From contig AP039697.1 in the NCBI GenBank assembly GCA_051599415.1, positions 372,001 to 436,000 of the forward strand: a DNA stretch of 64,000 bases, written 5' to 3'. Below, in pieces: positions 1 to 64,000 of the stretch. The position numbers and the translations under genes were made by a program. The notes beneath the pieces are model-generated. The model worked only from the letters and a program-made list of their open reading frames with translations, did no database searches and had not been told where the DNA came from. Origin of the DNA: Savitreella phatthalungensis. Its lineage: Eukaryota. Positions within the stretch are counted from its first letter, which is position 1; each line of letters begins with the position of its first letter.

Positions 1-1400
1 GCGGCCCAGCCGCGCCCCTTGACCTTTGTCAAGTCCTCTTGTGTCACTTGTCGATTGCTGAAGTAGCCGGAATTGATTTTCGCCTCGCTGAAGTGGGTCA
101 GTCATAAGCGTTCAATGGGAGTCGATCAGCATCGGTGCGCTTACATCTCCACCTTGGAATCTTCCGGAATCAGCTCATCGGGCAGCTCGACGCGTTCGTG
201 TATTGGAATACCTGCTCCAACTATCGCGTCGCTTGAAAACGTTAGTTGCTGCGTGAGTGTTGGAGAGTGGACACGGGGTTAGACTTACTGCTTCATGTTG
301 CTCATGCTGAGCATCTTATCGATCTTGCGCACGCCGAGCCAAAGAAGAATATCGGGCATGAGCTCTTGGAATCGCATGTCCTTGACACCTGCGACCTGTT
401 CCGTTGACGAGAAATACTTGTCGGCGGAATCGCCAGTACGCTTCCGCAGATTGTACACCAAATACTTCGTCACCTCGCCAAGGGCACGACCTTCCTTGCG
501 GAAGTAGACGACTAAGCCCGAGCCGCCTTCCTGTGCCTCCTTAGCGCATTCCTGGATGCCATACATGAGGTACGGTCTGCAGGTACAAATATCTGACATG
601 AAGACGTCAGAGCCGTTGCACTCGTCGTGGATGCGACATGCCAGTCTGACCTTCTCGTCGCTCACCTTTGCCGGGTCGCCAAAAATGTAACAAGTGAGAC
701 CGCCGATCGGCGGCAAAAAGACCTTGATGTCATTGCGGGTGATCAGCTCCGGGTACATGCCACCTGTGTATTCAAATAGACTCCGGCGGAGCGTGCTCTC
801 TTCAACGCCGAAGCGCTTTGCCACACCCGGTAGATGCCAGACTGGGTCAACGGCGACCTTTGTGACAGCGAGTTCGCCCTTCTCATTCAGAACGACCTTG
901 CCGTCCACCTTGAGATCGCCGTTCTTGACCGCAAGCTCCATCTCGAGCAAAGTAAGCTTAGCACGTGTGATTGAAATGGTCGGCCGAATATCGAGGCCGT
1001 CCTTTCCACTCATAAGGTCTTTGAAGATCGAGGGAACTTCATGGCCGAATGGATCCATGGCAACGATCTTGTCTGGATCTGACCATGCGGGCTGTGGACC
1101 AAACCTAACCGGTGGCTCAGTATGCGTGAAGTCGGGCTTGTAGTCGAAGGCAATATTGTTACTCGCATTGGCGAGCGCAAAGTACGTAGAATAGCTGCCG
1201 CCATGAGCGCCGATGGCGTTGCGACTGGCAAGAGTGTTGGCTTGACGGGATACGATCACGGGCCCACGCTTTTGAGGATCTGCCTCGCCCCACACCAGCG
1301 GGATCGGCTTGACAGTAGCCTGTCCTGGGTAGGTTGTTAGGACGATGCGCTTGCTGAAGCGCGATTCTGCTTGCGGCAGAGACTTTTCTGGCGCGTGCAT
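1..1400 (-). CDS. urg1: GTP cyclohydrolase II-like uracil-regulated protein (Urg1/Urc1 family), 3' end runs off the window; introns 232-288 and 88-144
   Basis: Motifs RNAIGAHGGSY, RIHDECNGSDVF, CTCRPYL, YFRKEGRALGEVTKYLVYN. Two 57-nt GT..AG introns (GTAAGT..CTAAC..CAAG; GTAAGC..CTGAC..CAG) restore the C-terminus KHDAIVGAGIPIHERVELPDELIPEDSKGEIEAKINSGYF..KVKGRGW. First ATG at 1400. Confidence 0.9.
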
Positions 1401-2303
1401 GATCGATGGGAGATATAGGAGTTTCAGCAAAGATTGACACGCAATGAAAAGTCTGCTGCTGCTACGAGATGTCGAGATGTTGCTTGTGCTTCAACAGCGC
1501 TTTCTGAAAAGGTGATGGACTGAGGGATCGAGTAGACGAGTGATTGATCTAGTGGCTGTGTCAACGAGTGGATGATTGAGCGGATAATTGGGTGCGTGGA
1601 TGGGATGTGGGGCCGAGATACGGTGTTATCCCTGGATCCCGGGATCGGCCTCCTGCGACTGTCAATCAACCATTTCATGGGACGAGTGATGATTGTAAAA
1701 TCTAACCGCAGCCAGAACCAGACCAAGAAACGAAACAATTCACGCCTTTCAGAGCAAGACAGTCAATCTCGAAGCTGAACGGACAGAGATGAGAACGTCG
1801 AAAGCCGGAGGCATGGCTTCTGGAAGGCAGGTCCGAAGACACTGATCGGGTAGCAGCTCATTCATGCTCTAGCTAATACTCCACCTAGGTTCACTGGGAC
1901 TTTGAAGTGGTAGATACTTTTCTACCATGTTAAGATACAACCTGATTCGGGCCTTTTCTGGCTTGACTGGAATATCCTTCTTCGCCATCCTATCCGGGCG
2001 AAATTACTCTCTTCATGCAACCATACCAGACTGCTCAGAACTGAACCTTTTGCGCAAGGCTGGAGACTGAGAACTGAAGATCTGTCATACATCAAGGTGA
2101 TAGTGGTCTCGCATTGGTCAGACGCGTCTTCCAAAGCCCCACAAGGCTTTACAGGTATGTATACACAAGCATGAATGAAAGGGGCGTCTGCAGAAGTCAG
2201 GTGCGGCGACCGAAACTGTGTATCGTTGATCATTCACTACAATCGATCATTTACCATCAATCTAATCAATCATTCACGCACGCACGTACCATGGAGTGCC
2301 TGA

Positions 2304-3128
<825 letters not shown>

Positions 3129-3358
3129 TCGGATATGTCGATTACTTCATCCCGCCTTTTTTAATGATATTCATCACGTTGCTCTCTCTCATTAGTCGCG
3201 CAGGGACCGCTGCATGATTCTCCGAACAGCTCCATGCTGCGTTGCGTTCCGCATATGTTGATGTAAATATTTCTCTTTGTGAGCATGCAGATATGTGTGT
3301 GTTCCGATCTGTACTGCCAGAGCTGGCAGATCCTGTAGGCGCAGCTCACGTCTTGTCC

Positions 3359-3610
3359 TCACTGAGCTTTGACCTCCTCACATGCGTCAACCCAGTCGCT
3401 GTACACGTCGATTGGCGCTGTCAAGGCATCTGTACGCATCTGATGTGCTAGTCCACAGACCTTGCACTTTGCCTCTCCAATCTGCTCCTTCCTGTGCAAT
3501 GTCACCGTCACCGCCTTTTCGTGGTTGCAGAACAAGCAGTTGAACGTTGTGTCAAGCTTACCGCTCGTCTTTTTCGGCGGCGGCTTCTTCGAACTTTTGC
3601 GCTTGCCCAT
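3359..3610 (-). CDS. ELF1: Transcription elongation factor Elf1 (83 aa)
   Basis: MGKRKSSKKP..LDTTFNCLFCNHEK..CKVCG..PIDVYSDWVDACE zinc ribbon. Confidence 0.95.
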   Translation of the reverse strand: MGKRKSSKKPPPKKTSGKLDTTFNCLFCNHEKAVTVTLHRKEQIGEAKCKVCGLAHQMRTDALTAPIDVYSDWVDACEEVKAQ

Positions 3611-3919
3611 GACTCGAGGGAGACAGACACAAGAGACTGGTTTAGACGACTTTTGCGTGTCTCGTGCACACGCCCGTCCTTTTTTGTGTCTTGTGTGGCC
3701 CAGCCAAGGACGCCCACCGAGCGAAAGTGCCTTTTCGGGAAATCGCTGGACGAATATGTGCTCATATAGCCATTGATAATTTATATGCAAACGCATGCAC
3801 ATGCGCGCGTACTTATGCGTGTCAAGCGAAACAGCGCAATATCACCTATGAATACATAGTTGACATCCGGCCTCGATGCAACTTACCTTCCTTCGTCTGA
3901 TTGATACTTCTCAAGTATC

Positions 3920-4948
3920 TTAGTCGTCCACATCAGAGATGATGGCCTTGGCCAATGCTGACGAGAGCTGAGCGGCAGGATCTAGTTCGTCTTTGGAGTG
4001 CTTCTCCTCGTCTTCCTTGACGGATTTTGCGACATTCTCTGTCGACCCTGATGGCGTTTTCTTCTTCTTTTCAGCATCCGGTTTATCCCGCCGTGCAGCA
4101 GCCTTGATTTCGTCGTGGAGCTCGAGAAGCTCGTCCTTCCAGCCGCAAGCTTCTGCAAGAGCCAGGACCGACTCGTCACATTTGTCGAGATGTATGACGT
4201 CCATCTCCCGGTCGAAGTGGCCGACGTCTTCCAGATTCAGAAGCACGCGTGGCGTTTGTCGAGACACTCTATCCGGGAGGCTCGCAAAGGGCTGCACCTG
4301 CAGCGATGTGCCCATGACGATGAGCAAGTCTGCCTTCCTGAAATCTGTGAGCCTCTCGAAGAACACATCGGGCAGACCTTCCCCAAAGAAAACGATGTCT
4401 GGTTTGACCAGACCTTTGCAATTCGTGCAATGTGGTGTCTTTCGCTCCAGCACAAGCTTTGTAACCTCGGCTTCATCTGCAATTTGCCTGCATCCTTTAC
4501 GAATGCATCTGCTCGTCGCGAACGATCCGTGTGCCTCGACAATCTGCTCTGCCGGAATGCCGGCTCTCCGTTCCAAGGTGTCGATGTTCTGCGTGAATAC
4601 TCTGAGGAGCATGCCCTTGTCGTAGATCAGCCGCATGAACGCGTGCGTCAATGTCGGCTCGAATCTACCGGGTAAGAGCTCATACGCAAGCTCGTAGAAT
4701 GGCTTCGGATTGCGCGAGAAGAAGTCAATCTCGAATACTTGCTCCGGGTAGTCGAGTTTCAAGCGCTTCAGATTGTGGTAGAGTCCTGTCTTAGGCGACC
4801 GAAAGTCCGGTATACCAGCAGCGGTGCTGACTCCGGCGCCTATGCAGAAGACACATCGCTTGACACCTCCGGATTTAAAGAGCGCCGCGATATGGTTCAG
4901 GTCCATCTCGAATTCACGTCGTTGTCGAGGACCATTTATGATGACCAT
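3920..4948 (-). CDS. HST2: NAD-dependent deacetylase, sirtuin class I (Hst2/SIRT2-like); start 4948 or 4906
   Basis: GAGVSTAAGIPDFRS, TQNIDTLE, EAHGSF, Cys zinc module, KPDIVFFGE, GTSLQVQPFASL. Confidence 0.9.
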   Translation of the reverse strand: MVIINGPRQRREFEMDLNHIAALFKSGGVKRCVFCIGAGVSTAAGIPDFRSPKTGLYHNLKRLKLDYPEQVFEIDFFSRNPKPFYELAYELLPGRFEPTLTHAFMRLIYDKGMLLRVFTQNIDTLERRAGIPAEQIVEAHGSFATSRCIRKGCRQIADEAEVTKLVLERKTPHCTNCKGLVKPDIVFFGEGLPDVFFERLTDFRKADLLIVMGTSLQVQPFASLPDRVSRQTPRVLLNLEDVGHFDREMDVIHLDKCDESVLALAEACGWKDELLELHDEIKAAARRDKPDAEKKKKTPSGSTENVAKSVKEDEEKHSKDELDPAAQLSSALAKAIISDVDD

Positions 4949-5047
4949 GACGTCCACGGGTGTGCTGATGCGCAAGGCCCCGCAATCCAATCAGCACTGC
5001 ACAAAAATGGAAGTGCTTTGGTTATCAAAGGATAGACGCTACACTAA

Positions 5048-6796
5048 ATGGCTCGTGGTCATACCTACGGACGTCGTCGACGTTCACATATTGACCCGGG
5101 CACAGCCGCGTGGGACGAGGTCGAAGGGAGAGCCGCAGAGCCGCCAGTCACCCCAACTACGCCACCACGCACCTCTCCCAGAAAGGTCAGGAAGCTCGAA
5201 TCACCACAAGACTCGCCATTGAGTGACAAGGGTACGCAGACGTCGCAAGTTGGAGAGTTTCAGTCTGAGGATGAAATTCAAGAGAGGCCTAAGTCGGCTG
5301 TTGAGCTAACAGAGCCAAGGAGCATCTTTGATGTGTTGGACAACGTGGTACAGGTGCCGGCGACCCCATCACGTCGGCGAATTACTGGCAGGCACGGACT
5401 TCGCAGCGCATTTTCCACGCCAGAGAAGCGCGAGACGACCTCAGAAGACTTCCTGCAACATCTCTCGCAGGTGCAGCAGGAGCCACCACCTCTTCCACCG
5501 CAGATCGATCAGACTAAACAGAGAGACGCACGATTCGCGAGTCCAAGAAAGCCTCGAAATACGTACGCAAAGCAGCGGTCTTTCCTGGAGTCGGCGGAAG
5601 CAGCCGAGACATCATTTGCAGAACCGCTGTTCCCTGCCCAAGCAGAGATTTCAACGATCCAGGATATCAACGAGCTTCGCCATTCGGGGAGCATGCAACG
5701 ATTCCTGGAGCATGTTGGAGATCTGATATCCGGATTGAAAGACGAAGACCTCGCTCGATCATCGCTTCTGGAGCTTGCCCGGACACTTGCTAAGGACGCG
5801 TCGCCTGCACAGCTCGTAGACTTGCGCATTCCTGCGGAATTGCTAGAAGCGAAGATTGGCCAGACCGATCCTATGGATTTATTTCTGCTGCTTTCTAACC
5901 TCAACACGACTATCCAGCTGCCAGGCTTCCTGTGGTCAGACAGTGAAATCGGCAGACTCAGAGATCGTCTGGCGGTTGCACTTACTTTGGACGGACCGCT
6001 CGACGAGGCTCTCACGCAAAGTCATGAAGCAAAGCCCGATAGTGCTGCAGTATTCGAGCTACTCGAGTCTGTCAAGCAGTCCGGCTTAATAAGCTCCTTT
6101 GCGGGCACGACGCTGAGCCTCAAATCTATTGGTCTGATAACGTGTGCCCTCTCGAGGTGCCCACCTGCTGCTGTTCCTCTCGCCGACGTATTCCGCGTGC
6201 TTCGGCGGGATCGCAAAGACACGCCGCTCGACGAAAGACTAGCGGTTTCTATTCTTGAGCGGCTGTGTGATACTTCGGCAGCTAGCGCAGTAGTCTTTGG
6301 CTTTGACGAGATGAAAGAATTCGTACCGGCGCTCAAGCGAACATTTCATACCGCATCGGATATTGCCAAGACGATTCTCCGATTCGGTGTGAGCCTTGTT
6401 GGCGTGGTGCCCGACTCAGCAGCACACTTCAGTAGTTCGATCGATTGGCTTGGCTCAGCAGCAATTGAGCGTCTCGAGGAGGAAGATGGCGAGCTCGCAT
6501 GCTTGATATTTGGCCTGCTTGCGGCTCTACTGGATGCACTACCGAAGCTCGACATGTCGGCAAGCACGAGTGATCGCCTAGTAAATCACCTGACTACCAG
6601 GACGAAGGGCGCCATTGCCACGACAGAGCGCGCAACAATTGGCTACCTTGCGCTCCTGTTGTCGCGACTGCTCTCTGTCAAGCTGACGTGTCCGAAGAAG
6701 CCGATTCACATCGGCCTAACGATACTCTCAGAGGACCATGCAGATCTGATTCAATTCTCTGCAGACGTGCGCGAGCGACTAGGAGACTTTGAGTAG
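5048..6796 (+). CDS. WPL1: Wapl/Rad61-like cohesin release factor
   Basis: Disordered S/TP-rich N-terminus, RNTYAKQRSFL and IQDINELRHSGSMQRF motifs as in fungal WAPL proteins, followed by a helical-repeat region. Confidence 0.7.
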   Translation: MARGHTYGRRRRSHIDPGTAAWDEVEGRAAEPPVTPTTPPRTSPRKVRKLESPQDSPLSDKGTQTSQVGEFQSEDEIQERPKSAVELTEPRSIFDVLDNVVQVPATPSRRRITGRHGLRSAFSTPEKRETTSEDFLQHLSQVQQEPPPLPPQIDQTKQRDARFASPRKPRNTYAKQRSFLESAEAAETSFAEPLFPAQAEISTIQDINELRHSGSMQRFLEHVGDLISGLKDEDLARSSLLELARTLAKDASPAQLVDLRIPAELLEAKIGQTDPMDLFLLLSNLNTTIQLPGFLWSDSEIGRLRDRLAVALTLDGPLDEALTQSHEAKPDSAAVFELLESVKQSGLISSFAGTTLSLKSIGLITCALSRCPPAAVPLADVFRVLRRDRKDTPLDERLAVSILERLCDTSAASAVVFGFDEMKEFVPALKRTFHTASDIAKTILRFGVSLVGVVPDSAAHFSSSIDWLGSAAIERLEEEDGELACLIFGLLAALLDALPKLDMSASTSDRLVNHLTTRTKGAIATTERATIGYLALLLSRLLSVKLTCPKKPIHIGLTILSEDHADLIQFSADVRERLGDFE

Positions 6797-7089
6797 ATAT
6801 TTCAAGATTTCTATAGCCCTGAGTCAATCAGCATCAACATGGCACGCAGCATCCGCGGCGCCACATCATAATTGCCCCGCGTTGAATAATTACTCGTGAC
6901 CGTGCAGATGCAGATCACATTCGATGCATGCCACGAGATCCCGATCGGGTTAAACGTGGCAGGCACTTCGGGCTACACCGATGAAACTTAGACATAGCGC
7001 GGTCTGCAAATCGAGAGCTACAGGTTCACAGGGCCGTTGAAAGAGAGCTCAGGGTGGTTTCTGTGCAGCGCACCGCAGTCGCTCTAGCC

Positions 7090-7826
7090 ATGTCTCTGCC
7101 CACGATGAAGAGCAGGCGCGTCGGTGTCCTAGGCAGCCGAAGGTAACACATTCACCTTTCCATGCTCTACAAACTCGCAACTGACCTGGTCAATAGTGTC
7201 GGCAAATCCTCGTATGGCTACTGCATACACTTGCGAACAACAAAGCTTTACTGACTGTCTAGTCTGACTGTTCAATTTGTGGAAAACCACTTTGTCGAGT
7301 CGTACTATCCGACGATCGAAAACACCTTTAGCAAAGTAATCAAGTACAAAGGTCAGGAGTTTGCTTGCGAGATTATCGATACAGCCGGGCAGGACGAGTA
7401 CTCGATTCTAAATTCCAAGCACTCTGTGGGTATTCACGGGTATGTGCTTGTATACTCTGTCGCCAGCAAGAGCTCTTTCGACATGTGCAAGATCATTCGC
7501 GACAAAATTCTCGACCACACTGTAAGGAGTTCAGATGCCATATCCGTGTGCACAGAGATCGGTAGAAGGCTGACAGACCACCACAGGGAACCGACTGGGT
7601 ACCGATCGTCCTCGTTGGCAACAAAAGTGATCTCCACCTGCAGCGGCAGGTATCAGCAGAGGATGGGAAGGCGGTGGCGGCTGAATGGAAGTGCTCATGG
7701 ACAGAGGCTTCTGCACGACACAACGAGAACGTCGCTAGAGCGTTCGAACTCATCATCGCCGAAGTCGAGAAGCAGGAGAACCCAGCACCTCCAGGCGGCA
7801 ATAACAAAAGCTGCATCATCTCCTAA
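7090..7826 (+). CDS. RHB1: Rheb small GTPase (188 aa); exons 7090-7142, 7197-7211, 7263-7521, 7587-7826
   Basis: Spliced protein has GSRSVGKS (Rheb-typical Arg), YYPTIENTF, DTAGQDEY, VGNKSD, EASA and CAAX box CIIS. Three GT-AG introns with CTGAC branch sites. Confidence 0.95.
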
Positions 7827-7895
7827 CTTGGCCGGATTTTACCAGACTTTCCCATATGTAGCGCTGTTCCCTATCCGGATTGCTGTCCTATTCCT

Positions 7896-8357
7896 CTATG
7901 CGAGTGTCTCGTGGGCGCGTTTTGAAGCTGCTTTTGCCGCCTCAATGGCTTCTCCAGAAATCTTCTCGCTCGCAGACTTAGGATTCTCATCGCCCTGGCT
8001 GCAGAGCTCCTGAGATCGTCAGTGGTCTGCATCGATAAATTTCGTGATGCGAATTGTCGGAACTTACAGTGAACTTGTCCAGATCAGCGACTGTCTCTGC
8101 TAGGCGCTTCTGATACTCCGGCAACATCTGCTTTGCGTCTGCGAGCACTCTATTCTGCTGTCGAATCTCATATTCATCCGATCCACCAGCTGTCATCGTC
8201 TCTAACCGCTTTTGCTCCGTCTCGATCTCATGTTTGCAAACCTCGAGGTCTGTCGTCAGACATGCTTGTGAACGCCACCGGACAATGGAGACTTACCCTT
8301 CAATAAACGTGAGACAGATGCCGTCTTGATCTCAAGACCACGCTGCTGCGTCAGCAT
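7896..8357 (-). CDS. RBL2: Tubulin-folding cofactor A (118 aa); exons 8357-8297, 8249-8068, 8009-7896
   Basis: Spliced protein MLTQQRGLEIKTASVSRLLKDLE..DEYEIRQQNRVLADAKQMLPEYQKRL. Two GTAAGT..CTGAC..CAG introns keep the frame. Confidence 0.88.
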
Positions 8358-8530
8358 GATATGCGTTGTCGTAGAGTGTACCTTTTGACAGCTTCTGCTA
8401 TATTGTCCTCACCGGCCTTTCCGGAGAAGACGCGCCTAATTGGCAGATCATTCATGCCCAAGATTGATCGATTGATTTACTGGGTGATCTTGAGAGACTT
8501 TTAAAAAAGTCTTAGATTCTTCGATGCGAC

Positions 8531-8812
8531 ATGTCAGTCACAAGGTATAGCTGTCGTCGATGTCCTTCATTGGTTCTCAAAGGGAATGATACGGATCAAG
8601 TCCATATACCACTGAACGGACCTTTCTTGGACCTTTCGGACGACACTTTCATCAGGCTCACAGATCAACTCGCATTTGAGAACATCGGCGTCAGCAAGCC
8701 TTTCGACAACGTTCGTTACCTGTCGTGTGCCGACTGTGACGCATTGCTGGGCGTTGTCAGGGACGGTGCCTATTACGTGGCAATTGATCTGCTGAGGACA
8801 GATCAGCCGTGA
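8531..8812 (+). CDS. Mss4/Dss4 family Rab guanine-nucleotide exchange factor/chaperone (93 aa)
   Basis: CxxC at the N-terminus, DQLAFENIGVSK and YLSCADCD motifs. Confidence 0.85.
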   Translation: MSVTRYSCRRCPSLVLKGNDTDQVHIPLNGPFLDLSDDTFIRLTDQLAFENIGVSKPFDNVRYLSCADCDALLGVVRDGAYYVAIDLLRTDQP

Positions 8813-8818
8813 AGGGGA

Positions 8819-9577
8819 ATGCTTACACCTCAGGGCGCGGTCAGGGATGTCGGCTTTCCTGCCGTGAAAGAGGCTTCTGCCGGATATGCGCCTCTATCAA
8901 AGCTATCGCCAGCGCTGAGGCTTAGATTTCATTTGCTGGGGCAGACAAGAGACGGGGATTCGCTGCTTGAGCATCTCGTGTGGAACCCAAGGGAACGGGA
9001 GGTCGTGGCGGCAAAGCTCGATCGATTAACAGACTACGTTGACGACTTCTTCGCCTATGCGCAGATTGACGCAGAGCTCAATGTTGCATGTGTCAAGGTC
9101 TCAGACCTGGTGCATGCGGGTAAGATGCTTTGGTTCGATTTTGTCCTCTCTCAGGAGTCAGTCGACAAGAGTCCTATATGGCTGCTGCATAACATTACCT
9201 TGCTTAGCCCGATAGACAGAGGTCTCATATGCACACAAGATCCACGCCAATTACTTACAGGCACGCGATCTGCTCCAGGAGACCCTGACGAGCATGAAGG
9301 AAATACAGAGGGAGAAGGAGGCGAACGTGACGAGTACTTAGGGGAGGAAGACGACTACTGGGGTGCTGCTTCTGACGACAACGACGGAGAAGACGATGCG
9401 AATGCAGGGGTTCCGCATCAAAGGGAAGAAGGGGAAAGCGCGACAGTGATGACGTCGTCCAGTGTAAAGCAGCAGACAATAAGCGCACTAGAGCACGTGC
9501 TGCGACTTGGCCTCGCAGCGGGCATGACGAAAGAGGAGCTCGAAAGCGCGTCTCAGGCAGCTCTGGGCCGTGTATGA
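8819..9577 (+). CDS. Conserved fungal hypothetical protein with acidic tract
   Basis: 252-codon ORF. LSPALRLRFHLL..LVW, EEDDYW and the C-terminal VKQQ..LRLGLAAGMTKEELE resemble an uncharacterised ascomycete family (from memory). Confidence 0.7.
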   Translation: MLTPQGAVRDVGFPAVKEASAGYAPLSKLSPALRLRFHLLGQTRDGDSLLEHLVWNPREREVVAAKLDRLTDYVDDFFAYAQIDAELNVACVKVSDLVHAGKMLWFDFVLSQESVDKSPIWLLHNITLLSPIDRGLICTQDPRQLLTGTRSAPGDPDEHEGNTEGEGGERDEYLGEEDDYWGAASDDNDGEDDANAGVPHQREEGESATVMTSSSVKQQTISALEHVLRLGLAAGMTKEELESASQAALGRV

Positions 9578-10302
9578 ACACACATGAGGCAGGCAGGCAG
9601 GCAAGCAAGTAAGCAAGTATGACATCTTTGGCCGTGTACTGTCGAGATCAGTCTCAGGCGTTCAACATCCGTCCATTATGTCATTCAGGACGACTCAAAG
9701 AAGACAACTCGCCCTGATGATGGGTGCCATGCATTCAAGGAGTAAGACTCTGGCTGAGCGCGATTGCGGATCCCCGAAAGGATGAACCGACTGCCCGAAG
9801 AGTAAGTCCAGATGATTTCGATGTCCGAATAGGATATGGAGCTAGTCGATGTGGAGGCGACTAGAGAGCATGTCCAGGAGGTGTTCGGCTTTACATCCTG
9901 CTTTGGTGGCCAACATGCTCCTCCGGTTGCTCAATCAAGAACTCTCAATTTGGCGAAGCAATTAACCTGGTTTCGTGTTTTTGGTTGTAAATAATTGGCT
10001 ATTGGCACTGTGACGAATAAAATCTGGACATCATCTCTTCCTGCGTTGACACCATTCGAAACATTGAACCTGATGTTGGTCAGATGATCATCACGAGTGG
10101 TCCAAAGTTGGCTAAATTGTCTGTGGCTGCTGATCCAATCGGTTTGTACCTTTCTCTACACCGTTCTGGCTTATGCTAATTATAGAGAAGATTGGGATGA
10201 TTTCATCTTTGACCCGAAGAATGTAATCTACTAGAGGTGTGATCTCAATTTACACTGTACCCAGATTCGTTACCCCTTTGTTTCATCCTTTGTCGCCAAA
10301 CT

Positions 10303-10563
10303 GACGCGACAAATTTGTCGAGATGAAACTAAACAAGGTGCGATCTAAATAGAGACGGAGGGCACGCGTTATTCAAAGTCAGTCAATCACCCGGTCGGTC
10401 AGCATCGTTAGAGTCCAGTTTTTGAGCTGTCTCTGTTCGTCAGCCAGTCTATTCAAATGGTCAGTCAACGGGACAGTCAGCCGTCTCAATCTGCTTCAAG
10501 TGCAACTGTCTATCTGAGATCCTGATAGTGTCGGGTAGAAGTTGCGTGTCATTCGCTGTTTAC
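10303..10563. promoter_or_regulatory. Candidate cell-cycle promoter elements upstream of the forkhead gene: MCB ACGCGT (10364-10369), forkhead sites TAAACAA (10330-10336) and TGTTTAC (10557-10563)
   Basis: Exact motif matches clustered near the 5' edge of the AUG-free region. Confidence 0.4.
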
Positions 10564-11308
10564 CCCTGTGTCACAAGTCATTGAGGTCATCTGCTCGTCT
10601 GATTCACTTTCCTTCCCGTACCTCCAGCAGCCTAACACCAGATTGAGATTGGTCCCTGTTGGTCTGAGCGGGCGTATATTCAAATTGTCGTTCTCTCGAG
10701 GTCCAACATAGTATCTACCCTCTTCCTTCCTTTTCCTCTTTCCTTTGCCTGCTAATCAATACCCTCCCTGGCTCGCATTCATTCACCAATTCATTCTACC
10801 ATCAACCTATCTATTCATCCCTGAACGTTTTGTCTACCGAACGCAAGCCAATTTAGACTGTCCAGGTGATACAACCTCCCCCGGATAGACACTCATACAG
10901 GATCTTACGACACAAACGTCCACGTAGCTACTGCAGGTCAAGCCATACATCGTCACTCCCCCTTCGACAGCGGGAGGTGGACGACGCCTCTTCCTTTTCC
11001 ATTTGAACGCGTCTCACCCTCATCAGACTCGTCATTACCCCTGGCCCTCGCTCTACAGGCTCATACTTTCGTCCTCGGCCAACTGAGCATACGCCCACGG
11101 TTCTCAAGAACCCTCTGACCGCACGGTCGCGATCAATCATTCATCTTCTCACCACCCTACGTGCACAGAAGAGCACGCTACTGCACGCGCGACACACCTT
11201 CGCCATCGCTCGAATACCTTCATAGGGGCGCGTTCTCCAACGAATTCCTCCGTTCAGCGCGACACGGACCTCCAGCGACGGAGACGACATTTGTAATTAC
11301 CGGGCGCC

Positions 11309-13246
11309 ATGAACGTGCCCGTACAGCTCCAACCTGACGGTGCGTCCACGTCCATCATGTCGCCCTCTAAGCACCTGCGTGCAAGCGCCTATACGTCTTC
11401 CCATCTGGCTTCTGTCGCTGGTAGCGCGACTGTCGCAAAGGCCAAAGCGACCCTCAAGCAGGTCATTAGCGCGACACGTATTCCATTGGGCCAACTACAC
11501 TCGCTTGCCCCGCCACAGACCCTGGGCGCGTCAGGAGTTCTGCCAGACGGCGGCCGAGGTTCGCCAGTCAAGACTCCAGCCTTTTATCGCGGTCCATCTT
11601 CATTTGTACAGGACGATCTCCCCGTGCAGCTGAAGTCGCTCCACAAGCGCCAGACCGTGCAGCAGCAACCACAGTCCCACTACAATCCACAATCGTCCCA
11701 GCCGGCGATGCACAAGGCCAAGCACGACTCTCCAATTGAGTTGAAAACGCCAAGACCCGCTCCGATCGCACTCAAGCAGAGCGCAATGTCGCTGATCACT
11801 CCTGTCTCTGCAGCCGGAGACGATGAGGACAACGCATCGGAGGACGAACAGGACGGTCTAGCCGGCGAGGTTGGTCAGCTCGACGCGAGCGAGATCAATC
11901 TTGGTCCCGACGACGGCAGCAAGCCCCCTTTCAGTTATGCGACGCTGATTGGCATGGCTATTCTTCGGGCACCGAGCAAAAAGCTCACCCTGTCTGCTAT
12001 CTATGCGTGGATATCCGGCACATTCAGCTACTACTCGACCTCAGACTCTGGATGGCAGAACTCCATCAGACACAATCTATCGCTGAACAAGGCGTTCGTA
12101 AAGGTTGAGAGGCCTAAGGACGAACCAGGAAAGGGGCACTATTGGACGGTTGAGGCAGGATGCGAGAATCAATTCGTGAAGGGACGAGGAGCGAAGAAGA
12201 TGGGTGGCAGTGGACGTGGAGCCACGGCGAACGGGACTGCCGGTAGTATCAACAATGCCAACAGCTCAGCAGCGCGGCGCGATAGTAAGAAGCGCGCAGC
12301 CGAGGGCGAGATCGAGATGCTAAAGGTCGCCAAACGCGCTGCTACGGCGTCCCCGAGTGATGGCTTGCCTGCAGCGAAGACCCATATTCCAACCACTGTT
12401 AGTGCAGCCTCGATTGCAGGAACAACAGCAGCGGCGGTCAGTGCACTTGCCAGTCCACCATTGACAAATGACAAGCGCAAGCCTGCGTCAATATGGGATT
12501 ATGACGAGAATGGCTACTTCTCTCCCACGTTAGCGCAGATGACTGAATTCGACATGGCATTCGAAGACGGCTCGCTCAGCAGAGCAGAGGTGTACTCTCG
12601 CCAACTGTCATACTCCGCCACAGCACTCGACCTCGTCTTGTCACCACCGCCTTCGAGCTCGCCACATCGGCCAGAGCGATACGCGCCAGTAACGCCGGCG
12701 ACAACGGCTCAAAAGAAGACGCTTCTGGCGAGCCCAGGCACGAGTCTACGTGAGCATCGGCAGCAGATGATGCAGATGCTTGCTTCTCCGCACAATGACA
12801 TCTTCTCGCACGATCTTGAGGACGACCCGTGGCTGGTGAAGACGCCACTTGTCCATACTACACACCACTCGCCCGCACGTCGGCCGGACAATCACATGAC
12901 GAGCGAAGCGGCGCATGCGCAGCAGCCACCGTCGACGGTTTTGAAGAAACGTGTCCGAATCAGCAGCGACTTGCATGACGATTGGGATGACGTTGCCGAC
13001 CGAGCTGCCTTTGGCTCCCCTGAGAAGCGTGAGTCTCGTCGTCGTGAGATCCGACGGAGTCTGGTGTGCGGTCTTCACGCACAGGAACTGTACGAGACCG
13101 GATTCGAGCTCTCCAACATGCCAGGCGTCGACATCATGTCCGTCATGAAGCGCGAGATCGAGCTGGCCAAATCCGCCACCTCGTTCGCCTCACCCTCTCG
13201 TCCAGGCGCCTCAGCCATGGAACGCAGTCAGTCAAGTCTATTCTGA
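11309..13246 (+). CDS. sep1: Forkhead transcription factor (Sep1/Hcm1-like)
   Basis: [65 protein letters not shown]. Many S/TP CDK-type sites; no FHA domain. Confidence 0.88.
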
Positions 13247-13540
13247 TCGAAGTTTTCGACCTCGAACTCGTCCATCTCTACTTGCCCAACTTCCCATCGT
13301 CCTCTCTTATCCTTCAGTGCACTGGCCAAGGCGACTTTTTATTTTTTGCAGTTTCCCATTCCGTTTTCGACTACCTTTTCCCCGTCCATACGATGCTTTG
13401 CTCTACTCTGTGTATATACGTATACGCCTTACTTAATTATCGATCAGACACTTCACTTTCTCTCCCACAGCATGTGACGATCGGTTTCGGATTGAGTGAT
13501 TCGTTTGTGCAGGGTCATGTGGCCGGGTGATTGAAGGAAA

Positions 13541-15742
13541 TCACGATGACTGCTTCTTGAGGGCTTCCTGCTCGCTCATGTCGAGCAAGTCGAGTGTGAG
13601 TGCTGACAGCATTGCTGGGATCGAGTGCTTCTCTCCAGACCAGAATCTGACGAGTTCTGCGATTTTGTCTCCAAGTGGTGAGCCTGCTGCTGCTGCCTTT
13701 GAATCGGTGTTGCTGTCTGGGTCTGCCGTGAGCTGCATGGTGCCTGCCTCCCCGTCAAACACGAACGAGCAATCCTTGCCGTCTGCGTACATGGACGTCA
13801 GCCTGACCCTGCCGTTGGGTAGGAAGTCGAGCTTGTACCCTAAGAGGGAGAAGACGGCCTCCCTGAACTCGCTAGACTTGCCCGCAAATACCTCCCGCAA
13901 CCGCTGGATCATCTTCTCCTTCTGCCCAACCACACCCTGCAGACGACTCACCTCACTCTCAGCATTCCGCAAGCTCTGGATAGGCACAGACACGTCAGAT
14001 CGACCTGCAAGTTGATCCAGCAGCGCAGCGTTCTCCTTCTGCAGGTCAGCCAACTGCTGCGTCCGCACCGCCTGATACTTGGCTGTCGGATTGCCCTTGA
14101 ATTCTAGGACGCGATGGGCGTTCGGGGTTGTAGAATTCGGTGCAGATGCCGTGGTTGCGGGGTTCTGTTTGATATTGTCGAGGAGCTGCTTCTGTTTGGC
14201 GACAAAGTCCGTATGCTCCTTTCGCGCCTTCTCGAGCTCCGATTTCGCAAGCGTCTCCTGCTGCCGGGTGATCTCGAGCTCTGCAGCGAGGCCGCGGAGC
14301 TTACGAAGGTATTCGCCTCGCTCGATGTCGTTGAAGTCGGTCGATTCGCGCCGACGTTTCTGGCCAGTATTTGCAGCTGCCGATAATGTATCAGCCGGTT
14401 GGCTTGCAGGAGCGGCAGAAACGGCCGCTTTGTAACTATCGACAAGGTTTTCGAGCTCTTGGATACGCTGGACACGCTGCCGATCGAATGAGGGCGACTC
14501 GAGTTCTTCCTCGAGGTCGTATGACCGCAGTTGCTCTCGCAGGAACTCGACTTCTTTCAAAGCGAGACCTTTGCTGCGCTCGAGACGCAGCACTGTTCGC
14601 TCGAGTTGCTGCAACTTGTCTGACGCTGCGATAGCATCTGCCTCACGTGCGGATGCATGCTGTCGCGCCTCGACCAGCTGGACCTGCTCGTCCGCGAGCT
14701 GGGCTTCTGCTGCCTTGAGACGGGCAGACGTCATATCGAGATCCTTCTGAAGCTTGTCGCGCTCAGAGTCAACGGAGGAGACGGCGGCGTCGGCGGACGC
14801 TGCTGATCTGGCCATCTCCAATGCGAGCTCCGCCTCCAGAAGCTGAGTGCGGAGGGTGTCCATGCTGGCGAGCTTGCGGTCGAGATCGTTGTTCTTCTCC
14901 TGAAGGACGGCGGACTTTGCTGCGGCTTTCTTGAACGTCGATGCTTGGACCAAGGCGGCGGTGTGTGCGCGCTCGAGCTCACCACATCGGGATGTCAGCT
15001 CTGCCAGCTGCCTCTCGAGGAACTTCTGCGTGTCCTCGTCGGTGACGGCCTGTGCCTGCTTCGCTTGCAGACGGCGAACCTCCTCGCGCAACTCATCCAC
15101 CTCCACCCGCCCTGCTTCCACGAGCTCGTTCTTCTGCGACAAATCTGCACGTAGCGCATCCAGCGCCCGCTTCTGTCCTGCCAGCTCGAATGACTGCATC
15201 TCGAAAGCGCGAACGTCTGCCTGCTTCTCAATCGCATGTCGCTCGTTTGTGCTTATCAGCGCATCCTTTGCCTGCTGAACCTTCGACTCTGCGTCAGCGA
15301 CCGCTTTCCGCGACGACGTCTGCGTCTCCTCCAACGCAGCCTGCGCAGCCTTCAGCGCAGTCTCCTGAGTCGTCTGGAGCTCGTACAAAAACCGCTTGTC
15401 AGACTCCACACGCTCCTTCGCCTCCCCAGCAGCCAGAAGCTTGTCTTCGAGCTCGTTGATCCGCTTCGCAGACTGGATCCGCTCGATTGCGATCAGGTCG
15501 TTTGCCCGCGAGAGCTCGTACGACAGTCGATCGATCTCGAGGTCATGCGCCTTCTTCAGAGGTACGTGGGCGTTTGCAGCAGATGTGCTTGCGGCGACAG
15601 CAGTGGCAGCGAGCTTTGGCAGGGACGAGGCCACTGGTCGTGGTAGACCGCCAGCATAGCTACTTGGCTGCTCTGTTGGTCTGCCAGGCTTGACGACCGG
15701 CGAGAAGGCAAATGGATTGCCTGGACTGTTGAACACCGGCAT
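13541..15742 (-). CDS. MAD1: Spindle assembly checkpoint protein Mad1
   Basis: Long coiled coil, Mad2-binding RVLEFKGNP, C-terminal RLREVF..SSEFREAVFSLLGYKLDFLPNGRVRLTSMY and SIPAMLSALTLDL. Confidence 0.93.
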   Translation of the reverse strand: MPVFNSPGNPFAFSPVVKPGRPTEQPSSYAGGLPRPVASSLPKLAATAVAASTSAANAHVPLKKAHDLEIDRLSYELSRANDLIAIERIQSAKRINELEDKLLAAGEAKERVESDKRFLYELQTTQETALKAAQAALEETQTSSRKAVADAESKVQQAKDALISTNERHAIEKQADVRAFEMQSFELAGQKRALDALRADLSQKNELVEAGRVEVDELREEVRRLQAKQAQAVTDEDTQKFLERQLAELTSRCGELERAHTAALVQASTFKKAAAKSAVLQEKNNDLDRKLASMDTLRTQLLEAELALEMARSAASADAAVSSVDSERDKLQKDLDMTSARLKAAEAQLADEQVQLVEARQHASAREADAIAASDKLQQLERTVLRLERSKGLALKEVEFLREQLRSYDLEEELESPSFDRQRVQRIQELENLVDSYKAAVSAAPASQPADTLSAAANTGQKRRRESTDFNDIERGEYLRKLRGLAAELEITRQQETLAKSELEKARKEHTDFVAKQKQLLDNIKQNPATTASAPNSTTPNAHRVLEFKGNPTAKYQAVRTQQLADLQKENAALLDQLAGRSDVSVPIQSLRNAESEVSRLQGVVGQKEKMIQRLREVFAGKSSEFREAVFSLLGYKLDFLPNGRVRLTSMYADGKDCSFVFDGEAGTMQLTADPDSNTDSKAAAAGSPLGDKIAELVRFWSGEKHSIPAMLSALTLDLLDMSEQEALKKQSS

Positions 15743-16093
15743 TGTGGTCTCACTCCATGACTGTTAACGCCCTCCAGCAGACGACCGCATGTATACGTAT
15801 GCGTGTACGTGTGTTTATCAGGTCGGTGCAGATATGTAATGTTGTGTTGTGTATTGACATTTATATTTCGTCGGACACATAAGGCAGGTCTATGTGCTGA
15901 AACACATGTGCATAGTGCTGCCTGCCCACTCAATTGCGATCACGACTAGAACGATGTGCGAGTACGTTTGTGTGTGGAATATGGCAACCTTGTCCAGGCT
16001 GGAATGTCTACATAGGTAGTTTGAGGGTACCGTCCGGGGAGGGATAATCTACATGGCATGGTGGTGAGAACACAGCGTCGTCGAGTCAGGAAG

Positions 16094-18388
16094 CTACGCA
16101 GTTGTTGCGAAGAGCCAGCGTGACGCCTGGAGGACGTAGCTGTACGACACAAATGCCGTCTCGTTTGTGGTCTCTCCGTCGAAGGGGTTCTCGCGCACGC
16201 GTGAAGCTAGTAGAGCGAAGCCTGAGCCTCGAGATAGGTTTGATGCTGTAGTCTTCCAACGCGCTTCGACGTGGGAGGCTGGCGGCGTGGTTGCATCCGT
16301 CTTGAAACGTGCGAGTAGGTTGATCGGTGTTGCAGGGTCGAGTGTCTGCGCCCCAAGCTTCCAGACAAGCTTGTTTGCGCGCTTGACAAAGGTGCCTGCG
16401 GGCTTGGCAACACATGTCTTCGCGGGTCCATCGAGAGATACGTGGATCTCAAGGTCTTGGAGTAAAATCTGACTCGCGAAGGCGGAGTGCGGTCGAAGTA
16501 CGAGCTTGACACTCGTTTGAGTCTCCTCGGTCGTCCATTTCTGCTCAAGTGTAATAGGTTGAAAGCGCTTGGCCGATATCTCGTCCGTTGCGACCTGATA
16601 TTTAAATAGTGGCGTCATACGCGTAGACAGGTCCGCCTGGACTGCATAAAGATTGTCAGATCGCTCGTCAAGCACTTGCCGATTGGCGATCACGCGGCTG
16701 ACGGAAGAAGGCGGCTGGAGCTGGAGCTGGAGTGCTGCACCATCTATGCCACTTCGGTCGCAAAAGGCTGCCTCGCCAGAGGTCTGAAGCTCGCCGGACG
16801 GTAGCATCTGTGTCGACTCGATGACGGAAAGATGGAGACCTGCCTCGCTGGGCTCGGTGTGTCTAGGACCTGCAGGAGAAATCGGAGACGAGGAGCTTGA
16901 GTGACCCGATCTGATTGACGAAGCATCATTTGAGAAGCTGCCGTGACGACCGAGATTGTGTGTCATGAGTTGCCTTGCAGCTGGTGAGGCGGCAGCGCTT
17001 CCAAATGTTGCGTCTGCAGGGCTGTCATTGCGAGCGAGCGGAGTGCCGAGCACGTCGCGTGCCACGGCTTGCGTGTCTCCAGCAGAGAGCAAGCTACGGC
17101 TGTCGCGCCTGCCACCTGTACGTCTAGAGACAGTGTTACTCGCGCGCAAACTCGAGCTGACGTTGCTGAAGGCGGCTTCGCCACCTACGTCGCCATTGTT
17201 GAAAGCACCATTGACAGAGGCCGTGTTCTGCTGAGGCTGTGGCTCCGACGGTGGTGCGATGTATACTGGCTCAGCCGCAGCAGGCGTCTGGTAGGTTTCG
17301 CGCGGTGCCTCGCGAGGCGGCTCAAGAGGTGCTGTGGGAACTGGTGCAGGGATGACTGGCGCAGATTGAGCGGCAGGCTCTTCAGCGATTGGTGCCGGTG
17401 CAGCAGCGCGTCGGTCGTTGCGATTGTTGCTCGTGCCATTGCTGGCGCCGGATATTGACTTGCGCTTCGAGGGAGATGTTGATCGTTTGCCTCGCAGGAG
17501 AGTTCCGAATTTCGATTTGAGAGAGTTGCCAACGCCGCCGGAGGAGCGGATACTGCCAGAGTCCTCGCCTGTGCTTGTCCGCCTGTCTAGTCGCGGGGCA
17601 GAGTCAGCTGCGCCAACGCCTGATGCACGTGTGCTTCCCGGCGCTTGACCGGGTGTTACGCCTGGTACCATTGAGCCTCGTGCAAGGCGCTGGGTAATAA
17701 CCTGCATGGGTTCGTCAGTCGGGACAATCTCGAGGACAGATGCGATCAAGGCCTCTGAGCGCTGCACACATCCAGTCAGCGTATCAATATCAGCCGTCTG
17801 CCAGCGGACGATCGCGTCCTTGAAATTTGCGACGCGGCGCTCGTCGAGCCTCTGTAGATTCTCGAAGACTCTGGGCGCGTCTGCGTCCCATCCAGCGCGA
17901 GCCTTTTCAAGGTCTTCCTGAGCTCCTGCTTGCTTGTTAGCCTTATTGCCGAATTTAGAGGTCTCTGCCTTCTGGATGCGGGTTTCCGCCTGATCTAGGG
18001 ATTTTGCGAGTGCAGAGAGGTCGCGCTCAAGCGCGGATACATTAGCGGATTCTGTGACTGGCTCCCATCGTGAGAAGTGTCGAATGACGTCCTCGTTTAG
18101 ACGATCGCCTGCATTGATGTGTGCGCGCGCGTTGCCAGTCAACGTCTGGAGACAGCCTGCCCATGCGTTCTGAGTGATGCCAAGATCTGCAGAGGCGAAC
18201 TTTGTCTGTCGCTCAGTGAGTTTGAGAAGAGCTCTGCCGTATGATTGCTCAATCTCACGCAGGTCTTTAAACCAGTCGCCTAGCTCTTCGTGAATTGTGC
18301 GATTGGCTTCTAGCCTGTCGCGAACGACTGCTGCTGCCTCTTTTGGGCCTAAACTGTTGAGGAATGTTGAGGCATAAGCAGAGTCCAT
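16094..18388 (-). CDS. SYP1: Syp1/FCHo endocytic adaptor (F-BAR + mu homology domain)
   Basis: N-terminal F-BAR (ELGDWFKDLREIEQSY..W..DAPRVFENLQRLDERR), disordered linker, C-terminal beta-rich muHD (KPAGTF..KLVWKL..LLARF), NPF motif. Confidence 0.85.
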   Translation of the reverse strand: MDSAYASTFLNSLGPKEAAAVVRDRLEANRTIHEELGDWFKDLREIEQSYGRALLKLTERQTKFASADLGITQNAWAGCLQTLTGNARAHINAGDRLNEDVIRHFSRWEPVTESANVSALERDLSALAKSLDQAETRIQKAETSKFGNKANKQAGAQEDLEKARAGWDADAPRVFENLQRLDERRVANFKDAIVRWQTADIDTLTGCVQRSEALIASVLEIVPTDEPMQVITQRLARGSMVPGVTPGQAPGSTRASGVGAADSAPRLDRRTSTGEDSGSIRSSGGVGNSLKSKFGTLLRGKRSTSPSKRKSISGASNGTSNNRNDRRAAAPAPIAEEPAAQSAPVIPAPVPTAPLEPPREAPRETYQTPAAAEPVYIAPPSEPQPQQNTASVNGAFNNGDVGGEAAFSNVSSSLRASNTVSRRTGGRRDSRSLLSAGDTQAVARDVLGTPLARNDSPADATFGSAAASPAARQLMTHNLGRHGSFSNDASSIRSGHSSSSSPISPAGPRHTEPSEAGLHLSVIESTQMLPSGELQTSGEAAFCDRSGIDGAALQLQLQPPSSVSRVIANRQVLDERSDNLYAVQADLSTRMTPLFKYQVATDEISAKRFQPITLEQKWTTEETQTSVKLVLRPHSAFASQILLQDLEIHVSLDGPAKTCVAKPAGTFVKRANKLVWKLGAQTLDPATPINLLARFKTDATTPPASHVEARWKTTASNLSRGSGFALLASRVRENPFDGETTNETAFVSYSYVLQASRWLFATTA

Positions 18389-18574
18389 GGCTGCCGATGC
18401 TCTTGGGGAAGTTTACCAAGACTAGCACTAGGACAGGGACTATGAGTGTAAGCCTCAAAGGAGATTGATTGAGCAGGTCTGGTGAGGTCAGGAGAGACTT
18501 GTGAGAGTGCTGGATGAGAGTGATGGATGGACGATGTGGAGTTGCTAAGAGTTGAGAGTGTATGGTGTAGAGTA

Positions 18575-18960
18575 AAGTATATTATAAGTTGAAGCGGAGG
18601 AGTGACGACATTGGAAGATGGAGGGCGATTGAATTAGAAAAGGATACTATTCATATATAGTATGTATGGAAAGCTGCTTCTAAGAAATATAGTCCAGTAC
18701 GCTATATATTTATATACATATATAATTTAGACCCATGCTATAGTATATATACTGCATGCTGTACAGTATACTGCGTCGATTGCAAAGTCATTCGTGCATC
18801 CACACCTAATTTGATCCCACTGACCTCACACGTGCACACAAATGTGTGCTGTCTGAAAAGATCTATTTCACGCTGAAGATAGATGCACTATAGATATACA
18901 TTTAGTGCTATAGAGTCGGTCTCTATTCTCACTATAATTACTCTGTCGAATGTATGTCGA
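18575..18960. other. AT/TA-rich island in the divergent syp1-kinase intergenic region
   Basis: Dense TA dinucleotide runs (e.g. ctatatatttatatacatatataattt) against a background above 50% GC. Confidence 0.6.
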
Positions 18961-19305
18961 CCTCCAATCCAATTAACAGCTTCTCAAGCAGCACATATGA
19001 TCTGGGTTGAGGGATCTAGAATTCATCGATTGGACAAATGGCATCCTGCACGTGTTTGACTATCTAGTGTCCGCCTCGACATTGTACTGAATGCACAAAA
19101 TCCTCTTTGGACAAGCCTGGGTCAAACCGCTCGAGCCCACGGCCGGAGCTTCAACCTGACCTACGTCTGAGGCCAACCGCGGTCAAGTGGGAGACTGAGT
19201 CTGATGACCGCCATCTCAACTGTGTCAACACCTGATGCATGACTTGAAGTTGCACAGAGTGTCTGCTACCATCTACAATAGCTCTTACCTCGATCGTCTG
19301 GTGCC

Positions 19306-20169
19306 ATGCCTATGACCCTGGTCGATCGACGTCCTTGGTCTGTGATTCTGAGAGATGGCAATCGCTGTCGAAAAGTCATCACTCGCAATTGTCCTGAGCC
19401 TGGAGATCCTGTTCGGGAGCGCGAGATTCTGAGACGACTCCGAGACCTCAAATCGCCAGACACAATAGTGGCGCTTTGTGAGGACGGGAAGAACGACCGA
19501 GGTGATATCACGCTGGATATTGCTTGGATACCGGGACACCTTGTAGAGCACGCGCGAAACCTCTCAATAGATCGTCGGGTAACATTGCTTTGTGACCTCG
19601 CACACGCCCTACAGTGGCTACATGCACACGATGTCATCCACCGCGACGTCAATCCCAGCAACGTTCTCGTCAACGCGGAAGGTCGAGCTGTGCTGATCGA
19701 TTTCGGCATTGCTTGGGCTCCTTGGGCGTCAGGTAGCGAGACAAGCCAGACGCTATGCCCGACTATCGGCACTGGCATGTACCGCGCTCCAGAGACCTTG
19801 TTCGGATGCACGGCTTATACGAGCGCCGTCGACATCTGGTGCTTCGGCCTCGTCGCCGCGACTGTGCTCGATTCAGAATGCAGACCGCTGTTTGAGGTCG
19901 ATGATGGCACGAGCGAGTTGAGTGTCATCGCCGCCTGCTTCAAGACTCTTGGTACACCAGCCTCGCAAACCATGGCGGAATGGCGTGGCGGGTCTCCTGG
20001 AATGGGCGTGGTCGCCCAACAGACCACAGAGTGGGTGGAGAGATACCCTCCATCCGTGAGGACTCTCCTGACCTCGTGCCTGCGCTACAGTGTGGGAGAC
20101 CGTCCAACGGCTTCTGACCTGCTCGCTCAGACGTCCATGTCGTCAAAGTACTCGTCCCCGACGTCGTAG
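19306..20169 (+). CDS. csk1: Monomeric CDK-activating kinase (Csk1/Cak1-like)
   Basis: HRDVNPSNVL, DFGIAW, GTGMYRAPETLFG, DIWCFG. No glycine-rich loop, as known for Cak1/Csk1-type kinases. Confidence 0.7.
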   Translation: MPMTLVDRRPWSVILRDGNRCRKVITRNCPEPGDPVREREILRRLRDLKSPDTIVALCEDGKNDRGDITLDIAWIPGHLVEHARNLSIDRRVTLLCDLAHALQWLHAHDVIHRDVNPSNVLVNAEGRAVLIDFGIAWAPWASGSETSQTLCPTIGTGMYRAPETLFGCTAYTSAVDIWCFGLVAATVLDSECRPLFEVDDGTSELSVIAACFKTLGTPASQTMAEWRGGSPGMGVVAQQTTEWVERYPPSVRTLLTSCLRYSVGDRPTASDLLAQTSMSSKYSSPTS

Positions 20170-22481
20170 TCGGTATCACCGATCGTCTGAACGGCTCCAG
20201 GCTGTGACGCTTGTGCGCGCTCGAGCTTACCAGTCTTGCGCTGCCATGCGAGTACCTGGTCCATATTCCACCAGGCGATACCTTCTTGGTCGGACGCGCC
20301 AAATGGCTGAGCCATGTTGCGGAGGAATTTGCGTGCCGTCGTCACGGCCATATCCGTGCTCAAGTTGCAATTCGGCTCGCTCATGTACTGCTGGATCCAC
20401 TTGGGCAGCTTGGATCGCTTATCCGCCCGACCAAACCGCCGATCGGCGAGCACCATGATCCCGTAATCGTCTTTACCACGCAACACTCGCCCGAGACATT
20501 GAGCTGCGTGTCTCAATGCATCGAACGTCAGAAAGTCGTTCTCTCGGATTTGGAAATTGTCGCGGAGGAACTCCAGGCGTGCTTTGAGGATTCGAGACTC
20601 AGTATACTGGTACGGGATACCGAACATCAAGACCGTTCTGCCATAGTGGTGGTCAAAATCGATTCCTTCAGACACTTTGCCGCGTGCCACACAGAGGAAG
20701 ATGGCGCCCCGGCCATTCTCACATGCCGTACGATACGTCTCGAGCGCCAAACTCGTCTCCTGAGCGTCAGGCGTTTCTACCAGAATCAGCTTGTACTTCC
20801 ACACCTCGTCAAGGATACCCATGCTCTGCCACATCGAGATGATGGACTCCATGTAGAGGTAGGACGGGAAGAATGCCACGACACCGTCAGGTGTGATGCG
20901 TGAGAACTCGATCAGGATGTTGCCGTAGTTGCGAACGACAGATGGGTCATTCCTCACCTCGAACTTCGAACTGATAGCCACCTGGTCGCCGCCGCGTGTG
21001 ATCACCATCGGCAGGAAACAATTTCGTGCGAGCGTCATCGAGTAAGATTCCTGGACGACCGTGTTGAATTGCAGCATCTTTGGGTACATGTCGAGTGGTG
21101 AGAGCGTACCAGAGGTGATGACCACAGAGCTGAACCTGTCAAAGACAGGCTTGATGGCAATCGATGCGTCTAGACATGTCAAGTGGAATACCGGATTTGG
21201 CACGGTCGCAGCCTCCGACTCGAACGGCTCGAGGATAAGGAGGAAGCCCTTCTCGTACGTGGCGACGAGCGTCGCAAACGCTGCTACCTCCTGTAAGGAT
21301 TGGAAATCTTCGATGTCTGCGAGCTCAAGTGTCCGCACGAGTGAGGTCAGCCGCTCTGCACAGAACCTAAGCGGCTTCTTCTCGATGAAAGTCAGATCCT
21401 TCAGATGCTGAAGGAATGAGCCAGGTGTCTCGGCGATGACGTGCAAGACCTTCATTCTTGTCTTCAGGTACTCCACGAAGCGCTTCAAGAAGGCAACAAA
21501 GTGCTCTGCGCGTCTTATGTTGCCTGGAATTGCCTCCTTCAGCAGATCGTCGGGCAATGCAGGATTTGACATGAACGCATCCTCTTCGCGAGCCGCATCG
21601 GCATCTCTAAGTCCTTCGACTAGCCGCTGATATTCATTCTGCAGCTTCTCGGCATCCGTCTCCTTCATATCTGTGATTTTCGAGTCGAGCTGGTTGACAC
21701 TTCGCGTAGCACGTCTCAAGGAGTCATCCGTCAGGTCGATTGACAGCGACTCGATACATACGTTATCGATGTTGTGTGCCTCGTCGAAGACGACGATACA
21801 ATCCTTTGATAGCTCTTTAGATACACGTTCGGCGATCTTTGGGTCAAGCAGATAGTGGTAGGAGTAGATGATGATGTTGCACAAAGGCATCATCCTTCGA
21901 GCTGTAAAGTATGGACACTGCTTGTTTGTCTCGCCGTACTTCAACAGGTCATCGAACGTCCACACGCCGCTTGGAATGAGATTGTGTGGCTCTAAAAGAT
22001 CAAGATTGTCATGGTAGATGCAGAGAGCAACATCCTCGCCCGCACGTTGCTTCTCCTTGACGAAGCTCGCAGTCAAGCTTCGACAGCGCGCATCGACCAC
22101 ATTGCCCTTTTTCTCCTGCTTGACTGATGGGTGAAGACAGAGATTCTTGCGACTCGTCAGACCGAGACCTCGGAAATCCTCGACGTGACCTAGCTCAGCA
22201 GCACGGAAGGCCATGAGCGCCTTGAGCTCAAGCAGTGCCTTCTCAATCTCACTCATTGTGCGCGAGCAATAGATGAGCTTCCGATGTTCCGGATAATACT
22301 GCTGATATGCGACGATGAGTGACAGCAGTGAGACAGTCTTGCCCGTTCCAGACGGCATCTCTAGAACGCAATGACCTCCAGCATCAAGTGTGCGCTTGAG
22401 ATCTGTCATATATGCCAATTGCTCCGGGTAGATGCGCGGGTACGGCCATAGTACCGGCAGGCCATCGATCTCGAACTTCAT
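20127..22481 (-). CDS. RAD3: TFIIH helicase XPD (Rad3/Rad15)
   Basis: MKFEIDGLPVLWPYPRIYPEQ, EMPSGTGKT, Fe-S cluster cysteines, DEAH, ARGKVSEGIDF, AQCLGRVLRGK. Confidence 0.98.
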   Translation of the reverse strand: MKFEIDGLPVLWPYPRIYPEQLAYMTDLKRTLDAGGHCVLEMPSGTGKTVSLLSLIVAYQQYYPEHRKLIYCSRTMSEIEKALLELKALMAFRAAELGHVEDFRGLGLTSRKNLCLHPSVKQEKKGNVVDARCRSLTASFVKEKQRAGEDVALCIYHDNLDLLEPHNLIPSGVWTFDDLLKYGETNKQCPYFTARRMMPLCNIIIYSYHYLLDPKIAERVSKELSKDCIVVFDEAHNIDNVCIESLSIDLTDDSLRRATRSVNQLDSKITDMKETDAEKLQNEYQRLVEGLRDADAAREEDAFMSNPALPDDLLKEAIPGNIRRAEHFVAFLKRFVEYLKTRMKVLHVIAETPGSFLQHLKDLTFIEKKPLRFCAERLTSLVRTLELADIEDFQSLQEVAAFATLVATYEKGFLLILEPFESEAATVPNPVFHLTCLDASIAIKPVFDRFSSVVITSGTLSPLDMYPKMLQFNTVVQESYSMTLARNCFLPMVITRGGDQVAISSKFEVRNDPSVVRNYGNILIEFSRITPDGVVAFFPSYLYMESIISMWQSMGILDEVWKYKLILVETPDAQETSLALETYRTACENGRGAIFLCVARGKVSEGIDFDHHYGRTVLMFGIPYQYTESRILKARLEFLRDNFQIRENDFLTFDALRHAAQCLGRVLRGKDDYGIMVLADRRFGRADKRSKLPKWIQQYMSEPNCNLSTDMAVTTARKFLRNMAQPFGASDQEGIAWWNMDQVLAWQRKTGKLERAQASQPGAVQTIGDTDYDVGDEYFDDMDV

Positions 22482-22858
22482 CCTCTCAGCTTTGACCGTC
22501 ACTGCACTATCATTCTCTGCCACTCCGTTGAATCCTCCCTTGTGCTCTGCAAAGGGCTGTCCTGAAGTGACGTCTTCAGGTCTTATTTAGCATGCATCCA
22601 TCCCGTGTGGCTATACAGTACGCAGATCTCGAGTGTACTGCTGCATGCACACATATGCACATGAATGATCTAGCTGGTACGAAACATTTGAGTGTAAAAC
22701 GCTTCTGAACAATCGAATGCAGGCATATGCGCATGACGTAGAGGCACACGAGAAAAGGTCAGACATCTTGAGTCTCTGAGAGTCAGCAGCTAGAGCATAC
22801 AAGTCAACGGTCAAGAGACTCAAGGTGAGTAGAGGAGCTTCGTCGGCATACACGAGCC

Positions 22859-25800
22859 ATGTCTGGCTTTACGTTTGGTGCTCCTAGAGTCACTCCAGGC
22901 GGAAGAGATGCAGCTTCATCTAACGCCATCAGTGGGCTGACTGTCCAAGCACAACATCCGCGACTGAATGTGATACTCAAAGGCTTACAGAAGCGCGATC
23001 CACAGACGAAAGCTCGGTCGATTGATGAGTTGTCCAGATTCGTGGAAGAAGGTGACATAAAACACGACGCAGCGACTCAGCACGAGGTGCTCCAATGCTT
23101 CTTACAGCTACTCCCAGCACTAGTCGTCGAGGACGAACGGCGGATACGACAGAATAGCTACAATTTAATCGGTCAGCTGATCACACTTATGGGCAAGCGA
23201 TCTGCTTTTGCGATGCGCGATATAGCTCCAGTCTGGGCTACAGGTGCACATGACCTCGACAGAGTTGTCGCTCGAACCGCAAAGGAAACATTCGACAAGT
23301 GCTTCACCTCGACAGAGAAGCGGTCAAAATTCTTCGAGGCCTTCCGCGAACACATCGTCCAGACAGCTCGGACGAACGCCTTTCACCGTCCATCAGAGTC
23401 ACTATCTGATCCACGGTTCGTTAAGCAGGAAGAGACGCGTTTTCGGTTCGCGAACTTGGTCTGCTCTTCGATGCATTTGCTCGCAGATCTATTGGATGAG
23501 AAGATGGCTGCAGAAGTACTCGATGAACAGCAGCTATGGTCGCATACCATCGCTGACGATACATCTATCGTCTCAAGCAGTATACGCCTCGTCTCGTCAG
23601 CATTCGATTGTATCCCTGAATTGCTAGATAAACACCTCGAGCAAGTCACAAAGACACTAGCCAAGATCATCGGTCGTGCTGATGTCACAATAGTCGATGC
23701 AATCAGCTTACTGCCTCTTCTCTCTCGTCAGAGAGCTGAGTGCTTTGACGATATGACCCGCAAGTCGCTCAGTAGCCGTCTGGTCAAATTTCTCGAGCAG
23801 GGAAATCTCATTCATATGACTGCGACGAGTTGGACGCTCCTCGCTGAGACCGCCACGCACGTGGAGCTACTGCAGGTGCCATTCTACCAGGCTGTTCAAC
23901 GAGTGAAGGGTCCTACTCAGCGAGATGCTCAACTCATCGCGATCAAGCTCTATGCTCAGGCGCGGAGCACGTCAGGAGTGGACGAGCAGATCGCTGTGTT
24001 GTTCAGAGGAATTTTGCAGCAGAAAACACCTCTACCAGTCACAAAGCTGTATCTTGAGAGTCTCCTGGGCACCAAAGCTTCAGAAGAAGATCGCTGCAAG
24101 TTTGCGACGATAGCGGTCGAAGAACTAACTGAGCATCTTAGGCAGCCTCAATCTCGGCTGCCGCCGGACTCCTTCGTTCTCATCACCCAGTCAGCGCTTC
24201 CACATGTCGATGCGGAGACCCGAGCATCATTTCTTCGTGAGGCAGGCGAGCAGACAGCCTCGCTTCCTTTGCAGCTGGCATTGGCCAAGACCTCATCACT
24301 TGACGATATTTGTAAATCCTCGCTAGCGGAAAGTCTCCGTACGCGGCTGGAGAAACTCTTCGCAGACGGCACAGATGATCGCGCTCTGAGTAGCTTGATC
24401 ACTTCACTCTACAGCGCATCCGATAAATCGCGATTGACCGCATTACTCCGCAAAATAGAGTTTAAAAACCCGGAGCAGGCGTTGCTGATTCTGAAGGGTT
24501 TGCCACACGGTTGGGAGGAGGATTCCATTGCCACTGCGGGTCTAGCGTTGTCCTCTCCAGAGGTCGCATTGGTCCTGCTGGCACATGCCAAGTTGCGAGA
24601 TGACCAACTCGCCACAGCCATCGATAGTCTGCCCGACTCAGCTGACCCATCTATCATACTGGCCAGCTTCACAAGCAGCCCGTGTCAACTGCAGATCAGG
24701 CGGGTTGCTACAGACGAAAGTCACAAGCTTTCTCATCAGTTAGCACGAGCCATACTTGTCAGTGTCGGTGCCGAACAGGTTCGATGGCTGCAACAGTGGA
24801 AAGATGAGGACATTGGAAGCTTTGAAAAGCTTCAAAGACAGGTCTGTCGTCTAATTGAGGATGACACTATCTCGTTCTCCATCATCAGAGATTCGCGTCT
24901 GAAGCTTGCTTCCATGCTAGAGCCCGGACTAGCAAGTCTGGGAACGGACGTTCCGTGGCTACCTCAGAACGAGGCTGCATGGCTCTTCAGCGCATTAGCT
25001 CCCTTTCAGGTTCAAGTATCGGAACGGCCTTTCGACGAGTCAATTATCGCTTGCCGTCTCAGACGAGCCGCGTATTTTGGCGACTCACTCCTCATCTCTG
25101 ACGAAAGGCGTTGGGAAGTATTGCAGGCGAAAGTGCTACTTCAAGTGGCGGAATACTTCTCGCTCCCGATCATCCGCGATATCGACACAGATGACACCGA
25201 ACGTATCGACAACTCAGCGGAGACTGCAGCTAGCTCATTGATGGACGATGCAGAGAAGCTCAGGGACGCCATCGCAAGATTGCAGGAGATCACAGCCGTG
25301 CAACTCCTCGATGCGCATGTTGTCTATGGGCTGCTGTCACAGAGTTCCGATATCGCCGACAGGCTCGAATCTTTATGTACAGATATTGACCCTCTTAAGA
25401 CGACCCCACTCGGCGGCGCCGTTCTCTGCCTCGTCCTGCCTCCAGGCTCAGCTTGGTCGAGCAAATGGCGCAGTCGCATTGCATCAACGCTCGACCGAAG
25501 CTTGTCGCCCCAAACACTTCCACTGATGGATCTACTGATGCCCGATTTTCCGGAAGATGCACTGAACATGCAAGTACAGCGTGTCACCTTGCTCTCGAAG
25601 GACCTTGCCAAGCTTACGAAGACTCCATCGCTAAGCGCTCCTGATACTTTCCACCTGCTCCGAATCTGGCTGAAGCTGGTTCAGCGACTACAGCAGCAAA
25701 ACGGCAGTTTCTGGTCAGCTGTCATCGACTGGACAGCAGAGCTATTGTCGTCCTTGACGAGTACACCGGACTCGCTCGCCAGACGTCTCGTGCTTTTCAA

Positions 25801-27115
25801 GCTCTTGGCCTGGTTAAACAGACATGCAGGTCGGAACGACGACCTGTCAGAGCTATGGGAGGAGCGCCGTGGAGAGCTCCAACTATCCACGATGCGTCTC
25901 TTCCTGTTGGGCATGGAAACGACAATCATCGGCGACGTTGCCTACGAGCAACTGGCTCATGCAGCCATCCAGGCTCTTGACGGCCTCGACGGTGCTGATC
26001 TGCGCAACACTGATCAAGACATTCTGCTCGTATGTCAGTCATTCTTCACAGGCGGCAAAGATGTCCAGACGCTGGCGTACAAATTACTGTTACCTATTGT
26101 GCAGGCGCACAGACAGAACTTGGTGATCGAGACTGCCCTAACACCTGACTTTGGAGACCTGGAGGTGGACTTGCTGCCGGAGCTGAAGTCGCTGTTGCTC
26201 GAGGCCCCTACGAGTCTCGAAAGCTCTTCATCGGAACTCGATGCTGACCTGCGTGGCTACCTGTACGCCTGGGACCTCGCGATGGAGTACTACAGCGGCA
26301 GTCACTCACGACTCAAGGGCGCACTGACGGACTCATTGCTGGCGTGCGACAAAGTTCATGACCTGCTCGGCGTCGTCATGCTTCTCCTACTCGACGGAAC
26401 GACAAAGCGGAAGGCCGTTCTCGAGAATCTCGATTTTGCATCGCTGCGACCAATCGAAGTCGATTTGGAGAACGAATCTCTCTATCTCCCAGCGCGACTG
26501 TACTACCTATGCCTGCTGAACATGCCCGCGGCGACACGATCGTGGTCCATGTCCTTACGCGATCGCCAGTTGAGTGCTCAGATCGAGTCGCTGACAAGCA
26601 AGTTCTTCGCCGGCAGCGTGATTGAGGCTGTCGTGGCGCCCGTCAAAGAGCCAGTGAACGTGAAAGCACTTTCGTCGGAAGACATCGAGGTGAGGCTACT
26701 GGATGGAGGACGGGAGATCATCACGTCATACGAGCTCGATGACCAGAAACTTGAGATGGCCATCCGACTTCCAAGCACTTATCCGTTACGCAACATCGCT
26801 GTCGAGGGCTTGAAGCGTGTGGGAGTCAAGGACAACCAGTGGCGGGCGTGGATACTAGCCTCCCAGGCTGTCCTGACTGCCCAAGGAGGTTCCGTCCTGG
26901 AGGCCATCAGACTCTTCCAACAGAACGCCAAGCTCCACTTCGAGCACGTACAGGAATGCTCCATCTGCTTCTCCATCCTCTCGCCAGAGAACCAGACGCC
27001 CTCGAAGCAGTGCGCGACCTGCAAGAATCTATTCCACGGGAGCTGTCTGTTCAAGTGGTTCAAGTCATCCTCCCAATCGAAGTGCCCGCTCTGCAGAACC
27101 TCTTTTGCATTCTAG
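22859..27115 (+). CDS. RKR1: Listerin E3 ubiquitin ligase (Ltn1/Rkr1)
   Basis: N-terminal LQKRDPQTKARSIDEL, helical repeats, RWD-like LEMAIRLPSTYPL, C-terminal RING CSICFS..CATCKNLFHGSCLFKWFKSS..CPLCR. Confidence 0.95.
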   Translation: MSGFTFGAPRVTPGGRDAASSNAISGLTVQAQHPRLNVILKGLQKRDPQTKARSIDELSRFVEEGDIKHDAATQHEVLQCFLQLLPALVVEDERRIRQNSYNLIGQLITLMGKRSAFAMRDIAPVWATGAHDLDRVVARTAKETFDKCFTSTEKRSKFFEAFREHIVQTARTNAFHRPSESLSDPRFVKQEETRFRFANLVCSSMHLLADLLDEKMAAEVLDEQQLWSHTIADDTSIVSSSIRLVSSAFDCIPELLDKHLEQVTKTLAKIIGRADVTIVDAISLLPLLSRQRAECFDDMTRKSLSSRLVKFLEQGNLIHMTATSWTLLAETATHVELLQVPFYQAVQRVKGPTQRDAQLIAIKLYAQARSTSGVDEQIAVLFRGILQQKTPLPVTKLYLESLLGTKASEEDRCKFATIAVEELTEHLRQPQSRLPPDSFVLITQSALPHVDAETRASFLREAGEQTASLPLQLALAKTSSLDDICKSSLAESLRTRLEKLFADGTDDRALSSLITSLYSASDKSRLTALLRKIEFKNPEQALLILKGLPHGWEEDSIATAGLALSSPEVALVLLAHAKLRDDQLATAIDSLPDSADPSIILASFTSSPCQLQIRRVATDESHKLSHQLARAILVSVGAEQVRWLQQWKDEDIGSFEKLQRQVCRLIEDDTISFSIIRDSRLKLASMLEPGLASLGTDVPWLPQNEAAWLFSALAPFQVQVSERPFDESIIACRLRRAAYFGDSLLISDERRWEVLQAKVLLQVAEYFSLPIIRDIDTDDTERIDNSAETAASSLMDDAEKLRDAIARLQEITAVQLLDAHVVYGLLSQSSDIADRLESLCTDIDPLKTTPLGGAVLCLVLPPGSAWSSKWRSRIASTLDRSLSPQTLPLMDLLMPDFPEDALNMQVQRVTLLSKDLAKLTKTPSLSAPDTFHLLRIWLKLVQRLQQQNGSFWSAVIDWTAELLSSLTSTPDSLARRLVLFKLLAWLNRHAGRNDDLSELWEERRGELQLSTMRLFLLGMETTIIGDVAYEQLAHAAIQALDGLDGADLRNTDQDILLVCQSFFTGGKDVQTLAYKLLLPIVQAHRQNLVIETALTPDFGDLEVDLLPELKSLLLEAPTSLESSSSELDADLRGYLYAWDLAMEYYSGSHSRLKGALTDSLLACDKVHDLLGVVMLLLLDGTTKRKAVLENLDFASLRPIEVDLENESLYLPARLYYLCLLNMPAATRSWSMSLRDRQLSAQIESLTSKFFAGSVIEAVVAPVKEPVNVKALSSEDIEVRLLDGGREIITSYELDDQKLEMAIRLPSTYPLRNIAVEGLKRVGVKDNQWRAWILASQAVLTAQGGSVLEAIRLFQQNAKLHFEHVQECSICFSILSPENQTPSKQCATCKNLFHGSCLFKWFKSSSQSKCPLCRTSFAF

Positions 27116-27475
27116 ACATTATCTGAAGATATCTATGTAACAATCATCATGCATATACTACCGAAGAGTGACAGCTCGTTCAGAGCGTCTGTCGCCGACG
27201 GAGGCCTAACTATGTGAGAAGATCTGCTTCAGCGGGTGAAGCCTGGTCAGGATGAGCTGGGTGAGCGCCTCAATTGATCCTGCGCCACATTCTGGGAGGA
27301 GCACCACATGAATCTCGCACTTTCGTATGCAGCTCCAGTAAATCTCAGCCAATGCATTTGTCAAATGAGCTGCAGGTGAGACGTCATTGTGCAGTGGCGA
27401 GTCATTACCCCGGATCGACACGGGCGTACATAAGGAAGAAAGTCCACCTTTGGAGTGAAGGTAAAACAAGACGAC

Positions 27476-27803
27476 ATGGGTGTTGGTGAGAAGATCAAGA
27501 ACGCTTTCAAATTCCCCGAGGAGCAGGACCCACAGACCTCTCAGCCAGGCAGCGCCACACAGACTCTACCGGCAGACGGATCCAACACGCACACGTCGAT
27601 GTTTGTGCAGCACGGAGACCCATCGATGGGTAAGCGATGCGGCGATAGCCAATGCCACGGGAACACAGACACTAACATTCATTTTTTGCATCACAGGAGG
27701 AAAGGCGAATCGCGCAACTGACGGAATCAATGCGACGGCACCACCAGCAGCAGGTAGACCAGACCCGAGTCTAGGCAATAAGGGGACAATGGCAGACACC
27801 TAG
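27476..27803 (+). CDS. Small hydrophilic protein (86 aa); intron 27630-27696
   Basis: ATG, GTAAGC donor, ACTAAC branch point, T-tract and CAG acceptor give MGVGEKIKNAFKFPEEQDPQ..GRPDPSLGNKGTMADT*. Confidence 0.7.
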
Positions 27804-28122
27804 ATCGAGCCGCCGAACGAGCAAATGAGATGAGAATACTTGAAATCTTCCATCGGTTATTCCTATGCATGATCGTGCGCTCGCAAGCGTCCAAATCTTA
27901 AGTCGTTGAATCTGAGTTGGCAAGTCAGATGATCAGGCGAGAATGCACGTTGTGTATGAGAACTGAATGCAACCGATCGTGCTATCGTTCATGTACATTT
28001 TCCTCTATCTTTGCGGGCTGTGCAGGGATTACGTGACAGAGACAGACCATGTGTGCGAATCTCCCAAATCGAGCCGTTATGCAGTATACGGGATTAAACC
28101 TAATCTCAAACTTTATCGTATC

Positions 28123-28149
28123 TCTCAATCTCAATCTCAATCTCAATCT
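28123..28149. repeat. (TCTCAA)n microsatellite
   Basis: About 4.5 tandem copies. Confidence 0.85.
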
Positions 28150-29561
28150 TGGAACCGACGGAAAGGTGCATGTCACACGAGGATGGAAGACTCTGGACGG
28201 ATATTGCGAAACTCGGTAAAGTCGACCGAAGATGGCGAAGTAGAATGCGAGACTTGACCTGACTTGACATGAAATTAGACTGGACTAGATTGAGATGTTC
28301 AGACGGGATGGTCACACAGCCACTGAAGTATATCCTTCTACGTGGTCATTTCAATTGAATTTCACCTTGTGGCCAGAGCTTGACGTGCTTTCCATCCTCT
28401 CGCACCTCGGATTTTCGGATCCCGGGTTCTTGGGTTCTATGTTTTGGTTCGTATACCAGCCAACGTATGGGTGCGTACAAGTTAAAATTGTCTGAATATT
28501 CAATTTACATCTGATGTCAATAATCCTTGTACCATCTGTTTTGCTTATGATGCATGAGAATTCATTGATTAGACTGATATAGACTGAATAAAGTCAATTT
28601 AGTACACGTGCGCCGAATTAAGATTACTTTGCCTTCAGGCACGATTACCTTGTGAATCTGACGGGAGTAGAAACTATTTTTGTCCGTGTCTCGGTTAAAT
28701 TCCAGTGAGCGGATTAAACGGAAATTTGATTTTCACGTTTCACCTAGATTTGATTACGTCGAAGGTAAATTACATCCAACGCCACACCCGAGAGAGTTCT
28801 GGGCGGGCAAAGAATAGGAAAAGTAAACATTCCAATTATGCAGAGAGTTCAACCTATACTAGATATCCTCACCAACATAACAACATTCACCCAACACCAT
28901 TCAGAGGTATACAACTATCGCAGACTGAAGATCGATATCGAGTATCTGGTATTTGAAGTCCAACCGTCCTGAGTTTGCACTGTTGTGAAGATATGATTCA
29001 GAGTTTCCATGTTGTTGTCGATTGAATACACAACATATTTGAATCTGAGAAAGGCCGTTGTCAGTCTGGCTATCAACCATTGAGTGAGGAATGCTGGAAC
29101 TCTTCATCCTTGACTCCCAGCTTAGAGATTAACCTAAGAGGTGATTGGGATGCTCCAGTGCTGGTGATCAAGTCAATCAACTACTCCAGGCAGTCAATTC
29201 AAATATCTTCGGAACGTAATCTACTTTTACTTAGATCCTCCGAACGGCGTCATCTGGAATGAGTCAACACAACTCTTCGAGGGTCCGTCAGTCTCACGAC
29301 ACCGACGATCTCAATAGGTCATTGGCATGTAGACTAAACACCCTCCAACCCAACTGAAGATGCAATTTCCGAGCAAAAGTAAAGTAAAGTAAACTAAAGT
29401 AGTCAAGCCCTTCACAACATCTCGGCTTCATACCCATGTTTACGGCTGATCAACAAGAGTCAAGTCAAGCATCATTCAAATCTACAATGTATCTTGCCTG
29501 TAAGAGATTGCTCATCCGAGCCATCTGAGTCGTCCGCTCGATCGTTCATTCAAGCAACTTG

Positions 29562-29596
29562 CTCACTCACTCACTGACTCACTCACTCACTCACTC
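29562..29596. repeat. (CTCA)n microsatellite near the likely 5' end of the SUN transcript
   Basis: About 8 copies with one mismatch. Confidence 0.85.
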
Positions 29597-30066
29597 GCTC
29601 GCCCAATCTGTCATTGAGTGTCTGACTGTCATCTCCATCACTCTCTCGCACTCGCACACCCGGGTCAGTGTCAGCTTCGACGCATAGACACACACACCTC
29701 TCCAGATCCTGTACGCCGTGTCTTGCCTGCTCTCAGCCTGTCCGAACCAGCTTCCGTCGGCTTCCTCCCGTCGTGCGACCGGCAGCGAGGAAAGAAAAAG
29801 GACAGACTGTCCAGTTCGTCCAACCTTATATTCCGCCAACATCCACACAGGACGCTCTTTTGACCTCGACACCTCAACGGCAGACGACTACACTACGCCG
29901 ACACTCTCTTTCTTGTCTATGTGCACGGACCGCTAGACGATTTCCATCCACACTCTCTCTACAAAAATCACCTTCTCTTGAACGCACGCACCTCCTTGCG
30001 CGACACTCTCTTGGAACCGACCTCCTCACCTTCTTTTCTTGACCTAAGTACTTGTCTATTAAAGCC

Positions 30067-31659
30067 ATGCACTCGACAACAATCCTCTCTATGCTGGCCC
30101 TCGCCGCCGCACACCCTCACGGGCACTCACACTCACACCACCACCACCCTCGTCTCAACCGGGTCGTCCCAAAATTGCCACTTCTCGACCTTGATCAGCA
30201 GGAGGCAAATTCGACCACACACGATGCAACCCTCCTCATTCAGCAAGACCTCGAGCAGCAGCACCACCAGCTCGAGAAGCGTGGAGGCCAGTGTGCATTC
30301 CCATATGGCTCCGGCATGGTGGCGGTCACACCCGGTGCGGCTAACGCCGGCTGGGCCATGTCTCCTGACCAGCCTTGCACACCCGGCATGTACTGCCCAT
30401 ACGCTTGCGCTCCTGGATTGCTTATGGGCCAGTGGGATCCTTCCGCCACCACCTACAGCTACCCACAGTCGATGAACGGCGGACTCAAGTGCAACGCCGA
30501 CGGATCCATCAGCAAGCCCTTCCCAAACAAGCCTTATTGCTATCCTGGCACTGGCACCATTAGCGCCCGAAACGCAGCCTCCGGCAACGTTGCATTCTGC
30601 CAGACCGTCCTCCCCGGAAACGAGGCCATGTTGATCCCCACCAACGTCAACCCTGGCACCGTTACTGGCCTTGCCGTTCCTGACATGAGCTACTGGGCTT
30701 CAACTGCAGCACACTACTACATCAACCCGCCCGGCGTCTCGACGGCCGAGGCTTGTGTCTGGGGCTCCGTCAACCGGAACATCGGCAACTGGTCACCTTA
30801 CGTCGCCGGCGCCAACATGGACGGCAACGGCAATACCTTCGTCAAGGTCGGATGGAACCCGATCTACTTCGAGTCTGAGCCATGGAGGTCTACGAGCCCG
30901 AGCTTCGCAGTGTCGATCGAGTGCACCGGTGGCGGCTGCAACGGCATTCCCTGCCGATGTGACCCGACCATTGACGGTCTGAACAAGTGCAGCGGCGGCA
31001 GCGATGGCGCCGGTGGCGCCGCCTTCTGCGTCGTCACTGTCCCTCCGGGCTCGTCTGCAAACGTGGTTGTCTACGACACCGCGACGGGCGCTGGCAATGC
31101 CAACTCCGCTGTCAAGGCGGCCGCTGTCATCAACGCTGCCGTCCCTGTCTCTTCTTCCACCACTTCGACCACGCCGACACCAACGCCCACCACGACCTCC
31201 ACCACGCCTACTCCAACCACAACGTCGACTCCCACTACGACCTCGACACCTCCGGCTCCCACATCCACCAAGCCAGCATCGTCTTCGGCGTCAGCATCTC
31301 CATCCGTCGTTGCCGTCATCGCTGCAGCGCCCGCGCTCAACAGCACCCTTCCAGTCTCATCTTCGATCCCTTCGACCTTCTCCAACATCAGTGCGAGCGC
31401 CTTCAACCTGACGGCGTTTGTTGCCAATGACACCACCGCGACCTCGTCCATCGGCGCCATTGTCACTCTCCGTGGCGGTGCCGGCATGGACAACCTCGGC
31501 CAGGGAGCGTCGGCAACAGCAGTGACCGACGCAGGCGCGGCCTCGACCGGCAAGTCAAAGCACAACGCCGCCGGCGCTCTCCGCACCCAGAGCAAGTCTG
31601 TCCTCTTTGGCTTCACCTTCATCGTCGCCTCACTCGTCACGGGCCTCACCATCGCCTAA
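30067..31659 (+). CDS. adg3: SUN-family (GH132) cell-wall glucanase, Adg3-like, with S/T stalk and probable GPI/TM anchor
   Basis: Signal peptide, His-rich tract, Kex2 site EKR, CTPGMYCPYACAPG, FCQTVLPGNEAMLIPT, AHYYINPPG, GNWSPYVAGAN, T/P/S-rich region, hydrophobic C-terminus. Confidence 0.88.
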   Translation: MHSTTILSMLALAAAHPHGHSHSHHHHPRLNRVVPKLPLLDLDQQEANSTTHDATLLIQQDLEQQHHQLEKRGGQCAFPYGSGMVAVTPGAANAGWAMSPDQPCTPGMYCPYACAPGLLMGQWDPSATTYSYPQSMNGGLKCNADGSISKPFPNKPYCYPGTGTISARNAASGNVAFCQTVLPGNEAMLIPTNVNPGTVTGLAVPDMSYWASTAAHYYINPPGVSTAEACVWGSVNRNIGNWSPYVAGANMDGNGNTFVKVGWNPIYFESEPWRSTSPSFAVSIECTGGGCNGIPCRCDPTIDGLNKCSGGSDGAGGAAFCVVTVPPGSSANVVVYDTATGAGNANSAVKAAAVINAAVPVSSSTTSTTPTPTPTTTSTTPTPTTTSTPTTTSTPPAPTSTKPASSSASASPSVVAVIAAAPALNSTLPVSSSIPSTFSNISASAFNLTAFVANDTTATSSIGAIVTLRGGAGMDNLGQGASATAVTDAGAASTGKSKHNAAGALRTQSKSVLFGFTFIVASLVTGLTIA

Positions 31660-31840
31660 TAACACCGTCCCCCAAAACACACACACATACTGCAACGATC
31701 GATTGATGAGATGAGAACGCTTAATGACGGCCGCCCGAGTCCGCTCGCTCTGCCATTCGCAATGTACATACGAAAAAGCCATCCAGAGACACATATTTTA
31801 TTGTATACCGTATACCTTGATCTTTATAAATCATCGTCAA

Positions 31841-32566
31841 CTACTTGGTGGCCTCGATTGCCTCGATGACAAGTTTACCTGTCTTTGCAGCCGATGCTGG
31901 GTTCTGTCCGGTGACGAGCTGACCATCTCGGACTGCGAACTCTCCCCATGGCTTAGTGGACTGGAACTCTCCACCGTTCTGCTTGATCCTGTCTTCTGCA
32001 GAGAAGGGCACGAGGTGAGTCATCTTGACCTGCTCCTCCTCCTCGTTCGTAAACGTCGTCGCCTTCCTACCCTTGAAAATCGACTGACCCTCCAAATCCT
32101 TCACATTCACAAGCGCCGCGGGACCATGGCAAACAGCACTCACTGGCTTACCAGCAGCCCAGAACTTCTCCAGCAACTCGACCAAGTTCGGGTCTGTCGG
32201 AAGATCGAGGTTCGCGCCATGGCCACCGACCACGAACGCTGCCTTGTAGTTGGTGTGCTGGATCTCGATCAGCGGTGTGGTCTTCTTTGTGAGACCAAAG
32301 TGTTCCTGGTTGTTGTAGAACTTGGCGACGACGTCGTCCTTGATGAACGGCTCGATCGACGACGGGTCTAGTGGTGCCTCACCACCCTTCGGACTCGCAA
32401 AGTCGACCTCGTACCCGGCATCCACAAACTCAAAGTACGGGTGCGCAGCCTCAGGCAAGTACCATCCAGTAGGCTTACCGTCAGAGAACGTATTCGCAGA
32501 TGACAGGATCATCAGCACCTTGCCCTTCCCGAGCACCGTGTTCACTGCAGACTTGACAGACTCCAT
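31841..32566 (-). CDS. HSP31: DJ-1/PfpI family glyoxalase III (Hsp31-like)
   Basis: TGWYLPEAAHPY, SPKGGEAPLDPSS, GGHG, AVCHGPA, LVTGQNPASA. Confidence 0.92.
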   Translation of the reverse strand: MESVKSAVNTVLGKGKVLMILSSANTFSDGKPTGWYLPEAAHPYFEFVDAGYEVDFASPKGGEAPLDPSSIEPFIKDDVVAKFYNNQEHFGLTKKTTPLIEIQHTNYKAAFVVGGHGANLDLPTDPNLVELLEKFWAAGKPVSAVCHGPAALVNVKDLEGQSIFKGRKATTFTNEEEEQVKMTHLVPFSAEDRIKQNGGEFQSTKPWGEFAVRDGQLVTGQNPASAAKTGKLVIEAIEATK

Positions 32567-32909
32567 GGTTGATTGATTGATTAAGTTGTGAACTGAAATT
32601 GATTTAGATATCCGTTCAATCCGGCTGTGGAGGATAGGGAGTGTATAAGTAACCTGTTGGGTTTGTGGAGAGAGAAGGCTATGGAATGTCGGCGCAGTGG
32701 AGGGGTCTTGCTTGGCCAGACAAACGCCTCAGTGACGCAAGTCCAGCAAATCAGCTGTGGAATGAGATTAAACTGTAAATAAATGATCGTCCATATATCT
32801 CCAAATTTAGTATTCTCTTCTGATGCACGTGAATGCACCACGAAGTGTGCAAGACCACCGTACGAGTGCAGATACGACCGCAGTCACTATTGACTGATGC
32901 AGAGGCAAT

Positions 32910-34072
32910 CTACGGGTCTAGTTTTGCCATTTCCAATTCCTGCTGCCATCGATCGCCGTGGAATTTCCCTGGTCCTTTCCACCTTGTGTGAGCGAGGAGA
33001 CTGAGGCCCGTCCAGCAGAGGTCGGGCCCGAGTCTGTGAAGGATGATGCGAGCTTGGGTGTCGTGCCTGATGCGGTGCATGAGTCCTGGCAGATCATAGG
33101 CTGATCCTGTGATGGCGAGTCTCGAGAGGTCAGAACGAGTGTCGATCGGTACATTCGCCAGCACGTCACAGACGACCTTGTGAATCGCACGATCGCGAGA
33201 CTCCGCATACGGGCTATCGACCTCGAAAAGTGACTCGCCGATGACCTCACCAACATGCGCATCGACATCGATACGCGTTCCCGACGCCAGTGTGAATGTG
33301 GTGGCGCGTGTGCCCGTGCCCCGAGGATGTGTATGCGTGTACGCGTCCGGATGGAAGCCTGGGTCTGGATCCTGCTCGGACACGCGCGCTATCCGGGCTG
33401 GTGCACATGTGCAGTGTTGGCTCATGAACCTGTCGAGATCGGGGCCTGTGGGTGTTTCGGCTGCGCGGTCGGCAATGTACGCTGCGGCGCGTTCGCGAGC
33501 ACTCCATAGACCGACGCGAGTGTACTGCGCCTCCATCCTCAGGCACCGCCGGTCGTACACGGGCACAACCCACGTCCCGCATCGTCCAATCTCGACCACC
33601 GTCCCACTCTCCATCCCGAGCGCAACCACACCACACAACGCCGATGGCAGCATCACACACTCCCGAGCCTGCAGCGTACCCATCAGGCACTCGCACATCG
33701 CTCGGCGGAGATCAATCGATGCGTCGAGTGGGAGGCCGACAAAGACGCGCTCTCCGGTTAGATCGCGTAGGATGTCTCTGATTGTGCTGGTCAGTCGTTG
33801 TGGTCGGATTTGGAGGAGTGAGGGGGAGGAACACACCGTTTGAGAAGCTTGCGCAGTCGGAGCTGAAGCTGTGAGAGCGTCTCGCTTTCACCTGTCGCAG
33901 ACGGCCATGGTCCATCTACACTCGACCGAGGTCGAGACTCACCACTGTAGCCCACAGTCAGCCGGCCGTCAGACGCGACATCGATGGCCACAGACGAAGT
34001 CCCACGCAACCGCGGCAGAGAAGCTAATCGCTCAGCTAGCTCCGCGTCAGACTTCCGCGATCCTGCTGCCAT
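32910..34072 (-). CDS. ARP10: Divergent actin-related protein, Arp10/Arp11 (dynactin)-like (370 aa); intron 33787-33836
   Basis: VAIDV..LTVGYSGESRPR, GTVVEIG..TWVVPVYDRR, VPIDTRSDL..ITGS..LPGL..RI and CWTGLSL follow the actin-fold order. A GTGTGT..CTGACCAG intron joins two ORFs in frame. Confidence 0.75.
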
Positions 34073-34329
34073 CCATCCATGCAATCAAGATCTAGCGAGG
34101 ATGGCACAGTCGGTCGGAGATTGTTGATCTCTTTCCGATTGCTTAGAGAGTGTACGTGGTGTGGTGCGAGTATGTGCATTCAAATGACCGTAACTTACAT
34201 TACTCCACAACTTTTTTCGGAGGCGGGATGCATGGTGAGGGATACATGATCTAGGTGAATCAATACACAAGAATGCGTCACTCCAGGACAGGCACACATC
34301 AACAGGTAAACAGACGGCAGAGGTCTGGG

Positions 34330-34893
34330 ATGCCGCGGATAAAGACAAACCGCGCCAAGCGGCCGCCAGAGGGCTTTGCTGAGGTGGAACCTGTGCTGGA
34401 AATGTTTGCGCAGAAGATGAAGGACGGTAAGCATTCCAATACTCCAGGAAACGTTCTACTGACACTGATACACAGTCGAGCAGAGACCGCACGACAAGTC
34501 GTCCAAGACGAACGCGCTCGCTCCAATCTTCCAGGTCCACAACCAGCGCAGCAGGTACCTGTTTGACATGTACTACGATCGGCAGGTGATTTCGCGTGAG
34601 CTTTTCGACTGGTTGCTGAAGCAGGGATACGGGGACGCAAACTTGATTGCAAAGTGGAAGAAGCAAGGGTACGAGAAGCTGTGCTGCCTGAGATGCATCC
34701 AGAACAAGGAGACAAACTTCGAGACCACGTGTGTGTGCAGGGTCCCTCGAGCAAAACTAGCAGAGCAGGAAGGCGATGGCGACAAGATCAATCCATGCTA
34801 CAAGTAAGGCCTACTGCAAATTGAAGTCTGACGGAAAAAAAAGTACTGACACTGGATAGCTGCGGCTGCATGGGTTGTGCAAGCGGTGACTGA
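34330..34893 (+). CDS. BUD31: Bud31/Cwf14 (G10) splicing factor (152 aa); exons 34330-34426, 34476-34803, 34860-34893
   Basis: MPRIKT..PPEGF, QRSRYLFDMYY, LIAKWKKQGYEKLCCLRC, CVCRVP, CYNCGCMGCASGD. Confidence 0.96.
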
Positions 34894-37207
34894 GGGCATC
34901 GAATCATCATCCCGGGAATTCTTGAGCCTGTGAATATCGTGTCTTCCGGCAGGTTGGAAGATGTGTACGCGCATGATTGTGATACAGAGCTGGACAACAA
35001 TTTGGATGACATTGGGTAGATTCGAGGTCACGCATCAGCGATTGAGGCTCGAAGGCAATTTCACGCAGGATCATGCATTGTACAGCTAAGACGGATGTAT
35101 GCAACCTGCGGTGACGACGCCAGCTCCATGGCACATGCATTCATTGGGTTGAGGCACGATTGTCTTCGAGCTGGTCTCGCAAGTTGGGAGCCCGATTCGC
35201 TTCTATGTCGGCGTGTGAGAGAATACGCCATGGAAGGTGAACGGAGGTGACGAATACGTTGAAGGACGGGGATGCAACGTGGCAGAGTCTCAACGGAAGA
35301 GACACCAGTCTGCTGCTGGAACTATTTCAAGGCAACAATTTTGATTAAAGCACGATTAAGAATTACGGACGTCTGAGAAAGCGGAAGCGCTTATTATGGA
35401 CATACAGCGTACTTTTGTCAGCCTACGTATTTAATTGAGCATGAGTTACCAGTACGGTGGATTCCAGGTCAGTGCACCTATGCATGAATGTATGCATGGG
35501 ATCCGGTCCGAATCATCAGTTGTCTCCGATGCAGCTCCTTGTCTGACCGCCGAAGTCATGAGCCAGAAACATACCTTGACTCAGAGCACTGAGGGCTTTG
35601 AATAAACTTAGTCTTGCTGCTGCATCACGCTCGCAACGAGTAACATTTGGTTTCAGATGGTCGGTCGACATTTCCCTGACCGTCATAGGTTCTTCAGATA
35701 CTCCCTGCTAGGCTTGCTTGTCTCCATCAGAATCTAGAGCAAATTACATGGTGAGCCAAACCAGTCTGTGTGAATCCGAAGTCTTTTGAAGTCTTGTCGA
35801 CGGTCAGTGCTCTATTTTGGAGTGACGATTCATACGTGGCAGTGGTGTCGATCTTTGCCCCATATACTCCTGATACTTGGGTTGAGCTCCTCCTTGGACT
35901 ACGACTCAAGTGTTTTTAGTTCTAGCTCTGATAGATATCCTCTTATGGGAGCAGAATTAGAACTTCACTTTCCTATAGACCTTGAAAGGAGATGCGTAAT
36001 TGATCCGTACTCTCCCGTGATCCATCGAGTGAAACGATGTACTTAGTGAGAGGAAGTACCAGGTGAAAGTGAGAAGTAGTAAGTAGATCAATGAATCTGC
36101 ATATGACATACAAAAAGCTATGCTGACAGCTGAGTATTCCGCGTTCGCTTTAGCCTCAGTCTATACTCTGAGTAGAATCCAGTAGAATCTGTCTATGGAC
36201 AATTGATTGTTCGTTCAAAGAAAACATGTGATTGAGATCGAACAAGCCTAGTTAGATACAAGAAGTCTCACGATTGGTGCACTTCTCTTTCGATTCACTC
36301 TCTCCTTCTCTCCCCTGAATAGTCTGGCTATCTGACACTAGTGATGCATAAGGAGAATTTATATCTGTGGATTTTTGCAAATCCATGCACGAGAGGAAAG
36401 TAAGTACAGACTACAAGTAAAATTGTATATGTCCGATTAGATTTGGTGAAATTGTTCAAGAGGCTTATCGCCATTTACATCATCCGTTATACATGGCCAG
36501 CGCTGTCAATCGGCTGAAGTACGTAGCATTTAAGCGCAATACAGGAGATGCCAAGTGAATTGATTGTGTGGAGATCAGATGCGGATCGACTGGAAAAGTA
36601 AGTCATCAGATTTCTTTTACCTAATAATCTAACAAGGCTCAGAAAGTGAAAAGCACATGCAATTCCATCAGTTCGGCAAGTGTTGGAATCAATCTGAGAG
36701 TCATCAGCTAGTGGAGTCAATCCACAATCTCAACAGCTGGCTCTCTCACTTACTCACTCACTAACTGACCACTTCACTCAGTCACTCCAGTACAGGCTCA
36801 CAGACCTACAGCACACACTACACGCTACACACTACACACCCTTCGGCACACTGCACTGCACTGCACAGCCGAGGGCAAGCAGGTAGAGGATACTCCTGTT
36901 CGTACTTTCTCCTGAATCATACGCTCGTTCTACAGACACGCACAGGCACGCACAGGCCCGCACAGACACAACCCACCACATCATCATCGATTGTCAGTAT
37001 CCAGCGCGCACCCACATCATCACTACTCCTAGAATCGCTGACGTAGAGACACACAGTCAGACAGACAGTCCTCTTTATCTGACACTCTTCACACTTCTCA
37101 GAAACCAGGTTTCTCGCGTCAACAGTAGCGTCAGACACTCTCAGCGCACGCACAATCAGCTTCACATCAGCAAACGCACGCACGAACACCATCTACACCT
37201 ATTCATC

Positions 37208-38503
37208 ATGGCACAAGTAGCCAGCGGAAACCCTGACCAAGCTCACTTCAAGTTCCTTGACCATCTAAGCTCCATCCCAATCGTTCACGAGTCACTCGAG
37301 CACGCTGGTCACTTCCCAATCGCTGCACGCGCAGGTGACGCTATCAAGCATGTCTCGAACACAGCCTACAGGTACGCTGGACCCACGTTCGAGCCATACC
37401 TCGTCAAGGCAGACTCCTATGCTGATGCAGGTCTTCGTGAGCTGGAGCACCGTTTCCCGCTCGTCAAGGAGCAGCCATCCGTGATCCGTGAAAAGACATC
37501 AGGCGCTGCAAAGACCACCGTCGACACGTACGTTGGCGCCGCAAAGGAGCGTTTCGGACAGGCCTCTTCCCAGGCAAAGTCTGCTGGCGAGGATGCAAAG
37601 AAACAAGCTCACTCGTCCTCTAAACAGGCTTCCGCCTCTATTCACAACCTCGTCGACCCAGTTTTGACCCCTGTTCTTGACACGGTCGAGAACCTGCTCG
37701 ACACCTATCTGCCAAAGTCCAAATCGACCGCTTCCCAGGTCGCCGATGATGCACAGGCCAAGGGTGAAGAGATCAAGGACAAGGCAGCTTCTGCTGTTGA
37801 CAGCGCTAGCAGCTCTTCCAACGCCGACAAGGCTGAGAAGGAGGTCAAGCACCAGATCAACCGCGCATTCGACATCTCGTTCTCCATGCTCGACCGTAGC
37901 ATCAACACTGTCAAGAGCACCGCTACCTACGGTCGTGACCAGGCTGCGTCTGCCATCGGCGCTGCCAAGTGGTCGATTGCTCACCCGAAGGAAGTCCCGC
38001 AGGCCGCCTACAATGGTGCACGTGAGAACTACTCCCTGATCCGCGAGCGTGTGGATGGCACGGTCGAAATTACGCGCAGTCGCGCCTCTGACGCGATCCA
38101 CCTCGCTCACTCTGCACGTGACGAGGCTGTGCGCGTGTATCAGCAGGAGACAAAGTCTGCTCCGAAGGATCAGCCACGCGGTCTTGTCACAGCTGGCGTC
38201 AACACGGTCTTTGTCCTGACAAAGGAAGTGCTCGACTACACGAAGGACTATCTCCAGCAGCACAACAAGAAGGCGTCTGAGCTCGTGGATGACGCCAAGG
38301 ACTCTGTCGAGTCAGCGGCCAACAAAACAGCCGACAAAGCACAGGACGCCCAGCAGATTGTCATCAACAAGGCTCCGAAGGCCACAGAGTCCCTGAAGGA
38401 CGTGGCCAGCAAGGCAAAGGCCCAGGCTGCCAACACAAAGGACGATGCCTTCTCCAGGGCCGAGAAGGTCGTCAACGACGTCGACGCCAAAGTGACCAAC
38501 TGA
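37208..38503 (+). CDS. Perilipin-like lipid-droplet protein (Mpl1/CAP20 family) with LEA-like repeats
   Basis: FLDHLSSIPIVHESL..PYLVKADSYADAGLRELEHRFPLVK perilipin-type N-terminus; A/K/D/S-rich amphipathic repeats; strong codon bias. Confidence 0.75.
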   Translation: MAQVASGNPDQAHFKFLDHLSSIPIVHESLEHAGHFPIAARAGDAIKHVSNTAYRYAGPTFEPYLVKADSYADAGLRELEHRFPLVKEQPSVIREKTSGAAKTTVDTYVGAAKERFGQASSQAKSAGEDAKKQAHSSSKQASASIHNLVDPVLTPVLDTVENLLDTYLPKSKSTASQVADDAQAKGEEIKDKAASAVDSASSSSNADKAEKEVKHQINRAFDISFSMLDRSINTVKSTATYGRDQAASAIGAAKWSIAHPKEVPQAAYNGARENYSLIRERVDGTVEITRSRASDAIHLAHSARDEAVRVYQQETKSAPKDQPRGLVTAGVNTVFVLTKEVLDYTKDYLQQHNKKASELVDDAKDSVESAANKTADKAQDAQQIVINKAPKATESLKDVASKAKAQAANTKDDAFSRAEKVVNDVDAKVTN

Positions 38504-39107
38504 CTTGCCTCGATCGAGTAGCGGCACGACGACTCCCCATGATCTCATTCTCCAAGAAGGACGAAGGAAGGGAAACCCGTCGACATCTCCTTTCATTTGC
38601 AAGACTCCGTCATCCTTGGCCAAGCGCCCATTACACCATTATACACGAGACCTCAAGTCCGGATCGAGATCAAGATCGAGCTTTCATAGATTCACGTTTT
38701 ATCCCAAGATCATTCATCATCGTCGTCATACCTTTGTCGATCGTGAGTGGTTTGATTCTGTATGAGCAGTCGGGCATAGCCATACTCGAGCACGTGATTT
38801 CAGTAGAAAGGACCACCCTGACGAATGATATCTTCCTCGACAAAGTCGATCTATGAGTGAGATATCAGAACGCCTCGAGTCACCGACCGTCGTACAGCTC
38901 TCTCGTCTCATGGACACGAACCTCCAAAGACAATCTGCCTAACGAAGGACGATACAGCCTCACTCGTCCAAGCAGCTGTTTCACTACTTTCCCAATGCGA
39001 CAAACTCAATACCACAACATTATACCCCGGATAATTTATTCCACCACCGTCATTCATTAGTACAAATTTTAAGAACTTCCCGGTAGGCTTAAAGAACACC
39101 GGTCGGG

Positions 39108-41627
39108 TTACCGGGAACGGTGAAGGGTAGTAGCCTTGGCAGCTGCTCTAGCGGCTGCCTGCGCTACCCCGCCTCCTGCTACTGCTTGCTTTTGGCCGCT
39201 GTGGGGATGGTACGTGGTCGATAGGAGCGTGGGTTTGGAAGGTGTCGAGTGGGTGATGAGTCCCGGTGATGGTGGTGGAGGTCCACGACGTGAAGCGATC
39301 GCTGTTAGCAGGTGGTGACGCCATCGGTCTGGATCTGCAAGTGATGAAAACCGCCAGGACTTGTCGGAGGTCTCGATGATGAGAGATCTCGAGTCAGGGT
39401 CGCGAGGGCGGATTGTGAGGGAGGGATCAGCGAGATCGATCTCAGCCTTGATGGTCGTTGGGAGGGGGACGGTGTCGGTGAAGGGATCGAGGACGAGACA
39501 TCGTCCAAGGGAGGTCACCAGGAGGGATCTCGATTTCTTCTTGTGCAGGAGACGGTTGAATTTGCGTGGAACGGTGCCGGATGAGGTTGACATGACGGAG
39601 ACTTTGTCCATCTTGATCACCCGCTCCCGACTCAGGTCGATCAGTCGGGCTAGTCGCAGGTCCATCTCTGTGGGCGGATCGAGAAGCGTGACTGTCGAGG
39701 TGTCGTGTGAGGTGACGTTGGTCGGTGCGGTGGTGGGGATCGGGTGGGCTGGAGGAGAATCTGGATCAGAGACCGGGTCATCTTCAGCGCCATTGCTGTC
39801 ATCCTCGTTGTCATGGTCTCGCGCAAGTGATGAGATAGGTCGACCGCGATCTACACTGCTCCGATGTGACGATCCACCACCGCTCTCTGACGATGCCACC
39901 GCGTTCTCGTCACGCAAGTAGGCCGGCAGGGGTTTCGGCGCACTCGAATTGAACGATCCTGATGGAGTGGGCTGGCCTGAGACACTGTTGAGATTGATGG
40001 ATGGCGGGCGGTATGGTCTGAGTTGCGGTGCCTTCATCGTCCAGAGATTAGTCCAATCAAGGTCTCCGAAGAATGGATGATCTCTGATCTGGGAGATAGT
40101 GAGACGAGCTGCAGGATCGAGGACTAGCAGGCGGGTGATGATGTCCTTTGCGGTGTCTGGCATGTTTGGCGGCAAAACATAATCCAGCTGGACGATCTTT
40201 TGGAAAGTCTGGTACTCATTGCCGGCCTTGAATGGCGGCTTCCCGACTAATAGCTGGTATATGATGCAGCCGAGAGCCCAGAGGTCACTGGCTTTGCAGG
40301 TCGACTTGTCAGTGAGAAGTTCAGGCGAGACGTACTCTGCTGTGCCGACAAAGGAGTTTGATCGATCGCTCTGTGGCTGATCGATGCCATCGAGCTGCGT
40401 ATCGGATTCTGGGGAGTGGCCGTCTTGGCGAGTGGCCGATACGGACTGATGACCTGCTGGCAGATCGAGTAGTTTCGCCGTGCCAAAGTCGGCAATCTTG
40501 ACACGCATGCGGCCGTCCAGTAAGACATTCTCTGGCTTGAGGTCTCTGTGGATGACACCCTGCTTGTGCATGTAGTCGATAGAGTCGAGGATCTGGGCAG
40601 CGTAGTAACGCGAGCACTCTTCGTCGAAGGTGCCTAGCCTTTTGAGGACGCCGAGCAACTCGCCGTTGGCTGCGAGGTCGAGGACGAAGTAGAGAGAGGC
40701 TTCATCCTGGAAGGTGTAGTAGAGCCTGACAATGCCTGGATGATCGACCAGGCGGAACAACGTGTTCTTCTCGATGTTGACATACTTGACCTTCTTCTCC
40801 TTGATGATGTGACGCTTGTCGAGCACCTTGATCGCGTACTCCTTCAACGTTTGCCGATCTGTGGCTGCGACGACTGTCGAGTAGGATCCTTCACCTAGCG
40901 TCCGACCGAAGCTGAAGTCTCGTACACCCTTCTTCACGTACCGCGTCTGCGCCACACCATTCACCGTCACATGCTCCACGTGTCTGCTCGCTCCACGATC
41001 TGCCCAATCTTCTGAGCCCGCACGGCCGCTCCGGAGAGGGGCAGACGTCGGTGGCGGCATACTGGTCTGTGTCGACGCCGTTTCTGCTGAAGGTCTAGGC
41101 GGATCGATGTCGCCTGCGATGGCTTGCCGAGAACCTGATCTGCTCATAGATGGTGGATAGGCGCCGTTGGCGACAGGCAGTGGTTGCGAGTGCGATGGGT
41201 GGATACTGGCGGTGATGATTGAGGCCGGCCGCATGGACAGCCGCTTGTTCCCGCTACCATGCGTGTTGCTGGGTCCTGACAGAGAGGACGCTACCGTTTG
41301 TGTCGAGGCCGTGGCCGCCTGGAATTCTGGATCTGCAGCAGCTGGCAAGCGAGAGCTGCCGCTTGAAGCTGTGGAGTTGTTGCGCGAGATGGCAAGCCTG
41401 GAAAGGTCTGCACCGATCGATGGAGACTGCGGTCGGTGGCTGTCGGCATTGGCGATGTGGGCAAAGACCTGCTGGCTCTGCCGTTGACGCACGCGACTGA
41501 TGGATTCAAAGGCCGCGTCCAGCTTGCTCTGAGTTGCCGAGCTCGATCTGGAGTTGTGACCACCTGTAGGAGCTGAGTCGGTGGGATCATCGTTGACTGC
41601 ACTGCTGCTACCTGGCTGGACAGCCAT
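39108..41627 (-). CDS. ksg1: PDK1-family protein kinase (Ksg1/Pkh1) with C-terminal PH-like domain
   Basis: DFSFGRTLGEGSYSTV, KVLDKRHIIKEKKVKYVNIEK, HRDLKPEN, RSNSFVGTAEYVSPELL; C-terminal KKKSRSLLVTSLGR. Confidence 0.93.
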   Translation of the reverse strand: MAVQPGSSSAVNDDPTDSAPTGGHNSRSSSATQSKLDAAFESISRVRQRQSQQVFAHIANADSHRPQSPSIGADLSRLAISRNNSTASSGSSRLPAAADPEFQAATASTQTVASSLSGPSNTHGSGNKRLSMRPASIITASIHPSHSQPLPVANGAYPPSMSRSGSRQAIAGDIDPPRPSAETASTQTSMPPPTSAPLRSGRAGSEDWADRGASRHVEHVTVNGVAQTRYVKKGVRDFSFGRTLGEGSYSTVVAATDRQTLKEYAIKVLDKRHIIKEKKVKYVNIEKNTLFRLVDHPGIVRLYYTFQDEASLYFVLDLAANGELLGVLKRLGTFDEECSRYYAAQILDSIDYMHKQGVIHRDLKPENVLLDGRMRVKIADFGTAKLLDLPAGHQSVSATRQDGHSPESDTQLDGIDQPQSDRSNSFVGTAEYVSPELLTDKSTCKASDLWALGCIIYQLLVGKPPFKAGNEYQTFQKIVQLDYVLPPNMPDTAKDIITRLLVLDPAARLTISQIRDHPFFGDLDWTNLWTMKAPQLRPYRPPSINLNSVSGQPTPSGSFNSSAPKPLPAYLRDENAVASSESGGGSSHRSSVDRGRPISSLARDHDNEDDSNGAEDDPVSDPDSPPAHPIPTTAPTNVTSHDTSTVTLLDPPTEMDLRLARLIDLSRERVIKMDKVSVMSTSSGTVPRKFNRLLHKKKSRSLLVTSLGRCLVLDPFTDTVPLPTTIKAEIDLADPSLTIRPRDPDSRSLIIETSDKSWRFSSLADPDRWRHHLLTAIASRRGPPPPSPGLITHSTPSKPTLLSTTYHPHSGQKQAVAGGGVAQAAARAAAKATTLHRSR

Positions 41628-42385
41628 CGGAGGCAGTCAGGCTGACTGGCTGGCTCACGTGCGAGCAGAACAGATGCGCCCCGGAACGATAGAGGACTTC
41701 GGCGTGTGGCTCAAGCTAGAAAAGCTCATTCACAGAGATGCGACTGCACTGTTGGCGAAGGCCTGACTTGATGGACGCGTCGATTGACTGTCGAGCGTAT
41801 GGTATGTGCGTGGGGGAATTCTGTTGCGCCTGCTGTGTACGCGTGCAGGCGGACCAATAGACGGAGCTAGACAGGTAGAGATGCGCGAGGGCGACGGGCG
41901 CGGATGTAGGAAGGATGTAAATACTAGCGATGCGCGTCGTGGGGCTTTCGCTTGAGGATGGGACTGGTGTGAGGATGACTTGGACTATATGCGTGAGTGA
42001 GGAAGTGGATGGATGACGCCAAGTAATTTTAATTTTCTGACGACGTATCCTGTTCTGATCTGCATCGAGAGTGAGTGGATGCACAACACCAAGTGAATGC
42101 ACCCATATGCACGCATCCTCGTAGACACGCATGTAGCACATACACACGCACTCACACACCAGGAAGAAGAGGATCTGAAGAAGACAAAATGTGACAGCTT
42201 GCTACGCTATATGGCTACGTATTGCTTAGCCCTATGCCTGCATGCCTGTGTGTTTGTCTGCCTGAGTGGCCGGCTGGGTGTGTCTAGAATGAGTGGAATT
42301 ACATCTGTTCGTCGTCATTAGCGTCGTCGTTTATCAGCTCGCTTCTCATTGTTGTGGTTGTTCTATTGGCGGAGGACTTGATCGG

Positions 42386-43924
42386 TCAGTCAGCCTCTTC
42401 TGCAATCGTGCTGTTGGACAGGCCACGATGCCGTCCACTTCGGTCGCGATCACGGTCGCGGTCGCGGTCACGTTCAGAAGATGTCTCATAGTCGCGTCTG
42501 ACGCTTCCGGTGATAGAGCGATCTCCAAACTCGTCTCGATCTCGCTCTCGCTCACGCGACTCGCGTGCTTGTCCAATGCTGCCTGTGGGACTTGGTCGCT
42601 TCACTTGGCCTGGATGCTGCTGCTGATGATACTCTGCGTCTCTAGCAGAGGCACTTGTCGGGGTGAGCGCAGGTCCACCCGCGGATGCTGGAGGCTGGGA
42701 TTGTGGAGGGCGTGAGGAGGACTGCAAGGGAAGGAATGGTTGGTCGCGAGACGGACCACGGAGCTGCTGCTGCTGCTGTGCGTAGGAGCTGCTGAGCGGA
42801 CTCTGTGGCACACCTCCAGGTCGATCGCTCCCTGACACCTGCCAGGGATCGTTGTACCGCGAGCTGTTGGACATGACAGACGCCTCTGATCGATGTCGCA
42901 TATGTCCGCGGGTCGGTGATCGGCGGGACGCTGCTGCAGAGCTCGAGCTACTGCCGCCACCGACGGGAACGAGTGTGCCGCCTGTAAGCGCGCTGCTCGA
43001 AGCGCCACTGCCACCGGCCGTACGTCTCTTCTTCGGTGTTGGCGATTGATTCCGGGCATCGTCCTCTCGCGAGCCGTCAGGGTTGGCTGGGGGCTGCCAG
43101 TGGTGGAAGAAGAGGCCAGCGTCGTTGCGCGAATCTCGGGACTCCTTCGCAGCAGAAGCAGGACCCTGGCCAGTAGACTCCTGTGGGGAAGTCTTGCGCT
43201 GCAGCGGCGCAAGTGGCAAAGAGCCTGAACCCGATTCATTAGATAGAATGCCCTGGCCGAGACGCGGCTGGGAATAGGCCGGGTTTGCGTTGCGCTCTGC
43301 GTAGGCTTCGAATCCTGAAGCTTGCCGTGGTGATGCTGCTGGCGGGGGACCTCGGAAGGGAGGTATGCTGTATGCTGGACCGGCGGTATGCGGTGGAGAT
43401 GCGGCAGAGGCTTCGTAGGTGTGTCGCGCAGGCGTCTGTTGCTGCTGCTGGATCTGCATGGCAGTGGAGGCTTGCTGCTGCTGTTGCTGCTGTGTTGGTG
43501 GTGGCGGGAGCTGAGATGCTGCGGCGGACTGCATACTTGCAGCTGTGAGTGTCGATGCGGTGGTCGAGGCTGCCGCACCACCGGCAAACATGAGTGGGAT
43601 CATGTGTGGAGGCACGCCTGCACGGACAGCCTCGCGCAAGATCTCCATCTCCTGCCTGCGTACCTCAAGCCGTAACACCTCCTGCCGCAGTCGATCTTCC
43701 TCAGACTTGGCGACCATGACGACACGCAGTGTATCGTCTGAACCGGCCCATCTTTCGAGAAGATCTCTCAGGGAGATGTCTGCTGGTAGTGAGCCAGAAG
43801 ATGAAGCAATGGCTTGCTGCTGTTGCTGCTGTTGCTGTTGTTGATGTAGTGGTTGAGCATGTGCTGACGGAGGCGGAGGCCCTGGTGCCAATGTACTTGG
43901 CCCGGGCAAGGGGAGCCTACTCAT
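42386..43924 (-). CDS. Low-complexity Q/S/P-rich fungal protein with two short conserved motifs
   Basis: 512-codon ORF. AKSEEDRLRQE..RAGVPPHMIPLMFAG and FFHHWQPP motifs recall an uncharacterised fungal family; polyQ and RD repeats. Confidence 0.75.
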   Translation of the reverse strand: MSRLPLPGPSTLAPGPPPPSAHAQPLHQQQQQQQQQQAIASSSGSLPADISLRDLLERWAGSDDTLRVVMVAKSEEDRLRQEVLRLEVRRQEMEILREAVRAGVPPHMIPLMFAGGAAASTTASTLTAASMQSAAASQLPPPPTQQQQQQQASTAMQIQQQQQTPARHTYEASAASPPHTAGPAYSIPPFRGPPPAASPRQASGFEAYAERNANPAYSQPRLGQGILSNESGSGSLPLAPLQRKTSPQESTGQGPASAAKESRDSRNDAGLFFHHWQPPANPDGSREDDARNQSPTPKKRRTAGGSGASSSALTGGTLVPVGGGSSSSSAAASRRSPTRGHMRHRSEASVMSNSSRYNDPWQVSGSDRPGGVPQSPLSSSYAQQQQQLRGPSRDQPFLPLQSSSRPPQSQPPASAGGPALTPTSASARDAEYHQQQHPGQVKRPSPTGSIGQARESRERERDRDEFGDRSITGSVRRDYETSSERDRDRDRDRDRSGRHRGLSNSTIAEEAD

Positions 43925-46900
43925 GATGAGAAGGGCTTATGTGATCCCTATGCGCGCTGGGCTGCTAGGTGAAATGACGAACTGGACTAGTTGCGCCGTT
44001 GTGGAAAGATGTAAGAAAAGAATGGATGTCGTGACTCGAAGGTGTCAAACGAGATCACACGAGTAAACCTGTCCCGTTTGACGTCAGTTGCGTTGCGTCT
44101 CTTCGTCCTGTTGGATGATGTTGGTGCCTTGTCGGGAGGGACGGTTTGGCGTGTCTGGATCGGGAACGATCGAGTTACTGATATGGGTTCAAAACAGGGT
44201 GGGGGCTCTGTTGCCAAGACTTGTTCCAAAGGGAAAACGCCACTCGAGATTAATATCTGTGGTGGAAGCAGGAGGAGATGAAGAATCAAGTCGTGTAGCG
44301 TCTGAGTTCAAACCAAGAAGTGAAATTGAAGTTAACTTGATCGATCGACTTGACTTTCTGCTCGATAGATCTTGGATTGACAGAGTAATGATGAGGTTGT
44401 CGTGTGACGTGATGGTGAAGGATACCGTCCTGTTACTGTGTATGAGCGTAGAAGATGGCTCTCTGAAAGGTGATTATTTCCCTTTGTGGATTTCTGTTCG
44501 GTTAATTCCTTTATTTTTTCTTACCCGTTTTATCCTTTCCTTCAGAAATCTGCCTTCTGATCTGGATGAGGAAGCCACTAGCAGGGAGAAGTGAGGAAGG
44601 TTAACAGCCAGCACTGAACGATGGGTTCAGGATACCGCAGATATGAGAGATCTGGAATAGCGGTCAAGGGAGGATGTACCCTGGTGAGACTTTAGTGCCA
44701 AAGTCAACAAGGCGCTTCCAATGTCTCAGATTTTTCCGCGGAAAGGGAATCACTGGCTTGAACAGTTCGGGTTGAAGTATGGGTGTCTGAAGTCGAGTCC
44801 CTTGGCGTTTATGTCGCGCTTGGGAGATTGCAGACTGTTCTTGGTCAAGTGATATGACGCAGGGCCAAGGTGTAATATGCGCGTCGCCGAGTGCGTCGAT
44901 TGTGCCTTTCCTTGGATATTGTCAAAAGAGCGCGCCTGACAAATGAGAGGAGCCTCACGTTCCGAAATATCGGCTTCGACTGGAAGAGAGACTGATAGCC
45001 AGAGAAGCACGAGGAGGAGAAGGTTATGAAGAAAGAGAGAGAGAGGTTATCGCGCGGTGCTTCGTAGGTTGTCGAAGAGATCTCAATCTCGATCGCTCGC
45101 GCAGGGGGCGGATGGATTGTCGTACGTATATAGTCCTATTCTTGACGGTGCTTGCGTCGCGCTTGATTCCGTCGCTGCTGCTGCGTCTCGGTTCACACGC
45201 CCCAGAGTGGTCGTTTCGAGAAAAGAACAAAGAGCCAGGATCTCGCTAGTTTTAATCTAGTCTCGTCTCCTTTTGTCCAAGTCAGGAGCAGAGCGAGCAC
45301 AAGACTTTACTTGGCTGAGCGACGATTTTACCGATCGATCGAGCGAGCGGTCGATTGTCAGCTTACAGCGCGAGGGAGAAGCAGAGGATGCGTCGATGCG
45401 TCGGTTGGCTGAACGGCTGGATGGACAGACGAGAATTTAGGAGGAAGAGTTTAGGTAGATAGGGAATGAAGGGACAGAAGGAGAGAAGGAAAGCGATGAG
45501 GTGCAGGACTTAGTTTGGTAGACCTCTCGCGCAGAATTCCGTTCCCTTGTCACGTCAACCCTCGTTCCCGTCCAGGAGAGTACCTCCACATCCGAGCAAT
45601 CGAGGTTTGGACGACCGCTCGGCTCGATTGGGTCGATTGGACAATGGAGGGGCGTTGCGACCTGCAGATGGATGTCAAGAACGCCTGACATTTAGGAGGA
45701 CGATGGCCTAAAGTTTCGTCACCTCTTACCATCTATCCGATCAGGTATAGGGGAGTAAAGTGGATTTCGCTTCTCGAGGGGTCAACAAGGCTTTCTGGGC
45801 TTCGGGCCTGGCTGATAATGAGGCGTCGAATGTGTTGGAGGAGAACTCGATTTCCATGGTAAGTGGATGAAGCGAGTTGGCCAGATTGAACGGCAGAAGA
45901 TTTAGAGGCCATGCACCTCAACAAGTTAATTGCTCCTTATTTGGGTGAAGGAGAGAGAAGCAAGTAAGGCAAGGCTGTTGACAGATAGATCTGGCATGAG
46001 TCAGGTAGGGGGGCTTCTGTCGGTGAAGCCCCTCCATGCATAACCACCCGTCATCCGCGTGACAGCCGGAGAGATTAGCAATAGGATCTTTGCGGCAGCG
46101 GCCGGTGAATGAAGGTAATGAAGTCGAGTACGGGCAAGCCAAGCGAGTGACCGAGCGATCCATGAATTCATCGTCTACAGCTTTCAGCTACTAGAATGAG
46201 AACCATGAGGAACTTCTTATGGGATCTGCTCACCTGGTACGAGGCAGTGCCAATATAGAGCCCAGGGGTTTTCACCTCTCATCTACTATGGGCGATTCTA
46301 TGGTATGTCGGCACGGGTGTGTGGTCGACTGTAGATGAATGTAGTATAGCCCTAGGCTATCCAAATAGCTAAACTTTGAGGTCCGTGGCTTGCAGACATA
46401 CATACTCATCAATATACTGATGTGTAGCTATGTAGGTGTGTCGCCTGTAGATTATAAGGATTAACAGACGTTCTGCGACAGATCCCATATAGCGACACTT
46501 GGTTGCCCTTACTGACATGGATCTAGTTAGTATATTGCCTCGCTTGGCTTATCTCACTTGGCTTGAATCTCTGCCTTGTCCTTATTTGTATGGGAAGTTG
46601 GCAGAGCCCAAGGAGGTATACGCCACTATGAAAGGCAGTCGTGATTCTGGTTTTACCTCAGGTAGGTGAGAAGCAAGGGAAGCAGCGGGAAATTTGTCTC
46701 AGAATGTGACAGGTCAGCATATCAGCGAGAGACAGAGAGACGAGGTAGATCCATGTGCTCAATCATCTCGGGAAGACGGCGAATGAGAGCTAGCAACACA
46801 GAGTCCTGAATCTGCAAGACCTTTGACTCGAGTGACTACTTTTACGACTCATGGACTCACACACTGATGAAAGCCAAAACATCTGCCACTTGATCTCCCC

Positions 46901-48743
46901 TTGGACTTGATGGCACTCTTCATTGGCTTTCAGGGAAAAATGAAATACAAGATGGAGATCAGCCACATGGAAAGCCTATAAACTTACTCGCTGTCGCTAC
47001 TGCTGTCAGTGTCGTTGTCGGTGTTTTCCTTCTTTAGCTTCGAGCACCACTGACACGGCGGTAGAAGTTCGGTCGACTGATACCTCTATCGCTTGCTGAT
47101 GTCGTCGTCAGTCTTTGCAAACAGACCATGCAGATCGAGCCGGGTTTCGATGATTCCGTCACTCATCCCCTCTCCTTAAATGCTTCAACCTTTCGATCCG
47201 GGATCCTGCATCTCTGATGATCGACATTCTTCCCTGTCCAGCTCCAAGCCTAGTCTCAATCTTCCAAACGTTAAGTAAGGCGTCTGTCTGGCTTCATGCT
47301 CACTCCCAACCCAGATGTCTATTGAAGCGAGCATCATAAGTGTCATTGACAACCACAAATTCTCCTAGTGTGCGGTGCGCGAGGCGGGCTTGAAGTTAAA
47401 AATTAGGGAAATTAAAAGCGCCTCAAAGGTGGCTGCATTGGCCATCAGATTTGAATTCCAGGTTCCAATCTACTTTCTGAGGATTTTCATCCTTTCACCC
47501 AACTGGCCCAGAACTAACTTTCAGTTCTTAAAAATGAAGGGAGCCTACCTTTGGAGCAGTATCTTGACGCCGTATGGCATGGGTCTTTCCGCAAGATCTT
47601 TGGAGAACCATAAGTAAAGTCACTCTGCTATGGATCTGCTTTTGGTCCTTGTGATCCCAAGACGCATTGTCTCGGAGTGTCTGTGTGCTTGGGGATTCTA
47701 TGTAATCGATCGATTGTCATGAGAGTGCGCTATGACAGTAGAGGCTCTCGTGACCAGCTCAGCTGACCTCGCTTATCGGCACCCTGCGTAACTCATAGCT
47801 CTGTGCATCACATCCCTTCACATCTCTCTCCCACGGATGCACAATATCATCCGTCGATCGAGAGTAGTACATGGGTCGCCGATGTCCCAGAGGTCCATCG
47901 AGCGCGCGTGTGAGAGTGTGACGACAACAAAAGTCTTAAAAGTATATGCCACGGTATACTTCAGAATCGGGTCGTCCGCCCGATTGAGACAAAAGGTAAT
48001 CTAGAGGGTTGCTCCATCGGGAATACGGCCTTTCTCAGGCTGAGTCTTGCAGTGGGTGACGGGGATGTAAGAGCTCGCCTGCTATGCAGATCCCGGCAGG
48101 GTTCCTGATCCACAAGGACTCGCCTATTTAAGGCGTCCGGAGCCTTGTTTTTTCTTCTTTCGAGTACATACAGTACAGGACTTAATTGACTGGTATACAA
48201 AGGGCGGCGCCCCATTCCTTACATTTATAAACTTCAAGGCGTCCTTGTTATCATGCACTGTGAGACACAATACCGATCGCTCTAGAGAGCGAGTTTGCTT
48301 GAGAATATGTTTAATGCGTCTTCTTTGTTTGCTCCTGCTGACGTCTTCTTGGACAAAGGACATGACGGTGAATGTACGTGTTCTGCCTGATTGCGTCGAG
48401 TAGACGAGCGAGGTAAAAGCGTGCCTTTCATCTGTCACATGTCGGTGACGTCCTCTATGCTCGCAACCGCAATCTTGTGCTCTCCTCACGTGCGTGTGAA
48501 TTTGTGAGACAATAGCTGACCGTGCTGGCGGCATCACAATCAAGCAAAGCTCACATTCGTTCATCATGGCCGGTCCAGAAACTCTAAAATCTTGATCGAT
48601 CGAAATTTAAGCTTGAGGTAGAACAGGTCAGGCAGAGTGTGTACCACGTGCTCGAAAGCTCAAAGACGTACAGCTAGGTGTATCTCTAAGATTCAATTTT
48701 TGTTTGTCTAGTGAGGCAAGGGAGGGCAGGGGTTGGACATAGT

Positions 48744-51317
48744 CTACTGCATACCATTCAGGATGCCAACGTCTGAGACGTTGTTTGACATGGTGGGATC
48801 GAATCCCATGTTCATGAATGCTGACATGTCGCTTGCTCCGTTGGGGACGTTGCCCATCAGTCCGATCATTGGATCGTTGCCGGTGTTGTTGGCAAAGGAC
48901 ATGCCGTTCGGGTTTCCGAGCGACATTGGGTCGACACCGCCTAGCATGACATCCGCACCGCTCATCCCGTTCATCATCATGTTGCCATCGAGACCACCCA
49001 TGCCGCCGAGCATCGACAAGTCGTCCATTCCAGCACTTCCTCCCATCATTTCGAAGCTCATGTTGCCGTTGTTCATGCTGCCAGGGTTCAATGATTGCTG
49101 CTGCTGCTGTTGCGGAGTCTGCGGTGGGACAAGGTTAGCAAGCTGAGCCATGTACGTCTGCATTGCGCTATTGCCACCAGCTTGTATTGGCTGCTGACCT
49201 TGGCTCGATGGAGGTCGTCTTTGCTGCTGCTGTTGCTGTTGCATGCCTATCGTATTCATGTTCTGTACACGAGGTGAAGAACTCTGGCCTTGTGGCGGCT
49301 GTTGCTGCTGTTGCTGAAACTGCTGGAATTGCTGCAGTCGTTGCATAGAGTTCATCGCCGGGTTGAAGCCTGCAGCAGCAGCGTTTGCGCCAGCTGCACT
49401 AGGCGACTGCTGGAGGAATTGCTGCATCTGCTGTGGATTTTGTAGGTTGACAGCTCTCGGAATGTTCCCTGGATCTTGTCGTGCGAATGTGTTCATGCCA
49501 GCATTGTTGCCCGCGAGAAATCCTTGACCTGCTGCGGCGGCAGCTTGAGCAGCTGCCATCGCTTGGCGCTGTAGAATCTGCTGCTGCTGCTGAGGCGGTA
49601 TCCGCTGAGCATTCATCTGCGCAACCATCTGTTGGCGCAGCAGCATCTGTTGCTGTTGCTGTGCGATGTACTGCTGGCCTTGAGGTGTTCTTTGCTGCTG
49701 CTGTTGCTGCTGCACCTGCTGCTGCTGTTGTGGTTGTTGATGCTGTTGGCGTGGCGAGGCCTGCTGTTGCTGATGAGGTGGCAGCAGATGCTGGAATTGT
49801 TGAGCCGTTGGCATTTGACCTTGAGCCTGTGGTGTGAATTGCTGAGGTGGAATCTGCGGATGACGGCGAGGACCTTGTTGAACGCTTTGCTGAGGTGTCA
49901 AACGCTGCATAGCCATTTTTTGTTGTTGCTGCTGCTGCTGTTGTTGTTGCTGCTGCTGCGGAAGCATTTGCTGCTGGGCGGCTGGCGACCCACGCATACG
50001 TTGACCCTGTCCCTGCATCTGTGCCTGCCGCTGTGCCATGTTTGGATACGGTGACGCACGCGCTTGTCCCTGCCGAGCCATGGCAGCTTGTCGAGATGCG
50101 TCAAGCGCAGGGGACGCAACTCGCTGATGCTGTTGCGGCATGAGACCTGGCATGCCAGGCGAAGGAGGCATCGGTGATTGTTGCTGTTGCTGCTGCCCTT
50201 GTGGCGGGAGAGGAGAGGGAGCTCCAGGCATGAATGCAGGCGTGCCGCGCTGCTGCTGAGCCTGCAAGAGCTGCAGTTGCTGTTGCTGTTGCTGATGCTG
50301 CTCAGCGATGGTCTGCTGAGCACGGATTGCCTGTGCTGAGCCCGAAGATGGTGGACGTCCGCGCGGCCGAGGCTGCGCTTGTGGTGTTGAAGTGGCAGGC
50401 GACTGCGGTTTCCCTCTCGAGACTTGTCTCGCATGCTGTAAAGCGGGATTCGCTGCACCAGTCGTAGGTGTGGAACCGCGTGCTGCGAGCTTCCCCGCCG
50501 CGGACTGACTTGGATGCTGCTGGTATTGCGCAGATGCTGGTGTTCCTAGAGCACCCGCCTGGTGCGGTGTTCCGTGAGCTCCGATGGCTGGAGACGCAGA
50601 CGGAGGACCTGCAGATTTGCCAGTCGCAATCGGAGGTGGCATGACGCGCGGCATCGCGACAGCGAATAGGTTGGTCAGCCGAACGTAGAATTCCTTCAAG
50701 TCCGAAGCATCCGGAGGTGGAGTCATAATTGTCGGACGTTGCAGGCCACCTGTAGCTGTGATATTGGCTAGAACATTCAAGTTTGCCTGAAGACGGCGGA
50801 TACATGCCTGATAGGCAGCTTGCCGCTTGTTGTCGGCAGCTGCACTAATCGGCTTCTCATTGGTGCTGCCGGCTTCTGCAGAGGACGATGAGATTGGTGG
50901 ACTCTTGAACTTGAGAGATCTGCTGAGAAGTCGTGCGTTGAGCTCGAGCAAGGTTTCCACAATCTCGGACGCAGGGGAAGAGGCCTGTGCCGGCGCTGCT
51001 GGTGTGGGCGGGGTATTTGCAGAATGAGGTGTGGATGAACGGTCATGAGCAGTGCCAGCGATGGGAGAGGCTGTGCCAGTCAATGTCCGTGGAAGTTGCT
51101 GATGCCGTGCTGCGGGAGATGAGCGTGAGGCAGAAGCTGCTACTCCTGCGAGCCTTTGTCGTGGTTTGTGTGCATCAAGGTTGGTCGGCTCCTGCTGCTG
51201 TTGCGGCCTAGCTGCTCCACTCCAGGGACTACCAAGGCCGCCTGTCGCGGCTCCAGCATGGCCAGAATAGCCGTGGTCATGCGAGAGATGGCCAAGCAAT
51301 GCCGGATTGACGTTCAT
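48744..51317 (-). CDS. Q-rich protein with SSXT/SS18-like helical motif (possible SWI/SNF-associated coactivator)
   Basis: 857-codon ORF. LLELNARLL..YQACIRRLQANLNVLA resembles the SS18 N-terminal helix pattern; long Q/P tracts and an M/G/N-rich tail. Confidence 0.6.
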   Translation of the reverse strand: MNVNPALLGHLSHDHGYSGHAGAATGGLGSPWSGAARPQQQQEPTNLDAHKPRQRLAGVAASASRSSPAARHQQLPRTLTGTASPIAGTAHDRSSTPHSANTPPTPAAPAQASSPASEIVETLLELNARLLSRSLKFKSPPISSSSAEAGSTNEKPISAAADNKRQAAYQACIRRLQANLNVLANITATGGLQRPTIMTPPPDASDLKEFYVRLTNLFAVAMPRVMPPPIATGKSAGPPSASPAIGAHGTPHQAGALGTPASAQYQQHPSQSAAGKLAARGSTPTTGAANPALQHARQVSRGKPQSPATSTPQAQPRPRGRPPSSGSAQAIRAQQTIAEQHQQQQQQLQLLQAQQQRGTPAFMPGAPSPLPPQGQQQQQQSPMPPSPGMPGLMPQQHQRVASPALDASRQAAMARQGQARASPYPNMAQRQAQMQGQGQRMRGSPAAQQQMLPQQQQQQQQQQQQQKMAMQRLTPQQSVQQGPRRHPQIPPQQFTPQAQGQMPTAQQFQHLLPPHQQQQASPRQQHQQPQQQQQVQQQQQQQRTPQGQQYIAQQQQQMLLRQQMVAQMNAQRIPPQQQQQILQRQAMAAAQAAAAAGQGFLAGNNAGMNTFARQDPGNIPRAVNLQNPQQMQQFLQQSPSAAGANAAAAGFNPAMNSMQRLQQFQQFQQQQQQPPQGQSSSPRVQNMNTIGMQQQQQQQRRPPSSQGQQPIQAGGNSAMQTYMAQLANLVPPQTPQQQQQQSLNPGSMNNGNMSFEMMGGSAGMDDLSMLGGMGGLDGNMMMNGMSGADVMLGGVDPMSLGNPNGMSFANNTGNDPMIGLMGNVPNGASDMSAFMNMGFDPTMSNNVSDVGILNGMQ

Positions 51318-52713
51318 TTGTGAAATTCAGGACACGGAGGAGTGAACCTGCGGTCGGCGAGAGAGGTCGGATTATGGCGAGATAGGAAAACGATTCGCCA
51401 GATTGATAAGCTCGTCAATGTCAGGTCCGTGTCGGGGCTTGGTGCCGCTCCAGGGCGCAAGCGCGCAGCTTGTATCACGATGAAGGTTAAGCACGGAAGC
51501 TCAAGCGCGGGAATATTTTCGCACGCACACGCGTGTCGGAAAGAGTGGGCGAGACCTGACGATCCAAATCGACAGGACTGCGTGGAAACGTGTCAGGAAT
51601 GTCGCGCGTTTTGGGAAAATACTGGTCAGCAGGTGAAGTGCTTGCACAACGCGTGCTAAATGTCGCCGAAACTTTTCGGCACGTTCCCTGGACCGAACGC
51701 TTACTGCCTTGTAGGGTGGTGGGAGTCTTCGACGTCAGAGGCCGCCAGTACGTTTAGAACGACGCACGGATTGAGACTTGATTCCCTGTCAATATCCAGA
51801 TTGAAGGGCTACGTTCGACCGTCGTCAATGATAGCAACGTGCGTCGCGTCCAATAGTCTGTCGAATTGTTTTGTTATCGACTGCAAAGTGAATGTGTGAG
51901 ATCAAACTCCCGAGTGGATGGGATGAGAAATACTCAAGAAACGCGTGATTGTGTGGATAGTTTGGTAGGGGATGAAGCTGGGGATCGACGGCGCGTCTCA
52001 GTAGTATGACGAAAGAAGCTTGTGAGTAGATCGCCAGGTGGGGCTAGACGATGTAGTGTGGGATGAATGGAGTGTAGGGATGAGGGGGTAGGTGTGCTTA
52101 GGGCGAGTGGGTTGGAAACGAAGGGAAGAGAGGAAGAGGGAAAGGGAAGGAGAGATGTGGAGACAGACGAATCGACTTGGAAGAGGGAAGAGAAAGAGAT
52201 GTAGTGGACCTGGCTTCCGGTTACGGAGTGGATATGTGAAGGGGGATGACAGATGTATGGGATGGAAAAGATGGACAGCTGGATTGATGGGTGGGGGAGA
52301 TGGTGGATCGGAGACTGGGTTAGGTAAATGGATGGACACTATACCTGTTGACAGGTATGGATGACAGCTGCTTGATCGTCCCACCCTTGCCTCCAGCACT
52401 AATGAGGATTATTTGATTCCAGATGGAGTGCACAAGATGCTATGCGCACACGCAAGAGCGAGGCGAGGCGAGTGAGCGAATGAATGAGTCCAGTCTTGGG
52501 TGTAGACCTCTAGCTTGCTGACTCCCGGATTGACAGGGCGTAGTCGCGCGAGCAGGGTAGACAAACGCCTAGGAAAGCAGACGGGTAGCCAGGCAGACAG
52601 GGGCGTTGGAGTGCAGGCGCTGTGATGCGGACGCGCGGACACAGTCGCAGACGCGGGGTAGGGGTTCTGCAGGTGTTTGGTTGTGGATGTGGATGTGGAT
52701 ATGGTTGGGTGAG

Positions 52714-52740
52714 AGGAAGGAAGGAAGGAAGGAAGGAAGG
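52714..52740. repeat. (GAAG)n microsatellite
   Basis: About 6.5 copies; reads as a pyrimidine tract on the minus strand. Confidence 0.85.
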
Positions 52741-53666
52741 GTATGATGGGACGATCGATAAGTTAGAAGTGAAGGAAGGAGGAATCAGGGCTGTGTTGTC
52801 GGCCGAGTGCGGGACTCGTCATGACAAATCTTGATTCGTCCATTCGACAGTCAACGCTAGAAGGTAGTCTAATTCATTTCTAAAACTAGCCTGAGTAGAG
52901 GAGAAAGCGCAATTCATCAGAATTGATAAGGTCAATTATTATATACTTATTACAAGACAGTCGCCTAAATCTGAGATTTGTCCATCTTCTTCTTCTTCTT
53001 CCACTGCTTCATGTGCGAGATATCAAAATATCCTTGACCTGCTCTAGATTGCAACGCATATCTCGTTTCGCAGAAGAATCGGCTGGCGTTCGAGATCAGA
53101 TTATACCTACTGTAGATTCACGTTCGCCTGGAATTCTCATGGTCAAGCGTCAGATGAAGAGAATGACGAAGTTTGGTAATAATCCCAGAGACTATACTAA
53201 TCTTATTTGAAACAGAAGAAAATTATAAGCAATTAGACTGGTCACAAGCCATGTGTATCTGAGATCTGCTGAATCCTACCACAAGCGGATCTTTTCATTC
53301 TACCTGACACCATCATGTTTCATCGTCTTGCTCGAGTAAATTGACCTGGGGATCTGATCCAAGTCAATTTGAGTCTCAATGTTTCGAGTAGATTGTGAGT
53401 TTGGATCATCGCCTGAGTCAAACACCTTGAGCACGACTACCTTTGGCAGATCGATACGCCTGTCGCGTTGCTCCAGCAGGACGGTGGACAATAGTCGACG
53501 AATACTGTAGATGACTTGAAGACATGAATCTATAGCTGGTCATGCGATCCCCGTTGTTTCTGTGGCTTCACTACATGTACTGGCCATTCGCTTCCAGTCG
53601 CACCTCAAGTTACAGCTGCACCTCTACTCGTTGAGCACTAGCAGAGAAGATATTCTGGACGTGCCG

Positions 53667-53704
53667 TGCTATTCTTTGCTATTCTGTGCTATTCTGTGCT
53701 GTTC
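53667..53704. repeat. 10-bp tandem repeat (TGCTATTCTG) x~4
   Basis: Direct reading of the sequence. Confidence 0.75.
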
Positions 53705-54144
53705 CACTCTGTTCTGTCCTATTCCCATATGAACTTTTTCGATGCGCATGTTGTGCTCTGAGATCCTGCATAGTCCTGCCCTTAACTAGTCTGCGTCAAT
53801 CGATTTGCATCAGGAGACAAGTGCTCAAACAAGAGACTTGATGTTCGATCGAATGCACGCTCTGGATCATGCCCGTCCACCGCGATGTACAGATCTTTTT
53901 GGTCAGCTGGTTGGCGTTCTATGAGACAATCAAGTGACAAGATGTCCTGCGCGAGAAGCGTACGCTTCCGGTATTGCCTCAAAACGTGCACTCATAGCGC
54001 ACGGGAAGTTTCCCGTCTTCAAGCTTCATGAGTGCTTGTACTCATACGATCAGGTCCTTATGTCGTGCAGACAAGGATTACGCCCGCGCGCGTCACGCAT
54101 CGCTTGTCGAAAGATAGTCACCCCAAGCCAGGATACAGGGAACT

Positions 54145-55437
54145 ATGATGTGCCTCTTGTTTCCGTTCGTTGCACTATCTCTAGCGGCGCGAAACACAGC
54201 TACCTGGCTCCTCACTACAGGCAGGAGTCAGAGACAATTCGAAGAGCTCCTTCACCCATCAATCCGTGGCTCGATTCTCCCGAGCAGACAATGGCAAACC
54301 ATGGGAGCTATTGAGCTACAATTCACTACATCACGAACAGCTATAGAAAGCCTCCGTCGTACTCGAGGGATCAGAATTGAGATCGACTCTGTGGTCGAGG
54401 CTGACTACAGACCAGATGAGCTCGGTGAGACTACCTGGGCTTTACAACGTATCTCGCACCCTGAACCGATTTCCAAATGGCACTACCAAGATGCTACCAG
54501 AACTTCCTGGACTTATGCATACGAGCGTTACCACCTCGGTTTCGGAACTGAAATTTATGTGCTCGATGACGGCGTATTTTGTGATCACCATGAACTAGAA
54601 GGCAGGTGCTTGGCACCACCAGGATTAGATGTGACATACAAGCGGCATAAAGATCAACATCATAATCATCAGTATGACGATGAGGATCGTGCCCAGACCG
54701 ACGGCGCAGACAGGCATGGCCCAGATCGACCGCATCCGCAGCCGAAAGATACACACGGCACCTGGTGCGCAGCAGCAGCTGCAGGAAATGGCATCGGCGT
54801 GGCTGCAGCAGCGACGGTCATCTCTGTTCAGACTGAGCGAGAGGGAGGAGTTCGCGTGATGAGTGATCTGGTTGCTGGCATCGATAGCATCCTGCAGAGA
54901 CTCGGGAAGCATAACAGACCCGCAGTCATTTCAGCCTCGGTCAGCTCCAGAACGGGCCAGAGTCAGGCTCTCGACAACGCTGTGGAAGCAGCGCTCGCTA
55001 GTCTCGTCCCTTACGTCGTGTCTGCGGGCAACACGAACGTCGATGCATGCACGCAATCACCACATCAGGTGCATGGAGCTATTGTCGTCGGATCTACCGA
55101 CATACGCGACAGATTCGCTCGATTCTCATCGTGGGGAAAGTGTGTGTCCATCATGGCACCTGGCGTCGATGTCATCACAGCAGCTTGGAGTGCAAAAGAG
55201 CCAGAGATAAAGGACCTTTACGAAGTTACTAGTGGGACAAGTCTCAGCACAGCGTACGTGGCTGGGGCAGTCGCCATCGCGCTAAGCATGATGCCACACA
55301 AACTGAACTCGATAGAGTACATGGCTCCATGGCTGCAAAAAATGTCACTCAAGGGTGCTATCAAGAGCTTGCCTCCACTGACGCCTGATTATCTCCTGCA
55401 AACGACGTTCTCACAGCACGAAGCAGCAGATTCCTGA
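54145..55437 (+). CDS. Secreted subtilisin-like S8A protease, array copy 1
   Basis: Signal peptide, WALQRIS, YVLDDG (Asp), HGT (His), SAGN, SGTSLST (Ser). Confidence 0.9.
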   Translation: MMCLLFPFVALSLAARNTATWLLTTGRSQRQFEELLHPSIRGSILPSRQWQTMGAIELQFTTSRTAIESLRRTRGIRIEIDSVVEADYRPDELGETTWALQRISHPEPISKWHYQDATRTSWTYAYERYHLGFGTEIYVLDDGVFCDHHELEGRCLAPPGLDVTYKRHKDQHHNHQYDDEDRAQTDGADRHGPDRPHPQPKDTHGTWCAAAAAGNGIGVAAAATVISVQTEREGGVRVMSDLVAGIDSILQRLGKHNRPAVISASVSSRTGQSQALDNAVEAALASLVPYVVSAGNTNVDACTQSPHQVHGAIVVGSTDIRDRFARFSSWGKCVSIMAPGVDVITAAWSAKEPEIKDLYEVTSGTSLSTAYVAGAVAIALSMMPHKLNSIEYMAPWLQKMSLKGAIKSLPPLTPDYLLQTTFSQHEAADS

Positions 55438-55685
55438 GGTGAATCGGTCTCAGCCGCTTTCAAAAGCATGCGAATCCCAAACATTCCATCTGCGGCTCAT
55501 TCTTGTACTAAGGCGGCCAATTGGATGCGCAGCTAACGCCGCAATGAATCACTTCATTGGAGCATGATCTACGGAATTGAGATGATGATGCGCACGCGGG
55601 GTGAGTCACGAGCTAAGCACGTTGATGTGGTACGTCCAAGTTATAAGTATCCTCCAAGATCTCCTGGACAGGCCGATCAAAGTTC

Positions 55686-56945
55686 ATGCTCCTGTCGTAC
55701 CCTATCGTGCTAATCATCGGCGGCGTGCTCGCCGGTGGATCAAGCTCAAGCTGGATCCTCACCACAGCCCGACATCCTACGCCGGTCGAAGAGCTGCTCC
55801 ATCCGAGTCTGGCCAAGCGCAGTCTAGACTCAATAGAAGACAGACTCTCCGTCATCAACGGACTCGTCTTGACGCCAGACACGCCTGCAAGCGTCCTCAA
55901 TTCTGTCGACGCTCAGAGAGGCGTCCGACTCCATCGAGATGTGGTCATGCAGCTCGACGAACTCCGCGAGAGAGAGCACACAGGCTGGGGACTACAGCGT
56001 ATCAGCGATTTTCAACCCATTCCGCCCGAACTCAGAAGCTCGGCTAGAAATTCAGGGTTCGTCTATGTCTACGATGACAAAGCTGCAGGCAAAGGGGTCG
56101 AGGTCTATGTCATCGATAGTGGTATTATGTGTGAGCACATCGATTTTGAGGGTCGAGCGGAGTGTCCAAATGAGGGAGACATGACAGAGAAAGACCCGAA
56201 GAAACAATCGAACCAGCCAATCGAGGGTCATGGAACCGCTATCGCCTCTGTCATCGGTGGTGTAAACTTTGGAGTTGCCCCTGACGCAAACCTTATCTCA
56301 GTCAAGGTGCTCGATAAGGACAACACCATTCAGGGCAAGACAGTGATTGCGGGCATTGGATGGGTTTTGGATAACGTCGATCCACGCTGGCGCGCGCTCA
56401 TCAATTACTCCGGCGGTATTGTCCCTAACCCCGACCATGTTTACCAGGAGAACGAGCCAATCGACCAGGCTGTTCAGGCTGCCCTCGCAAAAGACGTCCC
56501 TTTTATTACGGCGACATACAACGAGCCCCTCAATGCATGCGTTCGTCCACCGGCCAAAGTTGAGGGTGTCATCATCGTATCGAGCTCAGACGTCAACGAT
56601 AAGTTCGATCAGAGCGCTGGTCGCGGCAGCTGTGTGACACTCATCGCACCTGGCGTCGATATTGTCAGTGCATCATTTGATCCTGCGCATCCTGAGATTG
56701 TCGATCTCTGCCAATCGACCCATGGAACTTCACTCGCCACTGCGTTTGTCTCTGGCGCTGTGGCTGTGTACGCCAGCATGCCTTCGACCAAGGACAAGTG
56801 GAAGGGGTCCCTGATAGCAGCATTCCTGCGTAACACCGCAGCGAAAGCGGTCGTTCAGGGTATTCCCCGAAACATTCCTGAGCGTGTGGGCACTACGCCG
56901 AATTTCCTGCTCCAGACGACCTTCTCACACTGGCGCCACGGCTGA
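55686..56945 (+). CDS. Secreted subtilisin-like S8A protease, array copy 2
   Basis: Signal peptide, WGLQRIS, YVIDSG, GHGT, ATYN, HGTSLAT. Confidence 0.9.
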   Translation: MLLSYPIVLIIGGVLAGGSSSSWILTTARHPTPVEELLHPSLAKRSLDSIEDRLSVINGLVLTPDTPASVLNSVDAQRGVRLHRDVVMQLDELREREHTGWGLQRISDFQPIPPELRSSARNSGFVYVYDDKAAGKGVEVYVIDSGIMCEHIDFEGRAECPNEGDMTEKDPKKQSNQPIEGHGTAIASVIGGVNFGVAPDANLISVKVLDKDNTIQGKTVIAGIGWVLDNVDPRWRALINYSGGIVPNPDHVYQENEPIDQAVQAALAKDVPFITATYNEPLNACVRPPAKVEGVIIVSSSDVNDKFDQSAGRGSCVTLIAPGVDIVSASFDPAHPEIVDLCQSTHGTSLATAFVSGAVAVYASMPSTKDKWKGSLIAAFLRNTAAKAVVQGIPRNIPERVGTTPNFLLQTTFSHWRHG

Positions 56946-57127
56946 TGGCAGATCACGCGCAACTTAAGCCTGGTCAGGGCACTAGGTCAGCCGCGCAGCT
57001 GATAAGGTGTCGCCGACCGCAACGAGCAGTACACCAAAGTCCGTCATAGCAGCCTAATCATCAGAAGCAAGCTCTAGGTTCGCTCTCCTACTGCAAATAT
57101 ACTCTATCTGGCGCCTAGTCAAGGCTA

Positions 57128-58264
57128 ATGGATTGGCTGCTGAGTGGACCTCGCGGCAGCGTGTCGTCTCTCCATTCCAGCATTCGGATTAGTCTGGAAG
57201 TCCCATTCAGGTGGGACGAGATTGGCGTGCTCCAAATCCCGTCGACGACGCCTTCCTCACTCTTATTCGGTATCGCTGCACATCGCGGCTTCAAGCTCGA
57301 ACGAGACATCTACAACCATGTCGAAGCGCCTCGACAGGAATGGCCGCACGCGACCTGGGCACTAGAACGGATGACGAGCGACTCACCTATCGCACAGGAT
57401 CGTCGTGGCGATCCGGCCAAGCTTTCCTTCACATACGCCTGGCAGGAAGAAGCGCTTGGAGAGTCTGTCGACATCTATGTGCTCGACTCCGGAGTCCTGT
57501 GTGCGCACGAGCAATTTCTCGGGCGCGCATTGTGTCCACTCGAAGCAGTACACAACGGCGAGGTTCCTCCAACGATCATCCCGACCTCGCCGCATGGGAC
57601 AGGCGTCGCCAGCGCTGCGATGTCGGTCACGTTTGGAATGGCGAAGAAAGCGACGATTTTGTCAGTGAAAGTAGTCGACCCAGAGCTCCGAACTCCTACA
57701 AGCCAGGTCCTCCGGGGTCTCCGTTGGGTACTGCGCGAGGCTACAATGACGCGGCGCCGAAGATCCATCATTAACATCTCCCTCGGCGCACGCTCACAAG
57801 CAGATGCGTACGACCGCGCCATCACGCACACCATCAGAGAGATCAACATCCCAGTCATCACGTCCGCTGGCAATGGTGGCGGCGAAGCTTGCGCACACTC
57901 CCCGAACTCGGCCGATGGGATCATCGTGGTGTCCGGTAGCACGATCGAGGATACCTTCTATGATCGCAGCAACCACGGTCATTGTGTGTGTGTGATGGCG
58001 CCCGCTCATCACGTTGTCGTTGCCTCCATCAACGTCGATCAGCTGGACGACTTCAGGTATGTCGCCCAGCTGTCCGGCACCTCCGCCGCCGCAGGATACG
58101 TCTCCGGCATCGTCGCCATCATGATGTCCTGGCCAGAAAGACCCCGGATCAGGGCGGCCGAGCTAGAACACTGGCTGCAGAACGTTGCTTCCGAAGGCGT
58201 CCTCTTAGGCGTACCACCTGACACGTCAAACTACCTCGCTCGAGCTACCTTCCAATTCTCATGA
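57128..58264 (+). CDS. Subtilisin-like S8A protease, array copy 3, no in-frame signal peptide
   Basis: WALERMT, YVLDSG, PHGT, SAGN, SGTSAAA. In-frame TAG at 57116-57118 just upstream of the ATG. Confidence 0.8.
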   Translation: MDWLLSGPRGSVSSLHSSIRISLEVPFRWDEIGVLQIPSTTPSSLLFGIAAHRGFKLERDIYNHVEAPRQEWPHATWALERMTSDSPIAQDRRGDPAKLSFTYAWQEEALGESVDIYVLDSGVLCAHEQFLGRALCPLEAVHNGEVPPTIIPTSPHGTGVASAAMSVTFGMAKKATILSVKVVDPELRTPTSQVLRGLRWVLREATMTRRRRSIINISLGARSQADAYDRAITHTIREINIPVITSAGNGGGEACAHSPNSADGIIVVSGSTIEDTFYDRSNHGHCVCVMAPAHHVVVASINVDQLDDFRYVAQLSGTSAAAGYVSGIVAIMMSWPERPRIRAAELEHWLQNVASEGVLLGVPPDTSNYLARATFQFS

Positions 58265-58711
58265 GCGAACGTGGAGTGACCTTTGATTACATCGAGATCA
58301 CGCGTCCCATGGTGTGCCGTGTCGTTTGGCCTGGATGTGTCGCGTGCTCTCGATCACGGACCGACCGACAGACGGCGAGTCCGAACCCACCGCGAAGTAT
58401 GCAAACGTGGCGGCGAGGACTTGCCCCGAATGGGTTATGCAGACGTAACCCAAATGCTCTTTCCTTATCATCAAGGCATGTCTCAGCCAGAAGACGTGTT
58501 GCGTCCGGCGGTCGTGCTCGCTCCCAGAGTCAGACAGACATATAGAGTAGGAAAGGAAGCTCGCGTGACTACGGGCAGATGCGAGAAGACTTCTGAAGAG
58601 CTACGCACCGAAGCAGATCACTTCCGAGCCTAACAGTGCTGCGACTCTGCTTCATACGATAAGCAACAGATACTACTGTCTTAGCCGCGGTCTGCAGATG
58701 TCTAGGCGACG

Positions 58712-59929
58712 ATGAAATTTGTCTTATTGGGCCTGTTGGGATGTGCTGCGAAGGCTACGGCGAACCATCATGGGTGGATCGTCTCGACCACCGGCAGGCG
58801 TCTCGAGACTTTCCTCCACCCGCACTTTGCATCTGTGGCGGATGAGAAGAGGAAACAATGGAGTCTGCTACCGAGCGAGATCTCTCAGACGGTCCTGGCG
58901 TCACTCCGGCGGCATCGTGGCCTCAGGATGGAGGAGAACGTGCTGGCGCACCTGGACGAGCATCGCATCCTCTCCCAGACGTCGTGGGCACTCGAGCGGA
59001 TCTCCGACGCCGATTCCATACCGGCTTCCCAGCGAGGCGACGTCTACAAGGCGAATTTCATGTATACGTACGACGACAGTCACCTCGGCGCTGATGTCGA
59101 TGTGTACATCGTGGACACTGGAGTCTTGTGCGCGCACGTTGATTTCGGAGGGAGGGCATATTGCCCTCGGTCCGGGGTGATGGCAAAGGGGACTTCGACG
59201 AACCCGTCTCCTGGGGCTTCTCACGGGACCGAGATGGCGTCGGCAATCGGTGGCAACATGTGGGGTGTCGCAAAGGCGTGCAACCTGATCTCCATCAAGG
59301 TCATGGACAACGACGGCAACATCCCGCTGAGCAACATTCTGGATGCCTTCCACTGGGTCGGCTTCCAGGTCGAACACAATGGACACCGTCGCAGCCTCAT
59401 CTCCGTCTCGCTCGGCATCAAAGTCCAGAGCTCTTTCTGGAACACGCTTGTGGAATCGACAATCGGGATTCACAGGATCCCCGTCGTCACCTCCGCAGGC
59501 AACACGGCCTCTGATGCGTGTGGATCGTCGCCAAACTCCGCAGAGGGCATCGTCGTCGTCGGAGGCACGCGGATCGATGACACATTCATGCCGCTCAGCT
59601 CGCGCGGCAGGTGTGTGACTGTGCTTGCGCCGGCGGAGCATCTTATCGTTGCGTTCGCAGGTCAGAGCGTTTACGAGAGATCGTTCGTCCAGCTAAGGAC
59701 GGGAACTTCCCATGCAGCAGCATACACCGCCGGCGTCCTGGCGATTCTCCTCGCCATGCCATCGATCCCAAACCCGCTCAGAGCAACGCGGATCGGAATG
59801 CTGCTACAGCAGAACAGTCTCCAGAACGTCATCACAGGAATCCCAGACGACTTCCCCGGCACCCCAAACTACCTCGTCCAGAGCACATTCTCCCTCGGCA
59901 GTCAGGCAGCGCAAGCATTGAAGATGTAA
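58712..59929 (+). CDS. Secreted subtilisin-like S8A protease, array copy 4
   Basis: Signal peptide, WALERIS, YIVDTG, SHGT, SAGN, TGTSHAA. Confidence 0.9.
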   Translation: MKFVLLGLLGCAAKATANHHGWIVSTTGRRLETFLHPHFASVADEKRKQWSLLPSEISQTVLASLRRHRGLRMEENVLAHLDEHRILSQTSWALERISDADSIPASQRGDVYKANFMYTYDDSHLGADVDVYIVDTGVLCAHVDFGGRAYCPRSGVMAKGTSTNPSPGASHGTEMASAIGGNMWGVAKACNLISIKVMDNDGNIPLSNILDAFHWVGFQVEHNGHRRSLISVSLGIKVQSSFWNTLVESTIGIHRIPVVTSAGNTASDACGSSPNSAEGIVVVGGTRIDDTFMPLSSRGRCVTVLAPAEHLIVAFAGQSVYERSFVQLRTGTSHAAAYTAGVLAILLAMPSIPNPLRATRIGMLLQQNSLQNVITGIPDDFPGTPNYLVQSTFSLGSQAAQALKM

Positions 59930-60180
59930 ATAACAGACCCATCCGGCGAGCCAAGCATTGTACACCGAAGCGTGACCTTGTCCTGTCTGCTTGTGTTGAG
60001 AACAGCCTTGTTAGCTGTCTGTGCTGAGAATGACAGTACAAAAAAAATGCACGTGCGACGTCATAGGTGATAGACGTCCTGCGGGTAGTCACACATCCTG
60101 TCAAGACGACGCTTCGTACAACAATTCCCATCGACGTTCCTCAATAGGAACATACTGGGCCCAGGAGAAGGAGGCCGATC

Positions 60181-60984
60181 ATGCCGATCAACCAGCCGTC
60201 TAATCAGATCAAGCTGACGAACGTGTCTGTGGTGCGGTTGAAGTGGGGAGGAAAGCGGTTTGAGCTTGCGTGCTACAAGAACAAGGTGCTTGAATGGCGG
60301 AGTGGTGTGGAGAAGGACATTGACGAGGTGCTCCAGATCGAGAGTGTTTTCACGAACGTGTCGAAGGGTGCGGTGGCATCGAACGAGGATGTGAAGAAGG
60401 CGTTCGGGGACAAGTCGCGGGAGGACGTGGTCCAGGAGATCCTGAAGAAGGGAGAGCTCCAAGTAGGCGACAAGGAGCGAGGCGCGATGACAGGCACCAT
60501 CCACAAAGATATCGTCTCCATCATCTCAGACAAGACGGTCGATCCGCGCACGCGGAGACCCTACACGACCGGGATGATCGACAAGGCGCTCGCAGAGATT
60601 GGGTTCAGTGTCGGGACGACAAAGAGCGCAAAGTCTCAGGCGCTCGACGCTATCAAGATGCTCCAGGCGCAAGGCACGATCCCGATCGAGAGAGCGACGA
60701 TGAAAGTCAGGGTGACGTGTCCGCTGTCGAACCTGACGCTGCCGAAGGGTGGTGCAGCGCCTGGCGGAGACTCGAAGAAGGTCATCAAGGATCTATTGAG
60801 GGGCCACTTTGTGAAAGTGGACGACGACGACACAATCGGTGGAGACTTTGTCATCGAGGGAGACATCCAGCCTGGATCCTTCAGGCAGATCACAGACCTC
60901 CTTAGCGAGGCAACCAAGGGTAAAGCACAATGCGAGGTTCTCAATTTCTCCCAATCGACTGAAGGCGATGAGACATGGTCGTAA
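60181..60984 (+). CDS. SDO1: Ribosome maturation factor SBDS/Sdo1
   Basis: MPINQPSNQIKLTNVSVVRLK.GGKRFELACYKNKV, VFTNVSKG, ILKKGELQV, KSAKSQAL. Confidence 0.97.
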   Translation: MPINQPSNQIKLTNVSVVRLKWGGKRFELACYKNKVLEWRSGVEKDIDEVLQIESVFTNVSKGAVASNEDVKKAFGDKSREDVVQEILKKGELQVGDKERGAMTGTIHKDIVSIISDKTVDPRTRRPYTTGMIDKALAEIGFSVGTTKSAKSQALDAIKMLQAQGTIPIERATMKVRVTCPLSNLTLPKGGAAPGGDSKKVIKDLLRGHFVKVDDDDTIGGDFVIEGDIQPGSFRQITDLLSEATKGKAQCEVLNFSQSTEGDETWS

Positions 60985-61044
60985 AACGTTATATGCATAT
61001 TTCATGAAGGGTCCGATCAAGGTGTATACAAGAGTGAGAAGTTG

Positions 61045-61611
61045 TCACATTTGACGTCGTATCCGGTCAAGCATGTTGGCCATCCGATCCCCGAGTTTAG
61101 GTTGGCCTCGAGCGTTTGTGGTGTGTGCGCGCTTGTGATGGAGTTCGCGCTGTTTGATCGCAGCTTCGCGTGCATCTTTGCGAGCCTGCTGCTCAGCCAG
61201 GTATGCTTCCCGCTCTGCTGTACGCGCCGCTTTCTTCTCCTCGATCGCTGCGAGGTATCGCGCCTTGCGCTCTGCGCTGCGTGCCTTCGCGGCCTTCACG
61301 CGCGCTCGTCGTGCTGCTTCTGGATCCTCCTCTGTAGTCCCATCCCCTGTTGAGGTGGTCGTCTTGAAGGAGGCCTCCGAGGACTCCGACAAGCCTGCAC
61401 GCTTCAAAACCTTGGCATACTCTTTCCGAAGCTTGTGCTTCTGGATCAGTGCCTGCTTCACCTTGTCCTGCTTTCCCCGATACGCGCCCTCTGCGAGAGG
61501 TCGCATTTTGAAGCCATGAGATTTGCGAGGGCCAGTAGACCTGCCCTGAATGGGCTTGCTGAACTTTCCTGGCTTCTGTAACTTTCCTGACTTTCCAGTC
61601 ACTGGCGCCAT
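61045..61611 (-). CDS. FYV7: rRNA-processing protein Fyv7-like
   Basis: Basic coiled coil, VKQALIQKHKLRKEYAKVLK and C-terminal TNARGQPKLGDRMANMLDRI. Confidence 0.75.
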   Translation of the reverse strand: MAPVTGKSGKLQKPGKFSKPIQGRSTGPRKSHGFKMRPLAEGAYRGKQDKVKQALIQKHKLRKEYAKVLKRAGLSESSEASFKTTTSTGDGTTEEDPEAARRARVKAAKARSAERKARYLAAIEEKKAARTAEREAYLAEQQARKDAREAAIKQRELHHKRAHTTNARGQPKLGDRMANMLDRIRRQM

Positions 61612-61760
61612 TGCTGCGTGCCTGAAGGTGTCTCCAGTGACGTACCTATATTTGATCTTGTGGAATACAGTGAATTATGTACGGTGAAGAATAACTACAG
61701 CTGTCTATATGTACCATCCTTGTATCATGAAATTTGGCGGGACTGGATGCACACCTGTGT

Positions 61761-62924
61761 TCACGCAGCTTGATACACTTTCAGCGACCTGATTCTCCAG
61801 GACATGTCTTTGAGGGCTGTTGCCGCATCCTGAGACTGCATGTATTCGATACAGGTTGAATACTGGCTGCTGCACGGGGATGCTGACCACACTGCCTGAT
61901 TGCCTGCCCAATCGCCACAGAAGGTCAGGTCGAAGATGATGGCGTGGTTGCGGAACGACTTGACAATGTCGCAGCCTGTATCTGGGAAATTCGCATCAGG
62001 AAGTCCCCAGTCCTGCATAGTGATCCCTGCTGAACTCGAAGACGATAGATCTGCCGGAAGGTGGTCTCTTGGGAAGAACCAAACACGGATTCCATTGGTA
62101 CGCCAGTCGAGGGCGTATACACCTCCTTTGCGCTTGTTGAATGCAGCTCCGAATGACGTTGCATTCTGACTGCGAGTGCCACATCCGACGTTTGTTATTT
62201 TGGAGAAACACATGTCACTTAGAGCTTCGCCGGTCTGATTGCGGTTTTGAATGTTCCAGGTATTGCAGTTCGTGCCGGTATGCAGGGAGACCACGTTTCG
62301 AGATTGCAGGTTGACCCCCTCGATCACATCAATCTCGCCATGATCAGGCCAGTGAGTCCCATCAGTGAGCCAGAATGCGGGCCATGCGCCACAACCTGTC
62401 GGCATCTTCTCAATGTCGAGAAGGAAAAGGCCGCCAGTGTACCGGTCTGTCGACTCGATTCTGATGGAAGGAATACCGCGGGAGTTGGCGGTCACACCAG
62501 GACGTATCTCCACGTGGATCTCATTTGCTGAAATGAGATTTGATGCTTGACTCTTGGATTGGTAGTCCACAAACCCGTGCGTCGGGTCATTACGAGAGAA
62601 GAAGTCGAAACCATCAAAGAAGGATTCACCTGCATGAGTGCGTACGAGATTATATGCCTGTGAGGGATAGACAGTTGTGTGCTGAATGCTTTGTCTATGA
62701 GCTAGACTCGCGCCGAGAATGAGGACGATGACAAGCGCTGCCACGAGGTAGATGAACAATCTAGCACGCCCATCACAACCCATTCCACGCCGTCGTGACC
62801 TGCCATTCCGTGTAGGCCTTGCACTCTCTGCTCCCAGACTGTCATCGACATCGTGATCTGCCTCGAAGCTTTCAGCTAGAAGCTTGTCCTTGCCAGAAGA
62901 CTTGTCTTTCAGCTCGAAATCCAT
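61761..62924 (-). CDS. GH16 endo-1,3(4)-beta-glucanase, type II membrane anchored
   Basis: N-terminal TM helix, FFDGFDFF..DPTHGFVDY, MPTGCGAWPAFW, catalytic WPDHGEIDVIEG, FDLTFCGDWAG. Confidence 0.92.
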   Translation of the reverse strand: MDFELKDKSSGKDKLLAESFEADHDVDDSLGAESARPTRNGRSRRRGMGCDGRARLFIYLVAALVIVLILGASLAHRQSIQHTTVYPSQAYNLVRTHAGESFFDGFDFFSRNDPTHGFVDYQSKSQASNLISANEIHVEIRPGVTANSRGIPSIRIESTDRYTGGLFLLDIEKMPTGCGAWPAFWLTDGTHWPDHGEIDVIEGVNLQSRNVVSLHTGTNCNTWNIQNRNQTGEALSDMCFSKITNVGCGTRSQNATSFGAAFNKRKGGVYALDWRTNGIRVWFFPRDHLPADLSSSSSAGITMQDWGLPDANFPDTGCDIVKSFRNHAIIFDLTFCGDWAGNQAVWSASPCSSQYSTCIEYMQSQDAATALKDMSWRIRSLKVYQAA

Positions 62925-63865
62925 ACGTCAGCCCTCTGCTCCATCGACCATGTGGTGCATCGACCTGATGAAAGGTATGATCACATGGACGAACAAATCC
63001 AGATTGGGAAATGTTGCAATCATATGCAATCATTGATTCAATTGCTTTCGAGATGCATATAACCAGCTGATATGTGTTACCACACATGTACAGTACAGAA
63101 ACCATTTGATGAATGCCCTAATCACGCACTGCATGGATTATTCTGCATCACAATTAATTAACGTCAAAGCTGCTTGCTTGATTGACTGAATAAATGAACG
63201 ATCATGATTCGAATACACGTGCGAATGCACGCAGAAGTGGCAAGCCTGGAACCTACTACTATTTTAATCAAGTGACAGCACGATTCGCCACGCTATGCAG
63301 CGCAGCACCGTCTCCATGTATATACTCGCTTATGCTCATACTCTCACTTGCGTTGATAGCTTGCAACGAGCCGAGCCGGATTCCTTGCGCAAGGATCTTT
63401 GCTTGTGCGTCGAAGCGTTGTGTCTACTGACAGGTTGCCGGCGCATGTCGTGTGCTTACTGTAGACCACAGCTTGGGAGGGACGAAACGTGTCTGTTGCG
63501 TAACAGTATGATTGCCAAGAGAGCGCGGGATCAAGCATGTGGCACTAGACTTCCGAGGGACATTAAGTAGAAGGTCATTTTGGAAGACTCTAAATGCGAC
63601 GGTCACGGGACAAGACACGTAGGTAGGGAGGCGAAGCGCGTAACAGAACCAAAAATAGATATCTTCCATATCCACCGTCATACCCTGCCCCGTTCGCCCA
63701 CAGTCCAATCTAATCTTGCCCTCATACCAAAGCTCATTCACACGGCTGTGCGATTACCCGCAGAGTAGTTCCGCTATTGCATTCGCATCGCATACTTGAC
63801 ACGGTCGTGCTTGCACAGCCTGCGAGCCTGTCCGAAACGTGGTCGGAATGGTTGCGACGGGCTGC

Positions 63866-63897
63866 AGGGGCGTTGGAGAGGCGGATATAAAGAGGGG
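63866..63897 (+). promoter_or_regulatory. TATA box (TATAAA 63886-63891) flanked by AGGGG (STRE-like) sites; probable promoter of a + strand gene beyond the window
   Basis: Motif matches followed by an ATG-free, pyrimidine-rich stretch to the window end. Confidence 0.4.
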
Positions 63898-64000
63898 TCT
63901 GTGTCTTCCAAGTCGATAGAAAAGTATCACCCAAGCAACCTTTCTCGATATTCCGGTTTCCTTACTGTTGCCCGCATACCAGCACCTCCAAATACTCTCA

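Follow-up and report, generated by a model that had tools for sequence, protein, structure and literature searches.

Four subtilase genes lie side by side in the window (the whole stretch of 64,000 nucleotides from Savitreella phatthalungensis that was analysed), and all four lack the methionine that usually follows the catalytic serine (position 222). The question that this locus raises is whether the loss is an adaptation to peroxide, as a preliminary description of the DNA had proposed, or one trait of a wider change of the active site. We consider it probable that these are long-diverged paralogues from a small and rapidly evolving proteinase-K-like (S8A) subfamily, in which the loss of the Met was inherited along with a remodelling of the helix that bears the Ser.

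Four S8A genes and their products

The listing of open reading frames (ORFs) of the window contains four co-oriented ORFs on the + strand with no internal stops; the spacers between consecutive ORFs, from copy 1 to copy 4, are 248, 182 and 447 bp. The array and its right flank comprise:

54145..55437, + strand: copy 1 (c1), 430 aa, S8A protease with a predicted pre-pro region; catalytic set D141/H204/N296/S366
nt 54637-54750: His/Asp-rich, low-complexity insertion of about 38 aa in c1, between the catalytic Asp and His
nt 55234-55266, + strand: Ser motif of c1, GTSLSTAYVAG
55686..56945, + strand: copy 2 (c2), 419 aa; catalytic set D144/H182/N279/S349
55740..55985, + strand: putative diverged I9-like propeptide of c2, residues ~19-100
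nt 56724-56756, + strand: Ser motif of c2, GTSLATAFVSG
57128..58264, + strand: copy 3 (c3), 378 aa; catalytic set D120/H156/N249/S319
nt 58076-58108, + strand: Ser motif of c3, GTSAAAGYVSG
58712..59929, + strand: copy 4 (c4), 405 aa; catalytic set D135/H171/N264/S333
nt 59702-59734, + strand: Ser motif of c4, GTSHAAAYTAG, with His at 222
60181..60984, + strand: SBDS/SDO1 ribosome-maturation gene on the right flank, outside the array (Pfam SBDS_N, SBDS_domain_II, SBDS_C)

Peptidase_S8 is the sole Pfam match of every ORF (for c1 to c4, E 2.7e-30, 2.4e-30, 7.3e-25 and 1.6e-21, with 106.1, 106.3, 88.3 and 77.3 bits for a cut-off of 21.8). The catalytic columns of the alignment were chosen by their conservation in 161 related S8A domains (D in 160, H in 160, N in 159, S in 159); in these columns all four copies keep the Asp, the His, the oxyanion Asn and the Ser, in that order, and a residue-level alignment of c4 to 3f7m and 4dzt agrees with the assignments. 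The oxyanion region of c2 reads TYNEP, not SAGN, and three Cys positions are conserved across the four copies. The ORFs, Pfam and the column check agree with the preliminary description as regards four co-oriented, uninterrupted S8A genes with an intact Asp/His/Asn/Ser set; the Ser motifs are also exactly as it gave them, with L, L, A and H (c1 to c4) at position 222 instead of Met. Its picture of an island among housekeeping genes holds for the right flank, which contains the SDO1 gene and an rRNA-processing protein.

The closest relatives, both in sequence and in structure, are proteinase-K-type enzymes of S8A. The best solved relatives by sequence are ver112, aqualysin, the Aspergillus alkaline protease and proteinase K (PDB E 4e-26 to 1e-20). 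The AF2 model of c2 (pLDDT 89.5, pTM 0.81) superposes on proteinase-K-like chains with Z 41-43 and rmsd 1.4-2.0 Å (VIA), the top superpositions (Z 43, rmsd 1.4-1.7 Å) involving 276-282 residues and model residues 90/94-413, and Foldseek returns E 2e-27 with this model. Since the PDB sequence comparison shows the ORFs to run colinear with solved chains of the proteinase K type, and since the c2 model superposes, we read the four genes as intronless. The P (Homo B) domain of kexins (S8B) is absent: Peptidase_S8 is all that Pfam finds, and the proteins stop soon after the catalytic domain, ~25-50 residues past the Ser helix.

With the proteinase K subfamily (MEROPS S8A) the window proteins share the fold, the Asp-His-Asn-Ser order, a C-terminal G-T-x-N-x-L motif and a Cys pair (N..DAC / G.CV) that aligns with the same two cysteines of aqualysin, at an identity of ~25-36%. 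They differ from it in reading G-T-S-x-[AS]-x-[AG]-[YF] in place of G-T-S-M-A-x-P-H, in the mature N-terminus (W-A-L instead of W-G-L), in a putative propeptide too diverged for Pfam Inhibitor_I9, and in an extra Cys pair just past the catalytic Asp, which would probably form one additional disulfide.

The products may be pre-pro-enzymes, consisting of a signal peptide (c1, c2 and c4), a diverged I9-like propeptide of ~75-80 residues and the catalytic domain. The N-termini of c1, c2 and c4 are hydrophobic and signal-peptide-like. The public gene model of c1 (P0007, 378 aa) begins at Met53, downstream of both the hydrophobic stretch at the N-terminus (best 10-mer 2.58 on the Kyte-Doolittle scale) and the family motif W-L-L-T...E-L-L-H-P-S. 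The N-terminus of c3 is not signal-peptide-like (best 10-mer just 0.86), an in-frame stop (57116-57118) is located 9 nt upstream of its ATG, and no hydrophobic ORF supplying the signal was found in the 182-bp spacer; judging from its sequence, c3 appears to be either outside the classical secretion route or decaying.

In the c2 model, residues 1-17 have pLDDT <50, and the putative propeptide is a block of pLDDT 75-92 folded as strand-helix-strand-strand-helix-strand (E23-27, H34-47, E50-54, E59-62, H68-75, E80-84). The equivalent regions of c1, c3 and c4 precede the motif W-A/G-L-x-R-I-S. Pfam Inhibitor_I9 has no match in any of the four ORFs (E<=0.01), and hhalign gives a weak match to canonical propeptides (E 0.0032, probability 9.9%, 40 columns); the best named Atlas clusters for this region of c2 are Inhibitor_I9 (score 0.90, 11/30 matches), which is a lead only. 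The modelled topology suggests that residues ~19-100 of c2 are probably a diverged I9-like propeptide.

A Savitreella clade and its Ser helix

An exhaustive profile search gave 123,833 matches at E<=0.001, of which we looked at the best 150; the domain filter (>=100 bits and >=200 profile positions) kept 181 domains from 153 proteins. The window copies belong to a clade of 20 rows (support 99, FastTree). P0156, which scored 169 bits, was missed among the best 150; with it, the clade has 21 rows (support 98/99, IQ-TREE), namely the four window copies and 17 Savitreella proteins, and it is separate from the other members of the proteinase K subfamily. The lineage-restricted family that had been proposed is borne out, since a single Taphrinales leaf yeast, S. 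phatthalungensis, is the source of all 16 non-window members among the best 150 of the 123,833 matches and of P0156, which was added afterwards; this distribution is that of the best 150 of one search, below which weaker members in Taphrina, Protomyces and other fungi could fall. Consecutive Savitreella accessions on single contigs (BFZ54105/06/08/09 and BFZ57715/16/17) suggest that clade members also form tandem clusters in Savitreella. The grouping of the four window copies with one another fares less well: in the maximum-likelihood tree the Savitreella protein P0009 groups with c1 and c2, and none of 200 bootstrap trees holds the four together, but their monophyly is not rejected by the AU test (p 0.374).

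The hallmark of this clade is wider than the Met, as positions 225 and 226 and the Cys pair are also changed. We compared 20 clade members with 161 related S8A domains outside the clade. Outside, position 222 is M in 126, position 225 is P in 148 and position 226 is H in 130, Met and Pro being both present in 124. In the clade, the residues are L8/F3/M3/A2/H1/P1/Y1/I1 at 222, G10/A9/P1 at 225 and Y7/L6/F5/M1/V1 at 226, and the two cysteines after the catalytic Asp are found in 18/20 and 16/20 members, versus 3% outside. Met222, Pro225 and His226 are all missing from the four window copies, none of which shows the G-T-S-M-A-x-P-H hallmark (itself no formal criterion). The start of the Ser-bearing helix would thus have been remodelled from G-T-S-M-A-x-P-H to G-T-S-x-[AS]-x-[AG]-[YFL], and the Met would have been lost as part of this inheritance, with no special adaptation of the four window genes.

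The Met had been presented as highly conserved, which is true only in relative terms, given that 35 of the 161 domains outside the clade lack it. To that extent, residues other than Met do occur in ordinary S8A proteins; kexins are also reported to have Ala at position 222 (PMC5371821), and PCSK9 has Gln (sequence SGTSQAAAHVAG).

These data bear on the proposal that selection for H2O2 resistance drove the replacement of the Met, yielding peroxide-tolerant secreted proteases for a plant-associated fungus exposed to a host oxidative burst. The absence of the Met from all four copies fits this proposal, as do the reports that Met222 oxidation inactivates subtilases (PMC3135529) and that the M222A substitution abolishes oxidation (PMC9126251); Savitreella, which holds the family, is described as isolated from pineapple leaves (PMC8877625), and among named matches the SDO1 protein is nearest to that of Protomyces lactucae-debilis (65% identity). 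We nevertheless judge selection by peroxide to be unlikely. Position 222 is not fixed (L, F, A, H, P, Y, I), 3 of the 20 clade members keep the Met, and Pro225 and His226 were lost alongside, for which oxidation does not account. The Met is also missing outside the clade, as stated above, and natural oxidant-stable subtilases are reported to retain it (PMC3135529). According to the description of Savitreella, the leaves tested showed no disease symptoms (PMC8877625), and a host burst is not evident. Free variation at position 222 is easier to reconcile with change that is relaxed or driven by specificity than with selection for a single residue that resists oxidation, and the oxidative-burst ecology is unsupported so far.

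The pairwise identity of the four copies is 32-37%, which means that the array is old and not a recent local burst; their DNA similarity is confined to motif patches of 22-42 nt, with no long repeats, so that "locally expanded" does not apply in the sense of a recent event. Catalytic residues are missing from several of the Savitreella members (in the whole clade, D is kept in 18/20, H in 19/20, N in 14/20 and S in 16/20), which shows that catalysis is not always what the clade maintains. These dead members, the long branches throughout the clade (median end branch 1.43 changes per column), the lost signal peptide of c3 and the low-complexity insertion of c1 are what one would expect if some or all copies were redundant genes drifting to loss, with an odd Ser motif resulting from relaxed constraint. 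We find this very unlikely for the window copies, whose reading frames (378-430 codons) are still open despite their divergence, with all catalytic residues and the three Cys positions kept; moreover, 7 of the 10 listed differences between c1-c3 and the low-depth contigs of a second sample are synonymous (the other 3 are conservative), and the c2 model is confident.

Comparison with PCSK9 and engineered subtilisins

It could also be that these proteins are not bulk proteases, and that after self-cleavage they serve for limited processing or for binding, like PCSK9, or else that they are secreted recognition or elicitor proteins whose role needs no turnover. PCSK9, an animal convertase of the proteinase K subfamily, has, like the window copies, neither Met nor Pro following the Ser, and it is among the solved relatives (Z ~36). 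The dead Savitreella members indicate that the scaffold can be kept without catalysis, and the fungal subtilase AsES is reported to trigger defence in plants regardless of whether it is enzymatically active (PMC6988430); P0175, a homologue named after AsES, reads GSSLAVAHIAG. On the other hand, D, H, N and S are kept in all window copies, which end too early for the Cys/His-rich C-terminal domain of PCSK9; PCSK9 keeps His226 and they do not, and the PCSK9-like P0049 lies outside the clade in the tree. A function of this kind is, in our opinion, quite unlikely.

A further comparison is with engineered subtilisins, which are altered at positions 222 and 225 as well: M222A/S/L variants are oxidation-resistant, and subtiligase is S221C/P225A. 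In the work on subtiligase (PMC9126251), the P1' site is described as shaped by Met222 and Tyr217, M222A as altering P1' handling, P225A as easing crowding at the nucleophile, and Ala or Gly as the only residues tolerated at 225 in active variants; 19/20 clade members have one or the other of these two residues at 225. Unlike these constructs, the clade enzymes are natural, the window copies keep the Ser nucleophile, and the backbone is that of a different S8A subfamily. By analogy, without the Met222 sulfoxide switch H2O2 could not inactivate the window enzymes by that route, and peroxide tolerance is plausible biochemistry. The S1' pocket would also differ from copy to copy, according to the residue at 222, so that the paralogues may be secreted endopeptidases that differ in where they prefer to cleave.

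H2O2 resistance is likewise discussed for the oxidatively stable proteases (OSP) of Bacillus and some fungi. These are described as a separate, heterogeneous group that keeps the Met next to the Ser (PMC3135529), whereas the window copies do not; fungal OSP are said to carry often a galactose-binding-like domain (PMC5371821), and Pfam finds none in the window proteins.

With Ala or Gly at 225 and an unrestricted residue at 222, which lines the P1' site, the clade could even be a natural counterpart of the subtiligase-type active site that evolved for a task different from bulk hydrolysis, such as sequence-selective processing or transpeptidation of secreted peptides, or PCSK9-like binding without catalysis. 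We see this as highly improbable; if it were true, the paralogues, along with the dead members in Savitreella, would make up a repertoire for recognition that diversifies on the leaf surface.

Meaning for the family

In fold and catalytic set, the enzymes are ordinary S8A proteases, and the four genes belong to a subfamily that is new and diverged, within a kind of enzyme already known. The analysis shows their gene structure, their place in the family, the states of the residues and the fold, from which it goes on to infer secretion, a working propeptide, activity and behaviour towards oxidants. Yeast-like fungi, Taphrinomycotina included, are reported to have few proteinase-K-like genes (PMC5371821), so that a clade with at least 17 representatives in a single Taphrinales yeast, together with the four of the window, is an unusual expansion. 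Its Ser helix is remodelled at the exact positions that engineers alter to make the enzymes insensitive to oxidants and to tune hydrolysis against ligation, and its natural variants (L, A, H, F, Y or I at 222; A or G at 225) lend themselves to probing how these positions set stability and P1' specificity.

The four-copy array and its surroundings

In the array proteins, the fold is that of S8A enzymes, the catalytic set is complete and the Ser-helix is remodelled. The four genes lie in the same orientation, between the following features:

48744–51317, − strand: glutamine-rich ORF of 857 aa, no Pfam match
51318–54144 (2.8 kb): no ORF longer than 133 aa and none convincing, some low-complexity sequence
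54145–55437, + strand: copy 1, 430 aa, ORF without internal stop
55686–56945, + strand: copy 2, 419 aa, ORF without internal stop
57128–58264, + strand: copy 3, 378 aa, ORF without internal stop
58712–59929, + strand: copy 4, 405 aa, ORF without internal stop
Right flank: the ribosome-maturation gene SBDS/SDO1, an rRNA-processing protein and a GH16-like gene

The spacers between consecutive copies measure 248, 182 and 447 bp, and the sole Pfam match of each of the four ORFs is Peptidase_S8 (E ≤ 0.01). The catalytic Asp and His, the oxyanion Asn and the catalytic Ser are present in all four copies, at columns that, among 161 related S8A domains, are conserved in 160, 160, 159 and 159, respectively. 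Copy 4 aligns residue by residue with ver112 (3f7m) and aqualysin (4dzt), with the same catalytic residues. The AlphaFold2 model of copy 2 (pLDDT 89.5, pTM 0.81; Foldseek E 2e-27) superposes on proteinase-K-type chains over 274–282 residues, with Z 41–43 and an rmsd of 1.4–2.0 Å. Since the array ORFs are colinear with solved enzymes, and since the copy 2 model superposes in this way, the genes are intronless. ORFs, Pfam, conserved columns and fold thus confirm the preliminary description of four co-oriented, intronless S8A genes with intact Asp/His/Ser and oxyanion Asn; the motifs it gave after the catalytic Ser are exact in every copy, and none has a Met.

The picture of an island surrounded by housekeeping genes fits the right side of the array, the left side being a gap without a convincing ORF and then the glutamine-rich ORF. 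The CAG/CAA repeat of this ORF (about 49690–50300) draws contigs from unrelated runs: joints and loose ends occur there in all three sequencing runs compared, one of which is probably the source assembly and another of which matches there only. For the SDO1 of the window, the closest named match among the best 120 is the Protomyces lactucae-debilis protein (65% identity), and other contigs reach 74–76%; this makes the organism a rather isolated relative of the Taphrinales. No protein named Savitreella is found among these 120 matches. A scan of the 64-kb window with Rfam gave no RNA family at or above its gathering score.

Relatives and age of the array

When 1.84 billion representatives were searched exhaustively (HMMER) with a profile built from the four copies, 123,833 matches were returned at E ≤ 0.001, and the best 150 of these were examined. 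The long proteins that head the list contain two or three S8 domains, with I9, fn3 or EGF (Pfam), and rank high because the scores of these domains add up; NLR- or gasdermin-linked S8 domains were dropped as candidates on these grounds. The tree was built from 181 domains cut from 153 proteins (at least 100 bits and at least 200 profile positions, weaker domains being left out). FastTree gives a 20-row clade, with a support of 99, which consists of the four copies and 16 other proteins, all from Savitreella phatthalungensis among the best 150 of the 123,833 matches. With a 20-sequence profile, only two Savitreella members, P0048 and P0156, were recovered among 8000 word-index candidates, which is no measure of distribution; P0156 is a 17th Savitreella member, with the same motif type. 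Copy 4, used as a single query in the word-index search, retrieved itself and three distant proteins. The clade, with P0156 included (21 rows), is retained at 98/99 in IQ-TREE (41 rows, 275 columns, LG+C20+F+G4 PMSF), the bootstrap being not fully settled (correlation 0.948).

That the family is lineage-restricted, as had been proposed, is therefore borne out, all members from outside the window being from Savitreella among the best 150 of 123,833 matches, plus P0156. The literature searched holds no description of the clade; the fungal subtilase groups 'new 1–6' (Muszewska et al. 2011) and the supplements of PMC5371821 were outside the scope of that search. The array is real, and its genes belong to a so far undescribed subfamily of proteinase-K-like subtilases that is strongly diverged and restricted to one lineage. 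The Savitreella genes of the clade also seem to be clustered, which is suggested by consecutive accessions on single contigs (BFZ54105/06/08/09 and BFZ57715/16/17).

The preliminary description regarded the family as locally expanded. If this is taken to mean a recent burst, it does not hold: judged from the comparison of the copies, the array is old, because they are only 32–37% identical and because the DNA they share is confined to four short patches (22–42 nt, 64–82% identity) that cover conserved motifs. Recent duplication and gene conversion were rejected on the same basis. No inverted repeat was found in the array, and neither gene conversion nor a mobile element is indicated by the DNA comparison of the copies.

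IQ-TREE places copy 3 next to copy 4 (97/94) and copy 2 next to the Savitreella protein P0009 (92/77), and it joins copy 1 to the latter pair (88/95). The best tree therefore splits the four copies, which are united in 0 of 200 bootstrap trees, but their monophyly is not rejected by the AU test (delta lnL 6.9, p 0.374). Copy 2 shares 35% identity with P0009 and 32–35% with its own neighbours; by these values, the duplications date from about the time of the divergence from the Savitreella lineage.

Hallmarks of the clade

The clade differs from related S8A domains at the positions that follow the catalytic Ser (position 221 in subtilisin BPN' numbering), in the canonical motif G-T-S-M-A-x-P-H.

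Residues at three positions of the Ser-helix (20 clade domains; 161 domains outside)
Position 222: clade L8, F3, M3, A2, H1, P1, Y1, I1; outside M126, Q12, F9, L7, six others
Position 225: clade G10, A9, P1; outside P148, A11, G2
Position 226: clade Y7, L6, F5, M1, V1; outside H130

Residue 222 is variable in the clade, and Met is retained in 3 of the 20 domains. According to the aligned domains, the clade-wide change is the loss of Pro225 and His226, the absence of Met being only one part of it. Nor is a residue other than Met rare in ordinary S8A domains, since 35 of the 161 outside the clade lack it, although 126 keep it. Kexins have Ala at this position, according to the available text of PMC5371821, and the post-Ser motif of PCSK9, SGTSQAAAHVAG, is another example from outside the clade. 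P0175 of Paramyrothecium foliicola, a homologue that bears the name of the elicitor subtilase AsES (AsES-like) and lies outside the clade, reads GSSLAVAHIAG, without Met and Pro.

A Cys five residues past the catalytic Asp is present in 18 of 20 clade domains, against 3% outside, and a second one, in G-R-A-x-C, in 16 of 20, against 3%; the pair probably forms an extra disulfide. At the mature N-terminus, W-A-L replaces W-G-L.

The catalytic residues are retained in most of the 20 clade domains (D 18, H 19, N 14, S 16), and the losses are confined to Savitreella members, the four window copies being complete. The members of one Savitreella cluster (P0045, P0052, P0142 and P0145; BFZ54105–54109) no longer have the catalytic Ser, and some of them lack Asp, His or Asn as well; they look like pseudo-proteases whose genes have stayed open.

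Short contigs from a second sample (depth 2–3.5x, about 95–99% alike by the listed differences) span parts of copies 1–3 and flanks; none of them reaches copy 4, from which nothing follows at this depth. Ten of the listed differences fall within copies 1–3, seven synonymous and three conservative (V/M, E/D, P/S), with 13 further ones outside the listing; in SDO1, all four listed are synonymous. This is weak evidence of constraint on the copies.

N-termini and possible function

Copies 1, 2 and 4 have a hydrophobic N-terminus (best Kyte-Doolittle 10-mer 2.58, 3.05 and 2.57), like many Savitreella members. Copy 3 is the sole copy without a signal-peptide-like start (0.86); it opens directly with the conserved D-W-L-L motif, and its ATG is preceded, at a distance of 9 nt, by a stop in the same frame (57116–57130). 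An upstream exon was considered and rejected by eye, the single ATG of the 182-bp spacer leading to a non-hydrophobic peptide and then a stop. For copy 1, the gene model in the public record (P0007, 378 aa) has Met53 as its first residue. The upstream start at 54145 is likelier, and P0007 looks truncated, because the added region (54145–54303) encodes a signal-like stretch and the W-L-L-T...L-L-H-P-S motif common to the other copies.

Between its catalytic Asp and His, copy 1 also carries about 38 inserted residues that are rich in His and Asp (165–202; 54637–54750). This insertion is not in copies 2–4 and may be a surface loop that binds metal or is disordered; long insertions are also seen in the matching loop of the Savitreella proteins P0119 and P0145, but they are unrelated to it.

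About 75–80 residues separate the signal peptide from the W-[AG]-L-x-R-I-S motif. In the copy 2 model, this region folds as strand-helix-strand-strand-helix-strand (block pLDDT 75–92), which is the layout of subtilisin I9 propeptides. None of the four copies has a Pfam match to Inhibitor_I9 (E ≤ 0.01), and hhalign gives a weak match to canonical propeptides (E 0.0032, probability 9.9%); a protein-language-model look-up, a lead only, returns Inhibitor_I9 clusters first (score 0.90). This region is probably a diverged I9-like propeptide. The copies would be secreted pre-pro endopeptidases.

The preliminary description saw these enzymes as peroxide-tolerant. In the text available from PMC3135529, H2O2 inactivates subtilases via oxidation of the Met adjoining the catalytic Ser, and natural oxidant-stable proteases retain this Met. 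For subtiligase, the available part of PMC9126251 reports that M222A abolishes oxidation, that the P1' site is lined by Met222 together with Tyr217, and that P225A eases crowding at the nucleophile, position 225 tolerating Ala or Gly only. By analogy with these data, the array enzymes would not be inactivatable through a Met222 sulfoxide, and the prime-side pocket should differ between paralogues. Savitreella itself is a Taphrinales yeast from healthy pineapple leaves, and the accessible portion of PMC8877625 reports no symptoms on the leaves tested. On biochemical grounds, peroxide tolerance is reasonable as a guess, but it is not a finding. The variability of residue 222, and the loss of Pro225 and His226 together with Met, point to a broader change, in the geometry or the specificity of the active site, rather than to peroxide tolerance as the selected trait.
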